A stretch of DNA of 64,000 nucleotides from contig NW_027362767.1 in assembly GCF_046119375.1 (NCBI RefSeq), forward strand, positions 415,710,001-415,774,000. The letters are read 5' to 3'. The position numbers and the translations under genes are program-made. The DNA is from Phyllobates terribilis (taxonomy: Eukaryota). Below the pieces are notes generated by a model that ran no database searches, had not been told where the DNA came from, and saw nothing but the letters and a program-made list of their open reading frames with translations. The stretch's first letter is position 1; each line of letters opens with the position of its first letter. Below are positions 1-64,000 of the stretch, piece by piece.

Positions 1-2030
1 AACTGACAAAAAGTGTGTGAATTATCTAAAAATTGGGGAAAATGTGGAATGAGGAGCAGCTTGCAGCCTTGCAGAACAGAAGCCTGATGGCGAACGGCCC
101 AGGAAGCCCCAACTGCCTGAGTGGAGTGAGCCATTACCCCAAGCAGGGGCACTCTGTCCTTTCCCCGATACACTTCCAGAGAGTGATAGTAATCTTAGAG
201 GTGGAGAGATCTTGGCGATGGTCTGCTGGGATGGCATACAAGAAGTCTGATCGTCTAAGAAAGGACATCACCGATAAGTAGTGACTCACGGCTCTGACCA
301 AATCCAACTTGTATAAGGATTGCAAACGAACTGGAAATGGAACTGATGGTCTGCAAAGTGGAAGAACCTTTGGTTTGATGGAAAGATGGAGAGGTTGACG
401 TAGGTGTCCTGAATGTCCACTGAGCAAATGAATTCCATGCATGCCAGAACAGAGCAAAGAGACTCCATCCTGATGTGATAAAGACTAACCCGCTTGTTCA
501 GCAGTTACATGTCCAGAAAAGGCCGGACCGAGCTGTCATTCTTAGGTATGACTAAAAAAATTTTCTAAAAACCTCTGAACCACTCTTGGGAAAGGCTGGA
601 ACAATAACAACTGATCGGCAAAGGGAGAAGATTGCTTGAAAAAAAAAAACAGAAGCCAAGGCGACTAGATCAGTAAAAAACAATTGCGCAAACGAGCGGT
701 GAATTCTATTTTGTATCTGAAGATGACTTCTCTGATCCAAGAGTCATCGACTGCGGAGAGCCAAGATGGCCACCCATCAGAAGAGGGATCCCAGGTGGGG
801 GTACCCGGTCATGCAGAGGTAAACTTATTTCCTCTGGTTTTGGAGGGCTTATCAGACTGGCCGCATGGATGTCAAAATGGCAACGAAGTGAAGGATGGTC
901 TTTTCTTCGGGGCAGAGGGCCTCTCTTTGTGGTTGGAAGAGAATTGGAAAAAATGACGAAACTGATATGGTTTGTGTTTAAAGTCAGGATGAGTAGGTCT
1001 AGCTTGTGGGAGCAGGGTGCTTATGCCACCAATGTTGTCTGAGATCATCTTGTTCGCATGACTTTAGCTATGATGGGAACTAGATGGCGAGTGCAGTCTA
1101 GGAGACGTGAAGAGTGAAGGAAACTAACAATGCACTCGCAGAAAGCCATTTGAACTGATGACACAACGTGCCATGTTGGTGCAGAGTAGCTGGTGGGCCT
1201 TATTCAATCTGGGTAGTAGTCAGAGTAACAGGGGCAGTAGAGGACATAGGCAGACACTCCATGACAGTGACCCTTGGTCTCTGGGATACCTTGGTCAGTT
1301 CAGCAACTGATTGGGGCAGAGTAACAGCCCATGCAGGAGGCTCTTAAACCGGCGTAGGCGACGGGCGAGTGCAAGCAGCACTGGTTGCCCCGAAGGGAAT
1401 TTCCAATTACATGAAGCACAGGCAAAAACGGTGACCGAGAGGGCTGTGCGGGCTTGCAGTCCACTCCGAGTACATACATAGTAGAGAGAAAGACAAAAAA
1501 ATAGCAGATGGCACAAGGAGGTGGTGCCGCAAGTGTCAGTCTCAAAAAGAGCAGACAGCCTACCAGGTCCTGAGGATTGTCTTACGAAGGGCAGATGGTG
1601 GGAGTAGGGCTTCAAACACTAGCGCATAGCATGGTCGCAATCCCACGGGGAGAGCATGCTGTAGACTGCTATCACCAGCAGGAAGCATGAATGGAAGAAG
1701 ATTGCGGCGATGAAAGGAAGATGTGGGAACAAGCTGGAACGCAAGAAGAGAGCCCGCGCAAGCCTGATTGGCTGGAGACAAAAGGGCATGGCCTGTTTGA
1801 GTCGGTTAAGCTGCAACAGAGGTCAGGGCCTAAATTGGAACACCGTACACAGAGTGGGGGACAAGAAAAGTCGTGGGTCACACTACCGGGACCGGAAGCA
1901 AAAAGCAGAAGAATGGGGGAGCTATGGATGACTCTAGGGTAGGACATGCAGAGAGGGAAACCCAATTGTAAGAGGAAGAGCGTAAACGCCACAGTATGGC
2001 GAGTGCCAGGTGCAAACATGATGTGAGAAT
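1..2030 (-). mobile_element. Degenerate, internally deleted DIRS-type (tyrosine recombinase) retrotransposon; runs off the left edge
   Basis: Minus-strand translation gives pieces of the gag/LAP2alpha-like ORF1 (IISDNIGGISTLLPQ near 1020-1060) and the RT start (VDDSWIREVIFRYKIEF near 700-750). It then jumps to the YR C-terminal half (LYKLDLVRAVSHYLSVMSFLRRSDFLYAIPADHRQDLSTSKITI, 200-330). Many stops and frameshifts; the right boundary is approximate. Confidence 0.7.
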
Positions 2031-2410
2031 GTAACATCGTAACATAGTTTTCCTTCAACCTTAAAAACTAAGTCCATCTAGTTCAACCCATAGCCTTACA
2101 TGTTGATCCTGAGGAAGGCAAAAAAAAAAACACGTGGCAAACACTAAGCTTCACATTGGGGAAAAAAATTACTTCCTGACTCCATACGGCAATCAGACTA
2201 GTTCCCTGGATCAACGCCCTATCAAGGAATCTAGTATATATAACCTGTAATATTATACTTTTCAAGTAAGGCATCCAGGCCCTTCTTAAATTTTAGCAGT
2301 GAATCACTCCTTACAACATCATGCGGCAGAGAGTTCCATAGTCTCACTGCTCTTACAGTAAAGAATCAGCATCTGTGATTATGATTAAACCTTCTTTCCT
2401 CAAGATGTAG
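2030..2410 (-). mobile_element. CR1 LINE 3' end fragment
   Basis: Minus-strand translation LHLEERRFNHNHRC*FFTVRAVRLWNSLPHDVVRSDSLLKFKKGLDALLE matches the CR1 ORF2 C-terminus. It is followed by a CR1-type 3' UTR and a short (CTATGTTA)-like tandem tail. Confidence 0.8.
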
Positions 2411-3769
2411 GCCAGCGGAATGTATTGGGATGTACGGGGTCAAAGGAGGGAGGTTGTTTTTACTCGTCTGTCCTGAAGAGGCTTAGTCCTTGTCTCTGGA
2501 TCCGGCTTCCATTCATATAACATGTCAGGCGGTGGGGTGGGCGGGCTAGGAGACAAAAGGCTAGGACCACCCACCCTAGAACCAGATTGCATCCGGAAAG
2601 AGTCCTGCCATACAGACTGTTTGGTCTGACCCCTGGCAAATTGTACTCTCCAACTTATGTTGAGGTTACAGAGTGGCCATTCCACTTTGTTTCCCTACCT
2701 AAAAGAGAAAAAGATGATTAAATTGCAGAAAATACCATAGGTAGAGACAGTTCAGGGCCTCAGACTTGTGTCTGCCTCCTACATGACACTAAGCTAAACT
2801 TGGTAGCTTTGTGCTGGTAGCTGGGTATATAGGGAGCCAAATTTTTCTTTAAGTGCATTTCCTAGTGTGAGCCTCCTGGTGGCAGCAGCATACATCCATG
2901 GTTTCCTGTGCCCTCCAATGAAGCACCTGAGAAAAAAGAAATCTCTTGTTTTCTGTTTTGCTTTCTTTCCACCATTTAAAAAAAATTGCAATGATCATTG
3001 TATCATGGCCAAATTGACCCCACATGGCTAGGGGGTTGTCCACTCGTTTTTTTGTTTTTTTTATATTAGCCCAGCATATTGTAAAAAAATAAAAATATAA
3101 CACTCACCTACTGTTCACCTGCCGATCTTTTTCTACCACTGCCTCCAAGCTGGGACAGCCTCAATGTATCCTGTTCCAGTTGTATGGACATGTGACCGCT
3201 GCAGTCAATCAGTGGTAAAGTTACATCTCTGCTGGAAGAGGAAGCACAGAGACTGTAGTGATACCACCCGGGCAGTGCTAGGAGAAAAGTGGCGATGCAT
3301 AAGTAGGGGAGTATGAATACATTTTTTTTATTTTACAGCATGTTGGACCAGTTTTGTTTTGTTTTTAAAAAGAGGTGGACAACTCTTTTTAGAAAGGTGG
3401 GTTGTCTCACATGCCTAATGCAGCTAAAAATAAGCAGCTCTTACTGAGGTGGACCTGTTCTCTTCATGTAAAACATGGTGAATTCATATTATGACTTTTT
3501 TTGTATGATCTATGGACAGCTAATATGGAAATGAAAATAAATAAAATAATAAAATAAATATGCAAGAAACCATCTCAATCATATTGTATAGCGTTCGGAA
3601 ATGGTCCACATCCTTTTCCGTAATACCTGGAGAAATAAGAGTTCTAAATTCTCCGACCTCACATATACATGTCCTACATAGACTCCTGCGCCCTGAAAAA
3701 ACGATACAGAAATAAGTTGTGGCATTTGGTTGTCATGAACATTATTTACAGAAATATATATCAGCTTTA

Positions 3770-4926
3770 TGTTACACCATGGCAGGCGCCCCTGCATGGG
3801 GTTCACTTTCCCCTCCATGTAGGGAGGCATGCTTACTCACCGCACCAGCCCTCCGGCGTGGTCCCGGCGTGCTCCCTGCCGCGCGCCTAGAGGCGGCTCG
3901 TGCATATACTAAATGCCCTCAACTAACAGCTAGGAGGCATTTAGTTAAAATATACACATGCAAGGTGTCTCCCAGCCAATAGCTGGGAGGCATCTTGTAT
4001 AAAAGGCACCCTTCCCCAATAGGGAGGTGTCTGAGCAACCCCTATAGTTTAGTGTTTCTGTATATTGCCAGGTCCCCTGTCCCTAGTTTGTTAGAACTAT
4101 TCCCGTATCCTGTGTTCCCATAGTCTATTATAGAGATTCCCTATCCTTTACTGTCCATGTAGTCATGTCTAGGTTATACGCTACCCTGAAACCATGTCAG
4201 CGGTATTTGTACCCCGTGACCGCATCAAAGGTACCAGAACTGTTTCCCAAGTGGCCGTCCTGCTCCGCAGTCTGAACCTGCCCCAGTGGCCGTCCTGCCC
4301 GCACAGTCTGAACCTGCCCCAGTGGCCGTCCTGCCAGCACAGTCTGAACCTGCCCCAGTGGTCGTCCTGCCCGCACAGTCTGAACCTGCCCCAGTGGCCG
4401 TCCTGCCCGCACAGTCTGAACCTGCCCCAGTGGCCGTCCTGCCCGCACAGTCTGAACCTGCCCCAGTGGCCGTCCTGCCCGCACAGTCTGAACCTGCCCC
4501 AGTGGCCGTCCTGCCCGCACAGTCTGAACCTGCCCCAGTGGCCGTCCTGCCCGCACAGTCTGAACCTGTCCCAGTGGCCGTCCTGCCCGCACAGTCTGAA
4601 CCTGTCGCAGTGGCCGTCCTGCCCGCACAGTCTGAACCTGTCCCAGTGGCCGTCCTGCCCGCACAGTCTGAACCTGTCCCAGTGGCCGTCCTGTCCTGCC
4701 TAGGAATCTGAATTAACCTCTCTGACCCTTGGGGTCAGCTGCTGCTGCCAGACGTCACCCTGGAGTGGCACCTGGCAGCTACCTGTCGCACAAGCCTGAC
4801 CTCAACACTAGAAGCTCCAGTGAACACCAAGGAAGCAGCTTAGTTACGCCCCTCCAGGGTAACTCCGGTCCGTAGCACATTGGGTCCAGGAACCACGTGT
4901 GCCACCTGCGGGGGTGACCCTTTACA
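3770..4926. mobile_element. Probable LTR-like non-autonomous element carrying a 36-bp tandem array
   Basis: Starts TGTTACA and ends TTTACA (TG..CA termini) with a GC-rich interior and an internal minisatellite. No TSD is visible, so boundaries are tentative. Confidence 0.4.
4246..4697. repeat. 36-bp minisatellite, about 12.5 copies
   Basis: Unit AGTCTGAACCTGCCCCAGTGGCCGTCCTGCCCGCAC; it gives 12-aa periodic ORFs in several frames. Confidence 0.95.
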
Positions 4927-7900
4927 TAACATTTTCTTACATTCCTGTCTGGTCAGAAACACCAGTACATACTATATGTATTGTGACAAAGTCACTGGTA
5001 AGGTACTGGAGGGGAGATACATAAACAGAGAAGATGTTCCAGCACATGAAGTGATCAGGGGTGAATCAGCCATGTTTACTGTTAGGGTGATTAAGCACCA
5101 GTAGAGAGGGAGGAGGTCAGAGGATAAATTCACAGTCTTAGAGGATTTGGAGTGGGCAGGGTCTGGAGGTGAAAGCTCTGGAGCATTTTTTGTCATGTGA
5201 AAGAAAGCCAAACATTGGGTTGTTTGTTCCTGAAGCAGGCAGTTACCCATAGCAACAAGGACTGTGCCATACGTTATGTTTTGTTTTTTCTTGTAAGGCC
5301 AGGAATGCCGTGTTTGTTTTCCTAATGTTGCTGCGGTTTATGCCTTACGCTTAATAAACCACAACGGAAGATTTAAAGAGACAGTGTTCCTGTGTCTACC
5401 TCTATGTGCATCCAAGTGAGCTAATCTATCACAGTTGGTGCTAGAAGTGCGGGCAAGATCCCCAGTAAGCAAGTGTGACAACTGTGGACAGACTGCATGT
5501 CCTGAGTGAAGGCGGCTGTAATGATGGAACAGATTTCAGACAAAATGGAGGAGCTGATCAAGCACCTGGTCTAAAGCCAGCACCAGCAGCACCTGCAACA
5601 GCTGGCACAACAGGAGATAAGTAAGCTGCTGATGCAACAGCTCCAGCAGTAGCTCCAACAGGAGCAGCAATAGAGCCAATAACAGCTGCAGATTGATGTG
5701 TTCACAGCGGAGGTTCGTGTCACAGTGGCAGCTCCGACCTAAATGTCAACGGATGATTTCTCTGTCCGGAAGGTGGGGAGGAGAACCTTGCAGATGAGCC
5801 CGGGTGAGGAAATAGAGGCCCTTTTTAACTGTTTTTGTAAGGGTCGTCGATAGGGAGAAACTCCCGCCAAAGCAATGGGCACAAGTCCTAGCGCTATACT
5901 TAAAGGGGAAGCCACAAAAGGCCTACTATGATTTAGCCTTTAATTTTTCATATTCTTTGGCGTCCTGCCAAAGTATATGAAAAATTCAAAACAGAAATTT
6001 TGGCGCGCTTGGGGATGACAATGTCTGTCGGGGCACAACGCGTCCACTGCTGGGCTTATCACCGTGACAAACCCCCTCGCTCCCAAATGTTTGATCTGCT
6101 GCACCTCGTCCAAAAGTGGTAGCCGGAGTCCTCTACACCAGTACAGATGGTGGAGCGAGTTGTAATGGACCGGTTTGTGTACTCCCTTCCTAGCCTGATG
6201 CAGACTTGGGTTGCCCAGGGAGATCCCCGGAACACCGATGACTTGGTTGGAATGGTCGAAAGATATCAGGGGGTCGACTGGTCCTTGGGGAAGCAACACA
6301 CTCCATACTGGGGGCTGAGATTCAAAAGGGTGTGTGGAGTCCAAGGGGGCGGCGGAGATCATTTCAAGGGCCTCATCGGAGGAAGTAATTTGCTGGAGAT
6401 GTCATGGCCCAGGTTATATAGCAGCCCATTGTCCCCTGACCACCTAGCAAATGTACTGTAGCATATGACGTCGGTGTTCCTTCTACGCGTATCAAGCTTG
6501 CAGTGTGGACTGTTCAACCGGCAAGGGGCCCCAAGCGTGTCCTGTAAAAGTGAACGACCTGCAAATGACTGGGCTACTAGACTCAGGGAGTTTGGAGACC
6601 CTCGTGAAGGCCAACACCCCCTCTCCAATTGATCCCTGGGAAGAAGGTTGGCATAAGCTGCGCTCACGGGGATGCTAAAGACTTTCCGGTGGCCAGAGTG
6701 GTCAGTGAAACTGCCCGAGGTACTGAGTCCGATGAGGTCGGTGTGGTCCCGGATTTAATGCACCCACTTATCATAGGCCGTGAATTTGTTTTGTTTTGGG
6801 ACTTGTGGGGGAGGGGGGGAAACCTTGATTGCTCGGGTAAGAAATGGCCCTAAATAAGTCTCTCCAACCCCAGAGTCTGACGGGTTTCCCTTCTGTGTGA
6901 GGAGAGAAGAGGAGAAAGTAGTATCCCCTGAGGCAGACATTCCTGAGATAGGGGTGATGAGAGAAAAATATGGGTTCACTCAACATAGGGACCCATCTCT
7001 AAAAGAAGTGTTCAATAAGGTAACAGTCATGAACAGCATAGCACAGGAGGTGGGGGGCTGACACCAGGTTTCCCCATTTCATGTTGAGTGGGGACTTATT
7101 GCACCAGGTTACTAAAGTGAAGGAGATGATAGTGGAGCAGTTGTTGGTACCAGGATCCTCTAGACAAAGGGTGTTGTACAGGGCTCGTTCACATGTCTTG
7201 GGTGGCCAACTGGGGGTGGACAAAACTCAAGAACAGGTCATGCGGAGATTCTACTGGCCCAAATGTCACTGTGAAATCCTAAGCTATCAAGTCCTGTCCC
7301 ACCAGCCAGTTAAAAGCTACCACCTCTCCCTTCAAGAATCCTCTCATGCCGCTATCCATCAAGGAAGGACCACAGAGAAACCAAGTTGAAACTCCATGTT
7401 GGCTGGACAGAGCAGATGGGGATAGTAAGGGTGTCAAAGTGGCAGAGACACTGTCACCGGCCCAGAAGCAACGGTGCTGAGAACTGCTTCAGCAGAACCG
7501 GGACCTGTTTTCAGAGTTGCCAAGACGAACGCAGGTTGCTGAACATGGAATCCTGAAGGAACCACATGTGCAGTTGAATCAAAAGCCGTATAGAATCCCA
7601 GAAGCCCCCCCCCCCCCGCAAGATGATTTTGAAGGAGGGGGGCTAAATTTGACACCTATCCGATACCCCGCAGTGATGAACTCCTAGAGAAGCTAGGGTC
7701 AGCCAGATACATCACCTTCCTGGACCTAACAAAGGGTTACTGGCAAATTCCCCTATCTCAAAGTACCAAGAAGAAGATGGGCCCTTTTATACCTGACAGT
7801 GGCTTCCAGTATACCAGAAGCCCATTTGGGCTGCAAAGAGACCCAGCTACCTTACAAAGGCCGGCTCTTAGCCCTGCACAAAAAGTATGCCGCATCTTAC

Positions 7901-8488
7901 CTCGACGATATTGTGATATTCAGCCCGGATTGGGGAAGTGATCGGCAGAAGGTCCAAACCATGCTGGATGCGCTGAGGAAAGAGGAGTTTACCATAAACC
8001 CAAAGAAGTGTGCAATCAAGAAAAAGAAGGGAAAATACTTGGGCTACATCGTCGTAAGTGAATAAGATGGAGTCAGTGCAAAATTGGCCGAAGACGTCAA
8101 TGGCCAAATGGTCTCACGAAGACATCAATGGCAGAGATGGCATTCCAAGAGTTGAAACTCAGGGCTACAGAACTTCAACTTTCATGTGGAACGCAGGCCT
8201 GGGAAGCTGCACGATAACGCAGATGCCCTGTTTAGACTCCCCTGTTTGGTGACTGAAGGTGCCAAACTCTACAGCTTTGGGCAGATGGGGGGGATATGTG
8301 ACAAAGTCACTGGCAAAGTACTGGAGGGGAGATATGTAGCACGGAGATTGTAAGCTCCAGTAATATAAACAGAGAAAATGTTCCAGCACACAAAGTGATC
8401 AGGGCTTAAACAGCCATGTTTACTGCTAGGGTGATTAAGCACCTGTAGAGAGGGAGGAGGTAAGAGGATAAATTCCAGTCTTTTAGAG

Positions 8489-8674
8489 CAGGATTCCCCA
8501 ACTCCAGTCCTCAAGGCCCACCAACAGGCCATGTTTTCAGGATTTCCTTACTATTACACAGATGATGGAAATATTGTCTGTACAGGTGATGCAATTATCA
8601 CCTGAGCAATACTAAGGAAATCCTGAAAACATGGCCTGTTGGTGAGCCTTGAGAACTGGAGTTGGGGAACCCTG
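8489..8674. mobile_element. hAT-type MITE inserted in the Gypsy 3' LTR
   Basis: CAGG...CCTG termini with long imperfect inverted arms and an exact 8-bp TSD TTTTAGAG (8481-8488, 8675-8682). It is absent from the 5' LTR. Confidence 0.85.
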
Positions 8675-8921
8675 TTTTAGAGCATTTAGAGTGAAGTGGT
8701 TCTGGAGGTGAAAGCTCTGGAGTCGTTTTTGTCATGTGAAGGAAAGCTAAACATTGGGGTGTTTGTTCCTGAAGCGGGTGGTAACCAGTAGCAACAAGGA
8801 CTGTGCCATACGTTGTTTTGTTTTCCTGTTAGGCCGGGAAGGCCGTGTTTGTTTTGCTAACATTGCTGTGGTTTATGACTTACTCCTAATAAACCACAAC
8901 GGAAGATTTAAAGAGACAGTG

Positions 8922-9824
8922 TGTTAGGAGGGCGGTTGCAGACAACTTTATTATAATGGAACGCAACCGACCCCGGGGTCCGCGATGCAGCCTGGTGGAC
9001 TGCTGCCGAACACTTTCCGGGTGAAAAGGAAAGTAGCCAACTTAAATGATAAACCCTTCCGTGTTACTGCACACGGTAATGGGTATAGCGGTTCGCTCGA
9101 TCTACGTTAACAGCACGGGAGATGTGCGACCGGGAAACTATCTGTAGTCCTGTTACAGCACAGGGACTACACTGGCAGCGCTAGGATGCGTGTGTGACTA
9201 CGCCGGCGTGCTACCGGACTGAAGGGTACTACTCCACGTGGCTGACAGGCGCTAGCCGTGGATAGGACGTCTGCAGGCTGCTCGGGGTGTTAGGCGACCC
9301 CTTTGGCAGAGCCAGACTGCTAGACGAAGCTACCTGCCTATTTCCACTAGCCTGCCTATTTCCACTACACCTGCCTATGGAAACTACATGGAACACAGTC
9401 GTCCACACAACAGCATCACTTGCTCAATGATCAGAGCGTGCCGCCATGTTTGTGGGTGGGCCTTTTAAAGACTAAGCCCTGCCCACCGTCACGCCATTAG
9501 TGACGCCACCCGTGGACCAATCAGGCGGTGCCAGGTCACCGGGTCAGGTGGTTGCCATACCACCAATCACGGTCCGCCAGGTCACGGGCATGCTCAGTAC
9601 CGAGAATCCTGGATTTAGGCTCCAACAGCCCAGTCTCCCTGCGCAACCTATGCTTAACATTGCTAGGCACAAATACCCAAGAGACAATCTGCACATCTCG
9701 TGGACCAGCTAGGCGTTGGGGCTGACGACGATGCTGAGCAGCATCAGCCCTGGCTGGACTGGAATGGGAGACCACAGAAGGTTCTGGACCCATTTCGAAT
9801 CCAGCAACAGCCCGACGCCTAACA
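8922..9824. mobile_element. Solo LTR of a second family inserted in the Gypsy 3' LTR
   Basis: TGTTAGG...CCTAACA termini and exact 5-bp TSD CAGTG (8917-8921, 9825-9829). The host LTR sequence resumes after it. Confidence 0.8.
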
Positions 9825-9895
9825 CAGTGTTCCTGTGTTTGCATCTGAGTGAGCCGATCTACCACAGTATGTATAATTTTATATACACACACACA

Positions 9896-13093
<3,198 letters not shown>

Positions 13094-14798
13094 TATGTAT
13101 ATATACATCAATTGAAGGCCCGACACCGCAGCTCCAACAGTGCCGTCCACACTCCATCACCCGCTCTGATCAGTTTACATTCTGATTGGTGGCTCCCTCT
13201 TGTTCAAGCCACTGATTGGCCTTTTCATTCTGTTAGTGACAGTAACTTGCGGCTTATACAAGCCACCTGCCTATCGAACTATAAAAAAATTCACGTGGAA
13301 ACCTAAAATACTGGGTGCTGACTGGCTGAGATTTTCAGGAAAATTTTGTGATAGGTGTTAGGCAACGTCATTCTTTGGAAGGTACCATTGATCTGGAGAC
13401 ACGTGACTCCTGAGTGCAAATAATAGCAGGGCTTGTACAGTGATCAAAATGTCCAATATACCCCAAAATTGTACCAACAACTACAGCTGAACATGCAAAA
13501 CATCAAGCCCTTACAGAGGTTCATCGATGGAAAAATAAAGTTATGGGTCTTGGAAAAGGTGACACAATCCAAGTGGTGGAATTACGTTTGTTTTCACCAC
13601 TTCACCTAACTTGAAATTTTTTTTGCTCTTTTTTGGTACATAATATGGTAAACGAATGGTGTCAATCAAAACTACAAAAAAACAAGCCCTCATGCAGCTA
13701 TGTGGACGGAAGAATATATATGGCTCTTGTAAGAAGGGGAGAAAATACTAAAATTAACTACATCCTTACATGGTTAGAGACAATCCCATATTAAACATTT
13801 TATCAAAAATTCACCAGTAACTAGAATGAGGATTGCAGACTCCCACTTGGGAGGCATTTGGAGTGGTGGACATGCATGTGCACTGTTCCTCCATTCACAG
13901 CCTATGGGACTGACATTAAAGAGGTTGTCCACTACTTTTACAATGATGGCCTATCCTTAGGATAGGTCATCAATGTCTGATCGGCCGGAGTCTGACATCC
14001 TGCACCCCTGCTGATCAGCTGTTATCGGTGGCTGTGACTGCCGGCCGGAAGTACTTGCAGAGCTGGCCATCTACTTGTAGTGGCCGGGGCTTGTCACTGC
14101 AAATCCACCTCCTATTCATTTGAATGTGATCCTACACATTGAACATATACCAAATTAGGTTCTGGCTCTTTTCTTTGGTTTTGCTGAAGTTTCTTGTACT
14201 TTGTACGAACAAGGGCATGGCTCCCCCCTTTTTGAGCTAGGTATTTCATCTACACATTGGCAGACACAGCAAAGGGCCCTGTGCAAGAACAGTACATGGG
14301 TCCTTAGAAGTCCAATAGCTCGTCATAATGCAACATTCCACCTGCTTTCGAGGAGGAAATGGGCCTCCTTATCTCTTGGGCTCCAGTGCGGACGCATAGG
14401 TTGCACTAATGATATATCCACCCCTGCATCTATATAGATTCCCATGGGCAGGTGTCTGAACAGTCGGGTCTGGGTCCTGCTTGGACCCCATCTATATTGA
14501 GGTTGGCTGACACAAGGTAAAGTTTTAATACTAGGGATAGGACTGTCTTCATTGGGTACACCTTTTCACGGTGGGAAGGCTTTTATGCTTTTTTGATCAA
14601 TATAGTGTTAACTAAGTACCCTATGTTATTTACATGTACTATTACTATTTACTTAATACAGGGTATATGCTCATTTTAATTTTTTCTTGGGTTTGGTCTG
14701 TGAAATGGCCACAGTGTGAACGTGGTCCTACACATTGCATGTATATACCAACTTATGTTCCGGCTCATTTCTTTGGTTTCAACAGTTTCACAAACATA

Positions 14799-15029
14799 CA
14801 GGTGCATCTCACTAAATTAGAATATCATCAAAAAGTTACATTTATTTCAGTTCAATACAAAAAGTGAAGCTCATATATTATATAGAGTCATTACAAACAG
14901 AGTGATCTATTTCAAGCATTTATTTCTGTTAAAGTTGATGATTATGGCTTACAGACAATGAAAACACAAAAGTCATTATCTCAGTAAATTACATTTTTGA
15001 TGATATTCCAATTTAGTGAGATGCACATG
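14799..15029. mobile_element. Tc1 deletion derivative (MITE-sized)
   Basis: TA-flanked inverted termini CAGGTGCATCTCACTAAATTAGAATATCATCAAAAA / TTTTTGATGATATTCCAATTTAGTGAGATGCACATG; no ORF. Confidence 0.75.
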
Positions 15030-15124
15030 TAGGTACACATGTCAACAGTGGGTCAGTAGTGGTATCAAATAACCACTAAACTACTTAAGGCGAACCTGTC
15101 AGCAGGATTGTGCTAAGTAAACTA

Positions 15125-16693
15125 CAGTCATGGCCAAAAGTATTGAGAATGACACCAAAATTATATTTTCACATGATCTGCTGGCCTCTGGTTTTTATTA
15201 GTGTTTGTCTGATGTTTATATCACATACAGAAATATAATTGCAATCATATTATGAGTACCAATAGGTTATATTGACAGTTAGAATGAGTTAATGCAGCAA
15301 GTCAATATTTGCAGTGTTGCCTCTTCTTCTTCAAGACCTCTGTAATTCTCCCTGGCATGCTCTCGATCAACTTTTGGACCAAATCCTGACTGATAGCAGT
15401 CCATTCTTGCATAATCAATGCTCGCATTTTGCCAGAATTTGTTGGTTTTTGTTTGTCCACCCGTCTCTTGATGATTGACCACAAGTTCTCAATGGGATTA
15501 AGATCTGGAGAGTTTCCAGGCCATGGACCCAAAATCTCTATGTTTTGTTCCATGAGCCATTTAGTTATCTCCTTTGCTTTATGGCAAGGTGCTCCATCAT
15601 GCTGGAAAAGGCATTGTTGGGCGCCAAACTGCTCTTGGACGGTTGGGAGAAGTTGCTCTTGGAGGACATTCTGGTACCATTCTTTATTCATGGCTGTGTT
15701 TTTAGGCAAGACTGTGAGTGAGCCGATTCCCTTGGCTGAGAAGCAACCCCACACATGAATGGTTTCATGATGCTTTACAGTTGGCATGAGACAAGACTGG
15801 TGGTAGCGCTCACCTCTTCTTCTCCGAATAAGCTGTTTTCCAGATGTCCCAAACAATCGAAAAGGGGATTCATCAGAGAAAATGACTTTGCCCCAGTCCT
15901 CAGCAGTCCACTCCCTGTACCTTTTGCAGAATATCAGTCGGTCCCTGATGTTTTTTCTGGAGAGAAGTGGCTTCTTTGCTGCCCTCCTTGAAACCAGCCC
16001 TTGCTCAAAGAGTCTCCGCCTCACAGTGCGTGCAGAAGAACTCACACCAGCCTGCTGCCATTCCTGAGAAACTCGACACTGCTGGTAGTCCGATCTCGCA
16101 GCTGAAACAGTTTTAAGATGCGGTCCTGGCGCTTGCTGGTCTTTCTTGGGCGCCCTGGAGCCTTTTTGACAACAATGGAAGCTCTCTCCTTGAAGTTCTT
16201 GATGATGCGATAGATTGTTGACTGAGGTGCAATCTTTGTAGCTGCGATACTCTTCCCTGTTAGGCCATTTTTGTGCAGTGCAATGATGGCTGCACGTGTT
16301 TATTTAGAGATAACCATGGTTAACTGAAGAGAAACAATGATACCAAGAACCAGCCTCCTTTTAAAGTGTCCAGTGATGTCATTCTTACTTAATCATGACT
16401 GATTGATCGCCAGCCCTGTCCTCATCAACACCCACACCTGTGTTAATGGATCAATCACTAAAACGATGTTAGCTGCTCCTTTTAAGGCAGGACTGCAATG
16501 ATGTTGAAATGTGTTTTGGGGGTTAAAGTTCATTTTCTGGGCAAATATTGACTTTGCAAGTACAGTAATTGCTGTTAAGCTGATCACTCTTTGACATTCA
16601 GGAGTATATGCAAATTGCCATTACAAAAAATGAAGCAGTAAACTTTGGAAAAATTACTATTTGTCTCATTCTCAATACTTTTGGCCATGACTG
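15125..16693 (-). mobile_element. Near full-length Tc1 element; transposase frameshifted in the N-terminal part
   Basis: TA-flanked TIRs CAGTCATGGCCAAAAGTATTGAGAATGA. ORF 15302-16045 carries the DD34E triad ([23 protein letters not shown]). The true ATG at 16317 is out of frame with it. Confidence 0.9.
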
Positions 16694-17696
16694 TACATAC
16701 ACTGTCAGGTGGGCGCCGTTATACTGATTAAAATGATACCTTGGTTGTTTAAATCCGTCCTGTGGTTCTTGTGTAATCTTTATTTTCAGTTTGGAGACAA
16801 TGATATGCCCGTGCTTCAGGGCGGGCTCTATCTTGTGCTCTGCTTACTTATTCAGATATATGCTGTTATGACAGGTCACTGAACTGATCGTTCAGTGACC
16901 TGCCTCCTATTTTACATAACGCATCTAGTAGTGTGGGGTTAAGTAAAAAAAAATTTTTTTTAGCTCCAGCAAAAATGGCAGCGGAGTCTGCACAGTAGCA
17001 TCTAGCAGCAAGCGATAGCTGCTACTGCGCATGCATGGGTGCCATTTTGCTTGTTTTAGTTTTTTTTCTTACCTAACCCCACTGAAACACTGCAGCGCGC
17101 CGACAGGTCACTCTTCAGCGAAGCAGAAGGTGAGTATCAGACAGGGGACTTACATGTAAAGCACCACTCCAGGGGTGCAATAAGCAAAGAGGCTAGGGTG
17201 GTGCTTTAAACATAAATAAATGAATGCCACCTCCACAAAGAGAAGCTGCCACATATAGTAAAACAGATAAAGTAAGGGCATTACTATCCTAATGATATAT
17301 TGAAAATAAACTGATATCTAAAGTATTGCTATTATGGTTATCAAAACAAATGTTATAACCAATAGTAAGACATTCAAAAGCAGTCAAAGGCCACTGTAAT
17401 AGACATGATTGACTAATCAGATATATACAAATATAACCCATAGCTACCAAAGGCCTCATAAGCAAGGAGCAAGATGTCACATAACATCACTGAAGAACGG
17501 CTATTATTACCAATAAAAATATATTTTTAGACTGGGGTGGTTTCTTCGTTTTTGAAATCTCCCACTATCTTTCGCTGTTACTTTACTATGAGCTTTCGCA
17601 TCTAAGGGGGCCCAGAGGGGGTTGTGAGAAGGGCTGTGGAGTCGGTAAGCCAAACCACAGACTCAGACTCAATTTCCCTGATTTCTGTTTCTACAG

Positions 17697-18331
17697 CACG
17701 GCCTCACTACTGAGCATGTATATAAAGTGCAGCACAGATTCATCTCACGGCCTCACTAGTGAGCATGTACATAAAGTGCAGCACAGATTCATCTCACGGC
17801 CTCACTACTGAGCATGTACATAAAGTGCAGCACAGATTCATCTCACGGCCTCACTACTGAGCATGTACATAAAGTGCAGCACAGATTCATCTCACGGCCT
17901 CACTACTGAGCATGTACATAAAGTGCAGCACAGATTCATCTCACGGCCCACTACTGAGCATGTACATAAAGTGCAGCACAGATTCATCTCACGGCCTCAC
18001 TAGTGAGCATGTACATAAAGTGCAGCACAGATTCATCTCACGGCCTCACTACTGAGCGTGTACATAAAGTGCAGCACAGATTCATCTCACGGCCTCACTA
18101 CTGAGCATGTACATAAAGTGCAGCACAGATTCATCTCACGGCCTCACTACTGAGCATGTACATAAAGTGCAGCACAGATTCATCTCACGGCCTCACTACT
18201 GAGCATGTACATAAAGTGCAGCACAGATTCATCTCACGGCCCACTACTGAGCATGTACATAAAGTGCAGCACAGATTCATCTCACGGCCTCACTACTGAG
18301 CATGTATATAAAGTGCAGCACAGATTCATCT
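17697..18331. repeat. 49-bp minisatellite, 13 copies
   Basis: Unit CACGGCCTCACTACTGAGCATGTACATAAAGTGCAGCACAGATTCATCT, head-to-tail with no spacers; two copies lack one base. Confidence 0.95.
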
Positions 18332-18399
18332 CAACTAAAAGCCGAAATCCTTAGATCAGGAACAGAACAGACATTTATAGGATATTTTATAACTTTTTC

Positions 18400-18451
18400 T
18401 AATTCATTTGTAATCATCCTGAAGACGGAGCCCCTGTGCTCTGAAAGCTTG

Positions 18452-18529
<78 letters not shown>

Positions 18530-18560
18530 CTGGTTAGCCAATAAAGGCATCACTCAGAGA
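18400..18560 (+). mobile_element. Penelope-like terminal remnant containing a (TA)n microsatellite (18455-18526)
   Basis: CTGAAGA-stem-GAAAGCTTGCA motif followed by TTTTCTGGTTAGCCAATAAAGG. A related copy lies on - at 33890-33990. The family assignment is from memory of frog Penelope ends. Confidence 0.5.
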
Positions 18561-19589
18561 ATACTTTTGTCATTTCGGGGCATAAAAAGTATTTACATAG
18601 ATTTTTCTTGCTAACACGGTACCACAATATAATTTTGTACTTTATACCAAATTCTTATGAAAACATTTACACCACATCCTGCACTGAACTACTGAACCCA
18701 ATTTATTATATATTTTAGGTGTCGGCCTATTTTATACCAACTCCACAGCTCTGGTTGTGAAGCCCCACATCTCAGAGGTTTGAACCCAATCTTTGATAGA
18801 ACGTCAGGTCCTTTAGGGAGGGGGGTCATTAAGGACCCTTCTATTTGGATATTGTTATTTAGTAAATTCACTAGTCTGAGGCTGCCGACTCGTCTTAAGA
18901 GTAACTAAAGCTTTGAAATGTTCTAATTTTGAGCAGCTAGGTGAAGGTCAGGGGGTCCAGAGACCACCACAATTGTGTCACCTCTCCGTCGGGGAGGTGC
19001 ACAGCTCAGCAGATAGGCGCACACCCAGAGCGGGGTACGATTCAATAACGTAGGCTTCACAGCTGTGCGCTCCTCACGGGGAGGGGTCTTCGGGTGATTA
19101 TTGGGGTTTCAAGACCAAGACCCCCACCCACCGATCAGGTTGAAATTATAAGGGCAATGAATAGCGAGGCAAGTAGCGGCCATGGACACGTACTCAAGGG
19201 CTGATCGCAATTCTGGGGCAATGAAGTGTCGCCCACATTGTGCTCTAGAGGGGGCACAGAGATCAGACCCTCATTAACCCTCTCATCACCACAGCTCATT
19301 CTCCAATCCGCCTTTACTCCACCCCAAAACACAATATTCAACTGAACCGGAAAAAACGTGGCCTTCTCCATCTTATCCCTCCCTACTCATATCTCCTCAT
19401 GTATGACGCTGGAGACATGTCCGCTTCACGTCCCCTACCTCAGCGCCCTCACCTCACACCGCTGCGGAGGACACGACGGTTACTAGTCCTGACTAAATTG
19501 CGTCACTTGCGTCAGGCAATCTCCTCGTCGCGCGCATTTTCCAGTGTGTCGTCCCGCGCCGTCTCGCGACAGCCGCCCCGAGCCTCGCT

Positions 19590-19860
19590 CTGATTGGACA
19601 AGCTATCGGAGAAAATTCCCCCCCCCCCCAGAGATGTGACGTCACCGATAGCTGCAGACTCTGATTGGACGAGTGTTAGAACCCGCTTCAACGCTCGCGA
19701 ATATTTTCTGTTGTCTATGAGGTAAGCTGCTCGGTGATTGGCTGGGTCTGCTGTGAACACTCGGGAAAGTTGCCTAGCGACGTCGGGAGCGTTTGAGCAC
19801 CGCCTTCTGATTGGTTAGAAGAGTTGTGATGTGTCTGCACCCTACACATATATTGAGAGC
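19590..19860 (+). promoter_or_regulatory. hsp70-type promoter: four inverted CCAAT boxes, HSE-like elements, CRE, TATA-like box
   Basis: ATTGG at 19593, 19664, 19737, 19810; aGAAaaTTCc at 19610-19619; tGAAc-aCTCg-gGAAa-gTTGc at 19754-19773; TGACGTCA at 19637; TATAT at 19849; lies directly upstream of the hsp70 ATG. Confidence 0.7.
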
Positions 19861-19982
19861 CGAGCAGTAGGGAGGATTCAGTTATTGAACTGTCCCATTG
19901 TGATACAAGAGCTGCGAGTCTCCCTGGCTGAGCTGTGTCACCTGCCCTGATTCTCCAGACTGCACACTTATCCTGACAGAAG

Positions 19983-22077
<2,095 letters not shown>

Positions 22078-23392
22078 GAACTGTTATGTGAAGATCCAGA
22101 TATAAAGTGAATAGACACGGACTTGCTGATGAGTGGTTGGCGCCTGACTGATCTTTATCTCAAGAATCTCAATTCTGGAGTTTTGACATAACAGTAGATT
22201 TTCAGAAATCCATACACTACGATATTGCTGGTTACAGTGTGGAAGATACTACACATTGAAAGTAATCAAATGAATTGTAAAATTTTTAGTAATACATTTT
22301 TTTTGTTATCTTATGCCTGATAAGTGTTTTATGTGCACATTAATACCGTTACTAAATGTATAAATCGTAAAGGCTTTTTCAGTATAAGGGGCTTTTCCTA
22401 TTGCAGTGATAGCATAAAGATGGCGATCTTATCTAATGTCTGGAGTACCACCGAAGAAGACTTCTGATCAGGCTACATAGGGTGGGGCCAGAGATGGACA
22501 CACCGTGCACCCTGAGTACTTACCCATCCCTTCTCCCACCCAATGTGCCACTCTTCTCTGTGGCTTGGAAAATACATGTTAGCAGCAACAACACACAAAC
22601 ATGTGATTGGATGGTTAGGGGCCGAATACAATGATATCAGAGGCTGAATGTGGCTCCCGGGAATTCATTCAAACCAGCTAATTTTGTCAGAAGTGGCCAA
22701 CCATTTAACGTCTAACAGGAGCGTGTCAAGACTTATGGGCAGCTAACGCTTCAGAGTGGGAAGAATGGGGTATGTTGGATTCCAACATAGCAGATCCTAT
22801 GTTCTCAGGGACATGGGGCAGTCCATAAGTGTCTGGCAGTGGGTTATTCCTCATGACCATTCATATACCTGGGGGAATGAAAAGGAATAGATGTCAGTGG
22901 AAGAAGTGTTTATACAAGTCTGAAAGGGATAATCAAACACTTATCACTTCCGCATTGAGAAGTGAGTTGGGCTATCCATTGACGTTTATGGAAAGTGGGT
23001 TGCAGGTGACCTGCGCCAGAAAAACCAAAACATTTGTATACATTTCCGACTTTGTGTCACAGATCACAGTGCGACACCATAGCAAATCCTTACATAAAAT
23101 GTCAGTGTGATTTGTAGACCTAGCCTAAATTGGCTGAAGGTATCACATTCCTTATGCAAATCAAAAAGCCATTGAGGACATCATGTGCAAAGATTAATAC
23201 ACAAACCTATCACGTCAAATTCCTGTATAATTCGGGTGCCGCAACCCGGGATGTATCAAAAAAACAACTACAAATTATAGTTAAAACGGCAATTGGTTTT
23301 TACCCCACGGTTCTCAGCTGTGAAGAACACAACCATACATTCAAGGAAAGAACATTCGAATGGATGTTTAATAATTTCACAATCCTTATTAA

Positions 23393-23406
23393 AATAAATA
23401 TTTATT
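23393..23406. terminator. Palindromic bidirectional poly(A) signal AATAAATATTTATT
   Basis: AATAAA on + at 23393-23398 and on - at 23401-23406, about 340 nt after the CCHCR1 stop. Confidence 0.5.
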
Positions 23407-23742
23407 TACATGGCTTTACATCCATCATTCACAATAACCAGTAGGATGAAGCTGGAGTGACATTGCCATACACAAATCACGGGTACAAATCGAAGGATTA
23501 ACACAATTTCAATGTTTTCCTACGGGCACTTTCAGTGTCTTCACTGAAAGTGCAATAAGCAGTCCACAATTTTATCCCAACCGTGTTCTCGCCAATGGCT
23601 TACAGTTAATCTGCATCTTGAACATATCAAATATAACAGAAGTTTCCCCCCTTAGCCCAGTTTGTGTGCGGCTGATGTTTGTGTGCCCAAGAGCTGGCTT
23701 AAGTTTACACGTAGTTCATTTCCTCTATGCTGTGACCACCAC

Positions 23743-23834
23743 CTAGTGGCTAAAGTCTTCATCATCATCCACGTCATCAGCAAGCACAGTGGCTCCAAGG
23801 CTTTGTAGATTGGCCAGCATGCAGGATATCTTTG
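23743..23834 (-). CDS. CCHCR1: CCHCR1 last coding exon
   Basis: AKISCMLANLQSLGATVLADDVDDDEDFSH*; 92 nt. Confidence 0.88.
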
Positions 23835-26800
23835 CTACGTAAAGAAAAAATACGAAAAACTTTAATTTAAAAAACAATACCAAGATAAAAACTTCAAAAA
23901 CACAGACAATCAGCTTTTTCTTGGAGTGAAGACACCAAGGTCTCGACCACATGGTCACTGCCTGTGTGTCTTTCTAGTTGGCTGTTTCAGCATTTTGCCT
24001 ACAGGCCTTTGTTCTAGACAGCAGCACTCATTATATGCATGGGAATTATCTATCATAAGTGGGTTTTTTTCCAGGTGCTACTGACCAGTGAGGGTCCTGA
24101 TTCTGAGACACCCCCCCCCCCCCCCCCGCCACACACAAATCCCTCATAAAAACAGCCCTGAAGTGTGCACTGTATGTTTACAGTATGTAGGCCCAACCAG
24201 GTTAGTTTTTTTTTCCTAGTGGTATTTATTCTGCAGAAATACATATATAATTCACCTTTGACACCTGGAGTACAACTGACGTCCTCTTCCCGTCTCTGTA
24301 CTTTCTCGTTTCCAGTATCTATGGACTGAACGGCTGACAATCGGGTTTTCTGGTATGAGGCAAACAATCCTTCCTGCCGGAGAGTTGCCTGGAAGGACAA
24401 ATGCACAAACTCCATTTTTAATCTAGTTTAACAATGTAGAATATACCGACAAGAAAAACTACGATAGATAGCATGATGCTAGTTGTGATTTTCGTTTCTC
24501 CAATTAGCAAAGTCACTTTGCAACACGGTTTGACGAACCTTGTGAGTGTCAATAAAACATATGTACATTGAGGTGGAGTTTCCCTTTTATTTTTAAGTGA
24601 TGATTATCACAATAATATTCCCAAATTATTATTTCAATTGGTTTAGGTCACGCAGTACCTAGGGACTGTGGACTCTAACCAGGTCCCTAGAACTTTGGGC
24701 GCCCTGGTCTATCCCTGTCTCCCGGATTACTCCTGAAGTTGGAGATGCAGAGTTGACGTGCCTTATTAAGCACCTAAATTAACCCTTATCTGTCCACACC
24801 CCTCCCACCTACCAGGTAGGTGGGAAGCTGAATTGTATAGGAATACACTAACCAGACAAACAAGGGAAGACCGACAAGGATAAAAGAAAATAACAGTTAT
24901 ACAAAATCAAACCAAATAGGAGGATGGGGATTTGCACACAAACAAAACTCCAAGCAACAATCTCCTGAACAAATCTCCAAACGCCAACTCCAACCACAAA
25001 CTATAACTCCAACTCCACACCAGGCAGTAAGAACTAACACTGGCAATCTTAAAGTGCCAGAGGTGAGCATATATAGCAGAGGGGAGTGGCCAACACTGAA
25101 CAGCTGAGATAATCCAGATAGGAAAGCTCCAGGAGCTTCAACTGAACAGATTAACCCTTGCACTGCTAGCAAGGAAAAGCAATAAGATGGTGAAATACTT
25201 GTAACCAGTGCAGGAGTTTGTGAAACCAGACGCGGTGATCGTCTGGCCCCTCTATGTCGCGGTATCCCTGTGACAGTTTACCAATGTTATTAGACTGATT
25301 TCTGGCTCATGGTCCCTGGAGGTATATTTATGGTATGTTTACAATATACAGATTTGAGAAACTCACCATCATTAGATTTTTATCCCTTTCCGCCTCTCGT
25401 AGTTGCCGGGTAAGTTGTTCATTTCGTACTCGAGCCGCGTCTTCTAAAGTACTTATGGTTTCTTGGCTCCGGGTCTTCTCTCGCTGTATCTGGCGCTCAG
25501 TCTGTCTCAACGTCACAACTGGAAAGAGCAGAAGCAGTAATTAGGGCAGAGTACGTAAAGGTACTCTGTTATTAGAGAATACTTTAACCCCTTTACCCCC
25601 CCCCAAGGTGGTTTGCACGTTAATGACCGGGCCAATTTTACAATTCTGACCACTGTCACTTTATGAGGTAATTACTCTGGAACGCTTCAACGGATCCCCC
25701 TGATTCTGAGACTGTTTTTTCGTGACATATTGTACTTCATGATTGTGGTAAAATTTCTTCGATATCACTTGCGTTTATTTGTGAAAAAAACGGAAATTTG
25801 GCAAAAATTTTGAAAATTTTGCAATTTTCAAAATTTGAATTTTTATGCCCTTAAATCAGAGATATGTCACACAAAAGAGTTAATAAATAAAATTTCCCAC
25901 ATGTCTACTTTACATCAGCACAATTTTGGAACCCCAATTTTTATTTTTTTTATAAGGGTTAAAAGCTGACCAGCAATTTCTCATTTTTCCAACAAAATTT
26001 ACATAACCATTTTTTTTAGGGACCACATCACATTTGAAGTCACTTTGAGAGGTCTTTATGACAGAAAATACCCAAAAGTGACACCATTCTAAAAACTGCA
26101 CCCGTCAAGGTGCTCAAAACCACATTCAATAACTTTATTAACCCTTCTGGTGCTTCACAAGAATTTTTGGAATGTGGAAGAAAAAAATTAACATTTAACT
26201 TTTTTCACAAAAATGTTACTTTAGACCCCTTTTTTTTTTTTTTCGCAGGGGTAACAGGAAAAAATGGACCCCAAAATTTGTTGTGCAATTTCCCCTGAGC
26301 ACTCAGATACCCCATACGTGGGGAAAAACCACTGTTTGGGCGCACGGCGGGGTTCGTAAAGGGAAGAAGCGACATTTGACTTTTTGAATGTAAAATTTGC
26401 TTGAATAATTAGCGGACGCCATGTTGCGTTTGGGGAGTCCCTGATGTGCCTAAGCAGTGGAAATCCCCCACAAGTAACACCATTTTGGAAACTAGACCCC
26501 TCAGGGTACTTATCTAGATGTGTGGTGAGCACCCTGAACCCTCCCAAGTGCTTTAAAAAAAGTTTATAACATGGAGCCGTGAAAATAAAAAAATTTACTT
26601 TTTCCACAAAAATGATGTTTTAGCCCCAATTTTTTTATTTTCACAAGGGTAAGAGGAGAAAATGGACCCCAAAAAACTTTTGTGCAATTTCTCCTGAGTA
26701 CGTCAATACCCCATGTGTGTGTAAAATACAGTGTTTGGGCGCACGGCAGAGTTCAGAAGGGAAGGAGCATTGTGTGACTTTTTGAACGCACAATTGGCTG

Positions 26801-29800
26801 GAATCGGGAGCGGACGCCATGTCCTGTTTGGAGAGCCCCTGATGTGCCTAAATAGTGGAAACCCCCCACAAGTGACCCCATTTTGGAAACTACACCCCTC
26901 AAGGATTTTATCAAGGGGTATAGTGAACATTTTGAACCCAGAGATACGTCACAGAATTTGATAACATTAGGTCATCATATTGAATAAGTTGTCATTAGTC
27001 TTGAGTGCAAGTGCTCGCTACTTGAGCTTGCATTGGGTACTCAGGTACCATGTATCGTGCGTGTTCGAGTGACATGCTCGAGTCCCTGCCCGCATGTTTC
27101 ACGGTTATTAGGCACCCAAAAAAAAAACACGCGGGGATCGCTTGTGCATGTCAGGCAATCCCCGCGAGTTTTTTTCGCCATCAAAGCTTATGGGGCGGAG
27201 ACTCGAGCATGTCTCTTGAGCACCCGCGATACTTAGTGCATACCCGAGCACCCGATGCAAACTCAAGTAGTGAGCACTTGCGCTCAACACTAGTCGCCAT
27301 ATCGTCATCTTTTTTTTTCTTTAACTTTTGAAAAAAATCCTAACCTCATCACAAACCTAACCCTAGAGTTTATTTTTTACGCCGTTCCTCGTGCGGTATA
27401 AGTGATTAGACGACTTTATTCTTCGGGTTGGTGTGATTACAGCGATACCAGATTCATATCGGGTTTTTATGATTGACAGCTGTCGCACACTAAAAGACGC
27501 TTTTTTTTTTGTAAAATCTAGTTTTTGCATCGCCATATTTTGAGAGCTATAATTTTTCCATATTTTGGCCGACAGTCATGTGACTGTTTGTTTTTTGCGG
27601 GATGAGTTGGCGTTTTTATTGGTGCCATTTTCAGGCATGTGATGTTTTTTGATCGCTTTCTATTCCGATTTTTGGGAGGCAGAATAAACAAATACCAACA
27701 ATTCAGGAATTGTTGTTTTTTTTTTAAATTGTTCTTATTCTGTTCCGCGTGTGGTAAAATTGATTCAGTAGCTTTATTCTTCGGGTCAGTACGTTTACAG
27801 CGGTACCACATTTATAACTTTTTTCTATGTTTTGGCGCTTTTACACAATAAAAGCTATTTTTTAGAAAAAAATAGCTTTTATTGCATCGCTTTATTCTGA
27901 GAGCTATAGCTTTTGTATTTTTCTGCTGATGGAGCTGTATGGCGGCTTGTTTTTTGCGGGACAAGATGACGTTTTCAGCGGTACCATTTTTATTTATATT
28001 CGTCTGTTTGATTGCGTGTTATTCCATTTTTTGCTTGGCGGTATGATAAAGCATTGTTTTTTGCTTCGTTTTTTTTTTTTTTTTTACCACGTTCACTAAA
28101 GGGGTTAACTAGTGGGACAGTTTTATAGGTCAGGTTGTTCCGGACGCGGCGATACCAAATATGTGTACTTTTATTTCTTTTGTTTTTCATAATAATATTT
28201 ATTAATGGGTACATTATATTTTTATTTTTGGTGGATTATTTTTTTCATATTTTTTTAAAAAAAAATTTACATTTTTTAACACTTTTTTACTTTTATTCTT
28301 TGTCCCACTATGGGACATTCACTTTTTTTTATTCTGATCGTCTGTATAGCATAGGGATGGAGCACCATCCCTGTGTTATACAGGCTGTCAGCGCTGCAGA
28401 TGCAGAAGATACTTTGGTCATGCACTGCGCATGACCAAAGTATCTTCCTGATGTCTGCTGACCCGGATGTTGTCATGACAACATTGGGTCGTCATGGCAA
28501 CATCCGGGAAGCCACGGCAGACAGTGTTGGACGCTGGCAGGAGAGGTGAGTATCGCGATCACCTCCCTGTGCCACCGCAATGCTGCGATCGACTTTGATC
28601 ACCGGTTTGCGGGGGTTAATGTGCCGGGAGCGGTGCGGGACCGCTCCCAGCACATAGCACCGGGTGTCCGCTGTGACAATGTACTATTCCGTACCTGGCT
28701 CTTAAGTCCCAGGGCGCAGGTACGCATTAGTACGTCTTGGGCTTTTAAGGGGTTAATATTATTAATCTTACTACAATTCTGGCTCATCTGATTAGATGAT
28801 GCAGGTATTAAAAGGGGTCTCTGGGATTTATTGTTACTCACCTATTCAATCCAGCTACATCTCAGCCCAGGAGAGTCAATGTCACTTTCACATTGCTGCT
28901 GCAGCCAATCACTAACCTCAGCGGTGATGCCTGGATGTACGGCATGTGACGTCTTACGCTGCCTTCTCCCAGAAATGGCACCAAACTGGTCTGTGAAGTT
29001 TAGCCCCATTCACAAGGCCCTCATTAATGTGTGACGTGGGACAAACTTACCCGCTTTTGTGTGCTCTCTCCTGGCCTCATGTAGATGCTTCTCCATCTGC
29101 GCCAGCTGCTGTGTTGTCTTCTCCTCCACGGCTCTCACTTTGTCCTGGAGCTCTTTAAAAAACACATCACGCGCATGATTCTACCCCTGATGTACCTGCC
29201 ATCTCCCAGTACTAAAGATGCCAACATCTGGCCCCTCTTTCTACCTTTCTCATATTCCTCCTTCTGACCGCATAGTTGCTCTTGCAGTCGTGTCGTGGTC
29301 TCACAAGCTTCTTGAAGTCTCCTCTCGAGATCCACAACTTGCTCACTCAGGGCACGCTCCCGCTCTTTCGTCTCATGGAGTGCGGCGCGTAGAAGGGATG
29401 CGGTCTGGCGAGCAGCCTCTATTTCCGCTTCCACTGCACAAAGAATTCATGATTAACCATAATTAAATGATTAACTTGTTAGTTCACAGACATATTCCTC
29501 ACTTATGCCACTGATCTGACAGGGGGCCAAAGGGATGTAAAGCGGCACAATTCTTTGCCACTGTCCTACTTACATTTCTCTCTGGCCTCAGTCACTCTAC
29601 CCTCGATGATTAGAGCGCTGCGCTTCAGTTCTGCGCTCAGACGGTCTCTTTCCTCATTTAATTGGTTCGCTTCAGCCCTTAAATCCTCATATGATGGACG
29701 ACATCTGCAGAAGGAATATTCAAATTAATAAAAGGGGCAAAGACTACAGTCACCCCAGCCCTGATTTTTAGTCCCCCGCACCAGGGCCTGGAATAAAGCG

Positions 29801-32800
29801 TCACATTGAGAGTGACAGCCCTATAAGCCAAAAGGCATGGCCATAATGGCGCTGTGATGCTGATTCATCTGATACCTGATGTGAAGGGATCGGCTTGGCT
29901 TATGAATACTCACCTTCTGAAGTTTTCATAAAATTATGTCTTCTGTGCTTCAGTGTGCTTCGGGCTGCGACGCGTGGGCAGGGTCTTCTTCTGGTTCTCC
30001 GACACACAACCTCCCCCCCCCCCCTCTGTATTTTCATCATATAATACGGCAGCTGACTCCGCTTAGGCATCATTCTTCCACATAGTTCTGACTCAAATCA
30101 CTTACATGTCATCTGTCACCATGTCACTGGGCTGTTCTTCTTGTCTCAGCTTCACCAGCGCCAGTCTCTGGGCCACCAAACCTGACAGGGAGTTACAATA
30201 CAAAAAAAAAAAATCAAAATGAGGTCTTGCACTCCTTTTTCTGGTGAGTTTTCCCATAACTCAGATCTAGTATAGGAGTATATTTTATGCTGCGCTTACA
30301 GTTTTTGATTCATGGCATCAGCTTACTTTACCCATTTACTATAACAAGAAACGAATCCTGAATTTTAAAAACACAGCGAAGGCCAGGAACAGAATCGTAT
30401 GATGGACGAGTGGAGCGTCAGCTCTTTGGTTCTTCCCTCCGTTTGTTTCCAATACAAAAAAGAAAAAAAAAAATAACCCCTTCTTACCCTGTATTGTGTC
30501 TACTCTTTTCGTAGCAAATGAGACCCTCTGTCCCAGGGTCACCAGTCGCTGCAGTGCCCCCCGGAAGGAGTTTTCTTGGGTGTAGAAAACCTGTACAAAA
30601 CTGATGACACAATCAACATTTATAAAAAAAAAAAAGTCACTTCTAAGTAATGTCCATATAAATACTGCCACATTGCAGAAAATAAAAAAGTGAAATGTAC
30701 GAGTAAATAAAAAAATTCTTGATGTATGTAAAATATAAGAAGTGCGGCACTCACCATACCTTCTAACTTCAGTCCTTTATTCCATGTAAATGGGACAAGC
30801 GTGTAGCAAGCAGGGAGAACAGGACGGACATCACTTCTTATATTGCAAAGTGATTGCTCATTAATAGGATATGCCGTGACCATGTGATCAGTAAAAGTCA
30901 AAACTCTGGGACCCTCAAGGATCCTTAAAATGAAGGGGCTGCAGAGCTGTGGTCGCTGCCACCTGGCTATGCCGGGGACTGCGGCCGGCCCCGTTCACTA
31001 TGCTGCCAGCTCCGGCACTCCAGAAGTTGGATCCCCCACTGACCAATTCATAGCTATCTGCCATGGAAATACCCTTTAAGAACAGGTTACAGCTTCCTTT
31101 GCACTAGCTCTGTCCCCTGGGATATTTCACAGCCCGGCTTCCATGTAGTCAGAATGAGAGGCGTTCCTACCTGTCTATCATTTGCTTTAGTTGTAGCACG
31201 GTCTGCTCTGCTTTTTCAGCTCGGCTGGACAAAGAGGCGGCTGTAACTTGGGCAGAAGTCATCTTGTCCTGTAAACACTAGAAAAGTAGACATTATCATG
31301 TATAAATAAAACTAATTTTCTTGGCATTTTTAAAAACCTTGCTAAAAAAAAAAAAAGAGTTTTACTTCAAACCATTTTTAATGAAGTTTATAAGTATTTA
31401 TAATCTGATTTTCTTCTGGCATTTAAAAGGGGTTGTTCCCTGATGCTAATCAGGGAGCGCAACACTCCTCTGTGCAACTGAATGATTGACAGTTTGGACC
31501 AGCGGCATGGTTGTGCTTCTGGCCTGAACTGTGCGCTCTCCAATGCTGCAATCAGACGTACCTTCGCCTCTGCAGTACTGGAGGAGTGAGGGAGCGCTGA
31601 TGCTGTGCTGGATCCAGCCAACTTCAGAGCAGCACTCACAGGTTCTATAGCAAAGAGCTTGTAAGCGCAGAGACTAGATCAGTCATCACTGATATACTGC
31701 AGTGGTGGCAGGCGACCTAAACAACGAGCAGTAAAACAATAAAAGGAAATAATACATTTCAAAGTTGCTTATTATTCCAAGCACTTTGCAATGATACCCA
31801 GATTATGAGACAACTCATTTAAATCCTTTAGAAAAGTTTATGGGCAGAAAGATAGAAAAAAAAGCTGTATCCAGAGCACGCGACGAGAACTCTGGACTGT
31901 CCAACATCGGGTCGCTGCATTTTTGATCTTGTATATGAAAAGGGGAAAGGGAAAAAAGTTTCAGCCGAACGTTAACGATTCTGTTGGCGACTTATCTCTC
32001 AGCAGAGTAGGGGAAAAAATTGAACATGTTAAAACCTAAAATGCCAAAATGTCTTATTTTCCTTGACATCTGCCATCAGGATAGCACCCTCTTTAGCTTT
32101 TCTTACTTTGTTTCGGACCCTCTCCATCTCCGCCTCTGCCGTGCGGTCTTGCATGGCGTGCGAGTAAAGCGCCAACTGTTGATTGCTTTCTTGAAGAGAA
32201 TTTTCCAGAGCGCAGATCTGGCGACACATACAATGCGACTGAGAACTGCATGACTAAATGACTTATAACACTTACCCCGGCATACTTCTGCGCCCACCAT
32301 GCTCACCTTGTCCTGCATCTTCCGATCATCATTCTCCTTGGTGATATCTTCAGACTTTAGCTGAACCATCAAACTGAAGACCTTTTCCCTCCAGAGCTTC
32401 AGCAGCTGCTGCGTCTTCTGTCCATCCAAGTGCTTATCCTGAAAAATATCACATATATGAATAGTGTGGAAATGACTGGGGATGAATACAGCAACTATCA
32501 CTTCCCTTGATGCACAATTAAAGGGGCTTCTCAGGTCTCCTCCATTTTTCCAGCAATGAATCTTATTAAAATATTTGGAACTTGGTCAGGATTATCAATT
32601 AATTGGGATAAATCAGTCCTCATGCCCGTAGACCCGTTACCAACAGATTTATCCATGGAGAATACGCGGATACAACATAGCAAATACTTTTACATATCTT
32701 GGGGTAGTGGTTAGCGCCAGGCCCCAGAAATACTACTATTCTCTTAACCTGGCTGCCATATTGCTAAAATTCAGAACTAAATTAGACACTTGGTGTCGAC

Positions 32801-35800
32801 TTCCAATGTCTGTAATCGGGAGAAGCAATTTGAGAAAAATTATTCTCATGCCTCAACTTTTATATCTCCTACATAATACCCCAGTATGGATCCTCACGAC
32901 CTCCTTTTATAAAATGCGCAGCTTGTTCAGAGAACTTTCTTTTTCCATAAAACAGGCCAGAATTAAACTAGAGACCCTGCAGAAATGGTGGATTAGCTAT
33001 TCCGAATGCCTGGATCTACTTCTTGGCCTCACAAATGCAACAGTTTCATGGTTGGGGGAACAACCGAGCACTATGGGATATCAGGTCAACTACTCAGAGA
33101 AGGAACCAAATGGAAACTACCAATGTCAGTAGAGAATGTCCCAAACTGTCCCACTCTAAACCCGATATATAAAGTGTGGGATAGAAGCAAGAATATGCTG
33201 GGAATTAGTAAATTCAAAAACTACACACCTCTATGGTATAACTACAACATGCCAGAGATATACAAGCTAAAAGGCTTCAACAATTTGGAAGATAGGAGTT
33301 GTAACAAAAGAAAAATACCCTAAGTGACAGAATATTTAAAAACTTCAAAAACAAATGAGAGAGGGCTACAATCTTAACAAAAATTGACAAAACATTTTGT
33401 GAGTATGTACAATAAAAAAATTACAGCTCTGGCAAAAGTTAAGAGACCACTGCAAAACTTTCATTTTCTCTGATTTTTCTCTTTCTAGGTCTATTTTTGA
33501 GTAAAATGTACATTGTTGTTTTAGTCTATAAACTACTGACAACATGTCTCCAAAATTCAAAGCTAAAAATGTTGTATTTATTTGCAGCAAATGATAAAGC
33601 GACAATGTACTAAAAAAGAAACAGAGAAACAGTGCTTTCAGACCTCAAATTACTCATGTTTTAACTGTGAAATGAATATTTGGCAATATCTGGTGGACTA
33701 TCCATGATTTTTAATCACAGCTTTCATGCGTCTTGGCGTGCTCTCCACCAGTCTTGCCATGCTTTCCACCAGTCTTGCCATGCTTTCCAATACAAAACTG
33801 TTCAATGGGCTCTTAATTTTTGCCAGAGCTGTATATTGTGGTACAGTGTTATCCAGAAAAATCAATGTAAATACTTTTTATGACAAAAGCATTATAGGAG
33901 TGATATCATTATTGGCTAACCAGAAAAAATATATATATATATGCAAGCTTTCAGAACACAGAGGCTCCTTCAGGCAGGATTACAAATGAATTAATAAGAA
34001 AAAAAGCACAACATTTAAGAGATACAGCAACACGACATTTGTTCATGAGAGGTGGAAGGGGTGATGCCTCCTAGGGATAAGCCAAGGAAATCAAAATTAT
34101 CAATTTTTGCAAATACGTCCTGCGTATAGTCCACAACTCAGAGCAAACTACATTAGAAATAAACACAAAGGGTCCTTATAATAAACCTGTAAAATCTCCT
34201 AACTCATCTCAAGTTCCTAACGCGCATACCCAAAGTGTTCGATTTTGGGAAACAAATGGGCCCTAGATAATTATATGTAAATGCTATAATTCTTTGTATT
34301 TTAATGCAATACATAAGCAGTCAGATGATTTCATGTATGTAAATTGTAGTAAGTGAATGATAATACCTACCATGAACATTAATATGAACCAATTTTTATT
34401 TGGTTCGCAATGATTTATATGTTTTTTATTTGTGTGTTGGTTTTATTTGGTTTTGATTGTTTCTAAAAACAAAATTAAAATGTATATTGATATCTTTCAC
34501 AATAAAAAATTATCTGATTGGAAAAAAAAGGGGAGTTTCTGCCTAAACGTAGGCATGCACAACCTACCGATGAACGTAACTCCTCCTGACTGCGAACATG
34601 GGGGGAAAGTGGAGGAAACCCACACCGACCAGTATCACCTATCCGATACATTGATGGGCTGATAGATGAATTCTTTTGGCTGGAATACTCCTTTATCAGT
34701 TATATTCCTGATAACTATTAGATGGCTAAGGGCCCCCCCTTGAGAATGAAGAACTACTTCTCCCATGGGAGCAAGATCACATCCAGGAGTTGAATGGAGC
34801 ATCAGATCACACATGCCTAAATTATTTAAAAAAAAAAAAATTATATCTATCATAAAAATTAAAATTACCTCCTTTTTCTCAATCCCTACCCCTAAATTTG
34901 CATATTCAATATCACTGTGCCTGTAAAAGTCTAATCTATCGGAGTATAACATTTTTTAACCCATAAGATAAACGCCGTAAAGGGAAAATAAAAAAAAACA
35001 CAAAGCACCAGAATTGCTGTTTTCGAGATGTCGTCAATCCTTAAAGAAAAATGCAATAAAAACATGCCTTATGTACCCCAAAATGGTGCAAATTAATCTT
35101 AAAATAATGATGTTGTACTTACTGCTTTTCTACAGAGATCACTTTCCTGCAGGGATAAAATGTGAGTAAGTGATGACAACCGGGTCTGCAGGAGTGACAT
35201 GGAAGTCTGCAGAGCATCTCTCTCTTTCTCCAGAAGCTGAAAAGAACCATAAGGACAAGAAGTAAAGAAATCTGTGAGGACAGACATACATCCCGCAAAT
35301 CACGTGTGTCACCTGTATGGTTTTCTGCAGCTCAGTCTTCTCCCTTTTCTGCTCCTCCACCTGTCGATTATCCGGCACGAGCTCCCCTATGTACGTCCTC
35401 AGCTGCAGCACTAAGGCGTTCTGGGATTCCAGCTTTACATGGGACTGACTACAAATAACAGAACAATGGCACTAATAGCAATTGTGGCCATGGTAGGAGG
35501 TTATGTCAACTTTCATGGACCATTATTGGATTTACAAGAACTGCATGGGGCAAGTTGTACATTTGGTACCTGAGCTCCGCTTCCACGGCTGCTCTCTTCT
35601 CATTAACCACGTAAAGTTCTTCTCTCAGACGCTTCACTTCCAGCGTTTTCTCTTCACGTTCTTCTTGCAGCTGTGATTCCAGGGTGGACACTCGGACCGT
35701 CAACTTGTCAGACTCCATCTTGTGACTCTCCGCCAACGACTGCAGCTGAAAATGGGAGTCAAAGGGATGAATAGGAAAAATAAATATAACTGAGAAAACT

Positions 35801-38800
35801 CTTGTGGTCCTGCCAGTGTGTGCTTATTTCCCGCAGCAATCACTTGCCCACTGCAGCCAATCACTGGACACAGCGGTGATGCTTGCATGTACAGCACATG
35901 ACCACTGAGGCTGACGATTGGCTATGTATTACTTATGATTGCAAGAAGTAAGCAAACGCCATCATAGAGGAGGCTCTGGGGGAAAATGATGGATATATTT
36001 ATTTCCTCTATTCCATGTTTTTGGTTCCATTTTTCTAAATCCTGGAAAAGTCGCCTGCACTTGGTAAAAGCGATCAGTACAAGGCCTCATTTAGGTAGTG
36101 GCATTTTAGCACCACAAGTCTTGGCCCAGCCACAGATCTTATATCCTAGGTCCCCATCACTTGCCTCCTGCAACTTCTGCATTTCCTCCTCTTTCTCCGC
36201 CTGCCTTTTCCTCTCCTCTTCTCGATTTCTCCTCTCTTCGGCCTCCTTGGCTTCTCTACAGGCTAGCTTCAAAGCTTCCATCTCTTGTGCCATTCTCAGC
36301 ATTTCCTCCTCCTTTTCTTGAGCAATGGCAACCTCCTTCTCCAATTTCTGGATTTCTTTCATCTGATGGGCAATAATTTCCAATGCTTTGGACTCTGCTG
36401 GTGCAGCATCCGATGGGTGACGATCCAGAGACCTGTAGGGAAAAGAAAAAGTGGTTACAGATGGGAATACCAGTCAACCGGAAGCATGGCATAATGTAAA
36501 GGCTTTGTATGTTCGGACACGGTATGGGGGAGGGGAGAAGAGATACAGGTTATAAATATAATTCATATATTGCCTTAAAGAGGTTTTCCCACGAATAAAA
36601 GTTGATTTTAATCAATAGATCTTGGAATAATAATAATTTCCACAATAGGATGTATTTAAATAAAATGTTCCTGTGCTGAGATAATCTTATAAATGTGCCC
36701 CTGCTGTGTACTGTGTAATGGCCGTGTCTGACCGTGCAGGAACATGGTCTGATCATACCACAGCTCCTGGGAAGGGGAGGAAGCAAAAAGTAGGCATTAG
36801 ACCTACCGGTAATAGGGATTTCAGGAGTCCCTCATGACAGCACCATCAGGAGGTCGTCCTTCATATCCTTGATAGGGACAGGTAACACACAAGAGGTTAA
36901 AAGGCCCCTCCCTCCACCCCAACTCCAGTGATTTTTCAAGTACCACACCAGGATGGATGCAACTATTTTGTCTTCCTACAATCTGTTAACTTCACATAGC
37001 CGTTTTGGAATATTTAGGGAGGGGAAATAATGGGTGTTGTCATGAGGGACTCCTGGAAACCCCATTACCGATAGGTCTAATGCCTACTTTCCAGGATGTC
37101 CCTCCTGACAGCACCATCAGGAGAATACCAGAGTATACATTTTAGGGTGGGACCACTGCCTGGAGGACCTTTCTCCCGAAGGCCATTTTTTGACCTGATA
37201 GAATGTCCAATTTATAATGTTTGCAGAAGGTGTTCAGATTTGTCCAAGTTGCCGCTTTACAGATTTGGTCCACCGATGCTCCTGTTCTTTCTGCCCATGA
37301 TATGGACATAGCCCTGGTAGAATGGGCTCTAATATTTTCTGGAGGGAGATTTCCCTTCAGATGAGAAGGCCAGACTTATTACTGATGTAACCCATCTTGG
37401 ATTTTTATACATTCTCGGATGGAGACTGCCATTTTCCTCCCGAATTTCTCGATTCTGACCTGGAGCTCGCTTTGTTTATTTTCCGGTAGGAATGACACTT
37501 GTTGTTCCGAGTCTAGGAGGATACCCAAAAATATCTTTCTTCTTTATGGAATAAGGTGTGATTTTTCCCAGTTTATAATCCATCCTAGATTTCTTAGGGT
37601 CAGGATGGTTGATGTTACGTTGGCTTTTAGCTGTTGTGGAGATTCTGCCAACACAAGGAAGTCGACTACATACTGAATTATTAATATTCCTTGTTCTCTA
37701 AGAAACGCCATAGCTTCGGCCATCAGTTTGGTCTTTCCTCGGCCCCATGTATATTTACCAAAAGGAAGACAAGTGAACTGGTAATGTAGTATGGTGTCTC
37801 CCTCCATTAGTGCGAACCGTAGAAACCTTTGACTGTGATGGTGAATAGGTACATGATAATAGGCCTCTTTGAGGTCTATTGTACACATTACCATGTTGTG
37901 TCTGATTAGGGGGAGTCATTGACCTGATTAAAAAAAAATTCAAAATGAGATCAAACGACTGACTTGTTTAGAGATTTTAGATTTATAATCGTGCGATAAT
38001 CTCCCCCGGGTTTTTTTTTTTTTTATTGAAAAAAGACTTGAGTAGTAACCCAAGAACCACTCTGCCTCTGGTACTGGTATCACTGCTCCTGAGTTTATCA
38101 GATTTTTCACGTCCATCAGTAGTCTTTTGGAGACCTGAGGGCACTGAGTCGTTGTCAGGTGGAATTTTCCCTGCGGGATCTGTTCGGGTTCTATTTTATC
38201 GCCCTGCTTAATGGATTGGAGAATCCATGGACTGTTGGTAACCTCCATCCATGCTCTGTGGAAATGCTGGAGTCTTCCTCCCACTTTCTTGGCGTCATTT
38301 TCTACATGTGCTAACACTTGTAGCTGGAAGGGGATATCTCGATCTACCTCCCTTCTGGTAGCGCCACCTACCCGACTTCCCTTTTCCATAATATTCTGAC
38401 CTCTGCTGGTAACGTGGCTTCCGAAAGATTACACCTTCTTAGGTTTTTCCTCTGGGAACCCCTTTTTCCATTATTTCATGCAATACTGGACCAAATACCC
38501 AGAGGCCTTAAAAGGGAATGGCACATAATTTGCTTTTAGAGTGGCTATCCCCCTGACCAGGTTTTTAGCCATATTGCTCTTCTGGATGCAGTAGAAAGGG
38601 CTCTGTTCCTAGCAGCAAATCTAATTGACTCTGCCGAAGCATCACCAATACATCCTGTTGCCATTCTAAGTAGCGGAATGAAGTCGAGGATCTCCTCTCT
38701 GGATGTCTTCCTCTTTAGATGATCTCCCAGCTGCTCCGGCCATATTCTCATGGACCTTGCAACAGAAGTGGATGTGATATTGGTTTTTATTATTGCCGCC

Positions 38801-41800
38801 GAGGTTTCCCAGGTCTTTTTGAGGAGTCTGTCTGCCTTCCTGTCGATAGCATCCTTTAAACAAGACGAGTCCTCAAATGGGATGGATGTCTTTCGCTACC
38901 CTGGCTATCGGGATATCAATTTTGGGGGTCTTCTGGTTCAAATGGCAGGAGAGTTTTGAAGCTTCTGGGAATGACTAACTTCTCGGAGTCCTCCCACTCT
39001 TCCAGAATCATTGCCTTAATGTGATTATTAACGGGGAATACCTTATTTCTGCGGGTTCTCAACCCCCCAAACATCTCATCTTGTACAGATGAGGGTTGGT
39101 AAGTGTCTTCTATCTACATAGTATTCCTCGCTGCAGACAACAGTGTATCGGTATCTTCCCAGGAGAAGAGAGTTTTTTTTCTTTTCTTCTGGGGGGTTTG
39201 CAATAGATTCTTCCCAGTCCTGATTGGGGTCAGAGAAATCCTACAACTCCTCCTCCCCTGAACTGGATTCCAACTCCTGACGTGGCCTCTTGAGACGGGG
39301 CGCACCCTGAGGAGCTTGCGGAGAGATTAAGTCTGTGACTGTACTCTGCACTTCCTCTCTTACTATGGCCCTTAAATCGGACATGAAGGAGAAATGTTCC
39401 TCTTTAACAACTTTTTCAATACAGGCAGAGCATAACTGTTTCCAGTATGTGTCCGGTAGCTTCTTGTTACAGATGGCGCATCTCCTTTTCTTAGGAGCTA
39501 ATGTCAGCTTGTCTTTTTTTAGGCATCTCCTTGTCCTACAAACGATAAGGAGCACAAGACTTTTTACTACCGCAGACAGATGGGAAAAGGTGACAAGAGG
39601 GAAATTATTCAGTAAACCTACTTGAACTGGAGGTTCAGCCGGAGTATCAGAGTGACCAGTGGTTAGATCTGCCATTACTGGTGATCTGGTTGACTGATAA
39701 CCTTAGTCCCATCCTCCTCTTTAAATAGCATTTCTCACCTGTCTTCCTCTGAATTGTCAGAAAAAATGGTGTTTCCCCTTTAATTTTCAGTTTGGCTGCA
39801 TTTTTTCAAAGAAACCGGAAGTGCGTTCCACCGTGAAACGCACACCGGTTACTAGAGGTTCGCGTATCGCTCCCTCTGTAACCGGAAGTGCTGCGTTTAC
39901 CATCTTGCGGCGCACGCAGGAGCTGTGCGCAGGGCTGCAGCAGCCGGAACCCAGAGCCCCCTTTGCGGAGGAGACTGTTCTTCCTCGAGAGCCTCTGCTC
40001 CTACCGAATAAAGGCTGAGGGACCCCTGGTTTCAGCGGGGTGTTGGCCTCCGGACCATGGCAGAAGGGAGGGGAGGAATGCGAGGATCCCGTCCCGATCC
40101 TCCTGCGTCCGGATTCAGGAACTCCAGCTCCTGGTACACGCGAGTCCTCTCCTGTGTCCGTCCCTGATAGGGACAGGAAAAACACTGGAGTGGGGTGGAG
40201 GGAGAGGCCTTTTAACCCCTTGTGAGTTTCCTGTCCCTATCAAGGATATGAAGGACGGCCGCCTTATCGTGCTGTCAGCAGGGATGTCCTGGAAAAAGAG
40301 TATACAGACAGGACAGCATGGGATCACACCTGATTCTGTTTTGTGAGGTAAAACATTTCACTGCTTGTTTTTAAGCAATGTTTTACTTCAAAGAAAGAAT
40401 CATTTGCGATCCCGTGCTGTCCCGTCTGTATACTCTTGCTTCCTCTCCTGCCCAGTAGATGTGGTATGATCAGACCATGTTCCTGTACGGTCAGACACAA
40501 CCATTACACAGTACACAGCAGGGGCACATTTATAAGATTATCTCAGCACAGGAACATTTTATTTAAACACATCAAATTGTGGAACTTATTATTATTCCAA
40601 GATCTATTGATTAAAACTAATTTTTGTTTGTGGGAAAACCCCTTTAAACCCTTTACGAACTTGGGTTTTTACGTTTTCTGCTTCCCTTCTTCCCAGAGCC
40701 ATAACTTTTTTATTTTTTGGTCAATATAGCCATGTGAGGGCTTGTTTTTTACGGGACGAGTTGTACTTTTGAATGACACCATTGGTTTTACCATGTCTTG
40801 TACTGGAAAACGGGGAAAAAAATTCAAAGTGCGGTGAAATTGCAAAAAAAAGTGCAATTCCACAATTGTTTTTTGGGATTTTTTTTACCATGTTCACTAA
40901 ATGCAAAAACTGACCTGCCATTATGATTCCTCAGGTCTTTATGAGTTCGTAGCCACCAAACATGTATAGGGTCTTTTTTAATTAAATGGTGAAAAAAATC
41001 CAAAATTTGCAAAAAAAGAAGAGTCACCATTTTCAGAGACCCATTACGTCTGCATTTTTCATGATCTGGGGCCGGGTGAGGCCTCATTTTTTGTGCGCCG
41101 AACTGACGTTTTTATTGATACCATTTTGGGGTAGATACAATCTTTTGATCGCCTGTTATTGTAATGTTGCAGTGGCCAAAAAAATGCAATTCTGGAGTTT
41201 TGATTTTTTTCTCGCCGTTTACCGATCAGGTTAATTCTTTTTATATATTGATAGATCGGGCGATTATGAATGTGGCGATACCACATATGTGCATTTTTGA
41301 TTTTTTTCATTATTGTTTTATTTTGAAGGGGGCGAATGGGGGGTGATTTGTACTTTTATATTTTAAAAACTTTTTTTGCTACTTATCACATGCCTCAATA
41401 GACTTCATGGTAGACTAGAAGCTGCGATTATCCGATCGCTTGTGCTACACACAGCAGGGCTTCAGCAGCTGTCATGTGCTCGAAAACATGCGGGCTCATT
41501 GCTGGAGCCCGCATGGGGTGCAGGGATGTGACCTTGGACGTACTCATACGTCCAAGGTCGTAAAGGGGTTGTCCTGCCATCGTAGGAGCTAAGGACCTGT
41601 GATCGGTGGGGGACCTCGGTGTCACAACGATCTGTTCAGAATAAGCTATCATGTGTGTACAGTATCTCTGACCATTATATGACTTGCATCCTGCATTTTT
41701 TCAGCAGTTTTCCCCTCTACAGGTTCGTTCTCAAATTTCTAGTCGTCTCTGAGCTAGTGGGTGTACACCGCACACACAAACATTAGAGAGTCCTGCTCTC

Positions 41801-42839
41801 CTGTCTCTATGTAGCACTTGTTCAGAAGCAGCCTGGTGGATATTATACACCAATATAGAGCAGTGTAGCTATGAACCCAGATCGAGGGTGAGATAAACAC
41901 CTACTAGAAAGCAGCAGCGTAAACTCTCTGCTTCTCCATCCTCCTCCCCTCTCCACAGACTTTGATAGGCAGCTATAATCTGATCTCTCAGTGAGCTGGC
42001 AGTTTGTCTTATTTTGACTGACAGATTTGAGCTGTTTTTTTTTCCTTTCCCTTTTTGGACGGCAAATTAAGAATGCAGTGTCCCATAAGTGGAGAAAGAA
42101 GACTGTACTATTGATTTTATAAAAAGTTTGTTGAAATCACATTGAGAATAACCCAGCGCTATAAAATTAAGCCTCTTAACGACCTCCCATATTTGTTTAA
42201 ATGGTTGTAGACACAGTTATTAGAGCTACTACTTTAAGTACCTGGCCCTCGCACCATCTCCTTTTTCTTGCTTTCTTTTCAGAATCTCATTTTCCTGCTT
42301 CAGCTTTGCCAGCTCTTTAGTCAGTTCTGCTACAACCTGGGGCTCAGTAGATGGTAGTGTTGGAAAGGGCGCAGAGGGTGGAGGAGCGGAGTGCTGGCGA
42401 GGGGTCTCGAAGTGAGAAGGTGGGATCAGTCCAGTGACACCTGTGCGGGAGAAGAGGGTAGAAAGGACAGCACACGTGAGAATACCGACAAATGGTAAAT
42501 GGCGCTGAACGTGTCCAGTTACTGTTCAGGAGTGAAGGCTGCCAGGGGCAACAGCTATGAAATCAGTGGCATAAACCACGTGAATGTGACCGAGCCCATC
42601 ATACATAGTATGGATGCGGAGACTGCCCGTCTATGGCTCTGGAGCACCCGGCAAGCCCATTCATTACACAGATAAAAATAAAAGCAATGTAATGTTTCAT
42701 TCCTCCTGTGATGGCGCTGCAGGAGAACACCTCTTAGCTGGGTATCATACAGCCAATTGCTGCCGGGACTCTGATCAATCTTACCAGGTCCCCTGGATGT
42801 CAGGAACGTAGACGGTGGATTTAGGCTTCTCTTCTCCAT
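23743..42839 (-). CDS. CCHCR1: Coiled-coil alpha-helical rod protein 1; complete 17-coding-exon gene, 761 aa
   Basis: All exon phases are compatible and the joined CDS is 2286 nt. Recognisable motifs: GLIPPSHF, LRTYIGELVP, LTHILSLQE, WREKVFSLMVQLK, EARREHTKAVVTLRQ, ERDKNLMMATLRQEGL. Confidence 0.93.
24256..24388 (-). CDS. CCHCR1: CCHCR1 coding exon 16
   Basis: ATLRQEGLFASYQKTRL...; 133 nt. Confidence 0.92.
24646..25275. mobile_element. Solo LTR in a CCHCR1 intron
   Basis: (G)GTCACG...GTGACA termini (first base diverged from TG) and exact 5-bp TSD GTTTA (24641-24645, 25276-25280). Confidence 0.7.
25367..25518 (-). CDS. CCHCR1: CCHCR1 coding exon 15
   Basis: VTLRQTERQIQREKTRSQE...ERDKNLMM; 152 nt. 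Confidence 0.93.
25588..28752. mobile_element. Large non-autonomous TTAA DNA element (piggyBac-like termini) with an internal duplication and a nested MITE
   Basis: TTAA/CCCCTT...AAGGGG/TTAA; an internal tandem duplication of about 420 bp between 26050 and 26950; no transposase ORF. Confidence 0.7.
26996..27292. mobile_element. hAT-type MITE
   Basis: TAGTCTTGAG...CTCAACACTA termini, palindromic body, imperfect 8-bp TSD GTTGTCAT/GTCGCCAT. Confidence 0.75.
29051..29152 (-). CDS. CCHCR1: CCHCR1 coding exon 14
   Basis: ELQDKVRAVEEK...LHEARREHTKA; 102 nt. Confidence 0.93.
29245..29433 (-). CDS. CCHCR1: CCHCR1 coding exon 13
   Basis: EAEIEAARQTASLL...QKEEYEK; 189 nt. Confidence 0.92.
29574..29704 (-). 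CDS. CCHCR1: CCHCR1 coding exon 12
   Basis: ...LNEERDRLSAELKRSALIIEGRVTEAREK; 131 nt. Confidence 0.92.
30106..30181 (-). CDS. CCHCR1: CCHCR1 coding exon 11
   Basis: GLVAQRLALVKLRQEE...; 76 nt. Confidence 0.9.
30488..30600 (-). CDS. CCHCR1: CCHCR1 coding exon 10
   Basis: FVQVFYTQENSFRGALQRLVTLGQRVSFATKRVDTIQ; 113 nt; only the 30600 acceptor keeps the frame. Confidence 0.87.
31171..31277 (-). CDS. CCHCR1: CCHCR1 coding exon 9
   Basis: CLQDKMTSAQVTAASL...; 107 nt; an alternative in-frame acceptor lies 9 nt downstream. Confidence 0.85.
32107..32217 (-). CDS. CCHCR1: CCHCR1 coding exon 8
   Basis: ICALENSLQESNQQLALYSHAMQDRTAEAEMERVRNK; 111 nt. Confidence 0.92.
32307..32438 (-). CDS. CCHCR1: CCHCR1 coding exon 7
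   Basis: DKHLDGQKTQQLLKLWREKVFSLMVQLKS...; 132 nt. Confidence 0.93.
33424..33831. mobile_element. Tc1 deletion derivative nested in the L1
   Basis: TA-flanked CAGCTCTGGCAAAAGTTAAGAG / CTCTTAATTTTTGCCAGAGCTG termini. Confidence 0.75.
33890..33990 (-). mobile_element. Penelope-like terminal remnant (second copy)
   Basis: Reverse-complement match to 18400-18560, including GAAAGCTTGCA, a short (TA)n and TGGTTAGCCAATAA. Confidence 0.5.
35123..35236 (-). CDS. CCHCR1: CCHCR1 coding exon 6
   Basis: LLEKERDALQTSMSLLQTRLSSLTHILSLQESDLCRKA; donor gtaagt; 114 nt. Confidence 0.92.
35313..35448 (-). CDS. CCHCR1: CCHCR1 coding exon 5
   Basis: QSHVKLESQNALVLQLRTYIGELVP...; 136 nt. Confidence 0.92.
35570..35745 (-). 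CDS. CCHCR1: CCHCR1 coding exon 4
   Basis: LQSLAESHKMESDKL...; 176 nt, phase 0 to 2. Confidence 0.9.
36165..36432 (-). CDS. CCHCR1: CCHCR1 coding exon 3 (ends at a GC donor)
   Basis: ...KALEIIAHQMKEIQKLE...MQKLQE; donor GAG/gcaagt; 268 nt. Confidence 0.85.
36579..40643. mobile_element. Palindromic TTAA-flanked MITE (Kolobok-like AG termini) split by a DIRS insertion
   Basis: Arms 36579-36786 and about 40425-40643 are inverted copies, with TTAA at 36575 and 40644. Confidence 0.8.
36787..40295 (-). mobile_element. DIRS1-type retrotransposon with inverted terminal repeats and an internal complementary region; internally deleted and degenerate
   Basis: Gag with CxxC..CxxC (39241-39675) and LAP2alpha-like RRAIWLKTWSG; RT TIDLKEAYYHVPI...YQFTCLPFG (37544-37894); YR C-terminus ATWTNLNTFCKHYKL (37130-37260). 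The ICR at 37033-37125 joins the complements of both termini. Confidence 0.9.
40648..41568. mobile_element. Shorter non-autonomous TTAA/CCC element (same family as 57795-59068, opposite orientation)
   Basis: Internal sequence matches the reverse complement of 58600-59060; it starts at the TTAA that ends the preceding MITE. Confidence 0.65.
42242..42440 (-). CDS. CCHCR1: CCHCR1 coding exon 2
   Basis: GVTGLIPPSHFETPRQ...; cag/ acceptor and AG/gtactt donor; 199 nt. Confidence 0.9.
42785..42839 (-). CDS. CCHCR1: CCHCR1 coding exon 1 (MEKRSLNPPSTFLTSRGP)
   Basis: ATG at 42839, acceptor at 42853, donor G/gtaag, phase 1. Confidence 0.75.
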
Positions 42840-43549
42840 CACTGTCCAGGACACTGCAGGACCGAAGAACACAAGTGTTACTCTCTGTGTAAAGCATGGC
42901 CTCCATTTGTAAGCCATAACACACTACCCCATACCAGTGATCGATGACGGACCCCACAGACTGACAAAACAGGACAATCCTTTTAACCAGTTCAAGACCA
43001 TGAAAAACAAACAAAACAAAAAAAACGGTCAGTTTTTCACATTTTTTTTTTTATTAATATTTTTAATTGTGATCCCTTTACCATAACAATTATTTTTAAA
43101 TAATCGGACGCCGTCATTTTTTATTTTTGTTGTCTTATTCATCAAGGACGGGGTTCAAAAAAGCAAATCAGACTGAGAGCAACTTTTTTTTTTTATTAAT
43201 TATTATTATTATTATTATTATTATTAATTTCCCAGCTTATATTTCACTTATTTTGTACATTGTTCCCCGTAAAGTTATAACAGACCTTTTTTGGGGGGAG
43301 GGGGCTGAGAGGAGGAATGAACATTTACTTTTTCTTTTTCCTGATTGCAAGAGATCAGCAAATTTGCAGGACCCTTGCACAGTGATGTCCCAAGCGTTTG
43401 GTTTGCCAGCATGGCGCGATGTCATGTGTGTCAGCTAATCCAAAAAGGAGTTGAGGATGTTGTCATGTAGGAGGCGGTTCATAGGACTCCTGTTCGGCAG
43501 CCACCTAGTTATGCGAATCAGATCAATTCGCCCGTCTCCACTGATTTCC

Positions 43550-44663
43550 CCTGTAACTTGATTGTTGGTGTATACTGCTCGACTCACTTGGGTATGTATG
43601 CAGTTTTTTCTTTAACTCTACCCACAAGTGTTCGGTGTTCGATTGGGTTGAGGTCTGGGGACTCTGGGGGCCAATCCAGCACCTCTCCTTCGTCAATCCT
43701 CAACATATGCTTTGCTTCGTTGTCCTCTTCATACCCATAGTACTCGTGTGTACGAAGTAACTCATCTTGTAGGATACTCACATATAGCTCAGCATTGAGA
43801 CAACCATCGATCCTGGACAAGTTTTCAATGCCTTTGGCTGTGAAACAACCCTATATCATCAGGCTTCCTCCACCGAACTTCACAGTTCCTTCAATTTCTC
43901 GATTCGTTAGCCCCCTTTTCCTTTTTCTTCCAGACCCATTTGCACCCATCAGAGTCTAGTCTATTGACTTTAGTCTCATTGTTCCAAATCACCCGTTTCC
44001 AATCTTCTACTGTTCGCTTTTCGTACTGTTTTGCAAACTTGAGCCGATGATGTTGAAGTCGAGGCTTCTTCACCTTTTTTCGGGCCACCATTCTTGTGTA
44101 AAGTGCATCGCATGTTGCTTGCATGGATGTCTGTGATCGCACTATTACAAAGCATACGAGCCTCCTCCACTGCCGTGTTTGTCGCACAAGAACTAATAAA
44201 CCTTCTGATGAGCCAACTTGTTGACTCCAATATTTTGCCTGGACGTCCACCTCTTGGCTTTTGAATGGATGGACGGACTTCATTTCGTATTTTTCCAACT
44301 GTCACGGCGCTCACATGATACAGTTCCGCAATTTTCTTGGCTGAGAGACCACTATCGATGAGCCGGATGATGCTGTTGCTCTTTTTCATGGCTGCTCCTC
44401 GATTCGAACCAGTGACCTTTCACTTGGGAACCTACCCAATAACACACTGAGCTGTTAGGGAATGTGGCAACGGGTTGTAATTTGTAGTATCCTCGAAGAA
44501 AAAGATTCTGCATAACTAATTATATGCAAGTCAAATTTATGTATGAGATAGCCAAGATGACTATTTGTAAAATGACGGTAGTCTCACATTTGAAGCAATA
44601 GTGGATGGTGAGATATGGAGTCTGAAAGTCAAAACATTGTTGTTACCCTTTTGCTCGTCAGCG
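43550..44663 (-). mobile_element. Degenerate Tc1 element in a CCHCR1 5' intron
   Basis: Frameshifted transposase pieces: MKKSNSIIRLIDSGLSAKKIAELYHVS (HTH), [25 protein letters not shown]. The left end is truncated and approximate. Confidence 0.75.
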
Positions 44664-45239
44664 TATTTTAGCCCCAGTTACAGGACAAGTTCACTTTCCT
44701 GCCTGCACCGAAGAGCAGATCTGGATCAGCTACGACCCTGCAGCTCCAGCTCTGTCCCAGCACCCGGCGATTACTAGAGCAGGTGGCACCGCCATTATGG
44801 CTTCCTAAACAGCATACATGGCGCTCGTTCAGCGATCAGGAAGGTAATGAACCCCCTTTCTTTTCTATGGGGGGGTTCGAATGTCTCTGACGGGAGGCTG
44901 CTTCCTCCTTGGGATCTTGGTGCAGCTGCTGACTCTGGAATGACACATGCGGACATCGTGTGATCCGCGAATAGTTACGTCAACGGAGAAAATCAATTTG
45001 CACGGAGCAGATCGGAGCATGACGAGAAGATCTGGTGAAATTCCACCCTCCCGGCTGCTTCTGTAATATCTGACGCATTTCTGCGCCAGAATCTGGACAG
45101 ATAATCCTCAAATTTCCTGTCCTGTGTGACGTCACCTCAGCGCACGTCATCCCAAACAACCAAAAACCATTGCCGTAAACCCGTGCGGCCTCATGGCAGG
45201 CGGCGGAACTGCAAAGTCTTGGACTTTTTGCGTTATTCG

Positions 45240-45800
45240 GCCATTGGCCACCTACAAGTTCCCTAATTTACTCATCCAGTGTTGCAATGAGGCATTCTGG
45301 GACTTGTAGTCCCCCAGCAGCTGCGATATCATCCTTACCTGCATTCTATCTTACCTTTTCCACTTTCAGCCCTGTCTCAGTTATTACACTTCCTCCAGGC
45401 GGGCTGTGGACCCGGGGAAACCACAACTGAAACAGCCGCCATGACTTTTTCTTTATTTTTTCCACTCCCCTTAGCAACCAAATTGCCAGGATAGCAACGA
45501 CACCAGCCATTTGTCAACCAACATGTTCCTTGAGCAATAAAGTTTATTCAAAAGGACGTGTCAGCAGTGAATAAAAAAGGAGGGCAGGGTTAAAATGCGT
45601 CAACCAATGAGAGTGTCGAATAAAAGGCGTGGTTAATAAGACCAATCACTGATGAGAGGGGCGGGGTTTCTTGAGCTGGTCAGAAAGTGTTTCGCCAATG
45701 GGTAGGCGTGGGCGTGTCCCACGCTGGAAACACGCGCCAAATTTCAAAGGCGCGCTTCCTTCCTCTGACTTTCCCGCCGTTATTCCCGGCGCTGGTGAGC
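45240..45800. promoter_or_regulatory. Bidirectional CCHCR1/TCF19 CpG-rich promoter
   Basis: CCAAT at 45604, 45642, 45695; E2F-type CGCGCCAAA at 45733 and TTTCCCGCC at 45770; CHR-type TTTCAAA at 45742; ZNF143-type ACTACAAGTCCCAG on - near 45297-45310. Candidate CCHCR1 first-exon donors at 45339 and 45355. Confidence 0.7.
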
Positions 45801-46176
45801 AGCGGCGGCGGGGACGGTGGTTCCGTGAGCTCCGTGACGTCACAGCCGGGTTTCCCCTCTCGCTCTCTCCAGTGTCCTCCCTCCCTTCCCCCACTGCTGG
45901 GCACAATCTGAGGAGCTGGATTCCTGGAGCGAGAGGTTGTAGGTAGAGCAGCTGGAGCAGCTGACGTCAGCAGTAGTGGAAGCCACGCCCATTCTGTAGT
46001 TTTTGGGGTTCTTTTAAAGGGATAGGAGGATATGATGCTGTTTTAAAGGAACAGTTTGACCTTGGTGACCTGGAGACTTCTTAAAGGCAGTAGTTTTAGT
46101 TGGTTATAATATTGGGGGGGTGAGGTTAAAGGTCATCGCTATTGGCGATAATTAGACGGTCACCGTAACAGCCACC

Positions 46177-46438
46177 ATGGTGGGGTCAGATGTGTCGCAG
46201 GTGCAGCCGTGTTTCCAGCTGCTTCGTATGGGCTCCGACCACGGAGCGGTCCCGTCCTCTTCACAGGACCTGTACACCTTCCTGCCGGACTCCTCCCGCT
46301 GCACCTACCGGCTCGGGGCGCGGCCGGACCTGTGTGACGTCCCCCTGCCCGGGAAACCCGGCGTCCAGGCGGAACTCCACGCGGAGCGAGAAGCGAGCGG
46401 AGACTGGCGGGTGAAGCTGGAGAGCTGCTCCAACTGCG
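46177..46438 (+). CDS. TCF19: TCF19 coding exon 1 (FHA N-terminal half)
   Basis: Kozak GCCACCATGG; donor G/gtgact, phase 1. Confidence 0.92.
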
Positions 46439-49400
46439 GTGACTATCTCCGTGTGTCTCTCTCATCCGTCTTCTCTTTTAGGCTTTGTCTATGTAGATGG
46501 CGCCACGCTGACGCGTTTCGAGACGTCCAATCCGAAACTGGATGTGGCGACCTGGAGGAAACCAACGTCAAGATCCTTACAGTGAAGTGCGACATCCTAT
46601 GCGACCGCCGGCCATTAGGTCGTGGTGTAGTCACACGGTGCCCCGGTCCACCATGGATTACGCCGGTAGCTGCTTACGATAAAACCGTACACGGCCTGGT
46701 AGAGATGTGAAAGTCTATTATCACGGCCTGGTCAGTAATCTGCGGACGGGACAACCCCCTCCTATCCCTGTCATTGGTCGGCTCTTCTGGTATGACATCA
46801 CGCCGTAACGATGACTTCACACCAAGCCGGCCAATCAGAAGAACTGATGCCAGGAAGTAGGCGGTTGTCAGGCTTCCTGTCCAACAGCCACAGATTACTG
46901 ACCGGGGCACTGATTCGCCCCATAGTCCATGTGCGGACTCCAGACCTCACCTGATCTCACCGGTGTGCACGAGGCTGTAAGTTTGGGTCAAGAGATCCAC
47001 AGGCAGTCCTAGGCCACGTTCACACTTTCAGTATTTTCTCAATATTTCACATCAGTATTTGTAAGCCCAAACCAGGAGTGGGTGATAAATGCAGAAGTGG
47101 TGACGTGTTTCTGTTATACTTTTCCTCTGATTGTTCCATTCTTGATTTTGGCTTAGAAATACTGACCAAATACTGAACGTGGCCTATGCTGGGATTCTGC
47201 ATGTATTATATTATGTGCCATACGTGAAGGGGTGGCCCCTGTGTCATAGTATACAGCTTCACTGAAGTGAGGGGCCGAACTCGGAGTCGCTACCCCCTTC
47301 TAATTTTTCCTTGCACGGTCTCACTCCCTTACAAATGTAAGGACTGACTGTGAAAGGGCTGCCTCACTGAAGGTGCCGATGCTAAATGTAAATGCTGGTA
47401 TAAATATCATGTGAGAATATCCCTTTAAAGGGGTATTCCCATCTCCAAGATCCTATCTCAATATGTAGTAGGTGTAATAATAATAATATTATTAGCAAAT
47501 ACCTCCAATTAGAAGTGTAGTATAGCTTTCCGTTTTTTCATTGTCTCTTTCCTCATGTGCAGGACCTTAGGTATCCATGGTTACGGCCATCAGCAATGAG
47601 CTAACTCACTATATCAATGGTCGTAACCATGGATACCTAAGGTCCTGCAATGCCTGCCCATGAGATAAGTGACACAGAGAATCAGAAAAACCATACTACT
47701 TTTCTATTTGGAGGTATTTGCTAATATTATTATTATTACACCTACTGCATATTGGGATAGGATCTTGGAGATGGGAATACCCCTTTAAGGGTATTTTGTC
47801 ATCCACATAGATGGATATTGCTGTGAAGCGCCTGTGAACACAAGCACTTTTGCAATTTACGGTTTGTTAAAATTTTTAGTCTTTCCTGAGATATTAACAC
47901 TTTTGTTTACAGCTCATCACCTAGGAGACCGACCACCGCTGATAGCAGAACAAGCACAGAGCTTACCAGCTCTTTTCTATTGAGCTTGTAAGCACTGTTT
48001 TGAAGTCGGCCTGGATCGCTGTGATTGTGGTCTGTCACTTTATAATGTCTGCCAGTTTCAGCGCAGCGCTTACAAGCTACAGGGCAGCAGTCGGTTTCCT
48101 AGGTGACGAGATGTAAACAAATGAGAACTGTTAATTAGTGATAAGCGAGTATGTTCGGTTAACCCTTTCGGCGAGTATACTCAAGTGAGTACTGAGTATC
48201 TTCAGCGTACTCGGTGATATGTTTGAATCACTCCCGTGTGCATGATTTGCGACAGTTTGACAGCTTTATTACATGGGAGGAATGCTTGTTTCTTATTCAA
48301 ACATATCACCAAGTACGCTGAAGATACTCAGTACTCACTTGAGTATACTCGCCAAAAGGGTTAACCTAACATACTCGCTCATCACTAGTGTTAATATCTC
48401 AAGAACAGCTAAAAATTGTAATAAAGCGGTAAATTGCAAAAGTGCTTGGTTTTTCAAAGCCCAATGGTGATGGGAAAAGCCCTTTGAAGTTATCATACAC
48501 TTACCGGTGCTACTGCTTTTACAGCAGAGATAACCGACCCGCCTGCTATAGTTGCATCCTATGCGGGTGCCTCTGTTCGTAGCAGGAATGTTATGGCACT
48601 TGTGTCTTTGTGAGTTCTCTATAAATGTATAGAAGCTCTGATATCCAAAGGAGTCGGGGTCCTTACTGCATAGATAAGGTGATCACTTGGTCTGACCACT
48701 GGGACCCCTACTCGCCTGAAGGAATGGGCTCTGAAATGCCCCTTCGGAAAATAACAAACGCTGCTCTTCCTTCCTTTGCTCCATTCATTGTCTATGGGAC
48801 TGCCGGAGAGCGCTGTACTCTATCTGCAGTCGTCCAATAGAGAATGAATCCGTGTCACCGCTCTTCTCCAACAGGGCATTTCGGGGTTTCTTTCTTGGGA
48901 TCGGCGGGGGTCCCAACGGTTGGAACCCACCGATGTGCAAGTTAAGAATTTAAAATGGCTTCTATACTTGAAGGGGTTGTCCAGCACTGCCTTTCCTCCA
49001 CATCAGGAGGTAAGTGGCTGTGATAACGTTGCGTATTTCTGCCGGGACGCGTGCACGATCGATGCGTGTTGTGCCGTGTCCAATGAAGCGACTTCTGTTG
49101 AGGTTTCTGAAGGTCCATCATGCTTTGTCACTATATATGTCACATTTACTCTTTTATTTATTTTTTTCTTCATGTTTGCTGCCCTCGCGCCTTTCCTCCT
49201 ATTATTCCCCTGCGTTCTCTTGCACTTAAAAAGGTTGGTCCGATTTGGAAAACTATGGCTGCTTTTTTGCAAAAAATAGTGCCACATCTGTCAGTAGGTT
49301 GTTTGTGGTACTGCTTCTTAGCCCCATCCATATCGGGAGTGGAGTTGCAATAGCAGGCACAACGCGTGACGATAATTTTTGGCACAACTAGTGACTATAA

Positions 49401-51586
49401 TTTTTGGAGAAAGCAGTTTTCCTAATCCAGCACAACCCCTATCAGACACGTGGCATACTGATGTTCCCTTTTATATTTTTATTCTAGGTATTTACATCAA
49501 TGAGGTTCAGCTCCAGTGTCGTCAGAGGATAGAGCTGTCGGACGGAGACCTTCTCCGCTTCCAAGAGGGTCCTCCTTCACTGTCGCCTCCTTCTGCATCC
49601 CCCGACACATACTTTCTGTTCCAGCGGATTCGCGTGCGTCCTTTGGACTTCTGCGCCATCACATCACCACGTGCCCAGGCCACTCCTTCCACCGGCTTCA
49701 CCCCCGTACTAGGAACGCGGCGGCTTGGAGGGGAACGCGGGGCCTCTCCTCATTACACGACCGGAGCCACCGTCATCCTCAACTCCATTGGTAGCATCAG
49801 CAAGATGAAGCGTGAAAGGATGCACAATGGCGGACTGATAGGAGGGACAGTAGAGCTGACCAAGCCGCCGACTCCAGATTTACCGCTGCCGTCTCGTACG
49901 GGTTTGGAAAGAAGGAGAAGCCGCAGGAAAGCTCAGCACAAGGTCCTCTGTGAACTGGAGGAAGATGAGGAGCGGCAGGTGGAAGATGAAGATGAAGATG
50001 GAAAGAGGAAGAAAAAAAGAGGAAGTCAGAAGGAAGATGAAAAAGGGATGGCACAACAGGTGGAAATGGGAAGGTGAGGAGAGTGCTGTTTTTAAGGAAA
50101 AGTTGTTTGTTTGTTTTTTTAAAACAAACTTGAGCTTTACTCGCCCTCCCTAGGTCCTGTGCTGAGTCTTGGCAGCTGCTCCTAGTGTCTTTTATTGTCT
50201 GCAGCGCTGACGTCCTGTCGACAGCACTGCAACCAATCTGTGAGCTCAGAGACTGTGCTCAACTTGACAGCACAAGCTGTTCAGCGCTGCTGAGCTCACA
50301 GATTGGCTGCAGTGCTGTCGAAGTGACGTCAGAGCAGCAAATGATAACAGACACCGGGAGCAGCAATGGAGACACACCTCTGGACCCAGGGAGGGTGAGT
50401 AAAGCCATTTTTTTTCCTTTGCAGCCAGAGGACTGAGGTTTTCTGGAAACTCCTTTAAATTTAATTTTAAGCTTTGTGATAAATTCAAAAACCCATCGGA
50501 TCCTTCCCTAATCCCGAGTTGGGGTTTATGCACACGGCTGTTATTATACATAGCCAGGGTGGGGGGAGATCTCCATACAAGCCCAATGGCATTCACTGCC
50601 GTCTATAACCTCTCACTGCCCGAGCTGTGTTCAGGTCTTTCGATACCTAGTGGAAACCATCAATATGTTTGTCAGAGATCTCCTTTAATCCCGGAAGGAT
50701 TTTTTCCCCAGATTTCTGTGTAGAGCATGGTGTAAAGACAACGCATCCCAAAATGCATAAAGCCAGGAAGGAATCCTTTTTGCTTTTAGTTATGATTCTT
50801 AATATGTTGCACCATAGATCAGGCTCAGAGAGACGCTGTAATAAAAGGGCCAGTCATGCCCGCCGTGCGTGGCAGGAGCCACCGGACATTACTTGCACTA
50901 TTTTCACTGATACACGTGCATGCTGGGATTTTTAGGTCTGTGTGAACGGAGGCTACAGTGGGTCCGTGTGACGTCCATTGTGCTCATCTGAAGCTGGTCG
51001 TGTTCACACAGCCATGTATTACACTATAAATGCTCCTGTTCTCCCATCCGAGTAAATTACTGGGTTATGCCATCCCTTTTTGATCAGCAGGACCCCTACT
51101 GTTCCTGAAAATAAAGGGGGCCCTTAATAGGTTTTCTCTGCACATCAGACATGGCTCCATTTAAGTGAGATTTACACTGTAATCTGCAACAATATGTCGG
51201 TATGAAACTTTGCAAATGTACTGATTTTTCATTCATGCATACGTGTGTTTTGCCTGCAGGCAGGTCGCTGTTGTCCTTTTTTTTCGCCTCCGTCCCTCGA
51301 TGCCGTCTGAGGCCATTTTTGCTCATTTCACTTCATTCCTTTTTGCAGGAAGCCTCGTGGTCGTCCAAGAAAGAACCCAGCTCCTCCGACGGTTGTGTCC
51401 CAGACTGTCTCGTCCCAGACGGTCTCCAGTGCAGAACCTTGCGCCTGGCAATCGTGCTGCCTCCCGCAGGAAGACACTGTGAGCTGGGTGCAGTGCGACC
51501 GCTGCGACTCCTGGTACCACGTCGTGTGCATCGGCCGCAGCCTGACCTCCCTGCAAGACACAGACTTCCACTGCGGCTGCACGTGA
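46177..51586 (+). CDS. TCF19: Transcription factor 19 (FHA + PHD); complete 3-coding-exon gene, 361 aa
   Basis: join(46177-46438,49488-50073,51349-51586) = 1086 nt with compatible phases. Motifs: PCFQLLR, DLYTF, CTYRLG, AELHAE, ELSDGDLL, FLFQRIRVRPLDF, VILNSIGSISK, RGRPRK and a C-terminal PHD. Confidence 0.94.
47429..47784. mobile_element. Palindromic TTAA-flanked MITE in TCF19 intron 1
   Basis: Near-perfect long inverted arms AGGGGTATTCCCATCTCCAAGATCC..., with TTAA on both sides. Confidence 0.85.
48136..48387. mobile_element. hAT-type MITE, same family as the one in the hsp70 pseudogene, nested in another MITE
   Basis: TAGTGATAAGCGAGTATGTTC termini; shares the internal GCATGATTTGC...TTTATTACATG; TSD CTGTTAAT/GTGTTAAT. 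Confidence 0.8.
49488..50073 (+). CDS. TCF19: TCF19 coding exon 2
   Basis: Acceptor ttctag/GT; donor AG/gtgagg; 586 nt. Confidence 0.92.
51349..51586 (+). CDS. TCF19: TCF19 last coding exon (AT-hook-like RKPRGRPRK and PHD finger)
   Basis: CAWQSCCLPQEDTVSWVQCDRCDSWYHVVCIG...FHCGCT*. Confidence 0.93.
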
Positions 51587-54500
51587 CCTGTGAGCGCTAA
51601 TTTCTTTTCCCACCATCCCTTTTTTTTAATTTCTCTGTATTGTGAGAGCTGCGGCCCCGTTCTTTTCCCCCCTGGGCTGCAGCACATTGCACATTACAAC
51701 CGGTTTTATGCATCATTCAAGGCATTATTCTATCAGATCCGTCTACAATAGGGACATTATCGTACCCCATTCCCTTCATTATTTAACCCGTTTTCCTGGT
51801 CTGAGTCCAGGTCACTTTTTTTTTTTTTTTTTTTATTTATTTTTTTTATTATTCAAACGACCATAACGAACCCAATCGGACACATCAGCACCACTCTTTG
51901 CTAGATAAAGACTGGTAGAAAACACAGAAATATTTATATATCTTACCAATCATTAAAGAGGTTCTTGATGTTAAAGAGGGTCTGCGTTCCCCGGCTGTAG
52001 TTTATTTTTATTTTTTTTAATCAAACAATCTGTGCTTTACTCCCTATCCCCAGGTCTAGCGATGAGTCTCCACCACTGCTCCTGGTGTCTATTATTTGTC
52101 TGCAGTGCTGATGTTACATTTTAAAGCACTGCAGACAATCGCTGAGCTCAGCAGCTCTGCAAGAATTGACGGCACAATCCGCTCAGAGTTGCTGAGCTCA
52201 CTGATTGGCTGCAGCGCTGTCAACATGGTGTCGCCGCTGCAAGCCATAACGGGCACCAGTAGCAGCAGTGGAGACTCAGCGATGGACCCAGGGGGAGGGG
52301 TGAATAAAGCACAGTTTGTTTTTTTTTCTTCAAACTGGAGCCGGGGGACTGGGGTTTCCGGAAATGGAAGACCCCTTTTTAAATCTAAGCTGATTCACCC
52401 TATGGTGAACGTGTGATGCTTTGTACAGGACTGGACACGAGGGGGCGCTGTGTATAAAAGCCGGCAAAAGTAAAATGTCTGTCGCTATCCGTTCACCAGA
52501 GAGCTTGATTCTGGGTTGTTGCTTAGAAAGTCTTAGAAACGCAACATTTATTGGATATGTGCACACAGGAGTCTTTTTGATGAGTTTTCAGAGCAGAAAC
52601 TCCCAAGCATTTGGAGAGTTTCCACTCACTTTTCACTTGATTTCAGCTCCAAAAACTCAGTGCGCATATTGCCATTAAAAGACACAGGCCACTTAAGGAA
52701 TTTCTCTCCTTTTATAGCAAATCTTTACTTGCTAAAATTGAAGATCATTTTTCCACTATAATTTACACTGTAGGTGGTCTTTCCCAAAAAGTGGAGTAAA
52801 AAGCTGCAAATTTTGCACAATAGAGACATGCTCCAAAATCTCCCACTTTTTTTCTGCAAGAAAACTGGAACAAGTCAATTATTGTCTCCCCATATTAGTT
52901 TAAAAAAATATATAATAATTATGAGGCCCAATAGCTCATCCAGGAGCCATTTTGCCCCATATAGAAGATATCTGGACTTTGTCAGTCTGCAGAGTCAGAT
53001 AGGCAGCAGACTTTTCTGCTGTGGATTTGCATACAGAAAATCTACGTATTAAAGTAGCAGCAAAGTGAATGATATTTTAAGGAATCTGCTCTGCAAATTG
53101 GTCGGTGCCACATATAATAATAATAATTATTCATTATTATGCTGGGGTTAGAGGTGGTCGTTAAACTATTAATCAGTCCTTTAATGGTCTATTTTAGACA
53201 ATGCGATCATATTATATCATTGTTCTCGGCAGCACGTCTTCTCTTTACATAGGACGATGTTCTGCCGGCTAAAAATCATCGCACCGGACGAACAAGTATT
53301 CGTTGGGGTGATTGACAGCCTGATAGTCAGGAAGGAGCATTAATAAGAACACCCAGATAAAACCAGCATTAGTTAATTTTTGTACAATTTTTCACAAGGA
53401 AATTCTCACATTTTTGTGCGTATTTATCACCGAGGAAAAGATCAAGGTTTTAACCCTACTAGTAAATTTTATAAGGAGGGGTCTAATGCAAGGAATTAAA
53501 ATATAATTTCATTCCTCACTTCTGCGGTGGCCAAAAACAGGGTTATATAAATTAAGGGAAATATCTGCAAGAGCCAAGGAAAGAGCGGATCGCGTGATCT
53601 GTAAGGGTAGCTGTTGGTTTTTGTGGGTTAATGGTCATACTCGGTCCCGGAAAGTGTCCAGTCCTGAACCATATACACTAGGACTCTCACAAAGCTATAA
53701 ATGACTGATGATTTTTATTATTTTTTTTAATTCCCCCCCACCCTCCAAATAAGTTATAATGTGAAATATTTTATTTAAAGGGTCATTCCCAATACAGTAA
53801 GTTCACCACTAGCTTTGGGATTCCCAGCGATCCTGGAACATGGCTCTGCAGCCCCGTCCTGAATGGAGCAGTGGAGATGCCCATGCTCGGAGCAGTGGAG
53901 TTGCTCATGCTCGACCTTTTCTGCATTCATTGTCTATGGGACTGTCGGAGGAAGCGGAGTACAGCACTCTGCTACTCGTCATAGTACCATAGTCAACCGA
54001 GCAGAGTTCCAGAGTCCTGATTGTCGGGATCGCAGAATAATGGTCCCAGCGATCAGTAAGTTAGTTCCTATCTTGGGACTAACCCTTTAATTTATAGCAC
54101 ATGGGACACATGATAAAAAAAAAATTAATAAAGTGAAGCGCCCTCCTCATGGCTGCTTTGCATGGGAACATGAGAATATTTTGTGAGCAGTTCAGATATC
54201 CTCCATATAACAATTGCATAATAAAATCTTTAGCGTAGATTTCCACAATCCGTTTGGATTTGCTGCCGATTTTATTCAGGTAATTTTGAAGCAAATCTGC
54301 TTCAAAGTCCATATTGTTTTGTCTGAGGTGTAAAATTATGTCAAGTGTGAATCCAAACCAATTTACATTCCCTGCCATAGAGTTCACTAATAGTAAGTAT
54401 TCCGGCTGCCTGCAGCCACCACTAGGGGGGGCTCACTATATACTCAGCTATTTTTTTGCCAGATTCCAACAGATTTTGCACAACTATTGGTAATTTTTTC

Positions 54501-56124
54501 TCAAATTTTACACCACTCTTGACAGTTTCTTGGAAAATGGGCTGGGCTTAGTATGGGGAGAATGGAAATTTTATTAGTGTGTTCCTCCATTGATTTCAAG
54601 GGTAGCGCTATGAATTTATCTAATATAAATTCCTCCTAGTGTTAGCTGCAAATAGAATGACTCCGTGGCTGTGTTCACACAACCGTACCCGTAGTACACA
54701 ATTTTTTTGATTACAATCCACGTTACAGACGCAATTCCCAGCCCAATCACTGGACTCTTGACCTAAACTAAACAGTTGGTTGAATAATGTTTTTTTTAAT
54801 TTGCCCCTATTTGTGCTGGATTCAAGGGATTTTAGTGTTTTATTTAACAAAAAAAAAAATGAAATTACCTGATGAGGAACCACAATTTGTTAATGTTTCC
54901 TTAGCTGGCTGGAGAAGCATATCAGCAGGCTCTATGGTACAGAGAGCTATGGGGGCAGCAGGGTATCGTCTACTTCCTCGGGTGATTGTACTTTTGTATT
55001 ATTTTTGCACTTTTTATAGTAATTTTTCTCGTGTATTCGCAAGTATTAAAAAGGTTGTCAACCTTTTGGGTCAGTGTTGTTATTACCTAAAGGGGTGTTC
55101 TCATGTTATTAAATTGCTTTAGTTAGTTAGGACAGCTTAAAAATAATCAAGTCCGCAATTGACCTACTGCTGTGAGCGCTTTTATCTTGCATAGTGTACA
55201 GCTGGATTCTAAGGAGCTTGGCCACCAGAACCTGCCAGAGTGTACACAGTAGTTGCACTCCAGCCGAGGAGATAGCTGACTGGGATGTTAGGAATTCTCT
55301 CCAGCCCATTGATTTCTGTACAGCAGTTAGCTGCTCAACTCCCTCCTTCTCTACTCCTCAGTCCTCTAAAATCATTGGCATCAGAAGTTTCCAGAGCAGA
55401 TCACCTAATCATGGCTCTCACTGTCCAGATCTGTGTGTTTGTTCAAAGACCCTGTTATTTCTATCTGTATATACAGTGATAATAATGCAAATTTAAGAAC
55501 ACACACTGATAGATCATTAATATGTAGTAGCGTAATAAAATTCCTGACCAGAATGAGCTGCTCAAGAGACAACTTGATAATACAGTAACATGGAGCAGCA
55601 GTGCATATGATCCCAATGGTCAGGACGTTAACCTCTATCATTGGGGAATAACTTACAATCCTGAGAATATCCCTTTAAGGAGAGCGCACTGGCACAGCGG
55701 ACATTTGGTGTGCGGCAGAAATTGTACAGAAGAAATCTACATATTCAGGATTTTGTGTCCCCCACCCCCCAACTTTTCCCTTTGTTTCGTTCAGTGGTAT
55801 TAAATGTTTGTAACTCCCTCTCAAATTTAATATATGTTCCATATTTTGGGTGGGCTGTTCCCTTCCTATGAATTGCAATAAACAAAGCACTATTTACTAA
55901 AAATTTGCCTGTCTCGTGTTTCACATGTTTCCTTCATGTGTATTATTTAGTTGGATGACACTAAGGTATGCCAGTGTGAAGTCTCATAAACTCTTTAAAG
56001 AATTGCTCCAATCAAAATGTAAAAAAAAAAAATTAAATATATTACATGGTGCAGCGCCACTTTTTTCCATTACTTTTTATTAGAAGGTACTCCGTAAAAA
56101 ATACTGTGGGAGTTTGTCATTTTA

Positions 56125-57644
56125 CAGTGGGGGGAAAAAGTATTTAGTCAGTCACCAATTGTGCAAGTTCTCCCACTTATAAAGATGAGGTCGGCCTGTA
56201 ATTGACATCATAGGTCGACCTCAACTATGAGAGACAAAATGAGAAAACAAATCCTGAAAATCACATTGTCTGATTTGGAAAGAATTTTTTTTCAATTTTT
56301 GGTGGAAAATAAGTATTTGGTCAATTACAAAAGTTCATCTCAATACTTTGTTATATATCCTTTGTTGGCAATGACAGAGGTCAAACGTTTTCTGTAAGTC
56401 TTCACAAGGTTGGCACACAATGTTGCTGGTATGTTGGCCCATTCCTCCGTGCAGATCTCCTCTAGAGCAGTGATGTTTTGGGGCTGTTGCTGGCAACACA
56501 GACTTTCAACTCCCTCCAAGGGTTTTCTATAGGGTTTAGATCTGGAGACTGGCTAGGCCACTCCAGGACCTTGAAATGATTCTTACGAAGCCACTCCTTC
56601 GATGCCCTGGCGGTGTGCTTGGGATCATTGTTATGCTGAAAGACCCAGCCACGTTTCATCTTCAAAATCTCACGATACATGGCCCCATTCATTCTTTCAT
56701 GTACATGGATCAGTCGTCCTGGTCCCTTGGCAGAGAAACAGCCCCAAAGCATGATGTTGCCACCCCCATGCTTCATAGTAGGTATGGTGTTCTTTGGATG
56801 CAACTCAGCATTCTTTCTCCTCCAAACACGCTGAGTTGTGTTTCTACCAAACACTTCTACTTTGGTTTCATCTGACCATATGACCTTCTCCCAATACTCT
56901 TCTGGATCATCCAAATGCTCTCTAGCAAACTTCAGACGGGCCCGGACATGCAATGGCTTAAGCAGGGGGACACGTCTGGCACTGCAGGATTTGAGTCCCT
57001 GGCGATGTAGTGTGTTACTGATGGTAGCCTGTGTAACGTTGGTCCCAGCTCTCTGCAGGTCATTCACTAGGTCCCCCCGTGTGGTTCTGGGATTTTTGCT
57101 CACCGTTCTTGAGATCATTTTGACCCTACGGGGTGAGATCTTGTGTGGAGCCCCAGATCGAGGGAGATTATCAGTGGTCTGGTATGTCTTCCATTTTCTA
57201 ATTATTGCTCCCACAGTTGATTTCTTCACACCAAGCTGCTTGCCTATTGCAGATTCAGTCTTCCCAGCCTGGTGCAGGGCTACAATTTTGTTTCTGGTGT
57301 CCTTCGACAGCTCTTTGGTCTTCTCCATGGTGGAGTTTGGAGTGTGACTTTTTGAGGTTGCGGACAGGTGTCTTTTATATTGATAACAAGTTCAAACAGG
57401 TGCCAGTACTACAGGTAATGAGTGGAGGACAGAGGAGCCGCTTAAAGAAGAAGTTACAGGTCTGTGAGAGACAGAAATCTTGCTTGTTTGTAATTGACCA
57501 AATACTTATTTTCCACCAAAATGTGAAAAAAATTTTTTCCAAATCAGACAATGTGATTTTCAGGATTTATTTTCTCATTTTGTCTCTCATAGTTGAGGTC
57601 GACCTATGATGTCAATTACAGGCCGCTCTCATCTTTTTAAGTGG
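56125..57644 (-). mobile_element. Tc1 element with a 288-aa defective transposase
   Basis: ORF 56462-57328 has the HTH, WSDETK and SPDLNPIE motifs, but the second catalytic Asp reads QHNND and there is a short deletion. The right TIR is truncated. Confidence 0.88.
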
Positions 57645-57794
57645 AATGGAATATTTGCTAAAAAGAACCGCAATTCCCTTCAAGAAGTAAGTGTTATGTG
57701 AAGGTCTAAGCTGTCTGAAGTAGCGCTAGTGTGAGGCAGTATTGTACTAATTAGGTAAACTCGTTCAACGTTATCTATTAGGCCAGTGGTTTAA

Positions 57795-59068
57795 CCCCTT
57801 TCCAACCCTTGCCGTATTAGTACGCACATTTGCGTACCCCCGGTTCAGTGAGGGCTGCTGCGCTGAGCCCTCACTGAACCGAGCACATGTCAGCTGATTC
57901 TTACAGCTGACATGTGCCCGCAACAGCCGCGGGTGGAATCGCGATCCACCCGCGGCTGTTAACATGTTAAATGCCGCTGTCAATCTCCGACCGGCATTTA
58001 ACGCGTGCTTCCGGGTTGCGCGTCATAAGCCCCGCCCATCGGCGACCCCATCACGTGATCGCGGGTCACCGATGGGTGGGCATGAAAACCCAGGGTCTGC
58101 AGCAGACGCCTGTGGTTGTCATGATCTCGTCGCTATGAGCGCCACCTAGTGGTCGGCGCTCATAGCACAGGACCATTTCTGCTATATGCAGGGGATCTGC
58201 TGATCCCATGTATGTAGCAGAGACGATCAGACAACTGCTGCTTCTATAGTCTCCTATGGAGACTATAGAAGCATGCAGTAAGTGAAAAAAAAATGTTTTT
58301 AAAAATATAAAAAAATATAAAAGTTTAAATCACCCCCCTTTCGCCCCATTCAAAATAAAATATAAGAAAAAAAAACCTACATACAGATATTTGGTATCGC
58401 CGCGTTCAGAATCGCCCCATCTATCAATATAAAAAAAGAATTAATACAATCAGTAAACGGCGTAACGAGAAAAAAATTCTAAACGCCAGAATTACGTTTT
58501 TTGGTCGCTACAAAATTGCAATAAAATGCAATAACGGGCGATCAAAACATTGGATCTACCCCAAAATGTTATCAATAAAAACGTCAGCCCAGCGCGCAAA
58601 AAATAAGCCATCACCTGGCCACAGATCACGAAAAATGGAGACGCTACAGGTCTCGGAAAATGGCGCTATTTTTTTTTAGTTTTTTTTTAACAAATTTTGG
58701 AATTTTTTTTCACCACTTAAATATAAAATAACCTATACATGTTTGGTGTCTACGAACTCGTAATGACCTGGAGAATAAAGAATGGCAGGTCAGTTTTAGC
58801 ATTCAGTGAACGTGGTAAAAAAAAATAAATAAAAAACAACTGTGGTATTGCACTTTTTTTGCAATTTTACTGCACTTGGAATTTTTTTCCCGTTTTCCCG
58901 TACACGATATGGTAAAACTCGTAATGGCGTTGAAAAGTACAACTTGTCCCGCAAAAAATAAGCCCTCACACGGCCATATTGTCCAAAAAACAAAGACTCT
59001 ATGGCTCTGGGAACAAGGGGAGCAAAAAACGAAAAAGCAAAAACGACAAAACCCAAGGTTGCGAAGGG
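57795..59068. mobile_element. Non-autonomous TTAA/CCC (piggyBac-like) element
   Basis: TTAA/CCCCTT...AAGGGG/TTAA termini; no transposase. Confidence 0.75.
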
Positions 59069-59631
59069 GTTAATAACCTTTGGGAAGTGACAACTCTCTA
59101 TTCTTAAATGGATTTTCTGGGATCAACAAAAATTATTAGGCTCAAGTGAACAAAAAAAGGATCCAATATGCTGTGACTGCCTGCAGCGGTCACAAGTGTA
59201 GAAAACAGACCAGAATATTAAACATAGATCTTTTATGTGAAATTAGCAGGTGGGTACCTGATAATTTACTTTAAAAGATCTATGTTTACTACGCTGGTGT
59301 ATGTTTTCTACACTTGTGACCGCTGCAGGCAATCACTGATCTCCGAGGTCTCTTGTCATACACTGCTGAGGCAAATGATAAACTGCAAGGTCACATGGGT
59401 AGATGGCACCTAACAGCTACAGGGAATTAAATAGAGTTGCGCTGGAGCTGCAGGAGATGTATTGACTAAATATCGCTTTTTTTTATATTTTAGGCTATTT
59501 CCTCGTTTTTGCTGATCCCAATGAAAACCTATGAAGGACAGGTTCAGACAGGCATATTTTGCAATTCTTGTATAGACCGCTGTACCCGGACTGACCGGGT
59601 GTCTCCCAACCAGAACTTACAACCTTATATA

Positions 59632-61242
59632 CAGTACAGACCAAAAGTTTGGACACACCTTCTCATTTAAAGATTTTTCTGTATTTTCATGACTAAGAAA
59701 ATTGTACATTCACACGGAAGGCATCAAAACTATGAATTAACACATGTGGAATTATATACTTAACAAAAAAGCGTGAAACAACTGAAAATATGTCTTATAT
59801 TCTAGGTTCTTCAAAGTAGCCACCTTTTGCTTTGGTGACTGCTTTGCACACTCTTGGCATTCTCTTGATGAGCTTCTAGAGGGAGTCACCGGAAATGGTC
59901 TTCCAACAATCTTGAAGGAGTTCCCAGAGATGCTTAGCACTTGTTGGCCCTTTTGCCTTCACTCTGCGCTCCAGCTCACCCCAAACCATCTCGATTGGGT
60001 TCAGGTCTGGTGACTGTGGAGGCCAGGTCATCTGGCGTAGCACCCCATCACTCTCTTTCTTGGTCAAATAGCCCTTACACAGCCTGGAGGTGTGTTTGGG
60101 GTCATTGTCCGGTTGAAAAATAAATGATGGTCCAACTAAACGCAAACTGGATGGAATAGCATGCCACTGCAAGATGCTTTGGTAGCCATGCTGGTTCAGC
60201 ATGCCTTCAATTTTGAATAAATCCCAACAGTGTCACCAGCAAACCACCCCACACCATCACACCTCCTCCTCCATGCTTCACGGTGGGAACCAGGCATGTA
60301 GAGTCCATCTGTTCACCTTTTCTGCGTCCCACAAAGACACGGTGGTTGGAACCAAAGATCTCAAATTTGGACTCATCAGACAAAAGTACAGATTTCCACT
60401 GGTCTGATGTCCATTCCTTGTGTTCTTTAGCCCAAACAAGTCTCTTCTGCTTGTTGCCTGTCCTTAGCAGTGGTTTCCTAGTAGCTATTTTACCATGAAG
60501 GTCTGCTGCACAAAGTCTCCTCTTAACAGTTGTTGAAGAGATGTGTCTGCTGCTAAAACTCTGTGTGGCATTGACCTGGTCTCTAATCTGAGCTGCTGTT
60601 AACCTGCGATTTCTGAGGCTGGTGATTCGGATAAACTTATCCTCAGAAGCAGAGGTGACTCTTGGTCTTCCTTTCCTGGGGCGATCCTCATGTGAGCCAG
60701 TTTCTTTGTAGCGCTTGATGGTTTTTGCAACTGCACTTGGGGACACTCTCAAAGTTTTCCTAATTTTTCAGACTGACTGACCTTCATTTCTTAAAGTAAT
60801 GATGGCCACTCGTTTTTCTTAACTTAGCTGCTTTTTTCTTGCCATAATACAAATTCTAACAGTCAATTCAGTAGGACTATCAGCTGTGTATCCACCAGAC
60901 TTCTGCACAACCCCATTTATAAGGCAAGAAATCCCACTTATTAAACCTGACAGGGCACACCTGTGAAGTGAAAACCATTTCCGGTGACTACCTCTTGAAG
61001 CTCATCAAGAGAATGACAAGTGTGTGCAAATCAGTCATCAAAGCAAAAGGTGGCTATTTTGAAGAACCTAGAATATAAGACATATTTTCAGTTGCTTCAC
61101 ACTTTTTTTGTTAAGTATATAATTCCACATGTGTTAATTCATAGTTTTGATGCCTTCAGTGTGAATGTACAATTTTCATAGTCAAGAAAATACAGAAAAA
61201 TATTTAAATGAGAAGGTGTGTCCAAACTTTTGGTCTGTACTG
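59632..61242 (-). mobile_element. Full-length Tc1 element, same family as 10647-12014; transposase broken by stops and frameshifts
   Basis: Same long TA-flanked TIRs; ORF pieces 60207-60752 (LSDESKF) and 59876-60202 ([16 protein letters not shown]). Confidence 0.9.
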
Positions 61243-61474
61243 TATGCCTATTAGTTTGTGAGTTTGGGGTCAGTCCGTAAACAAATCGTGAAATACGCCC
61301 GTGTAAAACAGACCTAACAGTCGGCTGACTTTTTTTAAAATATTTTTTTCTCTCTGTTTACAGCTCAGTGTCGCCCCCTACTGAGCTGCAAAGAAGAACC
61401 TTCCCTGCAATCAGATGACCTTTGCATTTTTATCCTCAAGTACACTTAGAAAAAAATCACAGAATCTTTTCCAC

Positions 61475-61480
61475 TTTATT
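61475..61480 (-). terminator. Candidate poly(A) signal of the NPDC1-like gene
   Basis: AATAAA on - about 400 nt after the stop codon. Confidence 0.45.
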
Positions 61481-61880
61481 GACTGTACCTTGTAAATATT
61501 CATTTTATAAGACTGGTCGCTCCTTACTAGTGTTGAGCGAATTTGTTCGGCATGTCAAATTCGGGTTTGCGTTCGGGGTTCTGGCTTGTTCGCGCCTAAA
61601 AATCGGCTCTGCCCATGAACATCTCTGATTTGCCATGCTGTCACGCAGATAACATCAGATAACATCAGAATAAGATCATTAGAGAAGATGTTGATTGAAG
61701 GTATATTTAACCAATTCAAGCAGTGACTGAGGAGAAGCTGTCAGAATGGTCAGGGCCGGGGGAATGGAAATAACTACATGTTCACTATACTGATAGTTTA
61801 ATGCACAGAATTGGGGAACGCTTGCTGATACACTTTATAAATGCTGCCTGTAAGATATATGATGTCCATATTTCACGTTC

Positions 61881-61937
61881 TCACTGCTTGGTCCGTGATG
61901 GGTCAAACAGAGGATTGTGGACCTCCATCTCTCCTGT
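61881..61937 (-). CDS. NPDC1L: NPDC1-like last coding exon
   Basis: TGEMEVHNPLFDPSRTKQ*. Confidence 0.92.
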   Translation of the reverse strand, partial: TGEMEVHNPLFDPSRTKQ

Positions 61938-63604
61938 CTATAAACAGAAAAAAGGGGACACGTTTGATTAGTACTTGCTTTAGAGAAGTATTTATTAGAG
62001 GGGGACTTCCGTGGCTTTACGCACCGGGGCAAGTCCAGGACACTCGTAGATGGCAAATTCCTCCACCTCTGCCTCCGAGTCGGTGGACAGTTGTTGGCAG
62101 GGCTTCTTTTCTGAGCTTCTGGGAGTAATGGGAATTATTAGATTGGAAGACAAGGAATCACAATTGGGTGGACACCATGCTGGTGACTGACGCTCATTCA
62201 CGCTCTGCTCCTTACCTCTCCTGTGCCTGGAAGTGCTTCTTCTGAGCACTATAATGTTGCTTATAATGAGACATCTGATCTGGTGACTGTAGGGAAGGAA
62301 AAAATAAAAATGATAGGATTTATAAACCATTGTATGTAGCAATGTCCAAGCTCGCAAAGGCTCACAAGAAGTACCTACAATTGATCTAGAACTAACTGTA
62401 AAGTGAATCTGTCAGCAGATTTTTACAATGTAATCTGACAGCAGCATGGTGTAGGGGCAGAGATCCTGATTCCAGCTAGGTATCATTTAGTTTACTCAGT
62501 ACAGAAGTTGTGATACAATCACAGTTTTCTCTGCTGTAGATTTAGCAGTGCTCAGAATGCTGAGCCCTGTATAACCCAGCCCACGTCACTGATTGGCAGC
62601 TATCTGTGCATAACTCCGCCTACATCACTGATTAGCAGCTTTCTTGTATAATCCCACCCACATCACTGATTGGCAGCTTTCTGTGTATAACTCCGCCCAC
62701 ATCACTGATTGGCGTCTTTCTGTGTATAACTCCGCCCACATCACTGATTGGCAGCTTTCTTGTATAATCCCGCCCACATCACAGATTGGCAGCTTTCTAT
62801 GTATAACTCCGCCCACACCACTGATTGGCTGCTTTCTGTGTATATTGACAGAGAGCTGCCTATCAGTGGTGGGGGTGGGAATGGACCAGGAGACAGGAGA
62901 CACCTAGTCCTCTAAAACATCTGGTAACCCTCAACCCAACCCCCAATGATGAACCAACAAAAAAAAAGGTGAAAATGTAAAAAATAGACGTAAAATTAAA
63001 GAAGAATAATGCACAAATGAAAAACCCAAAAAAAGGTGTAAGTGCGATAATGAATCTGCCCTTTTGCATACAGTTTGGTGTGGACCATGTCTTACCCTTT
63101 GGCACGGGTGCTGTCTGCTGCCTTTGCAGGCTGTATACGCCATCTCTTGTGCCAGCCTGACTTCTTTTTGTAGCCTGAATAAACATGGAGAATACAGATT
63201 AATGGGCAAAATCCAGATATATTGAGGAATAACCTGCATAAAATCCATCATAATAACTAGAACTAGCCCTAGCTGTAAGATAACTGCTGAACGATCCGCC
63301 CTGATGCTTCCATGTCTGACCTTGTACAGATGAGAGATGGTATAATGCTATTAGTCCGGGTTTGTGGACTGATTGTTGGGTTATGATTTATAGCCATAAT
63401 ATGAATACTAAAATGGATAATGAGCCCTAATACTGCCGCCAGTCTTGTGCCACTTATCCGCATGGAAGTTGGCACTATATATATTTTTCTACCAGGTATC
63501 GGTGCTATTTTAGCATCAAGCTTTTTGCATTACGTACCTGTACCAACACATCGCCACAACAAGTATTCCAGATAACGCGGTCAGGCTGCAGATGACTATC
63601 AGAG
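61881..63604 (-). CDS. NPDC1L: NPDC1-like (NPDC1/CAB-1 family) single-pass membrane protein; last five coding exons, 5' part outside the window
   Basis: join(63604-63538,63174-63096,62286-62216,62118-62025,61937-61881), all GT-AG with compatible phases. Product: LIVICSLTALSGILVVAMCWYRLQKEVRLAQ...EFAIYECPGLAPTGEMEVHNPLFDPSRTKQ*. YECPGLAPTGEMEVxNPLFD is the NPDC1 family signature. The NPDC1L rather than NPDC1 label rests on synteny. Confidence 0.9.
62025..62118 (-). CDS. NPDC1L: NPDC1-like exon (acidic tract and YECPGLAP)
   Basis: SSEKKPCQQLSTDSEAEVEEFAIYECPGLAP; 94 nt. Confidence 0.92.
62216..62286 (-). CDS. NPDC1L: NPDC1-like exon
   Basis: SPDQMSHYKQHYSAQKKHFQAQE; strong acceptor, donor gtaagg; 71 nt. 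Confidence 0.85.
62569..62844. repeat. About 39-bp tandem array, 7 copies, inside an NPDC1-like intron
   Basis: Unit approximately ATAACTCCGCCCACATCACTGATTGGCAGCTTTCTGTGT. Confidence 0.85.
63096..63174 (-). CDS. NPDC1L: NPDC1-like juxtamembrane exon
   Basis: RLQKEVRLAQEMAYTACKGSRQHPCQR; donor gtaaga; 79 nt. Confidence 0.9.
63538..63604 (-). CDS. NPDC1L: NPDC1-like transmembrane exon
   Basis: LIVICSLTALSGILVVAMCWY; acceptor tttgtttcag, donor AG/gtacgt; 67 nt. Confidence 0.88.
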
Positions 63605-63624
63605 CTGAAACAAAACACAGTACA

Positions 63625-64000
63625 CACTGCTCAAAAAAATAAAGGGAACACTCAAATAACCCATCCTAGATCTGAATGAATGAAATATTCTCATTGAATA
63701 CTTTGTTCTGTACAAAGTTGAATGTGCTGACAACAAAATCACACAAAAAGCATCAATGGAAATCAAATTTATTAACCAGTGGAGGCCTGGATTTGGAGTC
63801 ACCCCCAAAATTAAAGTGGAAAAACACACTACAGGCTGATCCAACTTAGATGTAATGTCCTTAAAACAAGTCAATATGAGGCTCAGTATTGTGTGTGGCC
63901 TCCACGTGCCTGTATGACCTCCCTACAACCCCTGGGCATGCTCCTGATGAGGTTGCGGATGGTCTCCTGTGGGATCTCCTCCCAGACCTGGACTAAAGCA
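63625..64000 (-). mobile_element. Tc1 element end, running off the right edge
   Basis: TIR-like CACTGCTCAAAAAAATAAAGGGAACAC followed by antisense transposase C-terminal sequence from about 63870. Confidence 0.75.

Follow-up and report, generated by a model that had tools for sequence, protein, structure and literature searches.

NPDC1 is a single-pass membrane protein with an extracellular N-terminus (PMC12848103, PMC11093223). In complex with mGluR4 it binds extracellular ligands and mediates their endocytosis (PMC12848103). A peptide from its cytoplasmic tail has an affinity of about 3 μM for the Golgi tether TBC1D23, which it binds via an acidic T-[LIV]-Y motif, and this marks NPDC1 as endosome-to-Golgi cargo (PMC11093223). 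A paralogue, NPDC1L, was named in 2013 and described as a nine-exon gene of coelacanth, turtle, squamates and sharks, but not of frogs (Frankenberg & Renfree, BMC Biol 11:56, PMC3665618); in 2022 it served as a synteny marker (Sukparangsi et al., PMC9492771). The published gene order is NPDC1L, POU5F1 and then TCF19 in tail-to-tail orientation (PMC3665618, PMC9937046). Frogs are described as carrying tandem copies of POU5F3 (PMC3665618, PMC9937046), and a figure of the Pou5f1-Tcf19 neighbourhood marks the loss of Pou5f1 in Xenopus and Bufo (Cao et al. 2023, PMC9937046).

The DNA analysed here, referred to as the window, is a stretch of 64,000 nucleotides of the Phyllobates terribilis genome (C7:415710001-415774000, assembly of 10.57 Gb). 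Its right end very probably contains the 3' half of the frog orthologue of NPDC1L, annotated elsewhere as 'NPDC1-like' and in Xenopus as npdc1.2. On this reading NPDC1L is the NPDC1 paralogue which arose with the duplication that gave POU5F1 and POU5F3.

Five exons were found on the minus strand between 61881 and 63604, each preceded by a polypyrimidine tract and an AG acceptor. The first four are followed by a GT donor, and the fifth ends in TGA. Numbered within the complete gene (see below), exon 5 (63538-63604, 67 nt) has AG/GT sites and, as judged from a hydropathy peak, encodes the end of the ectodomain and the transmembrane helix. Its product is 100% identical to that of Ranitomeya imitator NPDC1-like, and the length of 67 nt is kept in frogs and turtle. 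The juxtamembrane cytoplasmic segment is encoded by exon 6 (63096-63174, 79 nt), for which AG/GT sites and RNA-derived contigs were available. Exon 7 (62216-62286, 71 nt) is joined to exon 8 (62025-62118, 94 nt), which encodes an acidic cluster and the motif A-I-Y-E-C-P-G-L-A-P. The coding part of exon 9 (61881-61937, 57 nt) adds the conserved end T-G-E-M-E-V-H-N-P-L-F-D and the stop codon TGA at 61881-61883; a 3' UTR of about 250 nt follows (61628-61880, minus strand), spliced contigs reaching 61628/61629. Two sequencing runs show a 10-bp indel at 61646 within this UTR, and a tandem repeat is present in an intron of the gene. Joined in one frame, exons 5-9 encode 121 amino acids comprising the transmembrane helix and the tail. 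This peptide matches the Pfam family NPDC1 (PF06809) with an E-value of 3.2e-24 and 86 bits (cut-off 23); the match covers positions 215-336 of the 352-position profile. The five spliced exons with a transmembrane helix and an NPDC1 tail that a first-pass annotation had read from the letters are thus borne out by splice sites and profile match alike.

When the genome was scanned in six frames with PF06809, an additional, Cys-rich exon was found 4.7 kb to the right of the window edge (31.6 bits, profile positions 40-88). Exons 1-4 were located by aligning frog orthologues to the right flank, all on the minus strand: exon 1, which carries the ATG, at C7:415789632-415789584, exon 2 at C7:415778853-415778722, exon 3 at C7:415778514-415778416 and exon 4 at C7:415778014-415777835. 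All splice sites are canonical. The full gene thus consists of nine exons over 17.8 kb, the window holding its 3' half (exons 5-9). Exon lengths of 49, 132, 99, 180, 67, 79, 71, 94 and 57 nt give an open coding sequence of 828 nt and 275 amino acids, and the nine-exon layout, with its lengths and phases, is common to the X. laevis, Leptodactylus fuscus and turtle orthologues. The predicted protein comprises, in this order, a signal peptide, a six-cysteine module (cysteines at residues 21-57), a Ser/Thr/Pro-rich stalk, a transmembrane helix and a cytoplasmic tail of 100 residues. On the hydropathy scale from which signal peptide and transmembrane helix were called, peaks occur solely at residues 1-19 and 149-175 (about 153-173), indicating a type I single-pass topology. 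The C-terminal motif Y-E-C-P-G-L-A-P ... N-P-L-F-D is unaltered. The gene had been described as intact from its 3' half, and the open reading frame over all nine exons, with canonical splice sites throughout, agrees with this.

Eight small public sequencing runs from two studies each contain about half of the 31-mers of positions 61700-62400. Such a share fits exons and UTR without introns, while a DNA run of 0.1-0.2 Gb from a 10-Gb genome would contain far less. The runs are presumed to be RNA, and spliced contigs argue for this origin. Four of them (X1, X2, X8 and X9), covering both studies, were examined over 61300-62450. Contigs of all four skip exactly 61938-62024, joining 61937 to 62025, and contigs of X1, X2 and X9 skip exactly 62119-62215, joining 62118 to 62216. 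Both skipped introns begin with CT and end with AC, the equivalent of GT..AG for a minus-strand gene. In X8 the second intron extends over 62116-62215 (62115 joined to 62216), which corresponds to use of a NAGNAG alternative acceptor and removes one Arg codon; NPDC1L orthologues occur both with and without this Arg. At 62287 the contigs of all four runs have a loose end whose sequence is that of the exon 6 3' end. Support for the exon 5/6 junction is comparative, the exons of other frogs being identical in length and phase. One spliced contig, at 1308 nt, is long enough for the entire mRNA.

The coding sequence was compared with those of L. fuscus, X. laevis (dS near saturation) and turtle (dS saturated). 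Against L. fuscus dN/dS was 0.167 at an unsaturated dS of 0.60; divided by part, it was 0.054 for transmembrane helix and tail and 0.28 for the ectodomain. NPDC1L is therefore a functional gene: it is transcribed and spliced, and purifying selection acts on it, most strongly on the tail. That it might instead be a relic of the loss of POU5F1, decaying as a pseudogene or still transcribed without having a function, is very improbable. The partner POU5F1 is indeed gone, evolution of the ectodomain is fairly rapid (omega 0.28), and in mammals NPDC1L has been lost altogether (PMC3665618, PMC9937046). A relic, however, is difficult to reconcile with an intact nine-exon reading frame, canonical splice sites, exon lengths and phases kept from Xenopus to turtle, an omega that, with dS unsaturated, is 0.17 for the whole protein and 0.05 for the tail, retention in more than 25 anuran species and the spliced transcripts.

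The relationship of NPDC1L to NPDC1 was analyzed in a maximum-likelihood tree (IQ-TREE) of 49 sequences rooted with amphioxus. The window protein falls into an NPDC1L clade with 100/100 support, as the first-pass annotation had proposed. This clade contains 22 NPDC1-like proteins of frogs (Xenopus npdc1.2 among them) as well as sequences of two turtles, the skink Lerista and five chondrichthyans and the NPDC1-like protein of coelacanth. Coelacanth npdc1a, teleosts, axolotl NPDC1, frog NPDC1, birds and three lizards make up the other side of the tree. Sister to the window protein is Ranitomeya, and its nearest relatives are R. variabilis (93.8% identity) and R. imitator (92.4%). Identity is 52.5% to X. 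tropicalis npdc1.2, and only about 41-44% over the full length to turtle, coelacanth and shark NPDC1L. Protein searches retrieved 'NPDC1-like' entries of over 25 anurans, for instance Rana, Bufo, Hyla, Ranitomeya, Bombina and, under the name 'npdc1, gene 2', Xenopus; 'NPDC1-like' of turtle, coelacanth and shark followed. A search with the tail gave 78% identity to Lithobates NPDC1-like and just 39% to frog NPDC1 proper; to NPDC1 proteins in general, tail identity is about 39-46%. Short signatures also distinguish the two groups: NPDC1L proteins carry L-S-T-[DE]-S-E and E-[VI]-H-N-P-L-F, present in the window protein as L-S-T-D-S-E and H-N-P-L-F-D, whereas NPDC1 proteins carry S-D-E-E-N-E and E-V-[KR]-N-P-L-F-D-D.

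The frog NPDC1L branch is long (0.68), and the order within the clade departs from the species tree, turtles pairing with sharks (90/81). Both features would be compatible with an NPDC1 duplicate specific to frogs or amphibians that landed beside TCF19 and is distinct from the ancient gnathostome NPDC1L. We give this origin as little credence as decay of the gene, since the frog sequences join turtle, coelacanth and shark NPDC1-like at 100/100 and stand apart from frog and salamander NPDC1, the signatures L-S-T-[DE]-S-E and H-N-P-L-F are shared, and the gene occupies the same TCF19-side position as in the turtle locus and in the NPDC1L of the literature.

A separate NPDC1 is present on the same chromosome, 150 Mb away (C7:265277601-265323706). 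Its exons 7-9 are 88-100% identical to NPDC1 of E. coqui, beside which this second copy is placed in the tree, within NPDC1. It lies directly upstream of two POU genes on its own strand, 12 kb and 105 kb past its last exon (C7:265335652-952 and 265428348-778), in both of which the POU-specific domain is split at about profile position 38. In a genome-wide search with a turtle class V POU exon they did not rank above class III POU genes (72% against 82% identity), although they alone were matched across the entire exon. We infer from where they lie, from the intron that interrupts their POU-specific domain at a shared position and from the literature that they belong to class V; on that assignment, NPDC1 and the two POU genes correspond to the NPDC1-POU5F3 arrangement with tandem copies described for frogs. 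That the window gene is NPDC1 proper, the neighbour of pou5f3, with no distinct paralogue, has next to no probability, for although it belongs to the same Pfam family and its Nanorana and X. laevis orthologues are labelled plain 'NPDC1', the gene at C7:265.3 Mb has NPDC1-type exons followed by the two POU genes, the tree parts NPDC1L from NPDC1 at 100/100, and the window gene has the diagnostic residues of NPDC1L and TCF19 as its neighbour.

The neighbouring TCF19 gene is encoded on the plus strand (46177-51586). It has three coding exons, the first starting at 46177, the middle one around 49472-50074 and the last ending with the stop at 51586. The predicted protein shares 99% identity with 'transcription factor 19 [Phyllobates terribilis]'; for the other frog TCF19 proteins among the matches listed above 60%, identity is 61-85%. 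A PHD finger was detected in the last exon (PF00628, E 2.6e-5). The TCF19 exon pieces gave no Pfam match to the FHA domain and weak FHA leads of at most 0.87 (Atlas), so that the identification is based on protein identity to frog TCF19, not on FHA. With stops at 51586 (TCF19, plus strand) and 61881 (NPDC1L, minus strand), the two genes face each other tail-to-tail, 10.3 kb apart. The same tail-to-tail pair of TCF19 and NPDC1-like is found in X. laevis and L. fuscus, 5-6.5 kb apart, and in X. tropicalis and Engystomops the two genes have consecutive locus tags. Upstream of NPDC1L, 8.6 kb from exon 1, lies an intronless HSP70 gene, as is the case in L. fuscus, and a tubulin gene is located upstream at a distance of about 164 kb. 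The human counterparts TCF19, HSPA1 and TUBB are located at 6p21.33. The tail-to-tail pairing noted in the first-pass annotation is thus evident from the facing stops, and its term "MHC-linked" holds only to the extent that TCF19, HSP70 and tubulin match genes of that human locus.

The same annotation had assumed that POU5F1 is missing from this neighbourhood, and that its former position should be sought upstream of NPDC1L, beyond the right edge of the window. The absence is supported. A genome scan with the POU-specific domain returned 24 exon matches at E-values up to 10, none of them within 21 Mb of the window. In the window and 200 kb rightward, tblastx and tblastn recognized no POU-like sequence at protein level; the best tblastn E-value was 0.26 anywhere in this region. 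A borderline tblastx match (E 0.003) 52 kb to the right was rejected, as it involves out-of-frame repeat-like sequence of a turtle intron. The position, on the other hand, has to be corrected. In the turtle Lepidochelys kempii a gene with Pou and Homeodomain matches lies 4.7 kb downstream of NPDC1-like on the same strand. Together with the published order, this places the former POU5F1 slot in the TCF19-NPDC1L intergenic region (51587-61880, 10.3 kb), which is the place of POU5F1 in turtle and coelacanth and lies inside the window, downstream of NPDC1L; upstream there is HSP70, not POU. Within the slot the best tblastn E-value for POU was 19. The region is partly filled by Tc1/mariner elements, with transposase open reading frames at 56462-57328 and 59876-60752. 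Removal of POU5F1 from the order NPDC1L-POU5F1-TCF19 yields exactly the frog arrangement. NPDC1L has therefore kept its ancestral place beside TCF19, the intervening POU5F1 having been deleted in the frog lineage.

The literature searched reports no function for NPDC1L, mentions of the gene being concerned with locus evolution. As topology, Cys-rich module, acidic cluster and invariant tail end are kept, NPDC1L may, by analogy with mammalian NPDC1, act as a recycling cell-surface and endosomal cargo or receptor protein. Its ectodomain would then bind extracellular partners, while sorting signals in the tail would direct endocytosis and the retrieval from endosomes to the Golgi. In its loose form, the acidic TLY motif of cytoplasmic tails calls for [DE] in at least three of five positions and then for [TS][LIV][YFW] (Cattin-Ortola et al. 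2024, PMC11093223). The tail encoded in the window reads A-E-V-E-E-F-A-I-Y and, with alanine at the [TS] position, departs from the TBC1D23 cargo motif. A, D or G occupies this position in 20/20 neobatrachian NPDC1L proteins carrying the motif. T or S is found there in all archaeobatrachian frogs seen, in nearly all other vertebrate NPDC1 and NPDC1L proteins and in amphioxus; NPDC1L of the stingray Hypanus, with L-V-Y, is an exception. The replacement of threonine by alanine suggests that TBC1D23-dependent retrieval of neobatrachian NPDC1L may be weakened or handled differently. A more far-reaching scenario, in which the neobatrachian ancestor lost the motif threonine and NPDC1L was thereby released from retrieval and took on a new trafficking route or role, appears rather unlikely to us. 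If it were true, the frog protein would represent a naturally occurring separation-of-function variant in a receptor family that has hardly been studied. The lineage-specific change of a sorting motif in the tail thus offers one concrete hypothesis on NPDC1L.

As a discovery, the gene is overstated in the first-pass annotation. Databases (NCBI, UniProt) already list it for over 25 anurans under the names 'NPDC1-like' (in full, 'neural proliferation differentiation and control protein 1-like') or npdc1.2, and the history of the locus has been published. Frog NPDC1L beside TCF19 is already known, and the window gene is an ordinary orthologue of a named paralogue. What is added here is minor: a corrected position for the former POU5F1, an isoform that arises from the NAGNAG acceptor, and the change of the tail motif in neobatrachians. 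For annotation the analysis fixes the full nine-exon model, shows expression and constraint and places the POU5F1 slot in the window. Because NPDC1L is functionally uncharacterised and absent from mammals, frogs, notably Xenopus with npdc1.2, lend themselves in practice to its study.

In comparison to the NPDC1L described in the literature, the Phyllobates gene belongs to the same clade, has nine exons and is located at the duplicated POU5 locus, on the side where TCF19 lies. It differs in that POU5F1, downstream in turtle and coelacanth, is absent and NPDC1L abuts TCF19 directly; this absence is the secondary loss known for frogs and does not define NPDC1L. Relative to anuran NPDC1-like and Xenopus npdc1.2 it is a direct orthologue with the same exon structure, and nothing of substance is different. 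Its introns and intergenic region are larger than those of other anurans and filled with transposons and satellite repeats, which is in keeping with a genome of 10.6 Gb. With mammalian NPDC1, of which it is a paralogue with different genomic neighbours, the window protein has in common the type I topology, the Cys-rich N-terminus, the transmembrane helix, the acidic cluster and the invariant tail Y-E-C-P-G-L-A-P-T-G-E-M-E-V-x-N-P-L-F-D. However, it does not contain the S-P-G-D-K-K-L-A-Q...M-Y-H-Y-Q-H-Q-K-Q-Q-M block of NPDC1, and where NPDC1 has the T-V-Y bound by TBC1D23, the window protein has A-I-Y.

At the acidic T-[LIV]-Y motif, the part of the NPDC1 cytoplasmic tail that is recognised by TBC1D23, NPDC1L of the window reads F-A-I-Y (exon 8, 62025-62118). 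The alignment table revealed that the motif threonine is replaced by alanine, aspartate or glycine in every motif-carrying neobatrachian NPDC1L sequence (20/20). Threonine or serine is kept at this position in NPDC1L of Bombina, Discoglossus, pipids, Rhinophrynus and pelobatoids, and is also found in nearly all remaining NPDC1 and NPDC1L sequences. Exon 8 also carries a NAGNAG alternative acceptor (62115/62118), which adds or removes one arginine codon and is used in run X8, one of four public runs presumed to be RNA. In the 3' UTR, contigs of two of these runs (X1 and X8) share a 10-bp deletion at 61646, located inside a direct duplication.

The introns of NPDC1L contain several kinds of repeats. 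Tandem units of approximately 39 bp in intron 6 (62560-62900) belong to a genome-wide family with 80-91% identity, long arrays of which were observed on contig C7 (at 455.27, 62.48 and 57.77 Mb) as well as on C4468, an unplaced contig. Intron 1 harbors a tandem array of approximately 3.5 kb that repeats every 147 bp (C7:415781400-415785000, loci L015/L016), 7.4-11 kb to the right of the window. Open frames of 44 aa are present in all three frames of the minus strand of these repeats; the array is an intronic satellite and non-coding. Intron 4 houses a Tc1/mariner-type transposase ORF spanning the window edge (63886-64000, running on to C7:415774791, minus strand). Two further minus-strand ORFs of this type occupy the former POU5F1 slot between TCF19 and NPDC1L, one with a 288-aa open frame starting with ATG (56462-57328), the other at 59876-60752, and a fourth lies at 15305-16303, likewise on the minus strand.

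Upstream of NPDC1L, 8.6 kb from exon 1, an intronless HSP70 gene of 645 aa is encoded on the minus strand (L017:4233-6167, equivalent to C7:415798233-415800167; PF00012, E = 6e-264), and the same arrangement is found in Leptodactylus fuscus. The right flank also contains, all on the minus strand, two large exons without a Pfam match, of 681 aa (L024:2506-4548) and 602 aa (L025:100-1905), and a tubulin gene approximately 164 kb upstream of NPDC1L (L032:9378-9998). On the other side, upstream of TCF19, a Glu/Lys-rich, coiled-coil-like ORF is located on the minus strand (36087-36383), where published synteny predicts CCHCR1 (PMC9492771). A Pfam search of this ORF gave no match.

In the maximum-likelihood tree of 49 NPDC1-family proteins, the sequences of the lizards Pogona, Hemicordylus and Varanus (P0102, P0151 and P0009) cluster with bird NPDC1 (support 96/92), while that of the skink Lerista (P0092) clusters with turtle NPDC1L (support 100/99). 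Hence, squamates as a group seem to retain both paralogues. This placement is at odds with the conclusion reached in 2013, which assigned the squamate sequences to NPDC1L and had NPDC1 lost by deletion together with POU2 (PMC3665618).
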